NCBI GenBank assembly: GCA_900544965.1
Contig: UQXE01000001.1
Coordinates: 1,855 to 65,854, forward strand
From: an uncultured Eubacteriales bacterium
GTDB taxonomy: Bacteria; Bacillota; Clostridia; Christensenellales; CAG-138
Reading direction: 5' to 3'
Length of the DNA stretch: 64,000 nt
Shown: in pieces, positions 1 to 64,000 of the stretch
Layout: each line of letters starts with the position of its first letter
Position numbering within the stretch: position 1 is the first letter of the stretch
The notes under the pieces: model-generated
Seen by the model: the letters and a program-made list of their open reading frames with translations, nothing else
Databases searched by the model: none
What the model was told of the DNA's origin: nothing
Position numbers and translations under genes: made by a program

Positions 1-173
1 AATGTCTGAAGGCTGGTGAGGAAACTCCTGTTCTATTCGATTCGGTGAGCTTTTCTTCTGAAGCTGGAAACAGCTATATGAATGCAATGCTTAACGTGAC
101 CGTTGAGGCAAGCGCTATACAAGCAGCAAACGGCGCCGCCGCAGATGAATGGGGATTTACCCCTGGAGAATAA
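1..173 (+). CDS. C-terminal fragment of a TasA/camelysin-like (peptidase M73-like) exported protein; the 5' end lies outside the window
   Basis: Frame 3 is open from the window edge to TAA at 171-173. The tail reads ...SFSSEAGNSYMNAMLNVTVEASAIQAANG..., with the GN-x-Y ... EA-x-Q pattern I associate with the TasA/camelysin family, and it resembles the next ORF. Confidence 0.4.
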   Translation, partial: CLKAGEETPVLFDSVSFSSEAGNSYMNAMLNVTVEASAIQAANGAAADEWGFTPGE

Positions 174-224
174 TGCGGCCCCACCCATCGAAGTGTAATT
201 ACTTTATTTGAGGATGGTTTTTAT

Positions 225-878
225 ATGACAAAGCGTAAATCATTTAAGATTATTATTCTAACAATAATTGTAGCATTACTCCTGTTGAGTACAATCGGAG
301 TTGTTTTGGCTGAATCAGCCGGCTACATGACCGATTACGTTTTTTTCCCTGATGGCTCCGATCTGTTCAGTAATTTTAAGGGGGTTATGCCTGGGGACGA
401 ACTTGTTCAAGATATAAGGCTTGTCAACATGCACTATAAGAAATTAACGTATAAAACCTTTATCCGGGCCGAAACCCCAGACGAGCAATATATTCCGTTT
501 CTGGAACAGCTAAATTTAAAGGTTGAGCAGCTCGACGCAAATGGAAACTCTACCAACGTTTTGTTCGATGGGAAACCCTCTGAAACAGGGCCGTTAAACT
601 CAAATGTTTTTTTGGCTGAACTTGCTCCTCTTAAGGCCACAGAGCTGCGGGTGAGTCTCAGCGTTCCTAAAACGCTTGGCAATGAATATCAAAATACCAC
701 GGGCGCAATAAAATGGTATTTTAGCGCATATGAAAGGACGGGCTCTTCCGAACCCGATACGCCAGGTACGCCGACAACAGGAACCTTCGGCCCACCATTA
801 ATCTTTATAATAATACTTCTTGCGGCAGCGTGCACTTTGCTTTCAATAGCGGTGATACGCAGCAGGAAGAAGGTATAA
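225..878 (+). CDS. TasA/camelysin-like exported protein with a C-terminal sortase-type anchor (Pro/Thr-rich TPTTG, hydrophobic helix, RSRKKV tail)
   Basis: 217-aa ORF with a GAGGATGG SD upstream. It has an N-terminal signal/TM segment followed by AESAGYMTDY, a LGNEYQNTTGAIKWYFSA motif, and C-terminal PTTGTFGPPLIFIIILLAAACTLLSIAVIRSRKKV. Confidence 0.5.
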   Translation: MTKRKSFKIIILTIIVALLLLSTIGVVLAESAGYMTDYVFFPDGSDLFSNFKGVMPGDELVQDIRLVNMHYKKLTYKTFIRAETPDEQYIPFLEQLNLKVEQLDANGNSTNVLFDGKPSETGPLNSNVFLAELAPLKATELRVSLSVPKTLGNEYQNTTGAIKWYFSAYERTGSSEPDTPGTPTTGTFGPPLIFIIILLAAACTLLSIAVIRSRKKV

Positions 879-884
879 GCTTGG

Positions 885-914
885 ATCCCACGGGAAAAAC
901 CGTGGGATTTTTTG
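885..914 (+). terminator. Rho-independent terminator after the TasA-like gene
   Basis: ATCCCACGG (885-893), loop GAAAAA, CCGTGGGAT (900-908), followed by TTTTTT. Confidence 0.75.
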
Positions 915-1107
915 TGTTTTCCATTTATGAAAAGTGTGGTATAATTGTTAATTGTATTGTATGTTTCCAGCGCTTAAGCGGAAGCTGAAGTTTTACATAT
1001 ACACTATTTTATCCGCAAAGTTTTGTTACCAATATGTATGATATTGGTATTTAAAGGCGATGCTGATAAATATTAATAAAACAGTAAATCACCGTATGGA
1101 GATGAAC

Positions 1108-1476
1108 ATGGTAATTGGCACAGGAATTGACATAATAGAAGTAGGAAGAATAGCAAATGCTTCTTCCCGTCCGGCATTTATGGAACGTCTGTTTACAGAT
1201 GTGGAAAGATCATATTTCAGAGTTAAGAATAATGATCCGCAAACCATTGCCGGCATGTTCGCGGCCAAAGAGGCATCGTTTAAGGCTCTTTCGTCAGGTT
1301 TTGACAGCATCGATTGGAAGGACATTGAAATAGTTCACGACGAAACTGGAAAGCCGAATGTTACCCTCCACGATACAGCTACAAGGCGAATGAAGGCACT
1401 TGGCGGCAGCGAAATACACATTAGTATTTCTCATATAAAGGAGTTAGCAATAGCACAGGCCATACTGGTAGGTTAA
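1108..1476 (+). CDS. acpS: holo-[acyl-carrier-protein] synthase
   Basis: MVIGTGIDIIEVGRI... is a typical AcpS N-terminus. GGAG lies 6-7 nt upstream of the ATG at 1108, so the longer ORF from 1060 is an upstream extension. Confidence 0.85.
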   Translation: MVIGTGIDIIEVGRIANASSRPAFMERLFTDVERSYFRVKNNDPQTIAGMFAAKEASFKALSSGFDSIDWKDIEIVHDETGKPNVTLHDTATRRMKALGGSEIHISISHIKELAIAQAILVG

Positions 1477-1495
1477 CGGCTAAGCTGTTTTGATT

Positions 1496-3004
1496 ATGAA
1501 AAGGGTTTTGACCGCAGAGGCCATGCGCAACCTTGATGCGCATATTATAAACGAAACCGGAACTCCTGGGTCCGTTCTCATGGAGAATGCCGCACACGCA
1601 TTATTCAAGCATGTGCTTTGCCACATTAATTCAGAAAGCCGTGTGTTAATTATATGCGGAAAAGGTAATAACGGAGGCGACGGATTGGCGCTGCTGCGTA
1701 TACTTCATATGAACGGAGTGAACGCATCCGCCGCCCTGTTATGCGAGGATTCGGAGTTAAAGGGTGATGCAGCCATAAACATAAGGTCGGTTAGGAATAT
1801 AGGTCTTCCTTGTGTAAATGTAAAGGATGAAGGTGAAATCTCCAATCTGACATCAGCTAACAATATAATAGTGGATGCTATCTTTGGTACGGGGCTTTCC
1901 CGAAATGTTACAGGATTGCCGGCAAAAGCCATAGAGTCTATGAATAAAGCTGAGGCGTATCGCATAGCCGTTGACATTCCGTCGGGCATATGTTCCGATA
2001 CAGGTAAGGTTCTGGGGATTGCATTTAAAGCTGACGCTACCGTAACCTTTCAACATCTAAAGCGCGGCCTTATTCTGTTTCCAGGTCGTGAATACTCAGG
2101 TAAGCTTGAGATCGCCCCAATAGGCATGAATTCCAAGGGATACAAATTTGATAAATGCGAATACTGCCTGGAATACGACGACATAGTCCGGCTTATTCCA
2201 AAACGGCTACCAGACTCACATAAAGGGAGTCACGGCCGCGCGCTTCTTATAGCTGGAAGCGAAGGCTTTTTTGGCGCGTCCGTTATGTCGGCAAGAGCAA
2301 CGCTCAGGGCTGGAGCGGGTTTATTGAAGGTCGTGGTTCCTGGCGAAATAAGCCCAGCGCTTTTTGCGGTCCCTGAAGCTATGGTTAACCCAATGCCGGA
2401 AGGCGGTTGGGACGGCGCTGATATGCTAAAACTTGACAGTCTCATCGACTGGGCGGACTGCATAGCCGTAGGCCCCGGTATGGGTCGAGACGAAGGGGTA
2501 AAAAGGGTTGTCAGCCGCGTCCTGCAATCGGGCAAGCCCTCAGTCTTAGACGCTGACGCGCTTAACGCCATATCAGGCGATGCTAGTCTCTATGAATATC
2601 TTCATCCAAATAGCGTCCTTACACCGCACGCCGGCGAGATGGCCCGCCTTTGCGCGTGCAGCGCTTTGGATGTAAAGCGGGATCCCGTTGGGTTTGCGTC
2701 GATGTTCTCTAAAAGATGGAATGCAAACCTGCTCTTAAAAGGCGCTACCAGTGTTATTTGCTCTTCTAGAGGCAATATAGCTTATAATCTTACAGGTAAT
2801 CCAGGGCTTGCAAAAGGTGGCAGCGGCGATGTTTTAACCGGTATCATACTTGCCATGATGGCACAAGGCCTGCAACCGTTTGAAGCCGCTTGCGCGGGCG
2901 CCTATCTGCTGGGAAAAGCGGCGGATAAAGCGGCGGAAACGATCAGTTTAAGGGCGATAACCTCAAGTGACGTAGTAGAAGCGCTAAAAGCTGTGATTGC
3001 ATAA
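1496..3004 (+). CDS. nnr: bifunctional NAD(P)H-hydrate repair enzyme (epimerase / ADP-dependent dehydratase)
   Basis: About 500 aa, with an N-terminal YjeF_N-like part (GKGNNGGDG) and a C-terminal carbohydrate-kinase-like part (HKGSHGR..., GSGDVLTG). The start is uncertain (TTG 1490 or ATG 1496). Confidence 0.85.
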   Translation: MKRVLTAEAMRNLDAHIINETGTPGSVLMENAAHALFKHVLCHINSESRVLIICGKGNNGGDGLALLRILHMNGVNASAALLCEDSELKGDAAINIRSVRNIGLPCVNVKDEGEISNLTSANNIIVDAIFGTGLSRNVTGLPAKAIESMNKAEAYRIAVDIPSGICSDTGKVLGIAFKADATVTFQHLKRGLILFPGREYSGKLEIAPIGMNSKGYKFDKCEYCLEYDDIVRLIPKRLPDSHKGSHGRALLIAGSEGFFGASVMSARATLRAGAGLLKVVVPGEISPALFAVPEAMVNPMPEGGWDGADMLKLDSLIDWADCIAVGPGMGRDEGVKRVVSRVLQSGKPSVLDADALNAISGDASLYEYLHPNSVLTPHAGEMARLCACSALDVKRDPVGFASMFSKRWNANLLLKGATSVICSSRGNIAYNLTGNPGLAKGGSGDVLTGIILAMMAQGLQPFEAACAGAYLLGKAADKAAETISLRAITSSDVVEALKAVIA

Positions 3005-3029
3005 GAAAAAGCTATCATAAAATATTAAA

Positions 3030-3076
3030 GGGTTATAAAATCGTGCTATTGACACGATTTTATAACCCCTGTTTTT
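3030..3076. terminator. bidirectional terminator between the convergent nnr and Mn-catalase genes
   Basis: Perfect 16-bp stem GGGTTATAAAATCGTG / CACGATTTTATAACCC with a 7-nt loop, a T-run downstream and an A-rich stretch upstream. Confidence 0.8.
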
Positions 3077-3123
3077 ATTCAGCATATCCAGCGCTTTTAT
3101 TGCCGTGTAATCATGACCGCTTA

Positions 3124-3798
3124 TTATTTTGTGGTAAAATCAAAAGCAGGCGCCTGGCTCTTGGCCGGATCAAAGCTATTATTACCTGGCCTTGAAAGGT
3201 CAAAATATATTCTCGAGTCATTTGTTACGCCCCAGTCGTTCTGGGAGCCTGAATCCTGTATTCGGTTGAACGCCTCCCTAAACATCGTATTGTGGGCCTC
3301 CTCTCTGTTTAGAAGAAAATCAATCATCTCCCTGACGCCATTGTCATTTATCTGTCGATAGAGATACTGATATACCACTTTTGCCCTTTGTTCAGAAGCT
3401 ATATCGGATAGTATATCGGCCGCTAAATCACCGGTTTCGTTTACATAAGCGGCTGTCCAAAGATATCCTGAAGCGTTGGCCAGCATGGGCGTAAGCCCTG
3501 AAAGAACGTGTGCCTCAATATTTCCTATGGAAGCGTTCATCGCATCGGGATCATGGCCGTTAAGCAGGCTGACCGCTGTGGCAACCATCTCCATGTGCCC
3601 CAACTCTTCGGATGCGATATCAAGGAACAGATCCTTTATGTCGGGATCCTTTATTCTCATACTTTGGGACAGGTATTGCATAGCCGCCTTCAGCTCTCCT
3701 TGCGGGCCTCCGAGCTGCTCTTGAAGCATGGCCGCATAGTTGGCGTTTGGGCCGTCTACGCGTACGTTTTGAAGAAGTCTTTTCTCATGTCTAAACAT
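3124..3798 (-). CDS. manganese catalase family protein (CotJC-like)
   Basis: The N-terminus MFRHEKRLLQNVRVDGPNANYAAMLQEQLGGPQGELKAAMQYLSQ and the ASEELGHMEM di-metal motif are typical of Mn catalase/CotJC. Confidence 0.8.
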   Translation of the reverse strand: MFRHEKRLLQNVRVDGPNANYAAMLQEQLGGPQGELKAAMQYLSQSMRIKDPDIKDLFLDIASEELGHMEMVATAVSLLNGHDPDAMNASIGNIEAHVLSGLTPMLANASGYLWTAAYVNETGDLAADILSDIASEQRAKVVYQYLYRQINDNGVREMIDFLLNREEAHNTMFREAFNRIQDSGSQNDWGVTNDSRIYFDLSRPGNNSFDPAKSQAPAFDFTTK

Positions 3799-3996
3799 TT
3801 ATGTTTACCGCCTTTCTTGCAATGTAGCTATTAAATATTATGTTTTTATTTTGACTGAACGGAGGCATTTATATTCAAGCAGAAAGTATTACAAATCAGC
3901 ATAGATATGAACAATATGTAAAGCCAATTGCCGTATTATACCGCCTTATGCTATACTATCATTGGCTAAATCTATACTCGAAAGGGATATGATGAC

Positions 3997-6777
3997 ATGG
4001 ATTCCTACAAAACAAACGATTCACATGATGGTAAAACCCGTTTAAGGCGAACCTACAGACCGGAAGATACGGATAATATATTTTTTGATGTCAAAAATAA
4101 ACAAAAGACAAAAATAAAAGACCTGTTTGTGCAGCGCAAGGACACAAAACCTTTTCCTCTGGCGGTTCTGTTCAGTACGCTGAAGGTGATGATAGTGTCG
4201 CTGATTCTCATAGGATGCGCATGCTTCGGTTTGGTGCTTGGCGTCGCAAAGGCATATGTGGACACTACCCCTGAGCTGGATGTTTCCCAGCTGACCAAAA
4301 GCGACCGCACATCCTTTATCTATGATAAAGACGGCGACCTGATTACCACGTTTTCGGGGTTAGAATACAGGGACTGGGTAGACATTGATGAAATACCCGA
4401 TATGCTGAAAAACGCCGTTATTGCCATTGAGGACGTAAGGTTTTATAAGCATAACGGAGTGGACATAAAAAGGCTTGTTTCCGCTATAATAAACACGTTT
4501 TTAAATCAGAATACCCATGGCGGAAGCACTATAACTCAGCAGCTGATAAAAAATAAGATTTTATCAAACGAGCAGTCCTACAAGCGCAAGATTCAGGAGG
4601 CCTATCTGGCGCTGGAGCTTGAGAATACCATTGATAAGGACCATATTTTAGAAGCCTATATGAACGATGTATACCTCGGGGAGTCAAACTATGGCGTAAA
4701 GGCGGCTGCAGAGGACTATTTTGGCAAGGAGCTATCCGAATTGTCCATTAGGGAATGCGCCATGATAGCCGGCCTTATACAAAAGCCCTATTATACCAAT
4801 CCACGGGCGAATACGTATACACGCACCTATACGGAGGGTGAAAAAAAAGGCCAAAATAAGATGGACATCACTGAAGAGCGTACAAATACAGTTATATGGG
4901 CTATGTATGACGCTGGATTTATAACCTCTGAACAGCGTGAGACTGCTCTCAATGATAAGGTGAAAATTCTGCAATTCTCTGAACAGAAGCAGATGTATGA
5001 TATGCCTTACTTTGTCGAATATGCCATTTATGACGTTGTCACGCATATGCTCATCCAGCGCAATATGCTGGATACAAAGGAGAACCGCACCTCTATTGAA
5101 AACGAACTGAGGACGGGCGGCTATCATATCTATACAACTGTTGATACACAAATGCAGCACCTTGTTCAGGATACAATAACGAACTGGGATAAGTATCCTG
5201 AACTTGCCGATCCATCAACCGCCATTGATTACACATCCGGTCAGGGCATTATACAGCCCCAGGCGTCCGCGGTAGTATTCGATTATCATACGGGCGAGCT
5301 TAGGGCAATAATCGGAGGAAGAACTCCCCCTACGGTAAAAAAGGCTTGGAATCGCGCCTATATGAGCAACAACCCTGTGGGCTCCTCAATAAAACCTATT
5401 GCGGTATATGGTCCCGCCCTTGATCTAGGCGCCTCTCCAGCTACTATCATAGCGAATTTCCCAGGAGAAATTGAAGGATATGGCGGCAAAGGTTATCCTG
5501 CGCTTGGCAGCTCAAAGTGGATGGGACCGGTAACGATAAGGCGCGGTGTTGTGTCCTCTTTGAACGTAGTGGCTGCGAGGACGCTGTTTGAGTACGTTAC
5601 ACCGGCCACGTCCACCGATTATCTGGCCAACCTTGGGATAGACAGGTCTAGGATAAACTCCGATGGACCTGGGCTTGCGCTTGGTACATCGGGGATTACC
5701 CCTATTGAGATGGCGGCAGCGTTCGGAGCCATAGCAAACGGAGGCGAATACATAGAGCCTATGGCGTTTACCCGTGTTGTAGACTCAAACGGCAAGATAA
5801 TAATTGATGCAAATGATGTCAGGGAAACGCGTCAGGTATTCAAACGTTCCACCGCGTACATGTTAATAGACATGCTTACAAATGCTGTAAACAGCGGTAC
5901 CGGTACAAGAGCCAAGATCGACGGCATGACGGTGGCTGGCAAGACCGGCACCAATGACGAGTATACGAGCGCATATTTTGCTGGGATGACGCCATATTAC
6001 TCAGCCTCCATCTGGGTTGGTCACGATCAGTATAAAAATAAGCTTAGAAGCGGTTCAACAGGTGGAAACTCCGCCGCGCCGCTATGGCAGGCGTTTATGT
6101 CCCAGATCCACGAAGGTTATACGGATAAGCCCATCATGGACGATTCCCCAGTACAGCTTGGATTGGAAAGACGTACTGTATGTTCAATATCCGGACTTTT
6201 AGCGACAGAAGCCTGTAAACATGATACGGGGGGACATACCCCTGTTACCGATTGGTTTTACAGCGATGATATTCCCACTGAATCCTGTAATATGCATGTA
6301 ATCGTTGAATTGTGCTCAACTTCTCATGAACCTGCTTCCATCTACTGTCAGCCCTACGGAACCACTACCGGAAGCGTTGTGTTAATATCGTCCGAATCAA
6401 TGTATAGCCAGTTCTCAAAAGAGGATGTACTGGCCGCAATGCCAAACGCTGTGTTTACCGACGCAACTATTGAGGAGTATGCGGCAAACGCAGATCCCGC
6501 TTTACTATGCGGCTTGCATACGCCGCCATACCATGGAGGCGGTGACGGCCTTAGTCAGGCGGTCATTGCGGCAAACGAATTGATAACTGATGTCCAAACC
6601 TACCTTAATACTGTAGTAGCGCTGCCTGAAACCGAACGTTCTACACTTGAAAACGGTATAAGCTTGCTTAGGACAGCGTTAGACAACAGTGACTTGGATG
6701 AAATAAGGAACTATACAAGCTCGTTGGAGTATAATTACGGTATAATAAAGGGTAATTATCCTCCTCCTGCCTTGTAG
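3997..6777 (+). CDS. class A penicillin-binding protein (glycosyltransferase + transpeptidase), PBP1A type
   Basis: 926 aa with an N-terminal TM segment. GT51 motifs are present (IAIEDVRFYKHNGVD, GGSTITQQL), as are transpeptidase SxxK (GSSIKP) and KTGT. Confidence 0.9.
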   Translation: MDSYKTNDSHDGKTRLRRTYRPEDTDNIFFDVKNKQKTKIKDLFVQRKDTKPFPLAVLFSTLKVMIVSLILIGCACFGLVLGVAKAYVDTTPELDVSQLTKSDRTSFIYDKDGDLITTFSGLEYRDWVDIDEIPDMLKNAVIAIEDVRFYKHNGVDIKRLVSAIINTFLNQNTHGGSTITQQLIKNKILSNEQSYKRKIQEAYLALELENTIDKDHILEAYMNDVYLGESNYGVKAAAEDYFGKELSELSIRECAMIAGLIQKPYYTNPRANTYTRTYTEGEKKGQNKMDITEERTNTVIWAMYDAGFITSEQRETALNDKVKILQFSEQKQMYDMPYFVEYAIYDVVTHMLIQRNMLDTKENRTSIENELRTGGYHIYTTVDTQMQHLVQDTITNWDKYPELADPSTAIDYTSGQGIIQPQASAVVFDYHTGELRAIIGGRTPPTVKKAWNRAYMSNNPVGSSIKPIAVYGPALDLGASPATIIANFPGEIEGYGGKGYPALGSSKWMGPVTIRRGVVSSLNVVAARTLFEYVTPATSTDYLANLGIDRSRINSDGPGLALGTSGITPIEMAAAFGAIANGGEYIEPMAFTRVVDSNGKIIIDANDVRETRQVFKRSTAYMLIDMLTNAVNSGTGTRAKIDGMTVAGKTGTNDEYTSAYFAGMTPYYSASIWVGHDQYKNKLRSGSTGGNSAAPLWQAFMSQIHEGYTDKPIMDDSPVQLGLERRTVCSISGLLATEACKHDTGGHTPVTDWFYSDDIPTESCNMHVIVELCSTSHEPASIYCQPYGTTTGSVVLISSESMYSQFSKEDVLAAMPNAVFTDATIEEYAANADPALLCGLHTPPYHGGGDGLSQAVIAANELITDVQTYLNTVVALPETERSTLENGISLLRTALDNSDLDEIRNYTSSLEYNYGIIKGNYPPPAL

Positions 6778-6907
6778 CGATTAGAAAAGGTCAAATATTG
6801 TAATCTATTTGCACTTTACCAAAACATCGATCTGATATATAATACAGATATGCCAGAGTATGAACGGCAGTATATAACTTGATTACACTGGAGGGAGGCC
6901 TTTTAAT

Positions 6908-7171
6908 ATGGACGTGAAGTATTGTCAAAGCTGTGCTATGCCGCTCAGCACGGACGAGCTGTTAGGAACGGAAGCCGACGGAAGCAAGAATGAGGAATAC
7001 TGTGTATATTGTTATTCCGACGGATCGTTTACGTCTGAATGTACGATGGATGAGATGATTGAGCAATGCATTCCGTTCATGGTGGAGTCAAATCCAAACA
7101 TGAGCGAGGGGGCTGCGCGCAAGATGTTAAATGATGTATTTCCAATGCTCAAGCGCTGGAAGAAAGAATAA
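6908..7171 (+). CDS. small zinc-ribbon domain protein
   Basis: 87 aa with CQSC...CVYC cysteine pairs and a GGAGGGAGG SD upstream. Confidence 0.6.
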   Translation: MDVKYCQSCAMPLSTDELLGTEADGSKNEEYCVYCYSDGSFTSECTMDEMIEQCIPFMVESNPNMSEGAARKMLNDVFPMLKRWKKE

Positions 7172-7189
7172 CCTACAGGAGGCGATTAC

Positions 7190-8362
7190 ATGAAGTATAC
7201 CAGGTTTCTGCAAGCGGTCTCAATCGCATTGCTTTCCGCAAGCATTCTGTTCACCCCAGCAAGCCGTCAGGCGCGTGCGGAGGATAGCGTAGAGCGCGAA
7301 TACGGGCAGGTTACTTCATCCGATGTAAACTTGCGTGTTGAACCTAATACGGAGTGCGATATTATTACCAAACTTGCTTTGGATACGCGCCTGGAAGTAC
7401 TGGCGTATGATAATGGCTGGTATAGGGTGTTATACGAGGACTCTGTGGGATACATACGCGGCGACTATCTTTTTGTTAATACAAACGGCACCCGGGGCGC
7501 ATACGTGCTTGAAGATGGGGTTAATCTCTATGGCGGGCCCTCCTCAAGCTCATATATAATTAAAGAGCTTACGGGCGGCCAAGGAATTAAGGTTAAAGCT
7601 ATGATCGGCGAGTGGTGTTTTGCGCTAATAGGCGATAGCAGCGGTTATGTAAGATACGACAAGCTCCGTATGACAAGAGGCTCTACCGCGGAGGAAAACC
7701 AGCTTCGCATGGGTATGGAAGGCGCGGATATACGAAAGCTGCAACAGGAGCTATATGATAGGGGATTTTTATCAAAGGCCGATATAACAGGACTGTTTGG
7801 AGCTAAGACAAGAACTGCAGTGCTGGAATTTCAAGAGCTTGCAAATCTATCCGTTGACGGTATAGTCGGATCGGAAACCCTTAATGCCGTATATGACTCA
7901 GGCAACAACATACGCAAGGAGAATGCGGTCTTTAATCAGGTAAAGGGGACGGTTGAGCTTCTTGATTGGTTTAAGGGAGGCTCTGAATGGATGGCTAAGG
8001 GCAAAAACTTTACCATTACTGATGTAAGAACAGGGCTTAGCTTCAGAGTCCGACGCTTTGGCGGGTGGTATCATGCGGACAGCGTTCCTCTAACAGCCGC
8101 AGACACTAAAATTATGTTTGAAATATCAAACAACAGCTGGTCGTGGAACAGAAGACCCATATGGGTTACATCAGGCGGAAGAACGGTTGCCGCAAGCATG
8201 CACACCATGCCTCATCTCTCAAATCCTATTCCTTCTAACAATTTTGGGGGGCATTTCTGTATTCATCTGTACAATTCTAAGGTGCATGAAAACAGCAAGG
8301 CCTGTCCGAGACATCAGTCATGCGTACAGGAGGCATATCGGGCAGGCAGGCCCCAGGACTGA
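7190..8362 (+). CDS. secreted SH3-domain / peptidoglycan-binding-domain cell-wall protein
   Basis: It carries a signal peptide, two SH3b-like repeats (VNLRVEPN..., GWYRV), and a PG_binding_1-like segment (IRKLQQELYDRGFL...DGIVGSETL). The C-terminal domain is uncharacterised. Confidence 0.6.
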   Translation: MKYTRFLQAVSIALLSASILFTPASRQARAEDSVEREYGQVTSSDVNLRVEPNTECDIITKLALDTRLEVLAYDNGWYRVLYEDSVGYIRGDYLFVNTNGTRGAYVLEDGVNLYGGPSSSSYIIKELTGGQGIKVKAMIGEWCFALIGDSSGYVRYDKLRMTRGSTAEENQLRMGMEGADIRKLQQELYDRGFLSKADITGLFGAKTRTAVLEFQELANLSVDGIVGSETLNAVYDSGNNIRKENAVFNQVKGTVELLDWFKGGSEWMAKGKNFTITDVRTGLSFRVRRFGGWYHADSVPLTAADTKIMFEISNNSWSWNRRPIWVTSGGRTVAASMHTMPHLSNPIPSNNFGGHFCIHLYNSKVHENSKACPRHQSCVQEAYRAGRPQD

Positions 8363-8479
8363 TTGTTAGTTCTCTAAAGTAAATGCAAGCGTACAATGGT
8401 AAAGCTATCGTGCGCTTGCATTGCGTCACTAAAGCAGTAATACCGTTCATGCTTTTTTATTGTTTATTTTAAGAGTTAA

Positions 8480-8922
8480 CATCAGCATCTATCCTACAAT
8501 AATTATTACTCCACCTGCCGCAATTAATATATTAGTAAAATAATGGGGAATATAAACGCCTGTGAAACCATAGGCTTTTTATTAACCCTAATATTTTTCA
8601 AATGCAAGCTTCGCCACCGCGCTAATTGCCATGTTAACATCACCTATTGACGAAATGATAAACCCTGAATATATCTCTTTATCCAATTTAAGGTATCTGA
8701 GGGTTCAGCCTAGCCACTGGGGCAATTCGTTTTCGGCCTTTCCCGATTCATTAAGGGGCAGTATCAGCAGTAATCTCTAATACCTCTTCAGGAGCAATTA
8801 TCTTATAAACTCCCGGTGTCGCGCCGCCCAACTCCCACTTTGAAACCGTCGGCGGCTTACTCCTTAGGCAAGAACCCCTTGCGACGTTTTCTTTAGCTTT
8901 CAATAATAATAAGTTTTTTCAT
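8480..8922 (-). pseudogene. decayed XRE-type HTH gene with a hydrophobic tail (remnants only)
   Basis: Minus-strand reading from the ATG at 8922 gives MKKLIIIES-stop-RKRRKGFLPKE-stop. A frame shift then gives ...TVSKWELGGATPGVYKIIAPEEVLEI..., which is HTH_3-like. Further downstream only short hydrophobic fragments appear in shifting frames. Confidence 0.3.
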
Positions 8923-9283
8923 TGAGTTTCAAAAATACCCTCTTTTATGCTGTTATGCTATAGTTCGTGCTTAATCAATTATATTGATTTCTGGAGTTGC
9001 ATTCTACCATACAGAGCTTGAATGTCCGCAGCTGCCGCTTGCTTTCTTTTTTGTTTTGATTATATAAAATTTATGGTGAACTTTCCACTCAGGCTTGAAG
9101 TCTATGTGCAGGCTGTAGTATTTTTTAGGTTGTTAAGTAACAATATTTAATTATTGCTTTCATCCAAAACTGCAATCTGGCATTTAATTGCTTGCAAGAC
9201 TCAATTACACCAAACGATCCATTCAGGACCTGTACGCTGTATTAATAGCAAAAAATCTGTTAATACTTAGACTGAAAGGAAGG

Positions 9284-10885
9284 ATGGTATGCATGGGCGT
9301 TTGGTCCCGGTTAAATATAAATTTTGACGTTGAACCAGGTGAATTCGAACTGCTGGAACGGGAAAGCGGACAGCCGCGCTTATTAGGCGTATCCGACGAT
9401 ATTCCCAATACCAGTAAACCTCAAAAAAAGCCGGTTGACGCATCCATTGAGATCAACATTGACCGCATATATAGCGAATTTCGCAAGGATATCAATCCGG
9501 ATTTGATTATAAGACGCTTTATGCTAGGCGGCCTTGTTCCTGCAGCGGCGGCGTTCATCAACGGAATGGCCGATGGCAATAATATCAACGATTTCATTCT
9601 GCGATCTGGGATGAGGAAAGGCGTCCTTGAGGGCGCCCAGGGGTCGCTTACAAAATTCGCTATAGAAAACATATTTGCAGTTAATGAAGCTAATACGGAA
9701 ACGGATTGGAATAAGGTGATGGAAGCTATCACCGAAGGCCAGACAGCAGTATTTATAGATAAAGATGCATCCGCAATCATCGTAGATACACGCGGATTTG
9801 AAAAGCGAAGCATAGGCGTAAGCGAAAATGAAAAAACCGTTCTTGGACCTAAAGAAGCGTTTTCCGAAAGCATCCGTACCAACATAACCCTTCTAAGGCG
9901 CATAGTCAAGCGAACCGACTTTGTATGCGAATTTCGGGGGAGCGGCTCTGAAAGTAGTACACGTATTGGAATACTTTATTGCGAAGGGATTGTAAATGAA
10001 ACACTATTAAATGAGATAAAGCGTAGGCTAAGCTCAGTTGATACGCGCGCGATACTTGACGTAGGCGTATTGGACCAGCTGGCTTCACGTAAGAACCTTT
10101 CCCCGTTCCCGCAAACGCTGATAACGGAGCGCCCCGACCGCGCGGCATCACATATTATGCAGGGTCATGTGGCTGTGCTGCTTGATGGCAGCCCAGCCGC
10201 TGTAATAATGCCGGTTACCCTTTTTTCACTTATGACCAGTTCGGAGGATGCTTATCTAAAGCCGCTTCTAGGGAGTATACTGCGCGTTGTAAGGTATTTT
10301 GGCGCGATTACATCGCTGCTTTTGCCAGGTATTTTCATTGCAATGGCGCTGTACCATCAGGACATGCTTTCCACAGAGGTGCTTACAACGCTGATGAGCT
10401 CGCGGAAGTTCGTAAACGTATCGTTGGAGGCGGAGATGATATTTCTGCTTCTAGTATTTCATCTTATAAGGGAGGCCGGAATCCGTGTTCCTGGAAGCAT
10501 TGGTCAGGCCATCGGCATAATAGGTGGCCTTATACTTGGGCAAGCAGCTGTAGCGGCTAACCTCGCAAGCTCTGTAATATTGATTCTTGTAGCATTAACC
10601 GGACTTGGAAACTTCTGCATTCCAGACTACTCCCTCTCATTGTGCGCTACCTATACAAGGCTCGCGATTGTATTTGCAGGATGGCTTGGAGGCCTTCTTG
10701 GTGTTTCCGTTACCGCTTTATTAATTATCGCTTATATGGCGTCTATAAAATCATACGGCGTACCATTTTTAAGTCCCTATGCACCCAAAACTCATTCCCG
10801 CCGTCCAGTTATACTCAGGGGCGTGATAAAAATGCGGCAAAGGGCGGAGGACTATGCAAACACCAAGGGGGACAGCAAACTATGA
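9284..10885 (+). CDS. spore germination protein, GerA-family A subunit
   Basis: GerA-family signature LLDGSPAAVIMPVTLFSLMTSSEDAY plus C-terminal TM helices. The SD GAAAGGAAGG is at 9275-9283; start candidates are ATG 9284 or 9293. Confidence 0.85.
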   Translation: MVCMGVWSRLNINFDVEPGEFELLERESGQPRLLGVSDDIPNTSKPQKKPVDASIEINIDRIYSEFRKDINPDLIIRRFMLGGLVPAAAAFINGMADGNNINDFILRSGMRKGVLEGAQGSLTKFAIENIFAVNEANTETDWNKVMEAITEGQTAVFIDKDASAIIVDTRGFEKRSIGVSENEKTVLGPKEAFSESIRTNITLLRRIVKRTDFVCEFRGSGSESSTRIGILYCEGIVNETLLNEIKRRLSSVDTRAILDVGVLDQLASRKNLSPFPQTLITERPDRAASHIMQGHVAVLLDGSPAAVIMPVTLFSLMTSSEDAYLKPLLGSILRVVRYFGAITSLLLPGIFIAMALYHQDMLSTEVLTTLMSSRKFVNVSLEAEMIFLLLVFHLIREAGIRVPGSIGQAIGIIGGLILGQAAVAANLASSVILILVALTGLGNFCIPDYSLSLCATYTRLAIVFAGWLGGLLGVSVTALLIIAYMASIKSYGVPFLSPYAPKTHSRRPVILRGVIKMRQRAEDYANTKGDSKL

Positions 10886-12000
10886 ACCTAAGGGAAGGAA
10901 GAATTGGAACGCGCGAGACTATTAATGTTATCGGTATAGCGTTGCTTATTAACGGAATGTTTTCCATCGACAGTGCAAAGGCCTACGCAAATGGAAATTC
11001 CACTTTCATCTCACTTCCGCTTGCTCTGGCGCTGTCGGGCGCGGCGTTTTTACTTATATGCTATGCTATACGCCGCAGTGAAACCGTAAATCTTCATACG
11101 ATGCTGGAGTATTCCTTTGGAAAAGTTATAGGAAAAATTATAACCGTTTTGATTTGTTTGGCTCTCGTTTCCTTGGTTTACGGACCGCTTGTAAACATTT
11201 TAGCCTATTTGCGGATTATGACCAACGACGCTTCATCCACTGCCGTCGCGTCGTTTATATTGCCCGTTATGGTAGCGTTATCATGGATGGGACTTGAAAC
11301 CATAGGCCGTACGGCAAACTGCATATCCCTTCTGTTTCTGCTCTCTATCGCAGTTATCATCGTTGTTGCGGCGGATGGCTATGAGACCCACCGCCTATAT
11401 CCTCTAATCGGCAATGACGTCTCGGATATAGCAATGTTTACCTCGTCCGGCGTATTTAAGTTCCTGCCGCCGCTTCTCCTTCTGCTTAGCTTGACTGGCG
11501 GAACTCAAGGCCTGGGGAACGCAAAACGATCGGGACTGATAGCCTCTTTAATAGCCTTTGTCCTTATAACGATTATACAGTTAAGTATAGGGCTCACCTA
11601 CAACTATACAGAGCTACAGCGGATGTCAATACCTTTTTCGCAGATCAGTATGCTTACAGAAACGCTTGGAATCAGGTTTGACAGGTTTGCCTCAATGATA
11701 TGGCTGATAGGAACCATATTAACGTGTTCATTTTATATCTACGGCTCCTCATTCCTCTATGCAAAATGCTTTAACCAGCGTGATATCAGGCCCATTACCA
11801 TATGTATAGGTACGGCTGCCATTCTGGTTTGTACAGGATCGGATAACATATCAAAAACCTTTGAATCGGCGTCCGGCCTTATAAACTTAATTCCAGATTT
11901 GGGATTTGCGATATTGCTGATTCCTTTGGCGGCAGCCTCAATAGTAGCAATAATAAAATCAGTAAGGAGCGATAAAAAGAAACGCAATGAAGCAGCTTAG
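10882..12000 (+). CDS. spore germination protein, GerAB-type permease-like B subunit
   Basis: Polytopic membrane protein of about 372 aa. Its ATG overlaps the A-subunit stop (ATGA at 10882-10885); the longer ORF from 10642 overlaps gerA and was discarded. Confidence 0.8.
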   Translation: MNLREGRIGTRETINVIGIALLINGMFSIDSAKAYANGNSTFISLPLALALSGAAFLLICYAIRRSETVNLHTMLEYSFGKVIGKIITVLICLALVSLVYGPLVNILAYLRIMTNDASSTAVASFILPVMVALSWMGLETIGRTANCISLLFLLSIAVIIVVAADGYETHRLYPLIGNDVSDIAMFTSSGVFKFLPPLLLLLSLTGGTQGLGNAKRSGLIASLIAFVLITIIQLSIGLTYNYTELQRMSIPFSQISMLTETLGIRFDRFASMIWLIGTILTCSFYIYGSSFLYAKCFNQRDIRPITICIGTAAILVCTGSDNISKTFESASGLINLIPDLGFAILLIPLAAASIVAIIKSVRSDKKKRNEAA

Positions 12001-13198
12001 TATCTTACTCATTATCTTTATACTATGTACCAGCATGACGGGCTGCCTTCAGCAGGGCGCCCCAGAGGATCACGCATTTGTGTTGGCCGTAGGCGTTGAT
12101 AAGGGGAAACAACTAAAATATTTTGTTACCTTTATGATACAAAAGGGACCTAAGGACCCCGAAGGGGACGCGGCTGCAGAGTCGACATTGGTAGGTGCTG
12201 AAGGTGAAAGCCTATTTGACGCTATGAGGATAATACGCGCGGCCCTAACAAACATAATTAATTTTACGCGCACAAGTATTATATTGTTCTCATCAGACGC
12301 CGCCCGCGAGGGGTTGATGAAGGACTTCCTCTCGTTTACATTCGACTCCGTAAAGATCCGTCGGTCAACGTATCTCCTTGTCATTCAGGGAGAAGTCCGC
12401 GACTTTATGCAGGGAATGGATACAGGCGAGGGCATAAGCTCTGAATTATTGCAGTCTGGGCTTAGCAACAGGTATGGGATAGGAGGATATGTTCCCCTCA
12501 CCAATGCGGTTTCATTTTTTGAAAGCACAAACGCTGGCAGAATGGACGCTATCATTCCCCTTGGCAATATAGACGAATCGATTATATCGGACGAACGTAA
12601 AAAAGAGTCTGAAGCAACCGGCGAAGAACCCAAACCAAAGGAAGAGGATACTACCGTCGGCATTGAACGGATAGGCGGTATGAAATCAACCCTTATGGGA
12701 AGCGCCATATTTGACGGCTGGGTCATGACAGGAACCCTGAATGGCCCGGATACACAGTATCTGCTTATAGGCCGGGGAGAATTTCATACTGGTAGTCTGG
12801 CTATACACGCCCCTGACGGCAATCTCATCGAGTGCCTTATTCATACCTCGGGTTCCCCAAAGGTAAACTTATCCTTGTATCCTGCCCCTGTGGCAGAAGT
12901 TGAAATAGGGATAAAGTGCCGTGTAATGCATGATTCCGTGGAGCTTCTGGAATCAAAGTGGCCCGAGATGGGTTCCGACATAGAAAATTACTTTGAAAAA
13001 CAAATGAGCAGAATATTCGAAGGGTGTAAAAGTATACGCTCGGATGCTTTCGGATTTGGCAAGCATGCCGTACTACAATTTAATTCTACGGACGCATGGG
13101 AGGAGTATAACTGGAAAAAGCAGTACGAAAATATGGAAGCTAATTTTAATGTTTCTATACAGTTTGAAGATAGCTTTAGTTCAACGCATTTGGAGTAG
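11987..13198 (+). CDS. Ger(x)C-family germination lipoprotein, C subunit
   Basis: Lipobox LCTSMTGC at the N-terminus. The gene overlaps the end of the B gene, and its size and position are typical of gerAC. Confidence 0.85.
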   Translation: MKQLSILLIIFILCTSMTGCLQQGAPEDHAFVLAVGVDKGKQLKYFVTFMIQKGPKDPEGDAAAESTLVGAEGESLFDAMRIIRAALTNIINFTRTSIILFSSDAAREGLMKDFLSFTFDSVKIRRSTYLLVIQGEVRDFMQGMDTGEGISSELLQSGLSNRYGIGGYVPLTNAVSFFESTNAGRMDAIIPLGNIDESIISDERKKESEATGEEPKPKEEDTTVGIERIGGMKSTLMGSAIFDGWVMTGTLNGPDTQYLLIGRGEFHTGSLAIHAPDGNLIECLIHTSGSPKVNLSLYPAPVAEVEIGIKCRVMHDSVELLESKWPEMGSDIENYFEKQMSRIFEGCKSIRSDAFGFGKHAVLQFNSTDAWEEYNWKKQYENMEANFNVSIQFEDSFSSTHLE

Positions 13199-13201
13199 TA
13201 T

Positions 13202-13360
13202 ATGACTTTATTGATTATTTATTCGTTGCTTAGCGTTTTTTTTGGAATCGCTTACACGATACATAATTTCAGGATTAAGAACATCTCTGGTGCCATAGGC
13301 ACAATAATCTTAATCCTGTCAACTGGATTTGTCGCGGTTACCATAATGTTTTTGTTGTAG
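13202..13360 (+). CDS. small two-helix membrane ORF coupled to the ger operon (possible D subunit)
   Basis: 52 codons, MTLLIIYSLLSVFFGIAYTIHNFRIKNISGAIGTIILILSTGFVAVTIMFLL. The ATG is 4 nt after the gerC stop, with GGAG 6 nt upstream. It falls below the ORF-track size cutoff. Confidence 0.4.
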   Translation: MTLLIIYSLLSVFFGIAYTIHNFRIKNISGAIGTIILILSTGFVAVTIMFLL

Positions 13361-13440
13361 CTTAACCTAACATCATCATTATAAGGGCATCGTAATGTTT
13401 AACCATATGATGCCCCCTGAAACTCGTATTTTATTGCTCC

Positions 13441-13935
13441 CTATTCTACATAGCCTAACTCCTTTAACTTTGCTCCAAGTATGCGAAGCCGCTCTGATAT
13501 CATGCCTTCATCCCTGCTTATTGAATTCAATAACAGCTCAACGTCCTCGTCAATATTATCGTTAGATGTACATATGCTGACGTTCATATCCTCGCCTTGT
13601 ATTCCGATGCGTTCAACCAAGGGATTCTTTTTGTCATAATACATAGGGAAATGGCGCGGGTGGTCAAAATACTGCTTTGCGGAACAATACAGTATGCACA
13701 GGTCAATTACACGGTGAATTGGCAATTCCTCGCTAAGCCTCGACCATCTGTCTCCTGAGTTGCGCCATACCTTTAACGAAGCGTCTACTCTGCCGCGCTC
13801 ATTCCACTGCGCCAACCCTAGAGAAATCCCCCTTGCATCCGTATCGCACGCCCATCTGCCGTCAACGTCGCCATAATTGTCGATTATAACTACGGGTTTA
13901 TGCTTCAAATGTGTAGGTACATTTGTAACTGTCAT
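13441..13935 (-). CDS. conserved hypothetical protein
   Basis: 164-aa ORF with a GGAGATATAT SD region and no domain I recognise with certainty. Confidence 0.55.
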   Translation of the reverse strand: MTVTNVPTHLKHKPVVIIDNYGDVDGRWACDTDARGISLGLAQWNERGRVDASLKVWRNSGDRWSRLSEELPIHRVIDLCILYCSAKQYFDHPRHFPMYYDKKNPLVERIGIQGEDMNVSICTSNDNIDEDVELLLNSISRDEGMISERLRILGAKLKELGYVE

Positions 13936-13992
13936 AATATATATCTCCTTTTATACAATCCAGTAGATTATACGGCGACTAATGACCATTTG

Positions 13993-15918
13993 TCAATGAA
14001 ATTCATCAATAAACGCATCTAATTCTGAATTTTTTCTTTCCCAGTCCTGATACAGAAGCTCAACCCTCTTAGCTATTTCCCTTGCCCTTTCATCAAGCTC
14101 CCCCGTCTTTTTATAGTTTGAGGCGACATCGGGCTTAGCCATTTGTGCAGCTATAGCCTCTTGCTCGGCCTCCGCATTCATTATGCGTTCCTCTATACGC
14201 CTTATCTCGCCCTTAATACGGTTGACAGCGCTTTGAAGCTCCTTTTGACGTTTATAATCATTTTGTTTTGCCTTTCCCGATGATGCGATTGACCGGTTTT
14301 TGTTCCTCCTATACGTCTTTGCCTCAACAAAGTCGTCATATCCTCCAATATACTCGGTAATCCCCTCTTCGTCCATGTATAATACTCTGTCGGCAAGCTT
14401 GTTGACAAGGTATCTGTCGTGGGTAACGATGATCATCGTTCCCCCATAATCCATTAATGCGCTTTCAAGGGCCTCCCTGGAGGCTATATCAAGATGGTTT
14501 GTCGGCTCGTCCAGGAGCAGAAAATTAGCCTGAGAAAGCATCAGTTTAAGCAGCTGTACCCGTGCCTTTTCACCTCCTGACAGGTTGGCGACCTTCTTTT
14601 CAATGTCGTCGCCCCTAAACAGGAATGCCGCAAGCGCGTTTCTTATCTGGCTATGCGTCATTTTTGTATAGTGATCGTCCCAAACCTCGTCTAAAACGCT
14701 CTTTTGAGCTGAAAGCTGGCCCAGCGTCTGATCATAATAGCCCACGCTAACATGCGCACCATAGTTGAAAAAGCCTGAATCGCTGCGTTCCTGTCTCGCC
14801 AATATCCTTAGAAGCGTCGTCTTTCCGCATCCGTTCGCGCCGATTAGGAATACCCTCTCCCCTTTCGTTATGTGCAGGTTAACTTTATCAAATATTTTCT
14901 TTCCATCATATCCCTTTGACAAATCCTCCGCAATAAGGACGTCGTTTCCGCTGATATCTTTCGCAGTAAAACCGAACTTGATGGACTGGGGATCCCTTTC
15001 AGGCTCTACAAGGGTGTTTTTTAGCCGTTCTATCTGTTTTAGTTTTGATTCGGCGGTGACAAAGTTGCGCTCCTGTCCCCATCTCCTCTGCTGCTCCACT
15101 ATTCCGTAGATGCGCCTGATCTCCCTTTGCGTATTTTGATAATGCCTAAGCTGGATTTCACGCTCAGTACCCCTGCGCTCCATATGGCTAGTATAATTGC
15201 CCTGACTGGAATACAGCGATCCCAGCTTAAGCTCCAACGTTCTGTTTGTGATCTTATCCAGTAAATAACGGTCATGTGATATGACAATAAACGCCCCTGA
15301 GTACGATTTTAAATACTCTTCAAGCCACTCAATGCTCTCAACGTCAAGATGGTTAGTAGGTTCGTCCAGCATAAGGAGGTCAGCGCCAGACAGCAGCACC
15401 CGGGCAAGCTGGGCCTTATTGCGCTGCCCTCCGCTGAACGTCTTTAGCTGCCTTTTAAGATCGCTGTCGGTAAATCCCAGGCCAAGCGCCGCCGACCTGG
15501 CCCTGCTGCGGAATGTAAGGCCGCCTTCCATTTCAAACCGCTCCTGTAAAACATGCTGCCGGTTTATAAGCGAGTCAACGTTACCCTCTCCCAGGCTCAG
15601 CTTTTGCGCTATTTTCTCAAGCTCCCTTTCCATATCCTCAAGATGGGAAAAAACCTTCATAATGCTGTCCAACAGGGTCAAACCGTCGTCTTCGATATGT
15701 TGCTGCATTGTGCCAACAGCGGTCCCCTTTGAATAATGTATAGTTCCTTCATCGGGCGCGTCCATGCCAATCAGCATATTCATCAGGGTTGTTTTGCCGC
15801 ATCCATTCACTCCCACAAGACCAACCTTATCCTTTGAATCTATATCAAAATTTAGATTTTCAAATAAAATCCGATCCACAAATGCTTTTTTTAAATTTCT
15901 TACCGTTAATATTAACAT
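13993..15918 (-). CDS. ABC-F family ATPase (two ABC domains, no TM domain, C-terminal coiled coil)
   Basis: Two Walker A motifs (GVNGCGKTT, GANGCGKTT), two LSGG signatures, and a charged C-terminal extension. Confidence 0.85.
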   Translation of the reverse strand: MLILTVRNLKKAFVDRILFENLNFDIDSKDKVGLVGVNGCGKTTLMNMLIGMDAPDEGTIHYSKGTAVGTMQQHIEDDGLTLLDSIMKVFSHLEDMERELEKIAQKLSLGEGNVDSLINRQHVLQERFEMEGGLTFRSRARSAALGLGFTDSDLKRQLKTFSGGQRNKAQLARVLLSGADLLMLDEPTNHLDVESIEWLEEYLKSYSGAFIVISHDRYLLDKITNRTLELKLGSLYSSQGNYTSHMERRGTEREIQLRHYQNTQREIRRIYGIVEQQRRWGQERNFVTAESKLKQIERLKNTLVEPERDPQSIKFGFTAKDISGNDVLIAEDLSKGYDGKKIFDKVNLHITKGERVFLIGANGCGKTTLLRILARQERSDSGFFNYGAHVSVGYYDQTLGQLSAQKSVLDEVWDDHYTKMTHSQIRNALAAFLFRGDDIEKKVANLSGGEKARVQLLKLMLSQANFLLLDEPTNHLDIASREALESALMDYGGTMIIVTHDRYLVNKLADRVLYMDEEGITEYIGGYDDFVEAKTYRRNKNRSIASSGKAKQNDYKRQKELQSAVNRIKGEIRRIEERIMNAEAEQEAIAAQMAKPDVASNYKKTGELDERAREIAKRVELLYQDWERKNSELDAFIDEFH

Positions 15919-15962
15919 TATTATTTTCCCTTATGCAGCCAAAAGCGACAATTCTTCCAGCG

Positions 15963-16646
15963 CTATAGTATCATTTTGGGTCTGAAGTTAAGATGGTCTG
16001 ATGAGCAAAGCGTATACGTCGTGCCGTTAAGGCGTCCCTCAAACGCTCCCTTATGAGCGATCCCATGCAGATGGGCATATACCACATGCTCTATCTCAAA
16101 CTCGTCGAACAGCTCGGTAAAACCCGTTTTAACATTCCTATCACAGCACGGGGGAAAATGCATCATACATATCGCGTTTTTCCGGTCTGGCAATGTAGAT
16201 AGGGATAGCCTCAGCCTTTGCAATTCACGCTCATAAATCCTTTTGTCCTTATCGGTAAAGCCCTGTGAGCCAGGACAGTTCCATCCCCTTGAACCCGCTA
16301 TACCCAAGCCGTCTATCTCGAGCGAATCGTTCTGTATAGCATGAACAGTGTCTGGCAATACAGCTCTAAGCTTTGAAATTGATCTCCACCAATAATCATG
16401 GTTGCCACGCAAAAGGACCTTTCTTCCAGGCAGTTCGGATAGAGCGAGAATATCCTCCATAGCTTCGTTTAGCTGCATAGCCCAGCTTATATCTCCAGGT
16501 ATGAGAACAATATCCCCCTCTTGTATACTATCCCTCCAGTATCGGCTCATTCTGTCGAAATGCCCCTCCCAATGGGGGCCAAACACATCCATTGGCTTGT
16601 CCATACCTCCGGGAAGGTGAATGTCTCCTATAGCGAATACGTGCAT
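15963..16646 (-). CDS. metallophosphoesterase family protein
   Basis: GDIH...GD...GNHD motifs (MHVFAIGDIHL, LIPGDIS, LRGNHDYWW). Confidence 0.8.
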   Translation of the reverse strand: MHVFAIGDIHLPGGMDKPMDVFGPHWEGHFDRMSRYWRDSIQEGDIVLIPGDISWAMQLNEAMEDILALSELPGRKVLLRGNHDYWWRSISKLRAVLPDTVHAIQNDSLEIDGLGIAGSRGWNCPGSQGFTDKDKRIYERELQRLRLSLSTLPDRKNAICMMHFPPCCDRNVKTGFTELFDEFEIEHVVYAHLHGIAHKGAFEGRLNGTTYTLCSSDHLNFRPKMIL

Positions 16647-16665
16647 TACCCCTCCATATCAAACC

Positions 16666-17025
16666 TTACAGCTCCTCATCCTCGGACGAGCTGAGCTCGC
16701 TGTCAATCTCAATGAGTTCGCTTTCCGGTATGCTGTCGTCAACCGGTATCTCCAGCTTCTCCATTTCACCGATACCTATATCTTTAAAGAGAATTGTGTC
16801 GTCAATGCCCTTTAAAACCGGCTCCCGAAGATTTCTCATGCAGTTGGCGCAAAGCATGGATCCGTTCATGGCCCTGTTCTCCCCGCACTCGGAACATATT
16901 ACTACAAGGTCGTCGTCCTCGTCCGGTTCGCATGACGTCAAAACAGCGTTTTTACACACACCGCACAGCTTTTCACCATCTCGAATATAATTTAGTTCAC
17001 ATCTAGGGCATTTCCTGTATCCCAT
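16666..17025 (-). CDS. double zinc-ribbon protein with an acidic C-terminal tail
   Basis: CPRC...CGVC and CSEC...CANC cysteine pairs, with a tail rich in D/E/S (SELSSSEDEEL). Confidence 0.6.
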   Translation of the reverse strand: MGYRKCPRCELNYIRDGEKLCGVCKNAVLTSCEPDEDDDLVVICSECGENRAMNGSMLCANCMRNLREPVLKGIDDTILFKDIGIGEMEKLEIPVDDSIPESELIEIDSELSSSEDEEL

Positions 17026-17053
17026 GAAAACACCTCCTCAAATACGCTTTCTA

Positions 17054-17692
17054 TTAATCATTATAATCAGTATTTGCCTCATCAGAACCGCTGTCCTCAT
17101 GCGCATCGGAAAAGACATCGCCAATTCTTATCAGCAGTTCCGGCCTCCCCTGTCCCGATTCGGCCGAGTAGGCAATGGCGTATGGCGGCGCGCCCGCCAG
17201 TTTTGCAACCTTATTGGCCGCTTGCTGCCTTTTTGATACCGCGATCTTGTCTGCCTTGGTGGCGACGATTGTAAACGGAATCCCATAGTAAAGGATCCAT
17301 TGCAGCATCTGCCTGTCCTCTGCTGTTGGTTCATGGCGGATGTCTAACAACAAAAATATATGTGTAACCCTTCCGGATGAAAGATAGTTTTCTATCAGAC
17401 GGCCCCATTGCGCCTTTTCCGATTTTGGCGCCTTTGCAAACCCGTATCCTGGCAAGTCAACGAGGTAATAATCATTGTTCACGCTAAAGAAGTTAATCAG
17501 CCTTGTTTTACCTGGGTGCTGGGATGTCCTAGCAAGCCTGAAATTATTGCATAATGAATTTATTAGGCTTGATTTGCCTACGTTTGACCTGCCCACCATC
17601 GCTATTTCCGCCATTGCGGGATCAGGATAGCCGTCTCCCCCATTCCCCACGCTTGTAATAAACATAGGGTTTTTCAGCTTGAACTCACCCAT
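17054..17692 (-). CDS. engB: ribosome biogenesis GTP-binding protein EngB/YsxC
   Basis: GRSNVGKSSLIN (G1), DLPGYG (G3) and TKADK (G4) motifs; the length is typical. Confidence 0.9.
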   Translation of the reverse strand: MGEFKLKNPMFITSVGNGGDGYPDPAMAEIAMVGRSNVGKSSLINSLCNNFRLARTSQHPGKTRLINFFSVNNDYYLVDLPGYGFAKAPKSEKAQWGRLIENYLSSGRVTHIFLLLDIRHEPTAEDRQMLQWILYYGIPFTIVATKADKIAVSKRQQAANKVAKLAGAPPYAIAYSAESGQGRPELLIRIGDVFSDAHEDSGSDEANTDYND

Positions 17693-17702
17693 CTTTAATC
17701 CT

Positions 17703-18167
17703 TTATACGCCTTTACCGCGTCTTTCTTTAAAAAACTTTGTCATAATAGCGCCGCATTCGCCCTCTAGCACTCCGCCGATCACCTTTGGCGAGTGTGATA
17801 ACCAGCCATCAGCCAAATCGGCTACCGAAGCGCAGCATCCCGATACCTTATCATACGCTCCGAATACAATGGTATCAAGTCTGGCCCCTATGCATGCCCC
17901 AACACACATTGCGCATGGCTCAAGCGTTACATATATATCACATCCGCTAAGCCGCCAGTCGCCAAGCCTATGTGCCGCCTCCCTTATGGCCAGCAGCTCC
18001 GCATGCGCTGTCGGATCCTTTTGAGTCTCAACAAGGTTATGTGAAAATGATATGACCTCGTTGGCCTTTGTTATTACAGCTCCCACGGGAACCTCGCCTA
18101 TATCAAAAGCCTTTCGGCCCTGCTCCAGCGCAATGCGCATGAAGGCCTCCGCCTCGGATATCAGCAT
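17703..18167 (-). CDS. tadA: tRNA-specific adenosine deaminase
   Basis: HAELLAIREA ... PCAMCVGA zinc-binding deaminase motifs in a 154-aa protein. Confidence 0.85.
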   Translation of the reverse strand: MLISEAEAFMRIALEQGRKAFDIGEVPVGAVITKANEVISFSHNLVETQKDPTAHAELLAIREAAHRLGDWRLSGCDIYVTLEPCAMCVGACIGARLDTIVFGAYDKVSGCCASVADLADGWLSHSPKVIGGVLEGECGAIMTKFFKERRGKGV

Positions 18168-19534
18168 TGAAATACCGCTTCCCTTATTATTTCGCTAACT
18201 GTCGGATGAGGGAAAATCAGCCTCTTTGCCTGGTCAACCGTCATGCCGGATTCAATGATAATCCCCGCCGACACGATAAATTCCGATGCATAGTTGCATA
18301 GCGCATGCGCTCCTATTATTTTGCCGCTTTCTTCGTCAACTATAAGCTTGAAGCTGCCGTCGCCCCCCTCGTTCTCCGCCAAATAGCGCCCCGAATACCT
18401 CATCGGGATCTTGACGACCTTAACGGCAATGCCCTTCTTGCCGGCCGAAGCCTCGGTTTCACCAACGCTGCCAAGCTCGGGGTTTGTATATATAACGGAA
18501 GGTACAGTATTATATTTCATCGCGTCTTCCACGCCAAGCATATCGTTTACGGCTACTTCCGCCTCCCTATATGCCGTATGGGCTAACATTGAGCGTCCGT
18601 TTACATCGCCTGCCGCATATGCGTTTTTTACGTTTGTTCTCATATGCTCATCGGTTATTACGCAGCCCCGCTCGGTTTTAACGCCTATCGATTCAAGGCC
18701 TATGCCCTGCGTATTAGCCCTCCTGCCTATTGACAGCAGTACTTTGCCGGCATCCGCGCGCTGTATTCCATCGTCGGTTTCATACTCTACAAAACCATCT
18801 CCAACTTCTACGACCTTCGCGCTAAGCTTGAACGCAATTCCTTTTCGCTCATAGTTTTTTTGTAATATTGAGGTCAATTCCTCATCGTTCTCACCCGCTA
18901 TATGATCAAGCATCTCTATTACCGTTACTTTAGATCCAGCTGAGTTGAAATACGAGGCCATTTCAAGGCCAATCACACCCCCGCCGATCACAACCAGGCT
19001 TTCCGGCACTTCCGTCAAGTCCAAAATCTCGCGGTTTGTCAAAACAAAGCCCCTTTCAAGACCTTCCTCTAGCCCCTTTATAGGCGGCACAGCAGGCGAC
19101 GAGCCTGTTGCAACCAGCAAGCGGGTCCCCTCATATATATCGCTGCCAACGCTGATTATGAATGGGGATTCATCGTTTTCACGGCTGCATATAACGCCCG
19201 TCCCGGATATAAGCTCCACCCCATTTGCCTTAAGCGTGCTCTTTATCCCGCCTGATAAAAGCTTGATCACTTTTTTCTTACGGTTTATCACCGCTTTATG
19301 ATCAAAATCAGCGCCCTTGACAAAAACCCCGTATTTTTCCCCATGCACCGCGCCGTCGTAGAGCTTGGCGCTGTACAGCAAAGTCTTTGTGGGTATGCAG
19401 CCCTCGTTAAGGCACACTCCCCCTACGTTTTGCTTTTCTATACATAAGACCCTGAGTCCCGCGTGTCCCGCACGCTCGCTCGCAAGGTAACCGGCAGGGC
19501 CCCCGCCTAAAACAATTAAATCATAAGCTGACAT
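18161..19534 (-). CDS. lpd: dihydrolipoyl dehydrogenase
   Basis: GGGPAGY FAD-binding motif, redox-active CLNEGCIPTK motif, 457 aa. It overlaps the tadA start by 7 nt. Confidence 0.85.
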   Translation of the reverse strand: MSAYDLIVLGGGPAGYLASERAGHAGLRVLCIEKQNVGGVCLNEGCIPTKTLLYSAKLYDGAVHGEKYGVFVKGADFDHKAVINRKKKVIKLLSGGIKSTLKANGVELISGTGVICSRENDESPFIISVGSDIYEGTRLLVATGSSPAVPPIKGLEEGLERGFVLTNREILDLTEVPESLVVIGGGVIGLEMASYFNSAGSKVTVIEMLDHIAGENDEELTSILQKNYERKGIAFKLSAKVVEVGDGFVEYETDDGIQRADAGKVLLSIGRRANTQGIGLESIGVKTERGCVITDEHMRTNVKNAYAAGDVNGRSMLAHTAYREAEVAVNDMLGVEDAMKYNTVPSVIYTNPELGSVGETEASAGKKGIAVKVVKIPMRYSGRYLAENEGGDGSFKLIVDEESGKIIGAHALCNYASEFIVSAGIIIESGMTVDQAKRLIFPHPTVSEIIREAVFQC

Positions 19535-19536
19535 GT

Positions 19537-21162
19537 TCAGTTATCCTCCCGTTCTTTGTTCCAGCGTTTAATAGCCGCTTTTACATAGCTTGTAAAAAGC
19601 GGATGCGGGGTATCCGGCCTGGATGTAAACTCGGGGTGGAACTGAACCCCTACATACCACGGGTGTCCGCTAAGCTCAACTATTTCAACAAGATTCCTTT
19701 CCTCGTTGATGCCCGTTACACTCATGCCCGCTTCCTCCATGGCGCCAATATAGTCGTTATTGAACTCATACCTGTGGCGGTGGCGTTCGCGTATCTGCTG
19801 TCTCCCATATGCCTCTTTAGCTATTGATCCATCCTTTAGCAGGCAGGAATACCCGCCCAGTCTGAGAGTTCCCCCAAGGTTGTCCAAATTATGTATCTGA
19901 TCCGGCATAAGGTCTATTATCGGATGCTGCGTGTTTGGATTTACCTCCGTTGAGGAAGCATCCTTATACCCAAGCACATTTCTCGCAAATTCTATTACAG
20001 CCATCTGCATTCCTAGGCAAATACCCAAAAACGGCACATTATTTTCCCTAGCGTATTTTGCGGCCGCGATCTTTCCTTCCAGCCCCCTTTCCCCGAATCC
20101 TCCTGGAACCAGTATTCCGTCGCATCCCTTAAAGAGCTCGTCCGCATTGGAGTCCCTCACGCTTTCCGCGTCGATCCACGCTATTCCCACTCTGGCGCAG
20201 TTGGCCGTGCCCGCATGATTAAGCGCCTCCGCAATGCTGAGATACGCATCGTGCAGCTCTATGTATTTGCCCACTATGGCTATCGTGCACCTGTGCCTTG
20301 GTGTGAGCTCGCGCTCTACCATAGCCTCCCACTCCGTAAGGTCTGGCACCCTCTCTTCCATATCAAGCACCTTGGTAACCGCCCTGCAAAGCCCCTCCTT
20401 TTCAAGCATGAGAGGGACGGCGTATAATGAATCAGCGTTAAGGTTTTCAACCACACAGTCAGGAGATATGTTGCAAAATAGCGCTATCTTGGCGCGTACA
20501 TCCTTGCCTATCCTTCTATCGCTGCGGCACACTATTATATCGGGCTGAATGCCTATGCTAAGCAGTTCCTTTACTGAATGCTGGGTTGGTTTTGATTTAA
20601 GTTCCCCCGCTGCGGAAATATATGGTACAAGCGTTACGTGTATAAACGCACAGTTGTTTGGCCCCGCGCTCCATTTCAGCTGGCGTATTGCCTCCAGGAA
20701 CGGCTGGCTCTCTATATCGCCTACCGTTCCTCCTATCTCAACAATTAGCACATCCGGTTTCGACTGCTGGGCAACGGTGATTACACGCGACTTTATTTCG
20801 TTTGTAATATGCGGAATGACCTGAACCGTGCCTCCGTTATAATGACCCCTGCGCTCACGCTCAATGACCGCCTGATATATCTGGCCGGAGGTGGCGTTGT
20901 TGGATTTGGTCAAAAATTCGTTGATAAACCTTTCATAGTGGCCAACATCCAGGTCGGTTTCAGCGCCATCGTCTGTAACGTACACCTCGCCATGCTGGTA
21001 TGGGTTCATCGTACCAGGATCCACATTAAGATATGGGTCTAGCTTGCAGATGGATACGCTGTAGCCACGGCTCTTGAGGAGCCTGCCTAGTCCAGCAGCC
21101 GTTATACCTTTACCCAGTGACGATACTACGCCCCCTGTAATAAAAACAAATTTTGTCTCCAT
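19537..21162 (-). CDS. pyrG: CTP synthase
   Basis: [20 protein letters not shown]-terminus and a GICLGMQ glutaminase domain; 541 aa. Confidence 0.95.
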
Positions 21163-21288
21163 GGTTTCCCCTTTCGATGTCTTATACGGACTATCTGCAG
21201 TCCCCTATATCATTATAAAACGGACGCCTTGCAAGACGCCCGTTCGTGAGCCCTAATGATTATACTATTATCAATCTATCATTTGCAA
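21163..21288 (-). promoter_or_regulatory. pyrG promoter and leader with a GGGCTC initially transcribed sequence and a terminator-like hairpin
   Basis: On the minus strand: TTGCAA (21288-21283), 18-nt spacer, TATAAT (21264-21259), 5 nt, GGGCTC (21253-21248). The hairpin AACGGGCGUC/GGCGUCCGUU (21244-21219) is followed by UUUUAUAAU. Confidence 0.5.
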
Positions 21289-21319
21289 CCGCATTTTTCT
21301 ATTTATTGCGCTTTCAAGA

Positions 21320-23164
21320 TTAATAGTAGAATCCCCAAAATACCATGAAAAGCACAATAATTATAGCAAACGCAATCGTAAGCATATAACATACTCTCTG
21401 ATACTTAAAGAGTTCGCTCTTTTTCCAGGTTATCGCCATCCCCAATACGCACGCGATCATAACTGCTGACATGACATAGTTGATTATAAACTGCCAGGTT
21501 GTTTGGGCATAGGTAAGGTTAGCGCTTGAGTAGCTTACGAGGATTCCGTTATTTATAGTAGTTATCAGGATGGCCAGCGCAAGCGGCAAAAGCAATTTGG
21601 AGGCGCCGCGCGTCGAAATGCACCTGCGCTTATTATGCACAATGCCTATGACAACGCCAACAACCGGTACCAGTGAGCACAACGCGCAGAGATATACGAG
21701 GATTATGCTGGAATTTATAACAGCCAAGCTTCTGTTCCACTCGGTAGGAACGTATTCAACCCCATCAAATACCATTTTATTTACAACACCGCCGCTATAG
21801 TCAAAATAGATCATATTGCCAGCCTTGTCCATGAAAAGATAAGGCTGTATCTGCGTAATAACTTCAAAATATGGTAAATATGTGGCTCCCGCCCTATAAT
21901 TTATTGAGTACATCTTTGAATATAAGTACAGCTTGTTTTCGGAAAACTTAGAATACTCCATTGAGATCAAAGGGTGATAGACCTTTAGATAGCTTACGAA
22001 TTCCTGATAGCCCGAATGAGGATGGTCGGCCCTCATAAATTCATCGGTAAGAGCCGATGGATATGGTAGCTCTTCGGTTGCGATCTCAATATTGCGCTTA
22101 CCGAACAGCCCGTCAAACGTGCTGTCCGCGCCTATGCTTCCAAGGCTTGAAAGCAATATTATACCCAAACCGTTTTCGGGCGCTAGGGCGAACGTACCGC
22201 AGAACCCGCTCATATTTACATTCTGGCCCAGGGTTTTTATATATCCATCCCGCTCAATGAAGCCATGGGATATACCGTTGATATAGTCATGTATCTTATA
22301 TGAGTATGAAAACATATTTTCAAGCGTCTCATTGCTGGAAAATAGCGGGGACGCCGCCCCTTCGGCTGGCATGAGCGCCTTCATGAACTTTGAAAGGTCT
22401 GATACAGTGCCATACGCTCCATAGGACGGGTACAGGGTAAATGCCATAACCCCGCCTTTTACCCTGTCGATAAGCTCAGGGTTATCGGACAGAGACCTGT
22501 CTACAGCTGTTGAGCCCATTCCCAAAGGCGCTAATATGTTCTCCCTGACGTATTCAGGGTAGGTCTTACCGCTTACGCACTCGATTATATAGGCTGCAAG
22601 GGACGTAGAGAAGGTGGATTCGGTTTTAAGCGTTCCAGGTCTGTAAGCCTGACCTGGTTCCACAAGCGACAGGTATTCGCCAAGAGGGAGCCTTTCATCG
22701 CCCTCGGAGAATGCCGTTTCGGAACGCCAACAGTCCTCCCAGCCGGCGTTTTGATTCATAAGATGCTCCATAGTGATTGGGTCGTTGAACCTCAGGCGCC
22801 TTAAAAAATTATTTGGGAGATAATCCCTTATATCCCTATCAAGCTCAAGCATACCCCTTTCCTTAAGCTGCATCACACTAACCCAGACAAACAGCGAACT
22901 GATGTCTCCAAGCCTGTATACGGTATCGGCGTCCCCCGTTCCGTAAAAGGCGCTGTGTACCGGCTCGCCGTTATAAAAAAGAACTATGGATGCTGAGGCG
23001 GCGGACATAAAGGCGGAGTCGCCGATGTGATCCACCATCTCTATGTATTCAAGCGCTTCCTCATCGTGCGTATAAAGGGATTGAGCATTTGTCTTTGCCA
23101 ATACGGGAGACAGGGCAAGGATGATTAGCGCTAAGAGTAATGCAAAACAGACTGCCTTTCTCAT
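21320..23164 (-). CDS. beta-lactamase-fold (serine hydrolase family) protein with a C-terminal polytopic membrane domain; the catalytic motif appears degenerate
   Basis: Signal peptide plus a class C/PBP4-like fold (YRLGDISSLFVWVSVMQLKERGML), with DISS where SxxK is expected. About 4-5 TM helices follow in the last roughly 150 aa. Confidence 0.7.
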   Translation of the reverse strand: MRKAVCFALLLALIILALSPVLAKTNAQSLYTHDEEALEYIEMVDHIGDSAFMSAASASIVLFYNGEPVHSAFYGTGDADTVYRLGDISSLFVWVSVMQLKERGMLELDRDIRDYLPNNFLRRLRFNDPITMEHLMNQNAGWEDCWRSETAFSEGDERLPLGEYLSLVEPGQAYRPGTLKTESTFSTSLAAYIIECVSGKTYPEYVRENILAPLGMGSTAVDRSLSDNPELIDRVKGGVMAFTLYPSYGAYGTVSDLSKFMKALMPAEGAASPLFSSNETLENMFSYSYKIHDYINGISHGFIERDGYIKTLGQNVNMSGFCGTFALAPENGLGIILLSSLGSIGADSTFDGLFGKRNIEIATEELPYPSALTDEFMRADHPHSGYQEFVSYLKVYHPLISMEYSKFSENKLYLYSKMYSINYRAGATYLPYFEVITQIQPYLFMDKAGNMIYFDYSGGVVNKMVFDGVEYVPTEWNRSLAVINSSIILVYLCALCSLVPVVGVVIGIVHNKRRCISTRGASKLLLPLALAILITTINNGILVSYSSANLTYAQTTWQFIINYVMSAVMIACVLGMAITWKKSELFKYQRVCYMLTIAFAIIIVLFMVFWGFYY

Positions 23165-23332
23165 GATTTCCTCCTATAAAATAAATGATTTTGACAACTT
23201 CCCAACTATATAATTATTATAGTGCATGTATAATCTCATTACAAGCTGTCCTTTACATCATGTAGTGGAATTCATTAATATATTATTTATGTTCCTTGAT
23301 CGGAATGGTTTTATAGCAAAAACTCAAATGCT

Positions 23333-23380
23333 CATAATAAAACGGATAGCTCTTCACTTGATTTTAAAGGGCTACCCGTT
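23333..23380 (-). terminator. probable terminator after the 23399-23959 gene
   Basis: Minus-strand stem ACGGGTAGC / GCTATCCGT (one G-U pair) with a 20-nt loop, then UUUUAUUAU. Confidence 0.4.
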
Positions 23381-23398
23381 ACTATGCAGAGAGGTAAA

Positions 23399-23959
23399 CT
23401 AAATAGGGTTTTCAATTATGTCCAGATAGAATTCGGCTATGCTGTCCTTTACGTCTACCGACGAACGCAGCGAACGGCGCCAATGTATTTCAGAAGGCGT
23501 CATGTCCTGAGTAATGGAAGTTAACACGTACTCCATATAAACATACATCCCTTCATCTATCAGCATAATGCCTGAGCCCAGCCTGACATCGCTATTATTC
23601 GGAACCGGCCTGATATTTAAGGGCACGGATGTACACGCTTCAACCTCATTTGAGTCCATGTCCAAAAAGAACACCAGCCTGTCGCCGCTTATAAGGCTGG
23701 ACACCTTTTCTCCCGCCTCTATGGCCTGCTCACGGCTCAGTATTAATATATCCGCACTTTCATCGGCCGTTCGTTTCAACAATATGTCTACGTCTTCATC
23801 AACGTCGTATATGATTCTGAACCCCGCTGTCGCCAGCTTGTTTTCGTACATATTCTTTATTTTATCAATCCTTGATTGGTAATACGAAGATATTATAAAA
23901 CAGCACGCTAATATGGCCATAACCGCTATTACAGGAATATAATATGTCTTCTTAGTCAT
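23399..23959 (-). CDS. hypothetical membrane-anchored protein
   Basis: 186-aa ORF with a single N-terminal TM helix (YYIPVIAVMAILACCFIISSYY) and a GGGAGGG SD upstream. Confidence 0.55.
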   Translation of the reverse strand: MTKKTYYIPVIAVMAILACCFIISSYYQSRIDKIKNMYENKLATAGFRIIYDVDEDVDILLKRTADESADILILSREQAIEAGEKVSSLISGDRLVFFLDMDSNEVEACTSVPLNIRPVPNNSDVRLGSGIMLIDEGMYVYMEYVLTSITQDMTPSEIHWRRSLRSSVDVKDSIAEFYLDIIENPI

Positions 23960-24402
23960 CAGCTGAACCCTCCCCGTATATAAAATGCATAAAAGTTAGC
24001 ATATGTGACATAATTCTATCCTGTTTTATAGGTTAAAAGAATAGTTCCCTGATAATATATTCCAGTTGTTTATGACCAATCCTAAAAACCCATATGTCGG
24101 TACTTTTATTTCCACCATTATGTTTCCCCTGTTTCCAGATGAGATAGATCTTGTCCCGGGCATAACCACCCACGTGTCACCAGCTACCGGCTTGTGCGGC
24201 AATACCCTTCAACTGTTTTCTAATTCCCCTGTAAGCGAGTTGGTTACTTTTTGGGCGTCAGCGCCATATGGTCTGAACCACCATAGATTATTATATTGCA
24301 TATAATTATAACTATCAATATGTAATTCTAAATTTAAGTATATATAAATACAGATTTTAATATGGTTTTATAAACATATTTCAAGTTTCGTCATATTGCC
24401 CC

Positions 24403-24431
24403 TTGACACAGTAAACGGGTTCGATTAAAAT
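24403..24431 (+). promoter_or_regulatory. sigma-A type promoter of the leuS T-box leader
   Basis: TTGACA (24403-24408), 17-nt spacer, TAAAAT (24426-24431). Confidence 0.55.
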
Positions 24432-24437
24432 ATCATG

Positions 24438-24682
24438 AATAAATGCATTGAAGTGGAATAGTAGGTATGGTTGCATTTTCAGAGAGCCGTAAATTAGGTG
24501 AAAGGCGGCATGTGGACGTACCGAATCTCGCCGCCGAGCTTCGCGCCCCAAGCTAACACATTTAAGGCGCGGCGTCTTTCCTCGTTACGGAATTAAAGCG
24601 GACGTTTTTCGTCAATTTGAGTGGTACCGCGGGAGTTCAGGCTTTCGTCTCATGTTTTTGAGATGAAAGTCTTTTAATTTAC
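24438..24682 (+). promoter_or_regulatory. T-box leader (tRNA-Leu sensing) with terminator/antiterminator
   Basis: AGAGAG (24481-24486), distal-loop GGTGAAAG, and a candidate specifier CUC (24527-24529) followed by a purine. The T-box sequence AATTTGAGTGGTACCGCG is at 24614-24631, and the terminator CTTTCGTCTCA/TGAGATGAAAG plus T-run at 24641-24680. Confidence 0.85.
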
Positions 24683-24718
24683 CTTTATTCATTGAAAATT
24701 AATTTGGAGGGAAATATT

Positions 24719-27130
24719 ATGGCTGAAAGATACGATCCTGCCGCTATAGAGGAGAAGTGGCAGAAGAACTGGGAGGAGGCGCGCTGTTTTGAGGCCAAGG
24801 ACGACTATTCCATGCCAAAGTACTACGCGCTTATAGAGTTTCCGTATCCTTCGGGAGAGGGTCTGCATGTGGGCCATCCCCGTTCAAACACGGCGCTCGA
24901 TATAATAGCAAGGAAAAGGCGGATGGAGGGCTATAATGTGCTGTTCCCCATCGGCTACGACGCATTTGGCCTGCCCACGGAAAATTACGCTATAAAGACA
25001 GGGCTTCATCCTCAGAGGGTTACCGAGGCCAACATAGCTAAATTCCGCGGGCAGCTAAAAAGGCTGGGCTTCTCCTTTGACTGGTCCAGAGAGATAAACA
25101 CCTCTGATCCCGAATATTACAGATGGACGCAGTGGATCTTTCTAAAGCTGTTTGAAAGAGGGCTTGCATACAAGGCGGAAATCCCCATAAACTTCTGCAC
25201 CTCATGCAAGGTGGGACTGGCTAATGAGGAGGTTGTAAACGGCGTATGCGAGCGGTGCGGCGGCGAGGTGGTCCAGCGGGTTAGAAGTCAATGGATGCTG
25301 AGGATAACGGAATACGCCCAGAGGCTTTTAGACGATCTGGACGCCGTAGATTTTATTGAGCGGGTTAAAACCCAGCAGAAGAATTGGATAGGACGAAGCG
25401 AGGGGGCTGAAATCGACTTTCCCGTTTCGGGAACGGATGAGACCCTAAGGGTGTTTACCACCAGACCGGATACTCTGTTTGGAGCGACCTATATGGTAAT
25501 TGCCCCTGAACATCCCCTGCTGGAGCGGTTTGCCGACAGAATAGATAATTTAGCGGAAGTAAGGTCCTATCAGTGTATTGCCGCTCATAAGAGCGATTTT
25601 GAACGCGGCGAGCTTTCAAGGGAAAAAACGGGCGTTCAACTTAAGGGGCTTAACGCGGTAAATCCGGCTACGGGCAAGGAGATACCAATCTGGATATCCG
25701 ATTATGTTTTGATGAGTTACGGGACAGGGGCGATAATGTCCGTGCCTGCTCACGACTCAAGGGATTTTGAGTTTGCAAGGGCTTTTAGCCTTCCGATAAT
25801 TGAGGTAATAGCCGGCGGGGACGTATCAAAGGAGGCCTATACCGACTGCAAGCATGGGGTGCTGGTCAACTCCGGTTTTCTCAACGGCATGGAGGTTGGC
25901 GATGCAATCCCAGCTATGATACGGTGGCTGGAGAAAAAAGGCATAGGCGAAAAAAAGGTCAACTATAAGCTTCGCGACTGGGTGTTTACACGCCAGCGCT
26001 ATTGGGGCGAACCAATACCGCTTGTGTATTGCGATCGCTGCGGATGGGTTCCGCTGCCCTATGACGAGCTGCCGCTTAAGCTTCCTGATGTAGACGACTA
26101 TGCCCCGTCCGACGACGGCTCGTCAGCGCTATCCAAGGCCGCCGAGTGGGTTCATGCATCCTGCCCTAAATGTGGCGCTCCCGCCTTGCGTGAAACCGAC
26201 ACGATGCCAAACTGGGCTGGGTCAAGCTGGTATTATATGCGTTATACGGACCCGCATAACGATAAGGCCCTCGCATCAAAGGAAGCCTTGGATTACTGGC
26301 TCCCCGTTGACTGGTACAATGGAGGCATGGAGCATACTACGCTGCACCTGCTGTACTCACGTTTCTGGCATAAGTTTTTATATGATATTGGCGTAGCATC
26401 CACGCCAGAACCGTATTTAAAGCGCACCAGTCATGGAATGATACTAGGTGAGAATGGAGAAAAAATGTCCAAGTCGCGCGGCAATGTGATAGCCCCCGAT
26501 TCAATAGTGGATGAAATCGGGGCGGACGCGTTCCGCATGTACGAAATGTTTATGGGCGCCTTTGACCAGCCCATACCCTGGAGCACGCAGGGCGCAAAGG
26601 GATGCAAACGCTTCCTTGACAGGGTTTGGCGGCTCATGGACATGCTGATCAGCTATGATGGCATACGGCCTGAGATGCGTCCGCTTATACATGGCGCCAT
26701 AAAGAAGGTTGGCGAGGATTATGAACGGATGAAGTTCAATACTGCCATAGCAGCGCTGATGAGCCTTGTAAACGAAATGTACGCTATTGGAGGGATTGCC
26801 AGGGAAGAACTGCATACCCTGCTGACTCTGCTTTCGCCCGTTTCCCCCCATATATGCGAAGAGATGAACGAGCTATTGGGTTATACAACCCCTCTGTACG
26901 ATGCTCAATGGCCTCAGTATGACGAATCCGCGCTCATAAAGGAGTCGATGGAATACGGAGTGCAAATAAACGGTAAGATCAAAGCCCGTATTGAACTGCC
27001 TTGCGGTATTGACAGGGAAGAGACTGAACGGCTGGCGCTTGGGCACAGAGGGGTAACGCCTCTCATAGAAGGCAGGACCGTACGAAAGGTCATCGTGGCA
27101 AAGAATGTAATCAATATCGTTGTTTCATAG
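24719..27130 (+). CDS. leuS: leucyl-tRNA synthetase
   Basis: [19 protein letters not shown]-terminus, HVGH (HIGH-type) and KMSKS motifs. The SD TGGAGGG lies upstream of the ATG at 24719. Confidence 0.95.
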
Positions 27131-27149
27131 GATCAATAAGCATTAAAGC

Positions 27150-27189
27150 GGAGAGGGCGGAGATAGGACGCCCTCTCCATTTTTATTTT
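27150..27189 (+). terminator. leuS terminator
   Basis: GGAGAGGGCG / CGCCCTCTCC 10-bp stem with a 9-nt loop, followed by ATTTTTATTTT. Confidence 0.8.
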
Positions 27190-27428
27190 CGGCATGCGAA
27201 TTTACCCCAGCAGTACCCTGGCCCCTTCTCCAGCGTATAAAAGAACAAACAATCCAACGCACAGCGCTGAAAGCACAAGTACCATAAGATAATACCAGCC
27301 ATAGGAAATTCTACGCCACCACGGCTTTTTAACGTCCATTTCACATTTTGCTCACATTCTTGATTTATGCTATTATTATATCATAATTTTTGTGTTTTGA
27401 CGCATAATCCAACACCCGGAGGTGCCCT

Positions 27429-28301
27429 ATGAGGGATTTTACCATTACAAGCGATTCAACCGTGGATATAGGACCGGAACGCATGCGGGAGCTTAACGTG
27501 CCATATGTAAGCCTAAAGTGCATCCATAAAGACGGAGAGTTTTCCGACGATATGACCGAAGCAACCGCTAAAAGAATATACGGTCTCATGCGAGACGGCA
27601 ACAAAATCAGCACATCCCAGGCACTGGCCGATGATTATGTCCGGCTTTGGCAGCCGATCCTTGAAAAAGGGCATGATATTGTGCATTTGGGCTTTTCAAG
27701 CGGGCTGTCTGGTTCAGTTGGAGGAGCGCAGCTGGCGGCAAATATGCTTTTGGATAAATATCCTGGAAGCCAAATATATGTGTCCGATTCATTAAGCGCT
27801 TCCGGCGGACAGGGGCTTCTTTTAGAGCATATGGTAAATCAAAAGAAAGCCGGGTTGACCGCGGAGGAGTGTTTCCGTTTTGCGGAGGATACAAAGTTAA
27901 ACGTACATCACTGGTTTACCGTAAGTGAACTTACATATCTCAGGCGGGGCGGCCGCGTTAAAGCTACCGCTGCGTTTGTAGCGGACATACTGCATATTAA
28001 GCCGGTATTGAACATGGACAATGCCGGACATCTGATACCCAGGGTAAAGGTAAAGGGCAGGAAGTCCGCTGTTAAACGCCTGTTTGATAACATGTGCAAA
28101 TATATATCGATAGAAAAAAATCCCTTTGTCAACATTACTCATGCCGACTGCATAGAGGACGCACTACTGCTCAGCGATATGATAAAGGCCATGTTTAGGG
28201 GAATAAAGGTACAGATATCCATGATAGGCGCTACAATAGGTTCGCACAGCGGACCCGGTACGCTCGCCTTGTTCTTTATTGGATGCCCCAGGGAAACCTG
28301 A
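27429..28301 (+). CDS. DegV family fatty-acid-binding protein
   Basis: 290 aa with the layout typical of DegV (ITSDSTVDI..., GFSSGLSGS). Confidence 0.85.
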   Translation: MRDFTITSDSTVDIGPERMRELNVPYVSLKCIHKDGEFSDDMTEATAKRIYGLMRDGNKISTSQALADDYVRLWQPILEKGHDIVHLGFSSGLSGSVGGAQLAANMLLDKYPGSQIYVSDSLSASGGQGLLLEHMVNQKKAGLTAEECFRFAEDTKLNVHHWFTVSELTYLRRGGRVKATAAFVADILHIKPVLNMDNAGHLIPRVKVKGRKSAVKRLFDNMCKYISIEKNPFVNITHADCIEDALLLSDMIKAMFRGIKVQISMIGATIGSHSGPGTLALFFIGCPRET

Positions 28302-28334
28302 TTATCGTCTTAGGACACAATGCTGTTTTAGGTT

Positions 28335-28368
28335 AAAGCGCGGCTCCTTCGGACCGCGTTTTAATTTT
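28335..28368 (+). terminator. terminator after degV
   Basis: AAAGCGCGG(C)TCC TTC GGACCGCGTTTT hairpin followed by a T-run. Confidence 0.6.
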
Positions 28369-28400
28369 GGGAGAAACAGCAATCGGCGAGTAATTGACCG

Positions 28401-28429
28401 TTTACAATGATGACTAAACGTGCTAAAAT
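28401..28429 (+). promoter_or_regulatory. candidate sigma-A promoter for tig-clpP-clpX
   Basis: TTTACA (28401-28406), 17-nt spacer, TAAAAT (28424-28429). Confidence 0.4.
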
Positions 28430-28480
28430 GTTGCGATGTTAAAGTAAAAGGAAAAGAATGCAATCCGGAGGATAATAAGT

Positions 28481-29803
28481 ATGTCAACATTTGAAACGCT
28501 TGAGGGAAGCAGGGTAAAAATTTCGATGGAAATCGATTCCAGATCGCTGGAGGACGCTATGCAGCGAGAATATATTAAAACCGCCAAGGATTTTAATATG
28601 CCTGGTTTTAGAAAGGGAAAAGCTCCCAGAAGAGTAATCGAAACGACTTACGGCCCGTTCGTTTTTTTTGACGGCGCGTTTGACGCCCTGTATTATTCAA
28701 TATATGAAAACGCTGTTATTGAGCATGGCATTAAACCTGTAGAATCGCCGAAAATAGAGATCGAATCGGTTCGCGGCATGAGCGCGGATGATGATTTGCC
28801 CGAAGGCGTCGGCGTTAGATTTTCAGCTATAGTAGCTGTCTATCCCGAAGTCGCTTTGGGCGATTATAAGGGTATAGAAGTACTCAAGCGCGAGTATACT
28901 GTTACGGATGAAATGGTGGATGCGGAAATAAACCGTGACCGCGAAAGCATGGCTCGATTCGTAGAGGTTGATAGGCCTGTCGAGAACGGCGATACCGTCA
29001 ATCTGGACTATTCCGGAAGCGTTGACGGCGTTAAGTTTGACGGGGGCACGGCTCAAAATCAGGAGCTTCTAATAGGCTCTGGAAGGTTTATCCCCGGATT
29101 CGAGGAACAGCTTGTGGGTATGACTGAGGGCCAAACCCAGGAAATCACAGTAACGTTCCCCGAGGAATACCATGCTAAAGAGCTTGCCGGAAGGGAAGCT
29201 GTCTTCGAGGTAAAGATCAACGATATACGTGTTAAGGAGCTTCCGGAGGCTGATGATGAATTTGCACAGGATATATCCGATTTTGAAACCTTTGCGGATT
29301 ATAGATCGGACCTGCGCAAAAAGCTGGAAGAACGTGCTGAAGAACGCAGACGTCACGAATTTGAGAGCGATGCGATCCAGGGTGCCGTAGATAACGCTAA
29401 ACTTGATCTTCCCGATGCGCTGATAGAGGATGAGTTGAACGCCATGATAGACGATCTGCGCCATACCATGGCTCAACAGGGATTTACCTTGGATATGTTC
29501 TGCGAGTATACTGGTAAATCAATAGATCAGATACGCGATGAGTATAGGCCCGACGCGGAGATACGCGCAAAGACCAGACTCGTTCTGGATGCTATTGCGG
29601 ATAAGGAAGGCGTTGAGGTCTCCGACGAAGATATAAATAAGGCAATTAACGATTTTCTGGAGTCCATGCAAAGCGAGCAGGAACGTAAGGAGCTTGATAC
29701 GGACATCATGAGATCTAACATGAGAGCCTTTTTTGCGAACAAGTTAAAGCGTGATCGCACGGTTTCCATAATCGTTGACAGCGCTACGGAGAAAGCCGAG
29801 TAG
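28481..29803 (+). CDS. tig: trigger factor
   Basis: 440 aa with an N-terminal GFRKGKAP ribosome-binding motif and a central FKBP domain. Confidence 0.95.
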   Translation: MSTFETLEGSRVKISMEIDSRSLEDAMQREYIKTAKDFNMPGFRKGKAPRRVIETTYGPFVFFDGAFDALYYSIYENAVIEHGIKPVESPKIEIESVRGMSADDDLPEGVGVRFSAIVAVYPEVALGDYKGIEVLKREYTVTDEMVDAEINRDRESMARFVEVDRPVENGDTVNLDYSGSVDGVKFDGGTAQNQELLIGSGRFIPGFEEQLVGMTEGQTQEITVTFPEEYHAKELAGREAVFEVKINDIRVKELPEADDEFAQDISDFETFADYRSDLRKKLEERAEERRRHEFESDAIQGAVDNAKLDLPDALIEDELNAMIDDLRHTMAQQGFTLDMFCEYTGKSIDQIRDEYRPDAEIRAKTRLVLDAIADKEGVEVSDEDINKAINDFLESMQSEQERKELDTDIMRSNMRAFFANKLKRDRTVSIIVDSATEKAE

Positions 29804-29827
29804 ACATACCCAGTTAAGGAGGACTTT

Positions 29828-30409
29828 ATGCTAATACCGACTGTTATCGAACAAACCGGCAGGGGCGAACGGGCCTATGACATATATTCGCGCCTGCTTA
29901 AGGATAGGATCATATTTCTAGGCGACGAGATTACAGACGTTACAGCCAATCTGGTTGTGGCCCAAATGCTGTTTCTCGAAGCCGAGGATCCGGATAAGGA
30001 TATATTTTTCTATATAAACAGCCCAGGTGGATCAGTTACCGCTGGCCTTGCAATATATGATACAATGCAGCATGTGAAGTGCGATGTTTCGACAATGTGC
30101 ATAGGCATCGCCGCGTCAATGGGAGCATTTTTGCTTGCGGCGGGAAAAAAGGGAAAGCGCAAGGCGCTTCCAAACAGTGAGATAATGATCCACCAGCCTA
30201 GCGGCGGAGCGCGCGGCCAGGCAACCGACATTGCAATACATGCAGAGCATATAATCAAGACCAGGCAAAAGCTGAACCGGATTTTAAGCGAGCGTACCGG
30301 ACAGCCTCTTGACCAGATTGAAGCTGACACCGAGCGCGATAACTATCTTAGCGCAGAGGATGCTTTAAAATATGGCATTGTCGACGAGATTATACCGCCA
30401 AGGAGATAA
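29828..30409 (+). CDS. clpP: ATP-dependent Clp protease proteolytic subunit
   Basis: Highly conserved ClpP sequence ([34 protein letters not shown]). Confidence 0.95.
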
Positions 30410-30412
30410 TTT

Positions 30413-31666
30413 ATGTCAAAAATAGAGGATAAGAGCAATATCAGATGCTCATTCTGCGGGAAGAGCCAAAGCGAGGTACAGCGTCTTGTAGCCGGGCCCG
30501 GAGTTTACATATGCAACGAATGTATAGAACTCTGCCAGGAGATCATTGAAGACGATTACACGCTCGAGCCGCCCGACCTTAAAACGATACCAAAACCCCA
30601 TGAAATCGTGGAAACCTTAAACAGCTATGTAGTTGGACAGCAGGATGCCAAAAAGGCGCTGGCAGTCGCCGTATATAATCATTATAAGCGCATTGGGCAA
30701 CTCGTATCAAAGGACGATGTTGAGCTGCAAAAGAGCAATATTATAATGCTTGGCCCAACAGGCTGCGGCAAAACGTTGCTTGCCCAGACGCTGGCTAAGA
30801 TTCTCGACGTTCCGTTTGCCGTAGCAGACGCGACATCGTTAACTGAAGCCGGCTATGTAGGCGAGGATGTAGAGAACATACTTCTTAAGCTCATACAAGC
30901 TGCGGATTACAATGTCGAGCGTGCCGAACGCGGTATAGTGTATATCGACGAAATAGATAAAATAGCCCGAAAGAGCGAAAATCCCTCAATTACAAGGGAT
31001 GTATCTGGAGAAGGCGTTCAGCAGGCGCTGCTTAAGATAATTGAGGGCACTACGGCCTCCGTTCCCCCACAGGGTGGGCGCAAGCATCCTCAGCAGGAAT
31101 GCATACAGATTGACACGACCAATGTGCTGTTCATATGCGGCGGCGCGTTCAACGGCATTGAGGATACCATCAGCAGGCGTATCGGCAAAAAGACAATGGG
31201 TTTTGGCGCAGATATACAAACAAATGTAGAGAAGGACATAGGAAGCATACTTAAGAACATACTTCCAGAGGATCTGCAAAAGTTTGGGCTTATCCCCGAA
31301 TTTGTGGGTAGGGTGCCGATAATTGTAACCCTGCACCAGCTTGAAGAGGAAGCCCTTATCAGAATACTTACCGAGCCTCGCAACGCCCTTACGAGGCAAT
31401 ATAAAAAGCTGTTCGAAATGGACGGCGTCGAGCTCGAATTCGACCATGAGGCGCTTGTATCCGTAGCCACAGAAGCAATGGCACGCAAAACTGGGGCGCG
31501 CGGCCTAAGAGCTATATTGGAAAATATTATGCTGAACATAATGTATGACATTCCTGGCAGGTCTGACATACAAAAGTGCATCATCACTAAGGATGTTGTA
31601 GCCAAGAAACTTCCCCCGGTGATGCTTCTTAGGGAGCAGGCGGCGCTTCCGGCGGACGCGTCGTAA
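30413..31666 (+). CDS. clpX: ATP-dependent Clp protease ATP-binding subunit ClpX
   Basis: N-terminal zinc finger CSFCGK...CNEC, Walker A GPTGCGKT, 417 aa. Confidence 0.95.
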
Positions 31667-31688
31667 TTTAAACGCGAGCAGGTTGACT

Positions 31689-31731
31689 AAAAACGGGGGC
31701 GTAAGCATCAGGGTGCTGCGTCCCGTTTTTT
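31689..31731. terminator. bidirectional terminator between clpX and the convergent XRE genes
   Basis: AAAAACGGG ... CCCGTTTTTT with an imperfect extended stem, flanked by an A-run on one side and a T-run on the other. Confidence 0.6.
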
Positions 31732-31807
31732 ATATTGAACAGCCAAGTAAAAGCATTCAGATTAAGCGTTCAAACGCTTAATGGATTATGGCATATGGCT
31801 TACGACC

Positions 31808-32065
31808 TCATCTGTTTTTCATATATCTGTACGACTTATCAACTTTGCTTGCGGGAAGGAGCGTTTTAATATCCGTCCTGCAAGCAACATAATCCAGATT
31901 GACCTTGTAATAGTCGGCAATCTTTATAATAATTTCTAGCGGAATGTTTATATGCCCGTTTTCATATAGCGAATATGTGCTTTGATGGATTCCTAATTCA
32001 TCCGCTAATGTTTGTTGTTTTAAGTCCTTATCCAACCTTAGCTCTTTTAAACGATTTGTAACCAT
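31808..32065 (-). CDS. small XRE-family HTH regulator, copy A
   Basis: 85 aa, MVTNRLKELRLDKDLKQQTLADELGIHQSTYSLYENG... (HTH_3). The GAGGTG SD is 6 nt upstream of the ATG at 32065. Confidence 0.75.
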   Translation of the reverse strand: MVTNRLKELRLDKDLKQQTLADELGIHQSTYSLYENGHINIPLEIIIKIADYYKVNLDYVACRTDIKTLLPASKVDKSYRYMKNR

Positions 32066-32126
32066 AAAATTCACCTCTGTCTGACGAAACACTCAAATTT
32101 TTAATGGATCATGGCCAATTACAACG

Positions 32127-32384
32127 TCATCTGTCCTTCATATATCTATATGACTTATCCGCTTTGCTTGCGGGAAGAAGGGTTTTAACATCCGACCTGC
32201 AAGCAACATAATCCAAATTCACCTTATAGTAATCAGCAATCTTTATGATGATTTCTAGCGGAATGTTTATATGCCCGTTTTCATATAGCGAATATGTGCT
32301 TTGATGGATTCCTAATTCATCCGCTAATGTTTGTTGTTTTAAGTCCTTATCCAACCTTAGCTCTTTTAAACGATTTGTAACCAT
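32127..32384 (-). CDS. small XRE-family HTH regulator, copy B
   Basis: 85 aa, differing from copy A at only 4 C-terminal residues, with the same SD and 5' region. Confidence 0.75.
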   Translation of the reverse strand: MVTNRLKELRLDKDLKQQTLADELGIHQSTYSLYENGHINIPLEIIIKIADYYKVNLDYVACRSDVKTLLPASKADKSYRYMKDR

Positions 32385-32770
32385 AAAATTCACCTCTGTC
32401 TATTGAATATATCAGATTGATGTTATAATTCTTAGTTATATTGGGAATTCCAATAAAAACTGCAATTTTTGTATTACACTTGTAGTATGACATGAATATT
32501 TCTTTACCCAATATATTTATAAAAAAACATCGTAATATGTCAGGCTGTCAAAAACCCTCGGATTTGTCAAAGGCCGCAGCCCTCGACTTTAAATCCGGCT
32601 CTGACGACAGGCGCCTCAGCGACGGATTTAAACGGTGTGGTTTTGGTTCTTTGCGGGTTTTGCCGCTCGGGAACCTCAAGGGCGGTAGGCAATACCCTTG
32701 CCTTCAATAAGTGGCGCAGCCGCTTTTTTGACACTCTGATATGTGTTATAATGTGGCCGAGGTGAACCAT

Positions 32771-33988
32771 ATGTTTTGCTCCGGCGTTATTGCGGAATAT
32801 AATCCATTTCATAACGGACATATGCACCATTTGCGTGAAACCATCAACATTGCGGGGAATCCCAATGTAATTGCCGTGATGAGCGGCAGCTTTGTGCAAA
32901 GGGGGGAGCCGGCGTTGTTTGATAAGTTTACAAGAACCCGCATGGCTTTAAAATGCGGCGTTAGCTTGGTTATTGAGCTTCCCTGCGTTTTTTCGCTTTC
33001 ATCCGCCGAGGGGTTCGCATCTGGAGCCGTAAGATTACTAAATGGTTCAGGTATGGTAAAGGACCTGTGCTTTGGAAGTGAGACCCCTGATCTTCGTGCA
33101 ATGGAGTCATTAGCTAATATAGAAGGAAAACAACAGTATGATCTGGACTATGAAATAAGGGCAAACCTTAAAAAAGGGCAGGCGTACCCAAGGGCCTTTT
33201 ATGAAGCCGCCGAACGTCTGGGAATAGTTCGGGAAGGGGTTGATGTCCTCTCTAAGCCAAACAGCCTTCTAGGGGTGGAATACCTTAGAGCCATACGCGC
33301 GCACGCGCCTATGATCAAAGCGCACGCTATAAAGCGTCTGGCATGCGCTCACGACGAAGCAGAGCTTAAGGATTATATTTCAAGCGCCTCCTCAATCCGC
33401 GAGGAAATAGGCGCCGGCAGGCTAAAAAATGCCGTAAAACGCGTTCCAGATGTAATATCCGATGATTTAATCAACGCGGCATTGGCGGCGGATATGCAAA
33501 GAAGCAGTGAAATCCTGTTCCGACTTCTTGTATATAGATTGTTAAGCTCAGAAAATGAAAAAATCGCCCGCGTTGCTGATGTGGGTGAAGGATTGGAGAA
33601 TGTATTAGCCCTTTCCGCGCTAAGCTCAAGTTCATACTCCGAGTTTTTATCCATGTGCAAGAGCAAGCGTTACAGCCTGGCAAGAATACGAAGAATTTGT
33701 ATGAATGCGCTAATTGGCATAACTCGGGAGGTTAAAGCCGCGGCCATGAACGGGAAGACGCCCCTATACCTTAGGGTTTTGGGCGTACGTAAGGATGCCA
33801 TGCACGTATTGTCAGCGCTTTCAAACCAAGCAAGCATTCCGGTAATAACCCGATACAGGGATGCTGATAAGCTACCCGGCGCCTCACAGCTCTTGATTAA
33901 ACTGGATACCATGGCAACAAGCATTAGATCTTTAATATTTGGGGGAAGCGCTGTAAGGGAATTTTCTTTTCCACTAATTGTTGTTTAA
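32771..33988 (+). CDS. tmcAL: tRNA(Met) cytidine acetate ligase (YlbM/TmcAL-type nucleotidyltransferase)
   Basis: MFCSGVIAEYNPFHNGHMHHL N-terminus, typical of the YlbM family, with ylbJ as neighbour. Confidence 0.8.
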   Translation: MFCSGVIAEYNPFHNGHMHHLRETINIAGNPNVIAVMSGSFVQRGEPALFDKFTRTRMALKCGVSLVIELPCVFSLSSAEGFASGAVRLLNGSGMVKDLCFGSETPDLRAMESLANIEGKQQYDLDYEIRANLKKGQAYPRAFYEAAERLGIVREGVDVLSKPNSLLGVEYLRAIRAHAPMIKAHAIKRLACAHDEAELKDYISSASSIREEIGAGRLKNAVKRVPDVISDDLINAALAADMQRSSEILFRLLVYRLLSSENEKIARVADVGEGLENVLALSALSSSSYSEFLSMCKSKRYSLARIRRICMNALIGITREVKAAAMNGKTPLYLRVLGVRKDAMHVLSALSNQASIPVITRYRDADKLPGASQLLIKLDTMATSIRSLIFGGSAVREFSFPLIVV

Positions 33989-34002
33989 ATACCGTTCGGT
34001 TT

Positions 34003-35139
34003 TTGGATTTTCCAGCATATTTATTTGGCATGGGAACACGTATAATTGCTATCATTGCGTTATTGCTATGCCTTTTGCTTGTATGCTTTTACCGTCCCGC
34101 CATGCTTGCCGCCAGGGATGGCTTTGACCTGTGGCTTGAGGTAGTGATGCCGGCCCTGTTCCCGTTTATGGTGTGTACATCCATTCTTCAACGCTCAGGG
34201 GCCTTTAATTTAAATAGCAATAAGCGCTCAAAAGGCAGGTTTTCAGGCCCTGCTGTTCCGCTCCTTCTTACATGCTGCATATCCGGCGCGCCTTCCGGCG
34301 CAAGGCTAAGCGGTATGCTTATGGAATCCGGAGCATTGTGCCAAGGCGACGCTATGCGCCTATCCGCTATATGCAATCTAGCAAGCCCTATGTTTATTAC
34401 GGGTTCGCTATGTACATCAATGTTGGGGGTTCCCTCCCTTGCCATACCTATATGCATAGCTCATTACGGCAGCGCGTTTCTTACGCTCTTGCTGAGCGGT
34501 CTAAAAAGCCCATATAACGCTGAATGCAAGCCAAAGCCATCCAACCCATGCCAGACCTGTCAGAAGGGGCCAGCGGTCGTCGCGTCAGGCATAGGCGACG
34601 GCATATCGGCAATGCTTAATATATGCGGAACGATAATATTCTTCATGGTGCTGATATGTATCTTACGTGAAAGCGGCGCCCTCAATTTAATTAACGCCGC
34701 GTTTTCATGGCTTTTCAGCGCTATTGGGCTTGATTCGGGCCTGGCCGAACCATTTGTTGTCGGACTATTTGAAATGACAAACGGCTGCCGCCTCCTTGCC
34801 GGAATAGCCGCCCCCGCTCATATGATTGCCTCAATAGCGGCGTTCGTAATAACCTTTGGTGGGGCATGCGTATATATTCAGTCTATGTCATTCATTCAGT
34901 TGAAAACAGGCCAATTCTTTTTATTCAAATTAATTCAGGCAATTCTCGCGGCTGTTATAGCGTATTTAATTACGCCTTTATTCATAAGCGCCAGCGTAAC
35001 AGCGTTAGGAAGCGCCGATGACAGGCTCCTAATAAACGCGGCAGCGACTGGGCTGGCTATTGCTTCGTCGCTGCTTGGCATTGTCTCGGTATTGCTCTTA
35101 TCCAGGCTTCTCGGGTATAGGAGGCTAACCAAAACCTGA
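34003..35139 (+). CDS. ylbJ: sporulation integral membrane protein YlbJ-like (nucleoside-recognition domains)
   Basis: Polytopic 378-aa protein adjacent to ylbM, coaD and rsmD as in Bacillus. The start is uncertain (TTG 34003 or ATG 34030). Confidence 0.65.
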   Translation: MDFPAYLFGMGTRIIAIIALLLCLLLVCFYRPAMLAARDGFDLWLEVVMPALFPFMVCTSILQRSGAFNLNSNKRSKGRFSGPAVPLLLTCCISGAPSGARLSGMLMESGALCQGDAMRLSAICNLASPMFITGSLCTSMLGVPSLAIPICIAHYGSAFLTLLLSGLKSPYNAECKPKPSNPCQTCQKGPAVVASGIGDGISAMLNICGTIIFFMVLICILRESGALNLINAAFSWLFSAIGLDSGLAEPFVVGLFEMTNGCRLLAGIAAPAHMIASIAAFVITFGGACVYIQSMSFIQLKTGQFFLFKLIQAILAAVIAYLITPLFISASVTALGSADDRLLINAAATGLAIASSLLGIVSVLLLSRLLGYRRLTKT

Positions 35140-35157
35140 TGTTCTCAACCCCATATA

Positions 35158-36033
35158 TTAAGCGTCATAATCGTCATATTCATCGTCAAAATCCATTTCT
35201 CTCTTTTTACGCCTCAAAAAGCCGAATATAGGGCGCTTCTCCCTGGCGTGTTCATCTTCATCAGCTTCTTCGTCATCATAGCGTATGAATTCTTCGTCGT
35301 TTGGGATATGTCTGGCCTTAGGCATATCTGTCCGAACATGCGCTTCATTGTCGACCGCGTCAGCGGTTCCGTCGCCATCCTTACTCTGTGCATTGGAAGC
35401 ATCCGAAGCCGCCTTTTCGTACAGATGTTTAACCCCAAGCTCCGCACGGTTTTCCTCAATGGAATTGCGGTAACCATCTAAAAATCGTTCTACATCGGCC
35501 AATATCCCATCCGCATATACCTTTGCATTAATAAAAACGGTTTCAGCGCTGTGTTCAGCCTTTAGTTTTAACAGGTCGGCGCGGCGCTGAGCCTCGGTTA
35601 TTATGGAGTGTTCGCTTACCTTCTGCTCATATTCCTTTTGCGCCGCCATACGCATCTCATTCGAACTCTTCTGCGCATCCTCGACAAGCTGTTTTGACTG
35701 TTTTCTGGCGCTCGTTATCATCTCATGCGCTCTGCTCTGCGCCTCTTCCAGCATCGCGTCCGCCCTTTCCTGAGCGGATGCTATAATATCCTCGGACTGC
35801 TGGCGCGCTCCATCTATTATTCTATCTGACTCAAGCAATATATTGTTGGCATGGCGGACATCGTCGGGTATCAACACTTTGATATCGCCAAGCAGGTCCT
35901 CAAATAAACTCATGTCGACAACACGCTTATCGTTGTTGCCTATACCCTTAGGCCGCGGACTCCCCTCAAGAATGTCCTCCAACCTTTCTATTACATCGTA
36001 GATGCGCACACCATTATTATTGCCTTCTGCCAT
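35158..36033 (-). CDS. conserved coiled-coil protein with a strongly acidic C-terminus
   Basis: 291 aa with long Ala/Gln/Glu/Arg-rich heptad-like stretches and the tail DDEEADEDE...DFDDEYDDYDA. It overlaps the coaD 3' end. Confidence 0.6.
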   Translation of the reverse strand: MAEGNNNGVRIYDVIERLEDILEGSPRPKGIGNNDKRVVDMSLFEDLLGDIKVLIPDDVRHANNILLESDRIIDGARQQSEDIIASAQERADAMLEEAQSRAHEMITSARKQSKQLVEDAQKSSNEMRMAAQKEYEQKVSEHSIITEAQRRADLLKLKAEHSAETVFINAKVYADGILADVERFLDGYRNSIEENRAELGVKHLYEKAASDASNAQSKDGDGTADAVDNEAHVRTDMPKARHIPNDEEFIRYDDEEADEDEHAREKRPIFGFLRRKKREMDFDDEYDDYDA

Positions 36034-36517
36034 CTTTACACAACCTTCCCATTATCATATTGAGGTTTATATCAGGAACCAGCCCTTCAGCGCTGCCCCC
36101 AAACGAACATATTTCCTTTACTACTGAGGAACTGATGCATGAAATTGCGGGGTCAGAACCAATGTATATCGTATTTATTTCTGGGTTGAGCAGTTTGTTT
36201 ACAGCTTCAATGCCAGACTCATAGTCATAGTCCAAAGCTGAACGCAAACCGCGGATTATATAGGACGAATTGAGCGCTTTTGCGCAATCGACAGTCATGC
36301 CGCTGAAGGCTATTGTCCTAGCGTTCTTTATATCCTCGGCTTGCAACGCCCTTTCTATCATCTCAACCCGTTCATGGGCCGAAAAAGCGGGGATTTTAGC
36401 TACATTCTCAAGCACCGCCACATACAGCGTGTCAAACAGCCTGCACGAACGCTTGATTACGTCAAGATGGCCGATGGTGAAAGGATCAAAGCTGCCTGGA
36501 AATATTCCTGATACCAT
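36017..36517 (-). CDS. coaD: phosphopantetheine adenylyltransferase
   Basis: MVSGIFPGSFDPFTIGHLDVI (the nucleotidyltransferase T/HxGH motif). The ATG at 36517 lies immediately after the rsmD stop. Confidence 0.9.
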   Translation of the reverse strand: MVSGIFPGSFDPFTIGHLDVIKRSCRLFDTLYVAVLENVAKIPAFSAHERVEMIERALQAEDIKNARTIAFSGMTVDCAKALNSSYIIRGLRSALDYDYESGIEAVNKLLNPEINTIYIGSDPAISCISSSVVKEICSFGGSAEGLVPDINLNMIMGRLCKDGRRQ

Positions 36518-36518
36518 A

Positions 36519-37070
36519 TCAGCAACCCCTTTCAAAAATTGATACCGCTACGCTTCCATATATCCGCGTTGGCCGCTTTACGGAACAATCTGGCGCTACT
36601 ATATCGTACTTTGGCGAATGCTCGGCCACTACTATTCCGGTATCGGTTAGAATTCCGCTTTGAAATATCAGGTCCGCCGCCGCCTGTGCCAAGCCGGACA
36701 GGTATGGAGGATCGATAAACACTATATCTACCCTTTGCTTAGCCGCAGCTAATACGTCTATCGTGCCGCGAAAATCCAGTCCATATACCCTTGCCCTTTC
36801 TTCAAATCCGAGCGTTTTAATGTTGCCTTGAATTATATCGGTACAGACCCTCGACCTATCGTTGAAAATGGCATACCTTGCTCCCCTTGAGAGCGCCTCA
36901 AGGCCCATTGCTCCCGATCCGGCAAACAGGTCCAGCACGGTGCTGCCAGCAACCTGAAACTGTATAATTCCAAACACCGATTCCCTTACTCTGTCCAGCG
37001 TCGGCCGCGTATCCATCCCCTTTGGCGAGTCTATACGCCTGCCGCGTGCAATTCCAGAAATTATACGCAA
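36519..37070 (-). CDS. rsmD: 16S rRNA (guanine966-N2)-methyltransferase
   Basis: MRIISGIARGRRI..., DLFAGSGAMGLEALSRG and DPPY motifs. Confidence 0.85.
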   Translation of the reverse strand: MRIISGIARGRRIDSPKGMDTRPTLDRVRESVFGIIQFQVAGSTVLDLFAGSGAMGLEALSRGARYAIFNDRSRVCTDIIQGNIKTLGFEERARVYGLDFRGTIDVLAAAKQRVDIVFIDPPYLSGLAQAAADLIFQSGILTDTGIVVAEHSPKYDIVAPDCSVKRPTRIYGSVAVSIFERGC

Positions 37071-37103
37071 ATTCTCCTCCAGCAGTTGTCGTTAACAATC
37101 ACT

Positions 37104-37676
37104 TTAACCTTTAAAGACGCATCCGGTCGCGCTTACCACGCAGTCCACCCTAGCATCATGGGGTTCCCAGGGGACCTCGCCGCAAACCTGTATATTAAAG
37201 CATAGCCCAGCTGCGTATGCCCTTGTGTCCGAAAGGACACGATCATAATATCCTCCACCCTGACCAAGCCTGCGGCAGTCCAGACCATAGGCTACCCCTG
37301 GAACTATCATAAAGTCGATGTCGTGAGCTCTTATAAGCTTGGACCTTCCTGTATCCGGTTCCAATATGCCGTACATTCCCCGAACAAAGGCGTCCTCATC
37401 ATCCGGAATATAAAACTTAAGCTCTCCTCCGCCTGCACATAATGGAAACGCCACTCGCTTTTTAAAATCCCAAGCCAGCTTAACCGCATATGAAGGATCG
37501 CACTCAGTTGGCATTGCCATATATGCCAAGATCAATGATGAATCAAGAAATTCAGGCAGACCCGCAAGCCTTTCGCACGCTGACCTGGATTGGGCTTTAC
37601 GCTCGTTTTCGGGCATATCCTTAAGAAGTTTGCGTATTCTGCTCCTCAGGGCAGCTTTCTTGTCGCGGGCCTGCAT
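37104..37676 (-). CDS. 5-formyltetrahydrofolate cyclo-ligase
   Basis: 190 aa with the GQGGGYYDR motif near the C-terminus. Confidence 0.8.
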   Translation of the reverse strand: MQARDKKAALRSRIRKLLKDMPENERKAQSRSACERLAGLPEFLDSSLILAYMAMPTECDPSYAVKLAWDFKKRVAFPLCAGGGELKFYIPDDEDAFVRGMYGILEPDTGRSKLIRAHDIDFMIVPGVAYGLDCRRLGQGGGYYDRVLSDTRAYAAGLCFNIQVCGEVPWEPHDARVDCVVSATGCVFKG

Positions 37677-37686
37677 TGCCTCTCCT

Positions 37687-38850
37687 CTATAGCTCGCTGT
37701 GCGCTACTACGCCGCTAACCATGCACATTACGCATCTTGAGCGCACATCCAGCGGATGGCCTGAAAATACCGCAATGTCCGCGTCTTTGCCAGGCTCCAG
37801 GCTTCCTACCCTGTCGTCTATGCCCGCAATGCGCGCAGCGTTGATGGTTATGGACCTAAGCGCGGCGTCCTCGGGCATTCCCTCTTTTACGGATATTGAT
37901 GCGCATACGGGAAGGTACTGCTGGGGTATCACCGGATGATCCGTCATCATGGCAAATTCTATTCCCGCATCGTACAGCGCCTTTGGCGCCTTAAAGCTCA
38001 GGTTTCTAAGCTCTATCTTGCTGCGGTTGGTAAGCAGCGGCCCGATTATGACGCCGCCGCAATTTCCCTCAGTCGCCTGTTTGAGCAAATCCGCGATCAT
38101 ATAGCCCTCGGTGCAGTGGTCAAGCGTGAAGCGCACGTCGAATTCATTGCATATACGTATTGCCGTAAGGATATCGTCGGCCCTGTGCGCATGTATCTTT
38201 AACGGCATTTCTTTACGTATCACCGGAAGCATCGCTTCCTTTCCCAAATCCCTTTCAGGCTTCTTATCCGGGTCGCTTTCAGCCTTTTTAAGTTTTTCAT
38301 CGTATTCCTTTGCCTGCGTAAGCGCCTTGCGCAATATGGACGCTATCGCCATTCTGGTACCCGGCGTTCCCTTACTGCCGTAAACCCGTTTCGGGTTCTC
38401 GCCAAACGCGGCCTTCATGGCCACCGGCTGCTTGATTATCATGTCCTCAACGCTTTTGCCATAAAGCTTGAGCGCCACAAAGGTTCCTCCAACCACGTTC
38501 GCGCTGCCTGGACCTGTAACGGCGGTTGTAACGCCTGCGGCGACGGCTTCGCGAAAACACGGATCAAATGGGTTGACGCCGTCTATCGCTCGTAATTCAG
38601 GAGTGGTAGGATTTGAGCATTCGTTGCCGTCCGCTCCCTCCGCTCCCATACCGTCTTCAAACATTCCTATATGGGAGTGCGCGTCTATAACGCCCGGCAT
38701 TATGAACTTGCCGCTCAGGTCAATCAAATCGGCTCCATCGAAGTCGACCGACTCGCCTACAGCCACGATTTTGCCTTCATCAACAGCTACATCGCCCGTG
38801 AAAGCGGGCCTAGTCATCGTAAGAACCGTTGCATTTTTTAATACCAGCAT
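37687..38850 (-). CDS. amidohydrolase family protein
   Basis: PGVIDAHSHIG metal-binding motif and a 387-aa TIM-barrel amidohydrolase layout. Confidence 0.8.
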   Translation of the reverse strand: MLVLKNATVLTMTRPAFTGDVAVDEGKIVAVGESVDFDGADLIDLSGKFIMPGVIDAHSHIGMFEDGMGAEGADGNECSNPTTPELRAIDGVNPFDPCFREAVAAGVTTAVTGPGSANVVGGTFVALKLYGKSVEDMIIKQPVAMKAAFGENPKRVYGSKGTPGTRMAIASILRKALTQAKEYDEKLKKAESDPDKKPERDLGKEAMLPVIRKEMPLKIHAHRADDILTAIRICNEFDVRFTLDHCTEGYMIADLLKQATEGNCGGVIIGPLLTNRSKIELRNLSFKAPKALYDAGIEFAMMTDHPVIPQQYLPVCASISVKEGMPEDAALRSITINAARIAGIDDRVGSLEPGKDADIAVFSGHPLDVRSRCVMCMVSGVVAHSEL

Positions 38851-38992
38851 TTTCCTTCCTCCGTAAAACGTTCATTATATAACAATATAATAGCATATAT
38901 GCCTACTTAACTTCAACACACATATGGATTTCACATACTTTTAAATACTGTTCTGTCAGCAGCTTTTACTATTAGTCGAATTGAATAACTGT

Positions 38993-39020
38993 TTGATTTT
39001 TATTGGCTTTGCTATATAAT
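38993..39020 (+). promoter_or_regulatory. candidate sigma-A promoter for folC-folD
   Basis: TTGATT (38993-38998), 16-nt spacer, TATAAT (39015-39020). Confidence 0.4.
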
Positions 39021-39048
39021 GATGGAGTTCAAAAACCTATAGGAGTAA

Positions 39049-40323
39049 ATGATGAATTACGAGCAAGCTTTGGAATATATTCATGGTATCAACGCGCACG
39101 GAAGCAAGCTTGGGCTAAGCAGGACCAGAGAACTTCTGAACCGTATGGGTAATCCTCAGGATTCGCTCAGGTTTGTCCATATCGCCGGAACGAACGGCAA
39201 GGGTTCCACAGCCGCAATGATATCGCACGTGATGGTCGCGGCGGGGTATGTAACCGGTCTTTATATCTCCCCATTTATCAACAGGTTCAACGAGAGGATC
39301 CAGCTTAATAATGTTCCTATAGCGGACGATGAGCTGGCTGAGCTTACCGAGTATGTCAAAGGCATATCGGACAGTATGGACGATCCCCCAACCGAATTTG
39401 AAACCATCACCGCCATTGCTATGGAATACTACAGACGCAAAGGCTGTCAGATAGTAGTGCTGGAGGTAGGGCTTGGCGGCGAACTGGATTCAACCAATGT
39501 CATAAAAACCCCTGAGGTTGCGGTAATAACGGCTATAAGCTTTGACCATACCCGCGTCCTTGGAAACACCTTAGCTGAGATAGCCTCGGCAAAGGCCGGA
39601 ATAATCAAGGAGGGCGGAGACGTAGTTATTTACGGGCAGGAACCCGACGCTGAATCGGTATTTAATCAGGTATGCCAAAAAAGGCACGCAAGGATGTATA
39701 AAACCGATTTTTCTAAGTTAAAAACACTTGAAGCTGCTCTTGACGGCCAGGAGTTTTGCTTTGGGCGCTTCCACAGGCTTTTTCTGCCTCTGATCGGATC
39801 ATACCAGCCCAAAAATGCCGCGGTTGCCATCACTGCGCTGGAGGTGCTTAAAAATAAAGGGTTCGCGATTACTGACGACTCCATTGTAACGGGTTTATCC
39901 AATACCCGCTGGCCTGGCAGGTTTGAGGTGCTGTCAAAATCCCCCGTGTTTATTGTTGACGGCGGCCATAATCCTCACGGAGTACGTGGAACCACTGACA
40001 GCATAAGGCGTTATTTTCCAGATAAAAAGGTGGTTTTCGTGCTCGGCGTAATGGCTGATAAGGATATTTCGGACATGCTTTACAATATAGCTCCCCTTGC
40101 AAGCAAAATCTTTACAGTGGCGCCCGATAATCCCAGATCTATGCCGGCCGGAGAGCTTGCCTCCCTTGTGAAAAACGCCGGTATCGAATCGCACGCATGC
40201 GGCAGCGTGAAGGACGGCGTAGCGATGGCGATAGCATCGGCTGGCAAAGAAGGGATTGTATGCGCTATAGGCTCCCTGTATATGGCGGGCGAAGTCCGCA
40301 GCTGTTTTAACTCAATTAAATAA
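39049..40323 (+). CDS. folC: folylpolyglutamate synthase / dihydrofolate synthase
   Basis: HIAGTNGKGST P-loop and a Mur-ligase layout; 424 aa. Confidence 0.85.
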   Translation: MMNYEQALEYIHGINAHGSKLGLSRTRELLNRMGNPQDSLRFVHIAGTNGKGSTAAMISHVMVAAGYVTGLYISPFINRFNERIQLNNVPIADDELAELTEYVKGISDSMDDPPTEFETITAIAMEYYRRKGCQIVVLEVGLGGELDSTNVIKTPEVAVITAISFDHTRVLGNTLAEIASAKAGIIKEGGDVVIYGQEPDAESVFNQVCQKRHARMYKTDFSKLKTLEAALDGQEFCFGRFHRLFLPLIGSYQPKNAAVAITALEVLKNKGFAITDDSIVTGLSNTRWPGRFEVLSKSPVFIVDGGHNPHGVRGTTDSIRRYFPDKKVVFVLGVMADKDISDMLYNIAPLASKIFTVAPDNPRSMPAGELASLVKNAGIESHACGSVKDGVAMAIASAGKEGIVCAIGSLYMAGEVRSCFNSIK

Positions 40324-40339
40324 ACTATTGGAGGCTGCT

Positions 40340-41197
40340 ATGACAAGAATACTTAAAGGATCCACCGTATCAAAATTGATTATGGAAAAAACGCGCAAAG
40401 ATATAGAGGTTTTGCATGCTATAGGCGTTATGCCGGTATTGTGCATAATACGTGTTGGCGATAACCCTGACGATGTTTCCTATGAAAACGGAGCTGTTAA
40501 AAAGGCTATTTCGCTCGGCATAGGCGTACAAAAAAAAGTGCTTGATAAAAACGCCAGCCAGGAGGAGATAATCAGGGTTATAGAGACTGCAAACCGCGAT
40601 GATTCTATACACGGCATTATGGTATTCAGGCCTCTTCCAAATCACATTGACGACGCCGCGGTCAGAAATGCGCTCGACCCCCGTAAGGATGTCGACGGAA
40701 TTTCGGATAAATCTCTCGCAGGCGTATTTACGGGTTCGAACGTTGGATATCCGCCGTGTACAGCCCAGGCATGTATCGAAATCCTTGATAATACCGGAAT
40801 AGAAGTCTCTGGCAAGCGCGCAGTCGTCGCCGGCAGAAGCCTTGTTGTTGGAAAACCCGCGGCGATGATGCTCTTAAAGCGCAACGCAACCGTAACAATA
40901 TGTCATACTAAAACGGACGACATGCCCTCGGTATGCAGGGAAGCGGACATACTTATTGTAGCCGTGGGCAAGGCCGGCGTAATCGGACGTGATTACATAA
41001 ATAAGGGTCAAACTGTCATAGATGTCGGAATAAACTCAGCTCCCGACGGAACGCTTTGCGGGGATGTGCGCTATGATGAAGCGCTCGGCATAGCGGGAGC
41101 AATAACGCCCGTTCCTGGAGGAGTTGGAGCAGTTACAACGGCTGTGTTAATGAAGCATGTCGTTGATGCTGCGCTGCGAATGTCAAAAAGGAATTAG
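40340..41197 (+). CDS. folD: methylenetetrahydrofolate dehydrogenase/cyclohydrolase, paralogue 1 (folC-linked)
   Basis: FolD-like throughout (DVDG, GRSLVVGKPAAMMLL, PVPGGVGAVT). GGAGG is 5 nt upstream of the ATG at 40340. Confidence 0.8.
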   Translation: MTRILKGSTVSKLIMEKTRKDIEVLHAIGVMPVLCIIRVGDNPDDVSYENGAVKKAISLGIGVQKKVLDKNASQEEIIRVIETANRDDSIHGIMVFRPLPNHIDDAAVRNALDPRKDVDGISDKSLAGVFTGSNVGYPPCTAQACIEILDNTGIEVSGKRAVVAGRSLVVGKPAAMMLLKRNATVTICHTKTDDMPSVCREADILIVAVGKAGVIGRDYINKGQTVIDVGINSAPDGTLCGDVRYDEALGIAGAITPVPGGVGAVTTAVLMKHVVDAALRMSKRN

Positions 41198-41477
41198 CGT
41201 GCTTATCGAAACCCAATAACCTGATTTATATTAGGGTTTATAATAAGGGCCGCCTGCAAGCGGATAGTATAGACTTGTAGGGCCTGTTTGAGGCCATGCT
41301 TTAAGGCGAATTCATTTAATTTTGCACCTTGACCCGCCTCCCTTCAAAAAACGATGGCGAATCTTTCACGGATTGCTGCTATCGGCTTTTCTATTGCGTT
41401 TGCCCAACTCGGGAGATTAACTGTATTTTTCATTTCCACAGGCATTGCCCGCAGCTGTTTCAAGGGAACGCAGAACT

Positions 41478-41517
41478 AAAGCAGCGTCATTTGTACGGCG
41501 CTGCTTTATAATTTTTT
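41478..41517 (+). terminator. plus-oriented intrinsic terminator about 280 nt downstream of folD
   Basis: AAAGCAGCG / CGCTGCTTT 9-bp stem with a 12-nt loop, followed by ATAATTTTTT. On the minus strand the trailing sequence is not U-rich. Confidence 0.5.
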
Positions 41518-41532
41518 AGCGAACTAAAGACG

Positions 41533-43233
41533 TTATCCACCGCTTCTTATACAGCGCTTTTTTTCACCGCACATATATAGCATTTCTTCAGCGTGCCGCA
41601 AGGCGGATTCCGACTCAGAACTAATGCCCAGAATACGCGCTATCTCATGCTTGCGCTCATCCATCGTTAAAGAACGCACGCTTGTCCTGGCGCCATCCTC
41701 TCCGTCACTCTTCTCCACAACAATATGAGCGTCGGCATACGCCGCAATCTGGGGAGAATGGGTGACGCAAAGCACCTGATGGACTGCGGCTGTATGCACA
41801 AGCTTCTCTCCCACCATGCCGGATATTCTCCCGCTTATTCCGACATCAATTTCGTCGAAAATCAGGGTGGGGATATTATCGGAGCCGGCTATAATCGTTT
41901 TTAAGGCCAGCATTATTCGGGACATTTCGCCCCCGGACGCAACCTTTGCAAGCGGTTTAAGCGGTTCCATGCTGTTTGATGTAAGAAGGAACTCTACCTT
42001 GTCCGTGCCGTCGGGACTAAACTCCGCCTTTGTTTCAAAACTGGTCGAAAACCGCGCATTTTTAAGTCCCAGGTCAGCCAGATGCCCTTCAACCTCCCCG
42101 CTCAGCTTCTCGGCTGCTGAGTGCCTGAGTCTGCTTAGCTCGCCCGCTGCCTCGTTATAGTCGTTCTCACACCGTTTAAGCTCGTTTAGTATGCTTTCCC
42201 TGGCCTCGTCCGCGCAGGTGAGCCGCTCCAATTCCTCCTGATCCCTGTTGCGGAACTCCAGTATGTCCCTTATTCCGCCCCCGTACTTTCGCTTTAATCC
42301 AGCTATGAGGTACAGTCTTGATCCTATTTCATCAAGGCGCTTTGGGTCATATTCAAATGAGGACTGCATATCCCTGACGCTGTATCCAACATCCTCAAGC
42401 GCATAATACGCGTCGTTCAGCCTGTCAGCCGCCTCTTTATACAGCGGTGATATTGCGGATATACCAACCAGCGCATCCGCAGCTGACCGCGCCTTTGACA
42501 ATATCGAAGCCTCGTCTCCGCTCAGCAGTTCATGGCACACGGATAGCGCGCCCATGATCCGCTCCGCGTTTGCAAGAACGGACTGTTCCTCCTGCAGCGC
42601 TTCCTCTTCCCCTTCCTTGAGGTCGGCCGAATTGATTTCATTTATTCTAAAGTTTAATGCGTCTATGCGCCTCATTCGCTCTGGTTCAGACAAAAATCCC
42701 GTTTCAAGCTCACCCTTTAGCCGCCGGTATTCGCCGTATAATTTCAAGAGCCTTTCCTTAAGCGCTGAAACTCCGGCGCCTGCATAGGCGTCCAGATAGC
42801 GTATATGGGCGGACGGCGACAGAAGCGATTGATGCTCGTGCTGACCGTGTATATCTATCAAATATGACGTAATATCCTTTAAAGCGGAAATGGTCACAGG
42901 AATGCCGTTAAGCCTACATACGCTTTTGCCAGACACGTATATTTCGCGGGAAATTATCAGCTCGTCGTCAAAATACTCTATTTCAAGTCCGTTTAGAAAT
43001 TCGCAGGCCTCGTTGCATCCGGATATGTCAAAAACAGCCTCCACCTTCGACTTTGACGAGCCGCTCCTAATCAGTCCACGGCTCGCCCTCTCACCCAAGA
43101 TGAGGCTGACAGAATCAATAATTATAGATTTGCCAGCTCCAGTTTCGCCCGTTATCACATTAAAGCCAGGTGAAAGATCAAGATCAAGCTTGTCTATAAG
43201 CGCAATATTCTCAATTAGTATGCGTTGGAGCAT
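41533..43233 (-). CDS. recN: DNA repair protein RecN
   Basis: GETGAGKSI Walker A, long coiled coils, a C-terminal SGGE signature; 566 aa. Confidence 0.95.
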   Translation of the reverse strand: MLQRILIENIALIDKLDLDLSPGFNVITGETGAGKSIIIDSVSLILGERASRGLIRSGSSKSKVEAVFDISGCNEACEFLNGLEIEYFDDELIISREIYVSGKSVCRLNGIPVTISALKDITSYLIDIHGQHEHQSLLSPSAHIRYLDAYAGAGVSALKERLLKLYGEYRRLKGELETGFLSEPERMRRIDALNFRINEINSADLKEGEEEALQEEQSVLANAERIMGALSVCHELLSGDEASILSKARSAADALVGISAISPLYKEAADRLNDAYYALEDVGYSVRDMQSSFEYDPKRLDEIGSRLYLIAGLKRKYGGGIRDILEFRNRDQEELERLTCADEARESILNELKRCENDYNEAAGELSRLRHSAAEKLSGEVEGHLADLGLKNARFSTSFETKAEFSPDGTDKVEFLLTSNSMEPLKPLAKVASGGEMSRIMLALKTIIAGSDNIPTLIFDEIDVGISGRISGMVGEKLVHTAAVHQVLCVTHSPQIAAYADAHIVVEKSDGEDGARTSVRSLTMDERKHEIARILGISSESESALRHAEEMLYMCGEKKRCIRSGG

Positions 43234-43249
43234 AGTTCCTCCGCGCCAT

Positions 43250-43699
43250 CTAACACATGAGCTCTTTAAATCGTGAAAGCACCTCTTCTACAAGCCCATC
43301 GTCCTTGATGGCGACAAATACGGTGTTATCACCGGCAACCGTGCCGGCCACCTCATCCCACTCAAGGGAATCTATGGCTTCCGCCGATGCCGCGGCTGTT
43401 CCGGTTATCGTCTTTACTATAATCAGATTGCCCGCCGATGTCAACGATGTTACAGAATGAGAAAATATCTTCATAAACCGGTCCTGCAGTCCCGTCTTAG
43501 TAACGTCCGAAGTAGCATATTTGTATCTGCCGTTATCCATCAGCACCTTTACAAGCCTGAGTTCCTTTATGTCGCGTGAAACAGTAGCCTGCGTTACATG
43601 TATTCCATGTTCGCGCAATAGCTTGGCCAGATCATATTGTGTTTCTACGCTATAGTTGGATATCAATTCGATTATAAGTGCATGTCTTGCTGGCTTCAA
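43250..43699 (-). CDS. argR: arginine repressor
   Basis: 149 aa, with a winged-helix N-terminus (VTQATVSRDIKEL) and a C-terminal GTVAGDNTVFV oligomerisation/Arg-binding motif. It uses a TTG start with a GGGGGT SD. Confidence 0.9.
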   Translation of the reverse strand: MKPARHALIIELISNYSVETQYDLAKLLREHGIHVTQATVSRDIKELRLVKVLMDNGRYKYATSDVTKTGLQDRFMKIFSHSVTSLTSAGNLIIVKTITGTAAASAEAIDSLEWDEVAGTVAGDNTVFVAIKDDGLVEEVLSRFKELMC

Positions 43700-43733
43700 G
43701 TGAATACCCCCGATTCATTATATTATATTCTAT

Positions 43734-43766
43734 CATATTCGTCTTAATATAACCAAGACGAATATG
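43734..43766. promoter_or_regulatory. perfect 12-bp inverted repeat upstream of argR (operator or nadK terminator candidate)
   Basis: CATATTCGTCTT (43734-43745), 9-nt spacer, AAGACGAATATG (43755-43766). Confidence 0.35.
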
Positions 43767-43906
43767 CGGTCAACCTTAACTTAAATAAACATATCTATGC
43801 TAAAAATATGCCGCTAATGGACAACATCTATAGTTTTACATATTTTACCAGCAATTTCAAGCTAAAAATGACTACAACCTTAATATTGTAGATACTTTAT
43901 ATGCAA

Positions 43907-44725
43907 TTATCTTAGTTTCTCATCTATAAGTTTATATTCGTTTCGCTCATTAAGCCTTATAAGCCCCATTGATGCTATAGAGCGTCTAACTATCATTTCA
44001 TCGCCGGGATATAAGTCCATATTGTCAACTCCATCCGAAGAAAAGCGCGCCTCGTCTCTTGCGGTAAGCTTTATAACAGCATCCCGTGACAATACTACCG
44101 GGCGGATTCCTAGGGAATGTGAGCATATCGGTGTAACAGATACCGCTTCAAGCCCAGTTGATATTATCGGCCCTCCCGCTGAAACCGAATAACCCGTTGA
44201 ACCGGCTGGAGTGCTTATTATTATACCATCGCAGTATACGCTTCCAGCATCCATTCCGTCAAAGCACATATCAATGTGAGCCACTGAAGAGAAGCATTTT
44301 TTATATAGTATAAAATCATTTACGCACATAAAACTTTTGTCTTTTACTGTGCATTCAAGCATCATATATGTTTCTATATTATAGTTTCCTTCAATAATTC
44401 GCGTCATTGCCGACTCAAGCGAACTAAGATCCGTCTCGCTCAGGAAACCTATCCTTCCAACGTTTACCCCAAGGATAGGCGCCCTTGTCCCGCATCCCTT
44501 GACCATCCAGTGAATGGCCCGCAATATGGTTCCATCACCCCCGATAGCGAGAAGCACGTCTACCGTACCGCCTTCATAAATGGTATCAGGTTTCCCGCAG
44601 TCGGCCCACCTTACCCCAACGCGGTCCAGAATGGACTTAGCGGCACTTACAGCTTCTAACGCCCGTTTCTTATTTGGATTTGCAAATATGCCAGCAATAA
44701 TGTTTTGGCCTTTTATATTCTCCAT
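43907..44725 (-). CDS. nadK: NAD kinase
   Basis: GGDGT motif (LAIGGDGTILRA). The ATG at 44725 sits just after the tlyA stop, and the longer ORF from 44833 overlaps tlyA. Confidence 0.85.
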   Translation of the reverse strand: MENIKGQNIIAGIFANPNKKRALEAVSAAKSILDRVGVRWADCGKPDTIYEGGTVDVLLAIGGDGTILRAIHWMVKGCGTRAPILGVNVGRIGFLSETDLSSLESAMTRIIEGNYNIETYMMLECTVKDKSFMCVNDFILYKKCFSSVAHIDMCFDGMDAGSVYCDGIIISTPAGSTGYSVSAGGPIISTGLEAVSVTPICSHSLGIRPVVLSRDAVIKLTARDEARFSSDGVDNMDLYPGDEMIVRRSIASMGLIRLNERNEYKLIDEKLR

Positions 44726-44726
44726 A

Positions 44727-45575
44727 TCATTCGTCCCTGCCGCAATGCTTTGCCGCCAGCTCGTCATGAGATCTATCCACCGTACGCGTAACCATTTCGC
44801 TGATTTTGGCGGTATCTCCCATTGCGGTTCCACGATCCTTTTTTAGTATCAGAAGAAACTCTATATTACCCTTTGGGCCGGTTATCGGGGAATAGTCCAT
44901 ACCAATTATAGCATATCCGCTTTTTTCAGAAAATAAGGCTATGTCGGTTAAAACGCCGCGGTGGGTTTCTGGCGAACGAACAACCCCATTCTTGCCTACC
45001 TTATCCCTGCCCGCCTCAAACTGAGGCTTGACAAGCGCTACAACTATCCCTCCCTGTTTAAGGCAGTCGTATAGTGGAGCCAGTATCAGCTTAAGCGAAA
45101 TAAACGATACGTCTACGGACGCAAAATCCAGATAACCTTCATACCAGGATGGCTCCATATTCCTGGCGTTATGACGCTCGAGCACTATAACACGCGGATC
45201 GTTGCGCAGCTTCCAGTCGAGCTGCCCGTATCCTACATCAACCGCAAAGACCTTTTCCGCGCCGTAGGTAAGCATACAATCCGTAAACCCCCCTGTCGAC
45301 GCGCCGATATCGGCGGCAAAGCATCCGGTTAAATCCAAGGCATTTGCGTCAATAGCCTTTTTTAGCTTAAGTCCGCCCCTGCTCACAAAGGGTATGGGGT
45401 CCTCTTTAACCGTTATTAAGTCGCCGCTGGACACGGGAGCGCCGGCTTTGTCAATTCTAATTCCGTTTTTATACACAACCCCGGACATGATGAGGGATCT
45501 TGCCCTTTCTCTGCTGACAGCAAGGCCTAGCTCAACCATACGTATATCGGCTCGTATATTATTGCCGGATTTCAT
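44727..45575 (-). CDS. tlyA: TlyA-family rRNA 2'-O-ribose methyltransferase
   Basis: S4 domain at the N-terminus (RADIRMVELGLAVSRERARSLI) and an FtsJ-like SAM domain (DIGASTGGFTD). Confidence 0.85.
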   Translation of the reverse strand: MKSGNNIRADIRMVELGLAVSRERARSLIMSGVVYKNGIRIDKAGAPVSSGDLITVKEDPIPFVSRGGLKLKKAIDANALDLTGCFAADIGASTGGFTDCMLTYGAEKVFAVDVGYGQLDWKLRNDPRVIVLERHNARNMEPSWYEGYLDFASVDVSFISLKLILAPLYDCLKQGGIVVALVKPQFEAGRDKVGKNGVVRSPETHRGVLTDIALFSEKSGYAIIGMDYSPITGPKGNIEFLLILKKDRGTAMGDTAKISEMVTRTVDRSHDELAAKHCGRDE

Positions 45576-47425
45576 ATTGTATCAAGCGCCTCCTTCAGTC
45601 TCCTCCTTATCTGCTTAGCAGTAAGGCCGCAGATTTCATCCTGCTCAGATACAGTAGCATGTCCTACGGGATGGTCCATAACGCCTAAATTTACAAGCCT
45701 TACGGCTTTCCCGCAAACCGCCTGGGCTATTAAAGCCCCAAAACCGCACGTTGTTATCCCGTCCTCCAGCGTTATTATAACATCCGAGGATTCAATAAGC
45801 CTATCAAGCACGCTCCTGTCAAGCGGCCTGATAAACCTCGCGTTTATCACTCCCACCGATAGGCCTTCCGCAGCTTCAAGCGCGGTCTGTACAAGCCTTC
45901 CGGTTGCAATTACATTAACGTTTTTTATTTCCCGCAAAACGTTCCATCTTCCATATTCTATATCATCGTTTATGCCCAATGTTTCAATAAGCACGCCGCG
46001 ATTATATCTTATCGCGCTGGGCTTATCCAGCGTTAAGGCGTGTCTTAGCATCATACGCAGCTCCTCCTGCGAGGCGGGAGAATAGATCGTAATCCCAGGG
46101 GCGCTTAGAAGATAAGCAATATCGTAAACGCCCTGATGGGTTTCGCCGTCCTCGCCCACTAGGCCGGCCCGGTCAACAGCCAATATTACGGGCAGCTGCT
46201 GCAGGCAAACATCGTGTATAATCTGATCATAGGCCCTCTGCAGGAATGTCGAATATATTGCCGCTACAGGACGCATGCCGCCTGCCGCGAGTCCGGCGGC
46301 GAGCGTAACAGCGTGCTGCTCGGCTATGCCGACGTCAAAGAAGCGGTCTGGGTACAGTCTGAAGAAATCCGAAAGGCCTGTTCCGCTTGCCATTGCGGCG
46401 GTTATTGCGCATATTCTAGGATCATAACCAGCCAGGCGCGAAAGCTCCTCTCCAAATATTTTTGAGTTGCTTGCCGATGGTTTCCGTTTAAGCGCCCCGG
46501 TCTCCTTATAAAACGGCGCTACGCCATGAAACAGCTCTGGATCCCGTTCGGCCGGAGGATAGCCTTTCCCCTTTTTTGTCACCACATGGATTGCTACAGG
46601 CTTGTCAAAGCCCTTTGCCTTTCCAAGCACTTCCAATAGTTCGTGGATGTTATGCCCGTCTACAGGCCCTATGTATGTAAAACCCATCGCCTCAAACCAT
46701 ATGTTGCTTGGCAGCATAAAGTATTTAAGTCTGTTTTTGAATTTCTCAATGCGCTTTGCCGCCCACTTTCCTACCCTTGTGCGGTCAAGGATACGGACAG
46801 TCGACTTTTTCAACGACCTATAACCCCTGCTTGCCCTCATCAGGTTCAAATGCTTGCTCATTGCGCTTGCGTTATAGGATATAGACATATCATTGTCATT
46901 TATAACCACAATAATCGGCAGCTGGCGCTGTCCCGCGTCGTCCAGGGCTTCATACGCCATCCCGCCGGTAAGAGCCCCGTCCCCTATCACCGCCACAACG
47001 GCGCCTTTCTCCCCTTTTAGGCGCTTTGCGCATAAAATTCCAAGCGCGGCTGATACAGAGGTGCTCGAATGGCCGGTTTCAAATATATCGCAGGGGCTTT
47101 CACTCCTCTTAGGGAACCCGCTTATTCCTCCAAGACGCCTCAAACGTTTAAAGCCTTCGCGCCTGCCTGTGAGTATCTTATGAATGTATGCCTGATGACC
47201 TACGTCAAATATCAGGGAATCCTCAGGCACGTCAAAAACGCGGTGCAGCGCTATTGTAAGCTCTACAACGCCCAGGTTTGAGGCAAGATGGCCTCCATTT
47301 TCAGATACGGAGTCGACAAGAAACGAACGAATTTCTTCTGCAAGCGGCTCAAGGTATGTGCTGCTCAGCGACTTAAACTGTTCGATACTATTGATCTTAC
47401 TCAAAATCGGATATTTCTCCATCAT
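45572..47425 (-). CDS. dxs: 1-deoxy-D-xylulose-5-phosphate synthase
   Basis: MMEKYPILSKINS N-terminus, GDGALTGGMAYEAL TPP motif. The start is placed at ATG 47425, after the stop of the upstream gene (47433). Confidence 0.95.
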   Translation of the reverse strand: MMEKYPILSKINSIEQFKSLSSTYLEPLAEEIRSFLVDSVSENGGHLASNLGVVELTIALHRVFDVPEDSLIFDVGHQAYIHKILTGRREGFKRLRRLGGISGFPKRSESPCDIFETGHSSTSVSAALGILCAKRLKGEKGAVVAVIGDGALTGGMAYEALDDAGQRQLPIIVVINDNDMSISYNASAMSKHLNLMRASRGYRSLKKSTVRILDRTRVGKWAAKRIEKFKNRLKYFMLPSNIWFEAMGFTYIGPVDGHNIHELLEVLGKAKGFDKPVAIHVVTKKGKGYPPAERDPELFHGVAPFYKETGALKRKPSASNSKIFGEELSRLAGYDPRICAITAAMASGTGLSDFFRLYPDRFFDVGIAEQHAVTLAAGLAAGGMRPVAAIYSTFLQRAYDQIIHDVCLQQLPVILAVDRAGLVGEDGETHQGVYDIAYLLSAPGITIYSPASQEELRMMLRHALTLDKPSAIRYNRGVLIETLGINDDIEYGRWNVLREIKNVNVIATGRLVQTALEAAEGLSVGVINARFIRPLDRSVLDRLIESSDVIITLEDGITTCGFGALIAQAVCGKAVRLVNLGVMDHPVGHATVSEQDEICGLTAKQIRRRLKEALDTI

Positions 47426-47432
47426 CGAAGCA

Positions 47433-48029
47433 TTACTTCGCACTGGATTTTTTCCGTTCGCCGTTTTTGGAAAACAGCGCAAACAACTTTCCAACCATAA
47501 ACACTATCCTTTGGCTGTGCTTCGTCGCGATACGCTTGCCCGACGCTTTCCCGCTTACGGTTATCGCGGCTATAAGCGCTGATATAGCAACATTTACTAT
47601 CAATGCTTCTGTAGTTGCGGCGGAGATTATTATTGACGCCGCAACGGCCGCGCCCATCGCTCCCGACACTATTCCGCATATATCGCCTACAACGTCGTTA
47701 CAAATATTGGCCACCATGGCTGAGTTTTGAACGAGCCTTATTGAGTGTTTTGCTCCGCGAATCCGCTTTGACGCCATAGCCGTATATGCCGTAACGTCCT
47801 GTATGGTCACTGCCACGCCGACTATATCAAATAAAATCCCAATAAATATTATAAATACCAGTACGAATACCGCCACATACAGCGGCACCCCAAGCAAAAC
47901 CGTTTCAGACAAAAAGCTTAACACAAGCGCTATCGCCAATGTGATAAAAAAGACCTTTACAGGCCAAATATCTCGCTTTTTCTTGCGGCGCCTGTTCTTG
48001 GCGTCGCTCTTCTTTTGTTGTGTATCCAT
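47433..48029 (-). CDS. oapA: OapA-like small polytopic membrane protein (OLE-associated protein A candidate)
   Basis: About 198 aa from MDTQQKKSDAKNRRRKKKRD, i.e. a highly basic N-terminus, followed by about 4 TM helices. It occupies the position between the ORF-less gap and dxs. GGAG lies upstream of the ATG at 48029. Confidence 0.65.
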   Translation of the reverse strand: MDTQQKKSDAKNRRRKKKRDIWPVKVFFITLAIALVLSFLSETVLLGVPLYVAVFVLVFIIFIGILFDIVGVAVTIQDVTAYTAMASKRIRGAKHSIRLVQNSAMVANICNDVVGDICGIVSGAMGAAVAASIIISAATTEALIVNVAISALIAAITVSGKASGKRIATKHSQRIVFMVGKLFALFSKNGERKKSSAK

Positions 48030-48056
48030 ACATCTCCACATGCCATATATAGATAT

Positions 48057-48619
48057 ATGGTGGTGGCACATTGAGTAAACTTTGCGCCTTAAGGTCCGGC
48101 TAGATTTCCTCGCCCGCCACTCCCCGTCGCCGTTAGAAGCGGTTTCCCATTATGTCGGACGCTGCGCTGTCTCCATACGCAGGGCCGGACTGCCACTTAG
48201 CGCGCACCGTAATCCCCAATATGCCTTAATTCCAACAGTCTAGGAGCTTTCCTCAGCAGCTTTGCCATCCCCTAGCCTCTTTTGCAGTACAGGTTTCAAA
48301 AGGGTTATGCAGAATTGCCAAACCGCCTTATTCCCCTGACACCACTCAAGGCAGGCTACACTGTACACAGCGTTTACCGCAATACAGGTTTAATCCTATT
48401 GAGTAATCGAACTCAAGTTGCCGACCACCCATATAGGTCTCCACGAAGAACGGGTCGCCTTCCGCATGCCTTTGCAGACCGCCCGGTCTTCTTAACTCCC
48501 AGCATAAACCCCCGACTGGCATCGAAAGCAAACACCAGGAACTTCATCGATGTGCCCTCAACGGATTTTTAGGCCCGCTTTCAGGAACAGCATTGCTGAC
48601 TAGAATACTGCACCACCAT
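48057..48619 (-). ncRNA. OLE (ornate, large, extremophilic) RNA candidate
   Basis: There is a 626-nt gap with no credible ORF between ispA and the oapA-like gene. The flanking gene order matches the described OLE neighbourhood. A perfect 9-bp closing helix (48611-48619 with 48057-48065) encloses the segment, which has many internal hairpins. The exact ends were not determined. Confidence 0.7.
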
Positions 48620-48655
48620 TATTATTTTGCCACAGCGTGCAGTCAAATGCAAGCG

Positions 48656-49543
48656 TCAATATTTCCTGTCCATCGTCATTCCGATAAGCGAACTGAAGAA
48701 CTCCGTGTCCCCGTCAATTCTATACAGTGCCTTTCTCGCCCTTTCGGAAGCATTTTCAGCCATAATCCTTGATTGCTCCAATCCAAAAAGGGTTACATAG
48801 GTGAGCTTTTTAGTTTTTGCGTCCTTGCCTATGCTTTTGCCAAGTGCATTAATGTCTCCTGTGCAATCCAGAATATCGTCCGTAATCTGAAACAGCATTC
48901 CAAATGCATCCCCAAATTCCATTAACGCACAAATCCATTGCGAATCGGCGCCCCCCACATACGCCCCTGCCAGTACCGACGCCCTGATTAACGCTCCGGT
49001 CTTGTCCTTATGTATCGACCTTAACGTATCCTCACTATAATCATCGTCCAAAGAGGCTTTTATATCCTTCATCTGTCCCGCTATCATTCCAGTAGCTCCA
49101 ATCGCTCTTGCCACCTCCCTGACCGCTTTAAAATAGCCCTCGTTCTCACGATGCCGATCCAAGCCGTCAAGCATAAGTTCAAATGCCGATGAAAGCAGCG
49201 CATCGCCGGCAAGTATAGCGGTTGCCTCTCCAAAAGCCTTATGATTTGACGGTTTGCCCCTCCTGAAATCGTCGTTATCCATAGCGGGCAAGTCGTCGTG
49301 TATTAATGAGTATGTATGAAGCATCTCTATCGCCCCCGCTATCGGCAACGCGGTGGTAACATCCCCTCCAGCTAGCCTACAGGCAGCCAGCGTCATGCAT
49401 GGCCTAAGGCGCTTCCCCCCCGCTTCCAGACTGTAAAGCATTGAAGCCTGAAGCGGTGCGGGGATGAGAGCGGTTTTTACGTATGACAATATATATGGTT
49501 CCACCATAGACCTATACTCGTTTAACACAGGGGCAAGCTCCAT
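48656..49543 (-). CDS. ispA: farnesyl diphosphate synthase (polyprenyl synthetase family)
   Basis: Two aspartate-rich motifs (IHDDLPAMDNDDFRRG and ITDDILD); 295 aa. Confidence 0.9.
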   Translation of the reverse strand: MELAPVLNEYRSMVEPYILSYVKTALIPAPLQASMLYSLEAGGKRLRPCMTLAACRLAGGDVTTALPIAGAIEMLHTYSLIHDDLPAMDNDDFRRGKPSNHKAFGEATAILAGDALLSSAFELMLDGLDRHRENEGYFKAVREVARAIGATGMIAGQMKDIKASLDDDYSEDTLRSIHKDKTGALIRASVLAGAYVGGADSQWICALMEFGDAFGMLFQITDDILDCTGDINALGKSIGKDAKTKKLTYVTLFGLEQSRIMAENASERARKALYRIDGDTEFFSSLIGMTMDRKY

Positions 49544-49544
49544 A

Positions 49545-49763
49545 TTAATCCTCCGTATCCTCTGTCATCGTCTCCGAAGCCTTCTCTATACGCCCTTCAT
49601 ACTCTTCAAGCATATCCTTGCACAGCCTGGCAAGCGACATCCCCTTTTCATAAAGCTCCACCATCTCGTCAAGCGGCATGCTCTCGTCCGTAAGCCGACG
49701 CGTAATATGCTCAAGCTCGCTCATGGCGTCTTCATATGTCATCCTTTTGCTTTCCACGATCAA
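49545..49763 (-). CDS. xseB: exodeoxyribonuclease VII small subunit
   Basis: 72 aa with a YEDAMSELEHITRRL pattern, lying immediately after xseA. Confidence 0.9.
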   Translation of the reverse strand: MIVESKRMTYEDAMSELEHITRRLTDESMPLDEMVELYEKGMSLARLCKDMLEEYEGRIEKASETMTEDTED

Positions 49764-51124
49764 CCCTCCTTGTTCTTTATTTCAGCCTCGGCTGTTCCGT
49801 CGCGCATTATCAGTTCAATGCGTTTTCCGGTTGTTAAATCATCCGTGGAGTACAGATAATCCCCACCTTTTGATCTTATCATAGCAAAACCCCGCCTCAG
49901 CACATTTTCAGGTCCGCATAGCCGTAGGCTTTCAGCGATACCTTGCATGCGGTTCCTAAGGTTGTCCATTGACGAGTCCATGCCGTTCCTAAGCGCTTTA
50001 ATATTACCATCCGATCTATCCTGTTGTTTATATATCGCATGCATTATATCCATTTTAACATGCGGGGCCGTTATTTCTCTCGCTCTGCTCCTGCCGTTGC
50101 TTAATCTTAAATTAGCAGCCCCGTCGATTGAGTCTATTCTTGTCGACAAACTTTGCCGACCCGCGTCGATGCGATAGACTGGAATCATAACCGCATGTGA
50201 GGAGGTTATGGAGCTGACACGCGCCTGCCTCTCAGATATTTTACTTTTTACGGCTTTGGTCATATTGCTCTGTACGGCGCTTAACGACGCCATAATCGAC
50301 TCCATCTCAGGGGTGCACAGCTCAGCCGCGGCTGATGGCGTAGGAGCGCGCATGTCGGCTGCAAAATCCGATATTGTGTAGTCGGTTTCATGGCCAACAG
50401 CGCTAACCACCGGTATCGAACAGTCGTAGATTGCCCTGGCCACATCCTCATCATTGAACGGCCAAAGATCTTCAACGCTTCCCCCTCCCCTGCATACGAT
50501 GAGCACGTCGGCCAGTTTGAGCCTGTCCATTCTCCGTATCGCGGCGGCAATCTGCGCGGCGGCTCCCTCTCCCTGTACGGCAGTGGGGCAGAGCAGTATA
50601 TTCATCTTTGGAAATCTTCTCGTTACGACATTTTTGATATCCGAGTATACTGCGCCCATCTCTGACGTTACCACGCCTATACATCTGGGCAGCGCCGGAA
50701 GCGGCTTTTTATGCGACTCGTCAAACAACCCCTCTTTAGACAGCTTCTCCTTAAGCCGCATGAAGCGGGCGTACAGCTCCCCCTCCCCCTGCTGCTCCAT
50801 CTCCTTTACGTATAATTGATAACGCCCCTCCTGTGTATATATGCTTACATAGCCTCTGGCAGTAACGGACATTCCGTTTGACGGCTTAAATCCTAAGCCG
50901 AACGAATCGGGCTTAAACATAACGCAGCTTATCACTGAAGCTTCGTCTTTTAGCGAAAAATAAGCGTGCCCCGACGTGTGGCGCTTATACCCTGAAATCT
51001 CACCCTTTACACTGATATTTTTCAGCAGAAAGTCACGGCGAAGCAAATTTGCAGCATAATCATTTAGCTGGCTAACGCTCAATACCAACTCAGCCACCGC
51101 TCTTATACATCCTTTCAAATTCAT
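49760..51124 (-). CDS. xseA: exodeoxyribonuclease VII large subunit
   Basis: LSVSQLNDY...GEISGYKRHTSGHAYFSLKDE OB-fold N-terminus; 454 aa. A GAAGG SD lies upstream of the ATG at 51124. Confidence 0.9.
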   Translation of the reverse strand: MNLKGCIRAVAELVLSVSQLNDYAANLLRRDFLLKNISVKGEISGYKRHTSGHAYFSLKDEASVISCVMFKPDSFGLGFKPSNGMSVTARGYVSIYTQEGRYQLYVKEMEQQGEGELYARFMRLKEKLSKEGLFDESHKKPLPALPRCIGVVTSEMGAVYSDIKNVVTRRFPKMNILLCPTAVQGEGAAAQIAAAIRRMDRLKLADVLIVCRGGGSVEDLWPFNDEDVARAIYDCSIPVVSAVGHETDYTISDFAADMRAPTPSAAAELCTPEMESIMASLSAVQSNMTKAVKSKISERQARVSSITSSHAVMIPVYRIDAGRQSLSTRIDSIDGAANLRLSNGRSRAREITAPHVKMDIMHAIYKQQDRSDGNIKALRNGMDSSMDNLRNRMQGIAESLRLCGPENVLRRGFAMIRSKGGDYLYSTDDLTTGKRIELIMRDGTAEAEIKNKEG

Positions 51125-52046
51125 GCCGCGCCTTCAGAGCGACCCCTACCGCATTGTCCGACGAGAGCTTGGGCAACGCAAATTCAACGATAATTTCCCT
51201 CTTTCTAGATTTAAGCCTATTGACGAGCAGGTTTCTGAGAATACCGCTTGACGCCACGCCTCCGGCAAGCAGATACCGATTTATTCCCGTCTTTTCCAAA
51301 GCGTTTATGATCATCTTCGCAAATGTCCTGGCCAGGCATTCGTATAAGGCACGAGCTATTTTGGCATGATCCTCCGCACCGTCAACCATGCCTATCAGCC
51401 GCGTTTCAGCGCCTGAAAAGGAACAGTTCAAGTTATTTACCGAACTTGGAACGATTATATCCGAACAATCCGTTTTAAGCGCAAGCTCCTCCATCCGCTT
51501 GCCCGCCGGAAAAGTGCAACCCATTCTAACCCCTATCCGGTCCACAAGCTGTCCTGCGTGAATATCCAGCGAACCGCCGAGCTTGGTTATATTGAAGCAT
51601 TCGTCAACTAATAGTAACTCTGTCGTTCCCCCTGATATATGCATTGCGATAAACGGGCTGCCGCAAAAGGCTGCGTTTGAATATAATGCCGCCATTATAT
51701 GGCCCTCCTGATGCGAGGTTTCAAACATCGGTATGCTAAGAGCCGACGCAATCGCCCTTGCAGCCATTGTGCCAACCAGGAATACCGGCATATATGAATC
51801 TGGCGCAGGATTTGGAACAGAACTAACCGCCAACGCGCCAATATTTCCTTTATCAAGTTCGTTAAGCGCCGAGTGCAGCATTTTATCCAGATTTCTTGTA
51901 TGCAAAAATACCCCTTCGCTTTGGCGCAGGCCCCGCCCTCCAGGTGCCACCGCTAAAGGGGTTCTCATATCAACAACTATAGAATTATGGCTGACGCATG
52001 CTATCGAAGTAGTATAGCAGCTGGTATCTATCCCTAAGAATATCAT
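51090..52046 (-). CDS. Kae1/TsaD-family (peptidase M22-like, ASKHA fold) paralogue
   Basis: MIFLGIDTSCYTTSIA start and a HQEGH metal-binding-like motif; 318 aa. It overlaps xseA by 35 nt. Confidence 0.6.
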   Translation of the reverse strand: MIFLGIDTSCYTTSIACVSHNSIVVDMRTPLAVAPGGRGLRQSEGVFLHTRNLDKMLHSALNELDKGNIGALAVSSVPNPAPDSYMPVFLVGTMAARAIASALSIPMFETSHQEGHIMAALYSNAAFCGSPFIAMHISGGTTELLLVDECFNITKLGGSLDIHAGQLVDRIGVRMGCTFPAGKRMEELALKTDCSDIIVPSSVNNLNCSFSGAETRLIGMVDGAEDHAKIARALYECLARTFAKMIINALEKTGINRYLLAGGVASSGILRNLLVNRLKSRKREIIVEFALPKLSSDNAVGVALKARHEFERMYKSGG

Positions 52047-52459
52047 TGTTCTTCCGCCGTCTTTTTCCTGCTCAGAGTACCCAATATGCCATTTACAAAC
52101 GACGATGAGCTAACATCTCCAAAACGTTTTGCAAGCTCAACAGCCTCGTTGATTGAAACGCTGTCCGATATACAGTCGCAATATAGTATTTCGAATATGG
52201 ATATTCTGAGAATGCATAATTCGACCTTGGAAATACGCTGTATCTCCCATCCTATCGACAATTCGCCTATAATCGAATCTATTTTATCCTCATTGTCTGC
52301 AACGCCGCTTAAAAGCTCGTTGGAAAAATCAATGTCCTCTTGCTTCGGGGTTTCGGTAATGCCCGATTGCTCAAGAATCGCCTCATATGTATCGTCACCC
52401 CCAAACATGCGGGCAAAGGCCAACTTCATCGCCACTTCTCTGGCGGTTCTTCTGCTCAT
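52043..52459 (-). CDS. nusB: transcription antitermination factor NusB
   Basis: MSRRTAREVAMKLAFA N-terminus; 138 aa. Confidence 0.9.
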   Translation of the reverse strand: MSRRTAREVAMKLAFARMFGGDDTYEAILEQSGITETPKQEDIDFSNELLSGVADNEDKIDSIIGELSIGWEIQRISKVELCILRISIFEILYCDCISDSVSINEAVELAKRFGDVSSSSFVNGILGTLSRKKTAEEQ

Positions 52460-52496
52460 ATATTCCTCCAGGCCGGTTTAATACGCAATTATATGA

Positions 52497-52721
52497 TTAT
52501 CGGTTATCCTTAAATATCGCATCAAAAAAGGCTTTTATGCTTCCCCTGCCCCCCTTGTCAAGCAAGCGTCCCATAAAATAGCAAACCGTAACAACGGCAG
52601 CTATTAAAATGGTTCTCCAAAAACCTATGGTAAAGCAGAGTATCAGCACCAGCAGGCCGATTAAAACCAGCAGAATGCGCCACTTATGCCTATTAAGAAA
52701 TTCGGTTAAATTTGAATTCAT
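52497..52721 (-). CDS. small integral membrane protein (DUF2273-like) of the asp23 cluster
   Basis: 74 aa with two TM helices, positioned after amaP. Confidence 0.65.
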   Translation of the reverse strand: MNSNLTEFLNRHKWRILLVLIGLLVLILCFTIGFWRTILIAAVVTVCYFMGRLLDKGGRGSIKAFFDAIFKDNR

Positions 52722-52734
52722 AGCAGCACCCCGC

Positions 52735-53301
52735 CTAACTTATAGCCGGTTGTTGGGCCGCCTGATGAGATGGATTTACCACCAGAATCCTTACATCCGT
52801 TACCTGAATGCCTGAATATTTCTCTATATGCTCCTTCAGGCTATGCGACAGTTCGTCCGTAAACTCTGGAATGTTGGTTTCCGGCATGAGCGCTATCTTT
52901 ATATTTACGTTAATTCCTTGAGCCGATGCTCCAATCGCCGTAACACACTCGCGGATCTGCTTTTGCGACTTGCAAAACCTCTGCGCCATATCGTCGAGGG
53001 CGGCAAGCGCTATATATGTAGTCCCTACTTCCGAAGCCCTTATCAACGCCGCGCTTAGCGCCGATTGTTTTTGACCTGAAACCCCAAAGAACAGCAGTCT
53101 TATTGCGATTATAAGCAAAAGCAATCCTATAACCCCCGTCATAAGCGCCCCAACAGGCCCTGTGTATGGATAGCTAAGCACGCTGTCAACCATCTGTGCG
53201 CTTATAAATCCTGCCGCCATACCTATCAGTGCCAGTGCGACGGCGATCACAACAATAAGCAAAAGTGCCAGAAGTATTTTATCAAACAGTTTCGGCTTCA
53301 T
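52735..53301 (-). CDS. amaP: alkaline shock response membrane anchor protein AmaP-like
   Basis: 188 aa with two N-terminal TM helices, positioned downstream of asp23. Confidence 0.65.
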   Translation of the reverse strand: MKPKLFDKILLALLLIVVIAVALALIGMAAGFISAQMVDSVLSYPYTGPVGALMTGVIGLLLLIIAIRLLFFGVSGQKQSALSAALIRASEVGTTYIALAALDDMAQRFCKSQKQIRECVTAIGASAQGINVNIKIALMPETNIPEFTDELSHSLKEHIEKYSGIQVTDVRILVVNPSHQAAQQPAIS

Positions 53302-53399
53302 TTCCGTTTCTCCTTCAGAATATCATATTCGGACGGACACCTTAACGGCTCCGCCCGAATCCTCTTCTATTTGTTATTCAATGCTGTTGGAACAAAGAA

Positions 53400-53807
53400 C
53401 TATTCGCCGGATTCCGGCAGCTGCTTATCCTCCGGTTTTGCGAAGTTTATAGCCTGTACAAACATATTAACGCGGACAACTCTCAGCCCTGTCATGGTTT
53501 CAACCGCATTCTTAACTTCCTGTTGAACCTTTGAGCATACCTCGTGGATGCGATATCCATATTCAATTACTACACTGAGGTCAATCGCTGTCTCCTCCGT
53601 GCCGACTTCAACCTTCACGCCCTTTGTAAGGTTCTTTTTGCCAAACATCTCGGTAAAACCTTCGACCATGTTGCCGCTCATGGATGTCACGCCCTTAACT
53701 TCCGCCGCAGCAAGTCCGGCGATGGTGGCAACCACGTCGGGAGCGAACACTATCTTTCCACCCTCGTTTGAGAGTACATCGGTGCTGATATCATTTTCGG
53801 GTGTCAT
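53400..53807 (-). CDS. Asp23/Gls24 family envelope stress protein
   Basis: GKIVFAPDVVATIAGLAAAEVKGV is a typical Asp23 family N-terminus; 135 aa. Confidence 0.85.
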   Translation of the reverse strand: MTPENDISTDVLSNEGGKIVFAPDVVATIAGLAAAEVKGVTSMSGNMVEGFTEMFGKKNLTKGVKVEVGTEETAIDLSVVIEYGYRIHEVCSKVQQEVKNAVETMTGLRVVRVNMFVQAINFAKPEDKQLPESGE

Positions 53808-53945
53808 AGTTATTTCCTCCTTATTGGGTATAATCTCTTACGTGTGGATTAATCCACCGATTATATAATCATTATACCAGAAAACACCGTTAATGCAATC
53901 AAAAACATTAAACAAAGGTGTTTTTTCTGAAAAGATTGGACACGA

Positions 53946-54479
53946 TCAGTTATTTGCGCTTACCTTGATGTTTTGGGCCTCCTCTCCTGTTTCGCGTTTT
54001 ACTATATCAAGTATTTGAGCCACATCCTCATTGGTAAGCGTTGAGGCGTCGACAATCACATTGACCGACCCATAGTGAAAGGTAACCGCCGCGTCCGTAA
54101 AACCTTTCGCCTTTAACAGGCTCTCAATGGTAAACTCCTTTTCCATACAATCCACTATTTCAGTCATCTGCTCCTGCGCATCCTTAAGGGTTTCAGCGTC
54201 TGTGTTCTCGTTATTGATAATGGCGTTGAGGTATTCAATCTCCCTGTTTCGTGTTTGCTCACGGCTGGTTCTGAAATCTGCAAAGTAATTCGTACCGGCG
54301 CTCGACTGTATTGAAGTATCAATATCCGTCCCGCCGGCTGAATGCGTCGGCGGCGGACTGGGCGCGGGAGAGGATGTTTGACCGTTGAGCTGTACGTTTA
54401 AGTATACGGCTCCAATAAGCAGCGCGGCTACCACCGCAATAATTCCGACCGTTCTGGCGTTTACCTTTAGCTTTTTCAT
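53946..54479 (-). CDS. spoIIIAH: stage III sporulation protein AH
   Basis: MKKLKVNARTVGIIAVVAALLIGAVY TM segment, then FADFRTSREQTRNREIEYL and a C-terminal YscJ/FliF-like fold. It is the last gene of the spoIIIA operon. Confidence 0.8.
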   Translation of the reverse strand: MKKLKVNARTVGIIAVVAALLIGAVYLNVQLNGQTSSPAPSPPPTHSAGGTDIDTSIQSSAGTNYFADFRTSREQTRNREIEYLNAIINNENTDAETLKDAQEQMTEIVDCMEKEFTIESLLKAKGFTDAAVTFHYGSVNVIVDASTLTNEDVAQILDIVKRETGEEAQNIKVSANN

Positions 54480-54499
54480 AATATTAGCACCTTCCTTTT

Positions 54500-55066
54500 C
54501 TATTGTTCCATTTCGAATACTTCTATGCAATCGTCATCTATCCCAAGCACCGTCTTAACGGCATATTGCAAATTCAGCTTTACTGCTATATCCTCAGCGC
54601 CCTCAGCTACAACTATTACGCCGCGCACAAGCGGCTGCACCTCCGTAAGCACGATCGGTTCGTTCCCGCCATTCTTAGATATTGTTGCCGGAGAAGAGGA
54701 TTCGGTATTGGTCTGCGACTCGCTCCCATCGCTGCCTGACGAGCTGTTTTGCTGTGTATCAGTGGACATCGCCGGTACCAGCCTTGATGTAGTTTCATAT
54801 GTAATCATCACTTCAACCCTTCCAACGCCCTTTATGCCCGACAGCGTTTTTGCAAGCCGCTCTTCCAATCCTGATTCAGTAGAGACTGAAACCTCTGATA
54901 CCACTACATCGTTGTCTTTTGGTTCTTCAGGGCTTTTGGGTATAATTGTAGATACATATATAAGCACCGCGGCCAGGCCCAGCGCTACATATATTGCTAT
55001 CTCCAGTTTTTTATTGCCTTTTATTTTGGCAATCAGCGTATCCCACATCTTCGTTTTGCCCTGCAT
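54500..55066 (-). CDS. spoIIIAG: stage III sporulation protein AG
   Basis: N-terminal TM segment, then GVGRVEVMITYE ... PLVRGVIVVAEGAED ... AVKTVLGI, matching the SpoIIIAG ring-building domain pattern. Confidence 0.8.
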   Translation of the reverse strand: MQGKTKMWDTLIAKIKGNKKLEIAIYVALGLAAVLIYVSTIIPKSPEEPKDNDVVVSEVSVSTESGLEERLAKTLSGIKGVGRVEVMITYETTSRLVPAMSTDTQQNSSSGSDGSESQTNTESSSPATISKNGGNEPIVLTEVQPLVRGVIVVAEGAEDIAVKLNLQYAVKTVLGIDDDCIEVFEMEQ

Positions 55067-55085
55067 TTAATCTCACCTCCCGCGT

Positions 55086-55256
55086 CTAAAAGTAAAACAG
55101 GCTGACAATAGGCTCCGCAATGGTTAAAAGCACCGCCATATCTATGACCTTCTCCGCGCTGGATTTCAGCTTTCCATCGGGCAGCGCGAACTTTAGAAGC
55201 ATCGCAGTTATGGATACCGCCGCAATCTTTATAATCTGTTGATATATCCATTCCAT
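55086..55256 (-). CDS. spoIIIAF: stage III sporulation protein AF, membrane segment only (56 aa)
   Basis: MEWIYQQIIKIAAVSITAMLLKFALPDGKLKSSAEKVIDMAVLLTIAEPIVSLF parallels the first ~55 residues of B. subtilis SpoIIIAF as I remember it. It lies between AE and AG, with a GGTGA SD. Confidence 0.55.
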   Translation of the reverse strand: MEWIYQQIIKIAAVSITAMLLKFALPDGKLKSSAEKVIDMAVLLTIAEPIVSLFYF

Positions 55257-55260
55257 ATCA

Positions 55261-56451
55261 TCACCCACTTATATATATGTTTCCCGTACCGATGATTATG
55301 CCAATCGTTATTATAAACATAAGACCGCAGCCTATCACCGCCGCGAACAGGTATCCCGCGATATCGGCCACCGACGACAGCATTTTTGGAAGGCTTGAAG
55401 AGGCAATGGGTTCGCATATAGCGGCAGCTATTCTAAGGGTAAACATTGTGCACGCTATCTGAATAAGCGGTGACGCTACGCGGCCCACGGCTATTAAAAT
55501 TGAAGCTATTCCCGCCGCGTTTTTCACGATCATTGAGCATCCCATAACAGTATCTACCGTGCCTGAAACCATGCCTCCAATTATCGGGACAAATTTATCT
55601 ATGGCGAACTTTGCCGTCTTTAGCGAAAGGCCGCTTACCGAAGATACGGCTATCCCCGAAATCGCGGTTATGCCAATATATAGCGTAAACATGAACCCCA
55701 GTATCCATTTAGCCGAATTTTTACTTAGAGAGTATAGCTGGCCAAGCTGTGCCCGTCCAGTCAAGTTGTTGATAAGAGCCAGAACGCCCCCGGCGAGCAC
55801 AATGGGCACTATCAGGGACTGAATTACCTTGATTACTGTGCTGCTCAAAAAGGCCAGAAGAGGGCTTATTGCGGCATTTGCCTCTATTCCTCCCGCTGCG
55901 GACAGCATGGTGGTCATTACAGGCAATACAGCTTCTGTAAGATTGGCTATCCCCCCTATTGCTTTTCCCGCTATACCCGCCATACGCCCCAATGCATATA
56001 CGACCAAGCCTACCGCTAGCCCATAGCAGATAAAGCCCGTCAATGTCTTTAGCCCGCTTTTCTCCTTTCCGCCTATAAGTATATCCGCGAATCCGCCTAT
56101 AAGCGCCGAACAGAGAAAGCCGGCAAGCAGCCCAAGGTTTGACGCCAACTCGGACCGCACCATCCCCAGAATTGATTCCAACGTTTCCCCGGGTTCAATC
56201 GCCGCTTCACCGGCCGCCTGTTGATATATAATATCCGAAGCTGTTTCGCCCTTAAACACATCCCATTCCATCGCGTCCAGCTCGGACTGCCACTCAGACA
56301 GATCGTAACCTCCAAGCTGCGACCGGATTTCCCAATCGATGTCTTCAATCGTATCGCTTTCAACATTGTCGTCCGCCGCCAACACGTAAGCGGGCAACAT
56401 CAAAAGCATTATGACGGCCAGCAGCAGCATTCTGACATGGGTCCTGATCAT
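55261..56451 (-). CDS. spoIIIAE: stage III sporulation protein AE
   Basis: 396-aa polytopic protein with a signal peptide, in the expected operon position. Confidence 0.9.
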   Translation of the reverse strand: MIRTHVRMLLLAVIMLLMLPAYVLAADDNVESDTIEDIDWEIRSQLGGYDLSEWQSELDAMEWDVFKGETASDIIYQQAAGEAAIEPGETLESILGMVRSELASNLGLLAGFLCSALIGGFADILIGGKEKSGLKTLTGFICYGLAVGLVVYALGRMAGIAGKAIGGIANLTEAVLPVMTTMLSAAGGIEANAAISPLLAFLSSTVIKVIQSLIVPIVLAGGVLALINNLTGRAQLGQLYSLSKNSAKWILGFMFTLYIGITAISGIAVSSVSGLSLKTAKFAIDKFVPIIGGMVSGTVDTVMGCSMIVKNAAGIASILIAVGRVASPLIQIACTMFTLRIAAAICEPIASSSLPKMLSSVADIAGYLFAAVIGCGLMFIITIGIIIGTGNIYISG

Positions 56452-56834
56452 GGCACCAGCTCCAGAATCATATCCAATATTGAAAATGCGGTCGGCGCCG
56501 CCGCAAGCAGGATCATAACCCTTCCGGCAAGCTCGACTTTGGACGCTATTGCGCTTTCACCCGCATCCGTACATATCTGCGCCGCAAGCTGGATTATATA
56601 CGCTATTCCCACTACCTTGAATATCAGCATGATGTAATCGCTGTTAAGGCCATAGCTGGCGGCGGCGTTTTTTACGGTATCAACAAACCCGGTAATCTCC
56701 CCCACCACAACTATGAGCAGCGTAATACCTGCCGCTATACTCACCTGTATCGCCATCTCCGGCTTGTACGACCGTATCACCATCACAAGCGTAACCGCGA
56801 TAATCGCAATTCCCACTATTTTGAATATTGCCAT
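56448..56834 (-). CDS. spoIIIAD: stage III sporulation protein AD
   Basis: 128 aa with 4 TM helices, starting MAIFKIVGIAIIAV... Confidence 0.85.
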   Translation of the reverse strand: MAIFKIVGIAIIAVTLVMVIRSYKPEMAIQVSIAAGITLLIVVVGEITGFVDTVKNAAASYGLNSDYIMLIFKVVGIAYIIQLAAQICTDAGESAIASKVELAGRVMILLAAAPTAFSILDMILELVP

Positions 56835-56848
56835 ATCTAATCACCCAT

Positions 56849-57046
56849 TTAATACAGGCCAAAAATTCGCGACACGCTGTCAAAGAGCGCCCCTATCTGA
56901 TTTAAAACCATCATCAGAGCTATTATAATGCCAGCCAGCGCCGTTATCATCGCTATATCGTCGCGTCCGGTCTGTTTCAAAAGCTGACAGGCCACAGCGA
57001 CAAGTATCCCTATACCCGCAATCTTAAGTATTATGTCAATCCCCAT
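56849..57046 (-). CDS. spoIIIAC: stage III sporulation protein AC
   Basis: 65 aa, MGIDIILKIAGIGILVAVACQLLKQTGRDD... A GGAGG SD precedes the ATG at 57046, and the longer ORF overlaps spoIIIAB. Confidence 0.85.
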   Translation of the reverse strand: MGIDIILKIAGIGILVAVACQLLKQTGRDDIAMITALAGIIIALMMVLNQIGALFDSVSRIFGLY

Positions 57047-57062
57047 TGTCTTCCTCCGTAGC

Positions 57063-57566
57063 CTAGAGTATAAGTATCGCCGCAGCCAGTCCGGTAAGCG
57101 CGCCAAGCGAACTGTAGAGCCGCTCTTTAACCGAAAGTTCCTTTGAAAGGGCGTCTATAGCCCCCGTAAGCTGCAAAATCGCAAGCTCCGCCTGCCTTAG
57201 CTGGCCGCTTAAGTCGCTTGTCCCCAATCCCTTTGCAAAGTCGGCTAATATCCTTCTTTCCTCAGCGCTCAGGCGCATAAACTCCTGTCTGCTGCTCTCC
57301 ACCATGCGCCACGCGTCTCCGGCCGCGCTGCTGCCGTCCATATTGTCGCAAAGAAGCCTCCATATTTCAGCATCCTTGAAGTTGGAATAATCGGAAATCA
57401 GGCTTTTTATCGGGCGTAGGGTAAACTCAAGCTGGTTTTTTATCTGTTCTATGTCATATTTCATATTCTGCAGAAAACCCAGCCTCGACTTAATATCCCA
57501 TGCTTTGCTCATGCCAAACAAGGCGCAAACTGCAAATATCATGGCCGCGGAAATGTACCTAAGCAT
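57063..57566 (-). CDS. spoIIIAB: stage III sporulation protein AB
   Basis: 167 aa with N- and C-terminal TM helices, in the expected operon position. Confidence 0.8.
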   Translation of the reverse strand: MLRYISAAMIFAVCALFGMSKAWDIKSRLGFLQNMKYDIEQIKNQLEFTLRPIKSLISDYSNFKDAEIWRLLCDNMDGSSAAGDAWRMVESSRQEFMRLSAEERRILADFAKGLGTSDLSGQLRQAELAILQLTGAIDALSKELSVKERLYSSLGALTGLAAAILIL

Positions 57567-58491
57567 TTATATTCACCTTCAATCCCGCATATGCCGGCTC
57601 CTCGCGGGCATGTATTCCAAACTGATCTCTAGTCAATCTCAGCACCTTTTTAAAGGCCCCTTCGCTAAGCAGCGCATTCATCGACGGTCTTGACCTCAGC
57701 TCTGCCATGTCCGAGGCGTGGGCGCTAGCTATTAGCGCTATGCCGCAGTTGACCGCCTCAAGCGCCGCGGCTGCGTCCCTGTCATTTCCCAGCTCGTCCG
57801 TAAGGAGTATCTCAGGGGACATGGAACGCACAGCCATCATCATGCCGTCAGCCTTTGGGCATCCTGTCAATATGTCGGTACGGCAGCCCAGATCCAGGCT
57901 GGCAATACCGTTTACGCTTCCCGAAAGCTCGTTCCTTTCGTCCACAACACAAACCTTTTTGGGTATTACTCCCACGCCGTCGCTAAACCTCCTTGCAATA
58001 TCGCGAAGCGCCGTTGTCTTGCCTGTTCCAGGCGGGGATATAAGCAGCGACGATACCGGACGCCCAAACCCATCTATAAGCGATTTTATGATATGCTTTG
58101 CGGCATCCCTGACCTCGCGGGCAATCCTTATGTTAAATCCAGTTACGTCAGCCAGGCGTTTTATATGCCCTCGTTCCGTGATGGCCCTTCCACAAAGGCC
58201 TATACGGCAACCGCCTATTGTAACAAAGCCCTGCTTCAGTTCCTCCTCCCTGGCGTAGATCGAGTGTTCGCATATATTGATAAGCAATCGGGCACAATCG
58301 TCCGCTGTTGCCACGATGTCCGATATCATCTCGTCCCCATCCGAGTATATTAGCTGAACCTGCCTGTTGACCCGTATACGTATCTCCTCAAGCGCTCTTT
58401 GAGCGTTTACGGAAACAAGTATTTGGCTTAGCCGCGGCGGGAATATGTACTTTAACTCATTGTCCAATGATCTATAGGTAGTATTAAGCAT
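57559..58491 (-). CDS. spoIIIAA: stage III sporulation protein AA (secretion-type ATPase)
   Basis: Walker A SPPGTGKTT. An AAAGGAGG SD lies 7 nt upstream of the ATG at 58491. Confidence 0.85.
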   Translation of the reverse strand: MLNTTYRSLDNELKYIFPPRLSQILVSVNAQRALEEIRIRVNRQVQLIYSDGDEMISDIVATADDCARLLINICEHSIYAREEELKQGFVTIGGCRIGLCGRAITERGHIKRLADVTGFNIRIAREVRDAAKHIIKSLIDGFGRPVSSLLISPPGTGKTTALRDIARRFSDGVGVIPKKVCVVDERNELSGSVNGIASLDLGCRTDILTGCPKADGMMMAVRSMSPEILLTDELGNDRDAAAALEAVNCGIALIASAHASDMAELRSRPSMNALLSEGAFKKVLRLTRDQFGIHAREEPAYAGLKVNINA

Positions 58492-58510
58492 CGCATGTCC
58501 TCCTTTGTTA

Positions 58511-58537
58511 GAGTTTATGAAAGCGGACACGCGATTA
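58511..58537 (-). promoter_or_regulatory. tentative sigma-E-like promoter of spoIIIA
   Basis: On the minus strand: ATAAT (58537-58533), 14-nt spacer, CATAAACT (58518-58511). This resembles the ATA...CATACA-T pattern, and the match is weak. Confidence 0.2.
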
Positions 58538-58725
58538 TCACGTGCCCGCCCAAAAGGATGCATATGTTTATTTTATACCTTATCAATTAGGATTAGGGTT
58601 CTATCAGGCTGGCTATAGGCTTCATAAGTCATTAGCCGCTTCAAATAGGCAATAGATTATTAAGGCCGTTTTTAAGTTTTGCTTAACCTCCGGCAATCTT
58701 GACTACTTAACTGTATTGAAATATA

Positions 58726-59640
58726 TCATGCTGCGGAATTCCGTCGATCAGCAGTTGATCCGTAGAAAACGAACAGTTGAAGTAGCCCCTTATCCGTTAT
58801 AAAATTTATCCTGTCTGTCATATTTGTGCTTGTAAGTTGAATCATCGAACCCTCCTTGAGCTCTATCGGCCTGTACTCATCCTCGTCAGAACCGATTAAC
58901 TCATACGCGTCAAAATCCTTTTTTATAAGATGATATTTGTATTCCTTATTGTATTCCATTATATTATAATAGTGATTCGTTTGCACAAGCGTATCGCTTG
59001 TAAACGCATACTTCATCCTGCAGCACTTTGTGCCTGCTACTTCATAGAGAGATTCCATCGTCACAAACCCTCTTTCAACGCTTACAGGATAACCCCTCAT
59101 CATTATGCAAAAATTGTTAATGTTTGAGAAATAGGTGCAACTTTCTTCCGATTCCCCCAGAAAACAGTGAATAACAGCATCGTTCTTCCCGTCCCCGTTT
59201 AGATCGGTAATTGCCGCATATGCGCCAACATATGGCATAGGTTCACCTATTTTGATCCGGGCTTAATATGGACCGTCTTGAGTCAGGATCAACTGATAAC
59301 CCGTCAAAGGCGTATTTGCCCTTTCGGCCTTCAGCGAATATCTAACCTGCCCAAGCTTTATAGTTTCTCCCAGATTTATATAGGCTATATCTATATCGTC
59401 TTTTACATCCTCGATTTTGTAGACGGGCTGCCAATCATGACCATCTGCAAAGCCGCCTGCTTCATCCTCCTTTGGGTTTTCATCTGATTGTCCTTCCACA
59501 TTGGATTTGCTTGCATCCGCTATGGAAGACTTTGCCGTTTCCAAGGGAACACGCATAAGGTTATCAGCTTTATTGCATCCGTATAAACACAGCATGTCCA
59601 ATACAAGGACTATAATTATTGTTATTATATGATGTTTAAA
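58726..59640 (-). pseudogene. lipoprotein paralogue interrupted by one in-frame TAA and lacking an obvious start codon
   Basis: ORFs 59263-59601 and 58726-59238 are in the same frame, separated by the TAA at 59263-59265 plus 8 codons. Together they align along the full length of the 330-aa neighbour. The upstream signal-peptide-like KHHIITIIIVLVLDMLCLYGC has no ATG/GTG/TTG in frame. Confidence 0.55.
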
Positions 59641-59848
59641 TAATTCTGCCTTTCCCCGTTCGCTTTAAATTTTAAGCGTTAATTCGAACCTGTAAACTGT
59701 AATAATCATTAAGTGTGGATCGTTGAATATATATTTTCTAATGATTGACTCTTTTGCGATTGCATGATGGGCCTGTTCAAACCGCTCATGGATAAATATG
59801 CTTGGCATCAAACAATTTATATAGTATGAGGACTATCCGCCTTAATCA

Positions 59849-60841
59849 TCATCCCGGCCAAGATAATTCATAGGAATCAAATATCTCCTCCTGTGGAACT
59901 CCGTTAATTAGCCTGTCCCAGGTGAAAAACGAATAATTGAAATAGCCTTCAAGCCCGCCTTCAGTCTTGAAATTAATCCTGTCTATTAGATTTGTGCTGA
60001 TTACCTGAAGCTTTGTCCCTGCCTTTAAAGTAATCGGGCTATATGAACCCGTACCGGCGTCCTTTAGCATAAAGGCTTCAAAGTCCTTAATTACCGTATG
60101 ATATTTGGGGGCACAGCCGTCCTCGACAACTATATCGAAAAACATGCTGCTCTGCACCATCATTTCATTCGAGTAAGCATATCTCATCGTAACACACTTA
60201 GCGCTTATAATATTATCAAAGAACATTTTTAAAGTTATATAGCCCTCTTCTATGTCTACTGGATACTTTTCTAAGCATGAGCGTACAAAGCCAAACGTTC
60301 CATCCCACACATAGGTATCGGAGGTTAACGGAGCGTCAATGTCCATATGCTGCGCCTCTATTATAACGTCGTCCAGTTTCCCATCCCCGTTGAGATCAAC
60401 AATTGCGGCATAAGCGCCTTCGAACATCCTTGGGCTTCCTATCTCATGGTCATAGCCGTCCTGACTCAGCATCAGCTGATAGAGTCCATCCCGAACCTGT
60501 GTTGCCCACAGCTTATACTTATACCCGCCCACATCAACCGACTCGCCTATGTTTATAAAATGAACCTCCATATCATCCTGTATATTCGGTCTTTTCTGTA
60601 TTATATTCCAATCGCTATAATCATCAACTTCCTTCAGCGGCTCATCAATATCGTTTAACGGGCTCTGCGCTGCCGTTCGTGTTTGCCCTTCGGTGGCATC
60701 CGGCGTAGCCCCAGGGCTAAAGGTGGAATTCATTGTTTGCCCCCCTATCGCTTCACTATCCTCTGGTATACAGCTGATTAATAAAACCGCACATGCCAAT
60801 ATTGAAATCGCCAATAACAGACCTAATGTTTTTTTACTCAT
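59849..60841 (-). CDS. lipoprotein with a DLNGDGKxD (FG-GAP/calcium-loop-like) motif, function unknown
   Basis: Lipobox LLISC at the N-terminus; 330 aa; paralogous to the split gene next to it. Confidence 0.7.
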   Translation of the reverse strand: MSKKTLGLLLAISILACAVLLISCIPEDSEAIGGQTMNSTFSPGATPDATEGQTRTAAQSPLNDIDEPLKEVDDYSDWNIIQKRPNIQDDMEVHFINIGESVDVGGYKYKLWATQVRDGLYQLMLSQDGYDHEIGSPRMFEGAYAAIVDLNGDGKLDDVIIEAQHMDIDAPLTSDTYVWDGTFGFVRSCLEKYPVDIEEGYITLKMFFDNIISAKCVTMRYAYSNEMMVQSSMFFDIVVEDGCAPKYHTVIKDFEAFMLKDAGTGSYSPITLKAGTKLQVISTNLIDRINFKTEGGLEGYFNYSFFTWDRLINGVPQEEIFDSYELSWPG

Positions 60842-61041
60842 TTAAAACTCCTTTCTCAAGAAAAAACAACTGTTTCTTATCCATCTATTACTCTTACTGA
60901 AAGGTATAATTATTAATAATAAATCTATGAATTATATTATAATATAACAATTAAATTAATTACTTATCAAGTCTATGCCAAACTTATTGATAATTGCGGC
61001 ACATTCATCAAACATTAAGATGCCTGCGCCGCCAACCTTAT

Positions 61042-61548
61042 CTAGTCAATATAGGCGCAGTAATCCAGAATAACATTGCCCGCTTGATCAGCTACAGTAT
61101 ATCTGGGGCAATTATACCTCTCAACAAACCAGGCGGAAGGCTTCACCTTCCATCCCTGTTCCGCGAATTTTTTCATACAATCGTTATGCACGTCCATGCC
61201 AAAGAGCTCTCCCGAATTTTCCTTTCCATATACGTAGCACACGCCTAGATCCCCCTCGGCCACTAAAACCGATTCGAATCCTTCTGGAGCCGTATCCTCG
61301 GGCGACATCAATACGCCTATCCAATACTCAACGCCATCTTCAGAAAGCCGCATCATGCCGACATAATCGTCGCTTATGCGTTCTATTCCACCGCACTGCT
61401 TAAGGTCGTTAAAATAACCCCTCTGAAACCACTCCTGCCATTTCTCGGAGTAGGAGCCATACCTATCCCTGTCCTTATCTCCATATCTCTTGCCGATAAG
61501 CTTCAGCTCAGGCATATGCTCCTTAAATACCTTGATTATCTCTGCCAT
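61042..61548 (-). CDS. GyrI-like / effector-binding-domain small protein
   Basis: 168 aa with a pattern typical of stand-alone AraC-effector-binding (GyrI-like) domains (ELKLIGKRY..., YWIGV, VERY). Confidence 0.5.
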   Translation of the reverse strand: MAEIIKVFKEHMPELKLIGKRYGDKDRDRYGSYSEKWQEWFQRGYFNDLKQCGGIERISDDYVGMMRLSEDGVEYWIGVLMSPEDTAPEGFESVLVAEGDLGVCYVYGKENSGELFGMDVHNDCMKKFAEQGWKVKPSAWFVERYNCPRYTVADQAGNVILDYCAYID

Positions 61549-61777
61549 TGCGCATCTCCTTTAGTATTTAATTTGAATATTTAAAATATAGCATGTTAGC
61601 CAGCGTAACGCCATAGTTCAGCTTTTTTATATGCTTTAACGAACTCGGTAAAAAACACAACATATCAGTGTTTCTGCTAAGCAGAAGTCGGCCAAAGCGG
61701 TTAACTACCATCTCCCTAATGTCTTATAACGCTTGGTATATAGCCGTTGGTTCCATCCGCCGCCCTGTCCCATATCA

Positions 61778-62626
61778 TTATATCCCCGCTTTAAGCTCGG
61801 CCGCCTCCACAGTGTTTTGCATAAGCATGGCTATCGTCATAGGCCCTACGCCTCCGGGAACTGGGGTAATAAAATCCGCCTTCTCCCTAACCGATTTAAA
61901 ATCCACGTCCCCTACAAGCTTTCCGTCAACCGTTGAATTTCCAACGTCTATTACAATCGCTCCTCTTTTAACCATCTCTCCGTTTATCAATCCTGGCCTG
62001 CCCGTAGCCGACACGATAATATCCGCGTCTTTAGTAAACCTGAATAGTTCACGGGTTTTTGAATGGCATAGCGTAACCGTTGCGTCCTCATTGGTCAAAA
62101 GCATGGCCGTAGGCCTTCCAACCACCATGCTGCGGCCTATTACAACCGCATGCATGCCGGATATATTCCTTCCCGTGCTCCTTATAAGCTCTATGATGCC
62201 CCTCGGCGTACACGGCGGTATGGTCGGCAGGTCTATCATAAGGCGTCCTGAGCTCTCAGGATGGAACCCGTCGACATCCTTTTCGGGATTAAGCTCGCCT
62301 ATGACCGCATGCTGGTCCATGTGCGGCGGCAGCGGAAGCTGCACCAATATGCCGTGAACAGTGTTGTCCTCGTTTAAATCCCTGACCACGTCAATAAGCT
62401 TGCCCTGCTCCGTTTCCTCAGGCAGCTTATATATGCGCGCTTCCATACCCAGCGCCTTGGCTCTTTTTGCCTTTATGCCAATATAGCGTTGTGAATATTC
62501 ATCTCCGCCTACAAGCACTAGGCAAAGGCATGGTTTTACTCCCTTAAACGCCAATGATTCTATCCTGGGCCTTAGTCCCGCGTATACCGCCTCCGCTACC
62601 GCCTTGCCGTCTATTATACCTGACAT
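61778..62626 (-). CDS. folD: methylenetetrahydrofolate dehydrogenase/cyclohydrolase, paralogue 2 (purL-linked)
   Basis: Canonical FolD: IIDGKAVA, SQRYIGIKAKRA, HGILVQLPLP, DVDGFHP, GRSMVVGRP, PVPGGVGPMT. Confidence 0.9.
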   Translation of the reverse strand: MSGIIDGKAVAEAVYAGLRPRIESLAFKGVKPCLCLVLVGGDEYSQRYIGIKAKRAKALGMEARIYKLPEETEQGKLIDVVRDLNEDNTVHGILVQLPLPPHMDQHAVIGELNPEKDVDGFHPESSGRLMIDLPTIPPCTPRGIIELIRSTGRNISGMHAVVIGRSMVVGRPTAMLLTNEDATVTLCHSKTRELFRFTKDADIIVSATGRPGLINGEMVKRGAIVIDVGNSTVDGKLVGDVDFKSVREKADFITPVPGGVGPMTIAMLMQNTVEAAELKAGI

Positions 62627-62645
62627 TCGACACTTCCTTCCTTGC

Positions 62646-64000
62646 TTATAGCCTAAAGTAGTCTACAGCGCCCCTGAAAAAATCGTTGACATAATTTCCT
62701 GGCACGTTTTTATACAACCCCTCACGGCAACGTTCGCTGTGCGCCATTCTTCCAAATATTCGTCCGTCCGGAGAGGTTATCCCCTCGACAGCCCAGTCCG
62801 AACCGTTGGGGTTTGTATCCATATCCATGGAAGGCGCGCCGGAGAGATCGGCGTACTGCGTAGCAATCTGCCCGTTTCTCTCCAATTTTTCAAGGAGCTC
62901 CGCAGAGCATACGAAACGACCCTCCCCATGCGAGACAGGGGTTAAATGTACGTCTCCGACATTATAGCGCATCAACCATGGCGATTTATTCGAAGCTACC
63001 CTTGTCCTGACAAGCCTGGACTGATGGCGGGCTATCCTATTGTAGGTGAGCGTTGGATTTAACGCTTGTGCTTCGCGTATTTCCCCATATGGCACAAGAC
63101 CGAGCTTTATAAGGGCCTGGAATCCGTTGCATACGCCGCAAATAAGTCCGTCACGCTTGTCCAGAAGGTCTGATATTCCTTCGCTTATTAAAGGGTTTCT
63201 CATAAAGGCGGTTATAAATTTGCCCGAACCGTCGGGTTCGTCTCCGCTGGAGAAGCCGCCTGGTATGAACAGGATCTGGGACTTTGAAAGCCTCCTTGCA
63301 AATTCATGAGCCGATTCCTCAACAGCCGATGAGGTCAGGTTCTTTATTACAATTATATCCGGCTCAGCTCCAAGCGCCTTTAACGCTTCCGCGGTATCGT
63401 ATTCGCAGTTTGTTCCCGGAAATACCGGTATCAATACCCTTGGCGACGCGATTTTTACCGCTGGTCTTGGCCATTCGGACGCTTTATAGGAGCAGGTACT
63501 TATCACTTGGCCTCTGGCCTGGGTTTGTGTTGGATATATGGATTCCAGCCTGCTCTCATACGCTTGTTCAACAGCGTGCAAATCCGCGCTGCCGCCGATT
63601 ACCTCAATGCGGTACGATTTGGAAGTATGCCCAATAATATCGCTTTCGCCCGTGCCGCTTTTAAACCCGGGCGCCAGTTCCACTATAAATCCTCCGTAAC
63701 ATGGCTTGAATACAAGGTCGGAATCAACATCCAGCTTCGCTCCTATACCGTTGCCCAGGGACATCTTAAGCACTGCCTCCGCTATGCCCCCGCGGCCAAG
63801 GGCGAAAGCGGAAACCGCCTTCCTTTCCTTGATCAGCCTGGATACGGTGCCGAGCACCTCAAGCAGCGGCTTCCCGCTTAACCGACCGCTTTCCCATCCC
63901 TCGGGCGCAATAAGCATCAAATCAGAACCCACGCGTTTGAACTCCGGGGATATCACATCGCCGATATCAGCCATAGCAACAGCGAATGATACGAGTGTTG
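62646..64000 (-). CDS. purL: phosphoribosylformylglycinamidine synthase, single-chain type, C-terminal part (the 5' end lies outside the window)
   Basis: The frame is open to the window edge. The C-terminal glutamine amidotransferase domain is present (GVCNGFQALIKLGLVP, HGEGRF). Confidence 0.85.
   Translation of the reverse strand, partial: TLVSFAVAMADIGDVISPEFKRVGSDLMLIAPEGWESGRLSGKPLLEVLGTVSRLIKERKAVSAFALGRGGIAEAVLKMSLGNGIGAKLDVDSDLVFKPCYGGFIVELAPGFKSGTGESDIIGHTSKSYRIEVIGGSADLHAVEQAYESRLESIYPTQTQARGQVISTCSYKASEWPRPAVKIASPRVLIPVFPGTNCEYDTAEALKALGAEPDIIVIKNLTSSAVEESAHEFARRLSKSQILFIPGGFSSGDEPDGSGKFITAFMRNPLISEGISDLLDKRDGLICGVCNGFQALIKLGLVPYGEIREAQALNPTLTYNRIARHQSRLVRTRVASNKSPWLMRYNVGDVHLTPVSHGEGRFVCSAELLEKLERNGQIATQYADLSGAPSMDMDTNPNGSDWAVEGITSPDGRIFGRMAHSERCREGLYKNVPGNYVNDFFRGAVDYFRL

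Follow-up and report, generated by a model that had tools for sequence, protein, structure and literature searches.

The 626-nt spacer between ispA and a small membrane protein gene in the window (the whole stretch of DNA that was analysed, 64,000 nucleotides in length) almost certainly is the gene of an OLE RNA of ca. 560 to 590 nt that is encoded on the minus strand. The OLE RNAs (for ornate, large, extremophilic) form a well-known class of large structured noncoding RNAs of anaerobic Gram-positive bacteria, and their hosts are Bacillota that are usually anaerobic or extremophilic. The copy described here is an ordinary, high-scoring member of this known class that lies in canonical context and has one shortened arm.

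Scanning the whole 64-kb window against Rfam 15 gave two matches, a T-box elsewhere and OLE (RF01071) on the minus strand at 48632-48044, and no Rfam match in the window to GOLLD, ROOL, or raiA. The OLE match covers 589 nt and positions 1-616 of the 616 model positions without truncation, at 466.2 bits (gathering score 50; E 1.1e-133), with the conserved core of the RNA running from the 5′ strand of P1 (48617) through the 3′ strand of P1 (48059). This is the outcome of the very search, Infernal with the Rfam OLE model on the minus strand, by which the initial annotation had suggested that its candidate OLE RNA be checked. Full-length similarity to RF01071, a conserved spacer, and an OapA homologue encoded downstream all bear that proposal out. 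The proposal erred only in the details of its helices and in the implied claim of a notable discovery, for this is a routine Rfam match: An Rfam scan names the locus at once, and its recognition from raw sequence was correct but added no new biology. Both the OLE class and forms with a shortened P9 are already known, and the structural peculiarity of the window copy lies within published variation.

When the structure of the Rfam model is projected on the window copy, 134 of its 143 pairs (94%) are canonical, and the noncanonical ones lie mainly at the tips of hairpins, in places where it is shorter. Likewise, of 194 columns whose conservation among 72 other OLE RNAs reaches 95% or more, the window copy retains 190 (98%). 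The minimum free energy fold independently recovers P1, P3, P4, P5, P6, P7, and P9, with a z score of −3.75 compared to dinucleotide shuffles. A twin assembly (L001) carries an OLE RNA identical to that of the window, and the one in contig OHKU01000032.1 (L162; 464 bits) differs from it by 3 substitutions over ca. 590 nt. The presence of the same form in both of them argues against a one-off assembly error.

Gene neighborhood and the partner gene oapA

The stop codon of ispA (TGA) lies at 48656-48658 and the next minus-strand gene most plausibly starts with the ATG at 48029, preceded by a Shine-Dalgarno sequence (GGAG) at 48034-48037. The stretch from 48030 to 48655 therefore holds no credible gene, in line with the ORF-less gap of 626 nt that had been described between ispA and the small membrane protein gene. 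A longer reading of the downstream gene, from ATG 48071, would extend into the RNA. Pfam and NCBIfam assignments give the minus-strand order recN, argR, nadK, tlyA (FtsJ plus S4), dxs, small membrane protein, and gap, which continues beyond the gap with ispA (FPP synthase), xseB, xseA, a TsaD-like gene, and nusB, just as it had been read from nusB to recN before. Farther upstream follow DUF2273, an AmaP-like Asp23-domain protein, Asp23 (yqhY-like), and the spoIIIA operon. The upstream neighbor ispA (farnesyl diphosphate synthase; 48656..49543, minus strand) is recognized by PF00348 and by NF045485 (325.6 bits at a cut-off of 275). Downstream, dxs (TIGR00204, 718 bits) falls in the minus-strand ORF 45572..47494 and probably starts inside it, given that the call in L001 is 623 aa long. 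The gene spacing of 0 to 40 nt quoted by the initial annotation is nearly right, since genes around the OLE locus overlap or lie 1 to 16 nt apart, but it misses the nadK/argR spacer of ca. 207 nt.

This arrangement matches the published OLE neighborhood, which comprises spoIIIA, Asp23/yqhY, nusB, xseA, xseB, ispA, ole, oapA, dxs, tlyA, nadK, argR, and recN (PMC12265935). The gene types that typically accompany OLE (isoprenoid synthesis, DNA repair, translation, and sporulation) are all found around the copy in the window. The spoIIIA operon and spore-germination genes in the window agree with the Bacillota as the host type of OLE carriers, and the nearest OapA and OLE relatives come from Clostridia metagenome-assembled genomes (MAGs).

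The small membrane protein gene downstream of the gap (47433..48029, minus strand) starts 15 nt past the end of the Rfam OLE match on the same strand. Its 198-aa product is a homologue of OapA, an assignment that is based on its homologues and on synteny. OapA homologues number 3629 at E ≤ 1e-3, and a profile of 33 of them led to 80 loci in species-representative genomes, nearly all of which are Clostridia MAGs, plus several Bacillaceae. Searching with the spacer of the window (nhmmer), we found OLE directly upstream of oapA and on the same strand at 76 of the 78 loci that hold the upstream flank, and Rfam confirms example OLEs upstream of oapA homologues at 355 to 517 bits. The earlier placement of oapA immediately downstream of the RNA is thus well founded. 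The closest species-representative OapA has just 62% identity to the protein of the window. Homologues from Lederbergia lenta, Aeribacillus pallidus, Siminovitchia fordii, and Bacillus sp. N9 share 41% to 44% identity with it (E ca. 1e-40), and OLE lies upstream of the gene in all four.

OapA has been described as a protein with four transmembrane helices whose cytoplasmic face is positively charged (PMC12265935), and the window protein agrees with this description because it has four hydrophobic segments and basic flanks. Three of the segments (ca. 52-70, 113-135, and 142-160) pass the hydropathy threshold of 1.5 in what was a crude scan, and the fourth (ca. 23-45) was assigned by eye. Lysine and arginine residues number 10 in residues 1-22, 5 in residues 76-105, and 9 in residues 166-198. 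An invariant DxxxD motif (CNDVvGDICG with D112 and D116) lies in the third segment, and the gene is intact with all family-invariant residues kept. The window OapA alone reached no Pfam or NCBIfam model, and a profile search of PDB sequences with OapA found nothing. Among the 33 aligned members of the family, 24 match PF01595 (CNNM; best E 2.2e-8), with the window protein below reporting level, and a relationship of OapA to MpfA has been proposed (PMC11332333).

Genes for OapB (KOW), OapC/YbxF (L7Ae), bS21, or MpfA-type CNNM-CBS proteins were not found among the 30 ORFs of the window that were scanned. oapB and oapC need not be linked to ole, and not finding them in 64 kb allows no conclusion about the genome. 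From the published phylogenetic profile, the host would be expected to have oapB/ybzG, oapC/ybxF, and rpsU and to lack mpfA.

Conserved fold and transcription of the spacer

Conservation of the spacer in related genomes, on which the initial annotation had let its proposal depend, is evident from 74 other loci across which it is both conserved and covarying. We assembled a 75-sequence alignment of OLEs upstream of oapA homologues and counted the pairs annotated by Rfam together with P1, P2, and P3/P3.1, which the Rfam annotation leaves unpaired and which we derived from the sequence. In this alignment, which is based on MAFFT and not on structure, the 173 pairs of 25 helices are formed in 89.1% of cells (73.8% in shuffles), and double-sided changes occur in 133 of them. 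The covariation score of 0.481 is reached by none of 500 shuffles (0.195), a control that is inflated by the relatedness of the sequences, and this concern is answered in part by the score of only 0.10 to 0.12 that is obtained when the 3′ partners are slid by 1 to 3 columns. Compensatory changes back P1 and P3/P3.1 despite their absence from the Rfam annotation. All helices from P1 to P15 are present in the window copy, and they form the published two-domain architecture in which P1, P2, and P10-P15 on one side and P3-P9 on the other are connected by the P3/P3.1 stem.

P1 is formed by GGUGGU at 48612-48617 and ACCACC at 48059-48064 (minus-strand reading, as for all elements below), and compensatory changes such as U-A to C-G are seen in 32 to 35 sequences, i.e., about half of them. 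It corresponds to the terminal pairing by which the segment had been described as closed, a perfect 9-bp helix of ATGGTGGTG (48619-48611) with CACCACCAT (48065-48057). This pairing is present and is the published P1, though conservation is limited to six of the nine pairs. An end-to-end pairing of this kind arises in 198 of 20,000 shuffles (ca. 1%). The six inner pairs (48617-48612 with 48064-48059) show covariation and are 95% paired in relatives, whereas the two outer A-U pairs are formed in 62% of relatives and the ninth, innermost pair (G48611-C48065) is in competition with a model pair of 99% conservation. We therefore trimmed P1 to the six conserved pairs.

Next to it, P2 pairs CAGU-AUU-CUAG (48600-48610) with CUAGACUG (48236-48243). 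It is 99% paired in the alignment and shows few covariations because it is nearly invariant. A palindromic sequence in or near P2 is one of two published OapA-binding sites (PMC12265935), and we infer that the palindromic CUAG within the 5′ strand is this site. P3/P3.1, a stem that has been proposed to span the membrane (PMC12265935), pairs CAGC-AA-UGCUGUUCCU (48583-48598) with 48257-48272 over 14 bp, 12 of which show double changes in the alignment.

Within the second domain, the P4 hairpin (48560-48579) has an A-rich loop, CCUAAAAA, that is the same as the consensus. It is followed by the k-turn region J4a/5 (48542-48557), by the P5/P5.1 hairpin (48496-48541) with loop L5.1 at 48517-48520, and by P6/P6.1 (48445-48491), which is supported by the Rfam model and the alignment and carries the loop AAGGCA. 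The hairpins P7 (48395-48437) and P8 (48360-48387), both short but within the normal range, lead to the P9 arm (48275-48352). On the 3′ side, model projection and the Rfam alignment place the P13 hairpin at 48162-48182 and the tetraloop of P14.1 at 48127-48130.

Three local helices had been proposed in addition, namely GACC/GGUC, GGCA..UCGA/UCGAUGCC, and CCCUUUUG/CAAAAGAGG. Their strands are indeed complementary in the window, but they form in just 33%, 63%, and 63% of the relatives, respectively, and their bases are used by other conserved helices. We have rejected them as parts of the fold; judged by the alignment, they are chance complementarities or at best alternative pairings.

The same alignment bears on the reading of the spacer as a small protein gene, to which we give next to no credence. 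The two ORFs on which this reading would rely, one of 96 aa on the plus strand (48282-48572) and one of 61 aa on the minus strand (48346-48531), both exist, and the gene caller used for L001 predicted an ORF of 44 aa in this spacer. Yet the two ORFs overlap on opposite strands, and the ORF called in L001 belongs to no Pfam family. The stretch homologous to the 96-aa ORF is 291, 307, 304, 308, and 344 nt long in the window and its close relatives, so that lengths differ by 13 to 17 and 53 nt and not by multiples of 3, and its stop patterns vary from species to species. Conservation instead tracks base-paired columns with compensatory changes. The initial annotation had likewise dismissed these ORFs as overlapping nonsense. 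As it expected, protein-based annotation leaves the locus blank, but it may also call a spurious small ORF, as in L001.

As a gene of a structured RNA, the locus would probably be transcribed from a promoter of its own. A candidate extended −10 element (TGgCAAAAT, 48624..48632, minus strand) directly precedes P1, and a candidate −35 box (TTGCAT, 48647..48652, minus strand) lies 17 nt upstream of it, within the 23 nt that follow the ispA stop codon. Relatives show the same register: TGnTAtAAT boxes end 6 to 13 nt before P1 in nearly all of 73 of them, with a TTG-type −35 box ca. 17 nt upstream of the extended −10. The position of this element directly before P1 is conserved across many Clostridia and Bacilli, which argues for a start site of its own, located at the first P1 base, as a common trait of OLE. 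For the window copy, we predict a start near 48617, the position of this base. Another promoter, reported by a scan tool (TTGACT-17-AATAAT, 48646-48618), was set aside because its start would fall inside P1; the scan gave 3 sites where 2.3 are expected by chance. OLE may possibly be transcribed by read-through from ispA as well. No terminator-like site was found between OLE and oapA in our scan, which makes co-transcription likely, and transcription would probably run on into oapA. Co-transcription of OLE and oapA has been reported for H. halodurans (PMC12265935).

With no terminator before oapA and an oapA start 15 nt past the Rfam match, the primary transcript probably carries both, and this is what one would expect if the spacer were only a cis-acting 5′ leader that regulates oapA and dxs in the manner of a riboswitch and not a stable trans-acting RNA. 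We regard this as extremely improbable. The ca. 25 covarying helices and ca. 190 near-invariant positions over 590 nt exceed any known leader by far, and the family is documented as an abundant RNA of a membrane ribonucleoprotein (RNP) with proteins encoded elsewhere (PMC12265935, PMC9723947, PMC7936274). A shared transcript also does not set the two readings against each other, since a polycistronic transcript can be processed to a stable RNA, which has been reported in H. halodurans.

Protein-binding sites, dimer contacts, and the shortened P9 arm

The sites at which other OLE RNAs are bound by OapB and OapC are retained in the window copy. J4a/5 forms a k-turn that is bound by OapC/YbxF (PMC9723947), and the corresponding region, GGGCACAUCGAUGAAG, matches the Rfam consensus exactly and thus represents a putative OapC site. 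Binding of OapB requires a GNRA tetraloop together with a bulge of one nucleotide in P13 (PMC7936274). Both are present in CUGCG-U/A-UG-GAGA-CA-GCGCAG at 48162-48182, with the GAGA tetraloop at 48170-48173. The GCGA tetraloop of P14.1 is the published weak second OapB site (PMC7936274).

The bridges of the OLE dimers seen by cryo-EM include the A-rich L4 loop (B1), L5.1 with the P6.1 loop AAGGCA as its partner (B2), and a palindromic L9.3 kissing loop for which covariation has been reported (B3; PMC12286853). Judged by the sequence of its L4 loop, the window copy has B1 intact: CCUAAAAAUC is the majority form in the 75-sequence alignment and is the same in 59 of 73 metagenome copies. The other two contacts depart from what is usual. 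L5.1 reads GCCA, i.e., one C fewer than the GCCCA of ca. 145 other OLEs, and this form was seen only in the window, L001, and L162. GCCCA is a conserved feature of OLE RNAs and not a criterion of membership in the family.

Because MAFFT misaligned the tip of P9 in the window copy by two columns, we analyzed this arm by anchoring on its conserved flanks and folding each segment. Between these flanks, the window copy has 61 nt compared to 77 to 87 nt in all 73 other copies, which had been chosen by OapA similarity, making its arm ca. 20 nt shorter than in these relatives. At least 71 of the 73 copies have a palindromic tetranucleotide in the apical loop of P9, mostly GGCC and otherwise GAUC, AGCU, GUAC, or UGCA, and this tip together with the arm length of 77 to 87 nt fits the kissing-loop bridge seen by cryo-EM. 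The P9 apex of the window copy, GCGG-UUUGGCAAUU-CUGC (48309-48326), contains GGCA and no palindromic tetranucleotide. A self-duplex of its loop is predicted at −4.8 kcal/mol with a central G-G mismatch, compared to −6.4 to −12.9 kcal/mol in relatives. The window copy thus has a P9 truncated by ca. 10 bp, a tip without self-complementary tetranucleotide, and an L5.1 that is one base shorter. Given the truncated, nonpalindromic P9 and the shortened L5.1, the loss of bridge B3 is probable and a change of B2 possible. Elsewhere, a conserved G is replaced by A at 48110.

These changes could be taken as signs of a decaying or nonfunctional OLE remnant, all the more as, of the four places at which the copy departs from highly conserved columns, three sit in published dimer contacts and the self-duplex of the P9 loop is weaker than in relatives. 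Nevertheless, we consider decay very unlikely for an RNA that retains 98% of its highly conserved positions and 94% of the model pairs and whose neighbor oapA is intact with all invariant residues kept. L162, a second population sample, has the same form with only 3 substitutions in ca. 590 nt, and variants with shortened P7-P9 have been published (PMC11332333). Even shorter P9 arms without a palindrome are abundant in metagenomes: Gapped pattern matching that retrieved only short P9 segments returned 111 contigs, most with a segment of 40 to 46 nt that forms a plain hairpin without a palindrome. Soda-lake sediments and digesters are the source of many of these OLEs, and their scores exceed the Rfam threshold by far. 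Since both the published variants and the 111 contigs lack the long arm, the long P9 with its kissing loop marks the full-length form of OLE and not the family.

Taking the RNA as a functional OLE, one may speculate, though we find it rather doubtful, that this lineage represents an evolutionary intermediate between the long-P9 form with its B3 palindrome and the short-P9 form, having an arm of half length, a kissing loop decayed from GGCC to GGCA, and a unique deletion in L5.1. If so, its dimer would be held mainly by the A-A bridge of L4 or adopt a different quaternary arrangement, and the lineage would offer a natural way to test to what extent OLE function depends on the dimer interface that has been published. 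The species combines an in-between P9 length with an altered L5.1, which may be useful to OLE biology, as may the contrast between P9 segments of 77 to 87 nt in 73 copies and of 40 to 46 nt in more than 100 metagenome contigs, and the conserved position of the promoter before P1.

Proposed function and comparison with known systems

By analogy to the systems studied in Halalkalibacterium halodurans and two Clostridium species, the RNA would be bound by the OapA encoded just downstream. OapB would bind the P13 GNRA hairpin and OapC/YbxF the k-turn near P5, and OLE would dimerize and form a membrane-localized RNP with OapA, OapB, and OapC. In these organisms, OapA is viewed as a putative divalent-cation transporter of the CNNM type, a role that its homologue in the window might share. 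The OLE RNP would then help the host to cope with stresses like alcohol, cold, excess Mg2+, and poor carbon sources.

Compared to the full-length OLE RNAs of Halalkalibacterium halodurans, Clostridium acetobutylicum, and C. botulinum (RF01071), the window copy shares the full-length match, helices P1-P15, and the order ispA-ole-oapA-dxs, and also resembles them in the A-rich L4, the k-turn region, P13 with its GNRA tetraloop and bulge, the GCGA of P14.1, and the 14-bp P3/P3.1 stem. It differs from them by its P9 of 61 nt, the nonpalindromic loop UUUGGCAAUU, the L5.1 sequence GCCA, and the A in place of G at 48110. Another point of reference is OLE "variant 1", which has shortened P7-P9, is commonest in the TANB77 clade, and often lacks the OapB site at the tip of P13 (Fernando and Breaker 2024, PMC11332333). 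By this description, the window copy may resemble variant 1: Its P9 is clearly shorter, and its P7 and P8 (45 and 25, respectively) are among the shorter ones of a broad range. It keeps the OapB site in P13 that many variant 1 RNAs do not have. With its 61 nt, the P9 is intermediate between the long class and the short class that is common in metagenomes (40 to 46 nt).

The OapA homologue resembles the CNNM/DUF21 domain of MpfA-type Mg2+ transporters in its length (ca. 190 aa), its number of hydrophobic segments (four), the basic segments on the cytoplasmic side, and the DxxxD motif, but unlike these transporters it is devoid of CBS and CorC domains, which is expected of an OapA. GOLLD, ROOL, and raiA are likewise large and highly structured RNAs that form homo-oligomers in vitro (PMC12286853). 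They occur in a different context, whereas the OLE RNA of the window shows no phage or tRNA association and lies between ispA and oapA.

Ends of the OLE RNA

Among the relatives of this locus retrieved through their OapA homologues (L002-L081), almost every examined OLE locus from Clostridia and Bacillaceae carries an extended -10 box (TGnTAtAAT) with a TTG-type -35 element at a conserved position just before helix P1, approximately 20-45 nt upstream of its strand. This positional conservation suggests that in many species OLE would be transcribed from a dedicated promoter, with the first base of P1 as the predicted 5' end of the RNA. Two of the retrieved loci, from uncultured Bacilli MAGs (L015 and L052), encode an oapA homologue and include its upstream flank, but gave no nhmmer match to OLE at E < 1e-5. 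Although unmatched, the flank of L015 has an OLE-like 5' start (GGTGCAT..TAT.CTAGT) behind a TGgTACAAT box, and both loci may harbor a diverged OLE, for which published variant 2 is one example.

At the other end, the stretch directly 3' of P1 and ahead of the oapA Shine-Dalgarno sequence contains an AT-rich, perfect inverted repeat (CCATATAT-CT-ATATATGG; 48043-48060, minus strand), which shares bases with the end of the P1 3' strand and with the two outer pairs of the 9-bp terminal pairing proposed in the initial annotation. Lacking a downstream U-tract, the repeat does not qualify as a terminator-like site. Relatives have different 3' flanks.

P9 length and a possible tertiary contact

The P9 segment, whose palindromic tip in the long form makes the published dimer bridge B3, spans 77-87 nt in 73 genome copies, compared to just 40-70 nt (mode 41-46) in 111 metagenome contigs (L082-L192), many of which were sampled in digesters and in the sediment of soda lakes (SL_*KL). 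In these short versions, the tip is a plain hairpin without the palindromic loop. The length distribution thus looks bimodal, with the metagenome side sampled at 40-70 nt only, as the search pattern admitted no other P9 gaps and long metagenome forms fall outside the count. Loss of the OapB site is separable from P9 shortening, since two OLEs (L006 and L061) are missing the P13 tip with its OapB-binding GNRA hairpin yet retain a long P9 with GGCC loop.

Within the invariant string GGGCAC of junction J4/4a, GGC (48555-48557, minus strand) is complementary to GCC in loop L5.1 (48518-48520, minus strand), and this complementarity is found in 70-72 of 72 relatives. Both triplets are invariant and therefore show no covariation. 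Their match may reflect a tertiary contact or may be coincidental.

Other features of the window

A T-box leader (RF00230; 24439-24655, plus strand; 120.8 bits, gathering score 93) directly precedes leuS (ORF 24692-27130, plus strand; TIGR00396, 972 bits). On the minus strand, we found an ABC-F protein gene (13993-15918; NCBIfam "ribosomal protection-like ABC-F", 464.8 bits, cut-off 380) and, next to each other, the genes of two XRE-type HTH_3 regulators that are paralogues (94 aa, 31808-32092; 88 aa, 32127-32393). A TsaD/Kae1-family paralogue (51090-52046, minus strand), at 140.7 bits well under the TsaD equivalog cut-off of 296.1, lies between nusB and xseA, a position occupied by folD in Bacillus subtilis.
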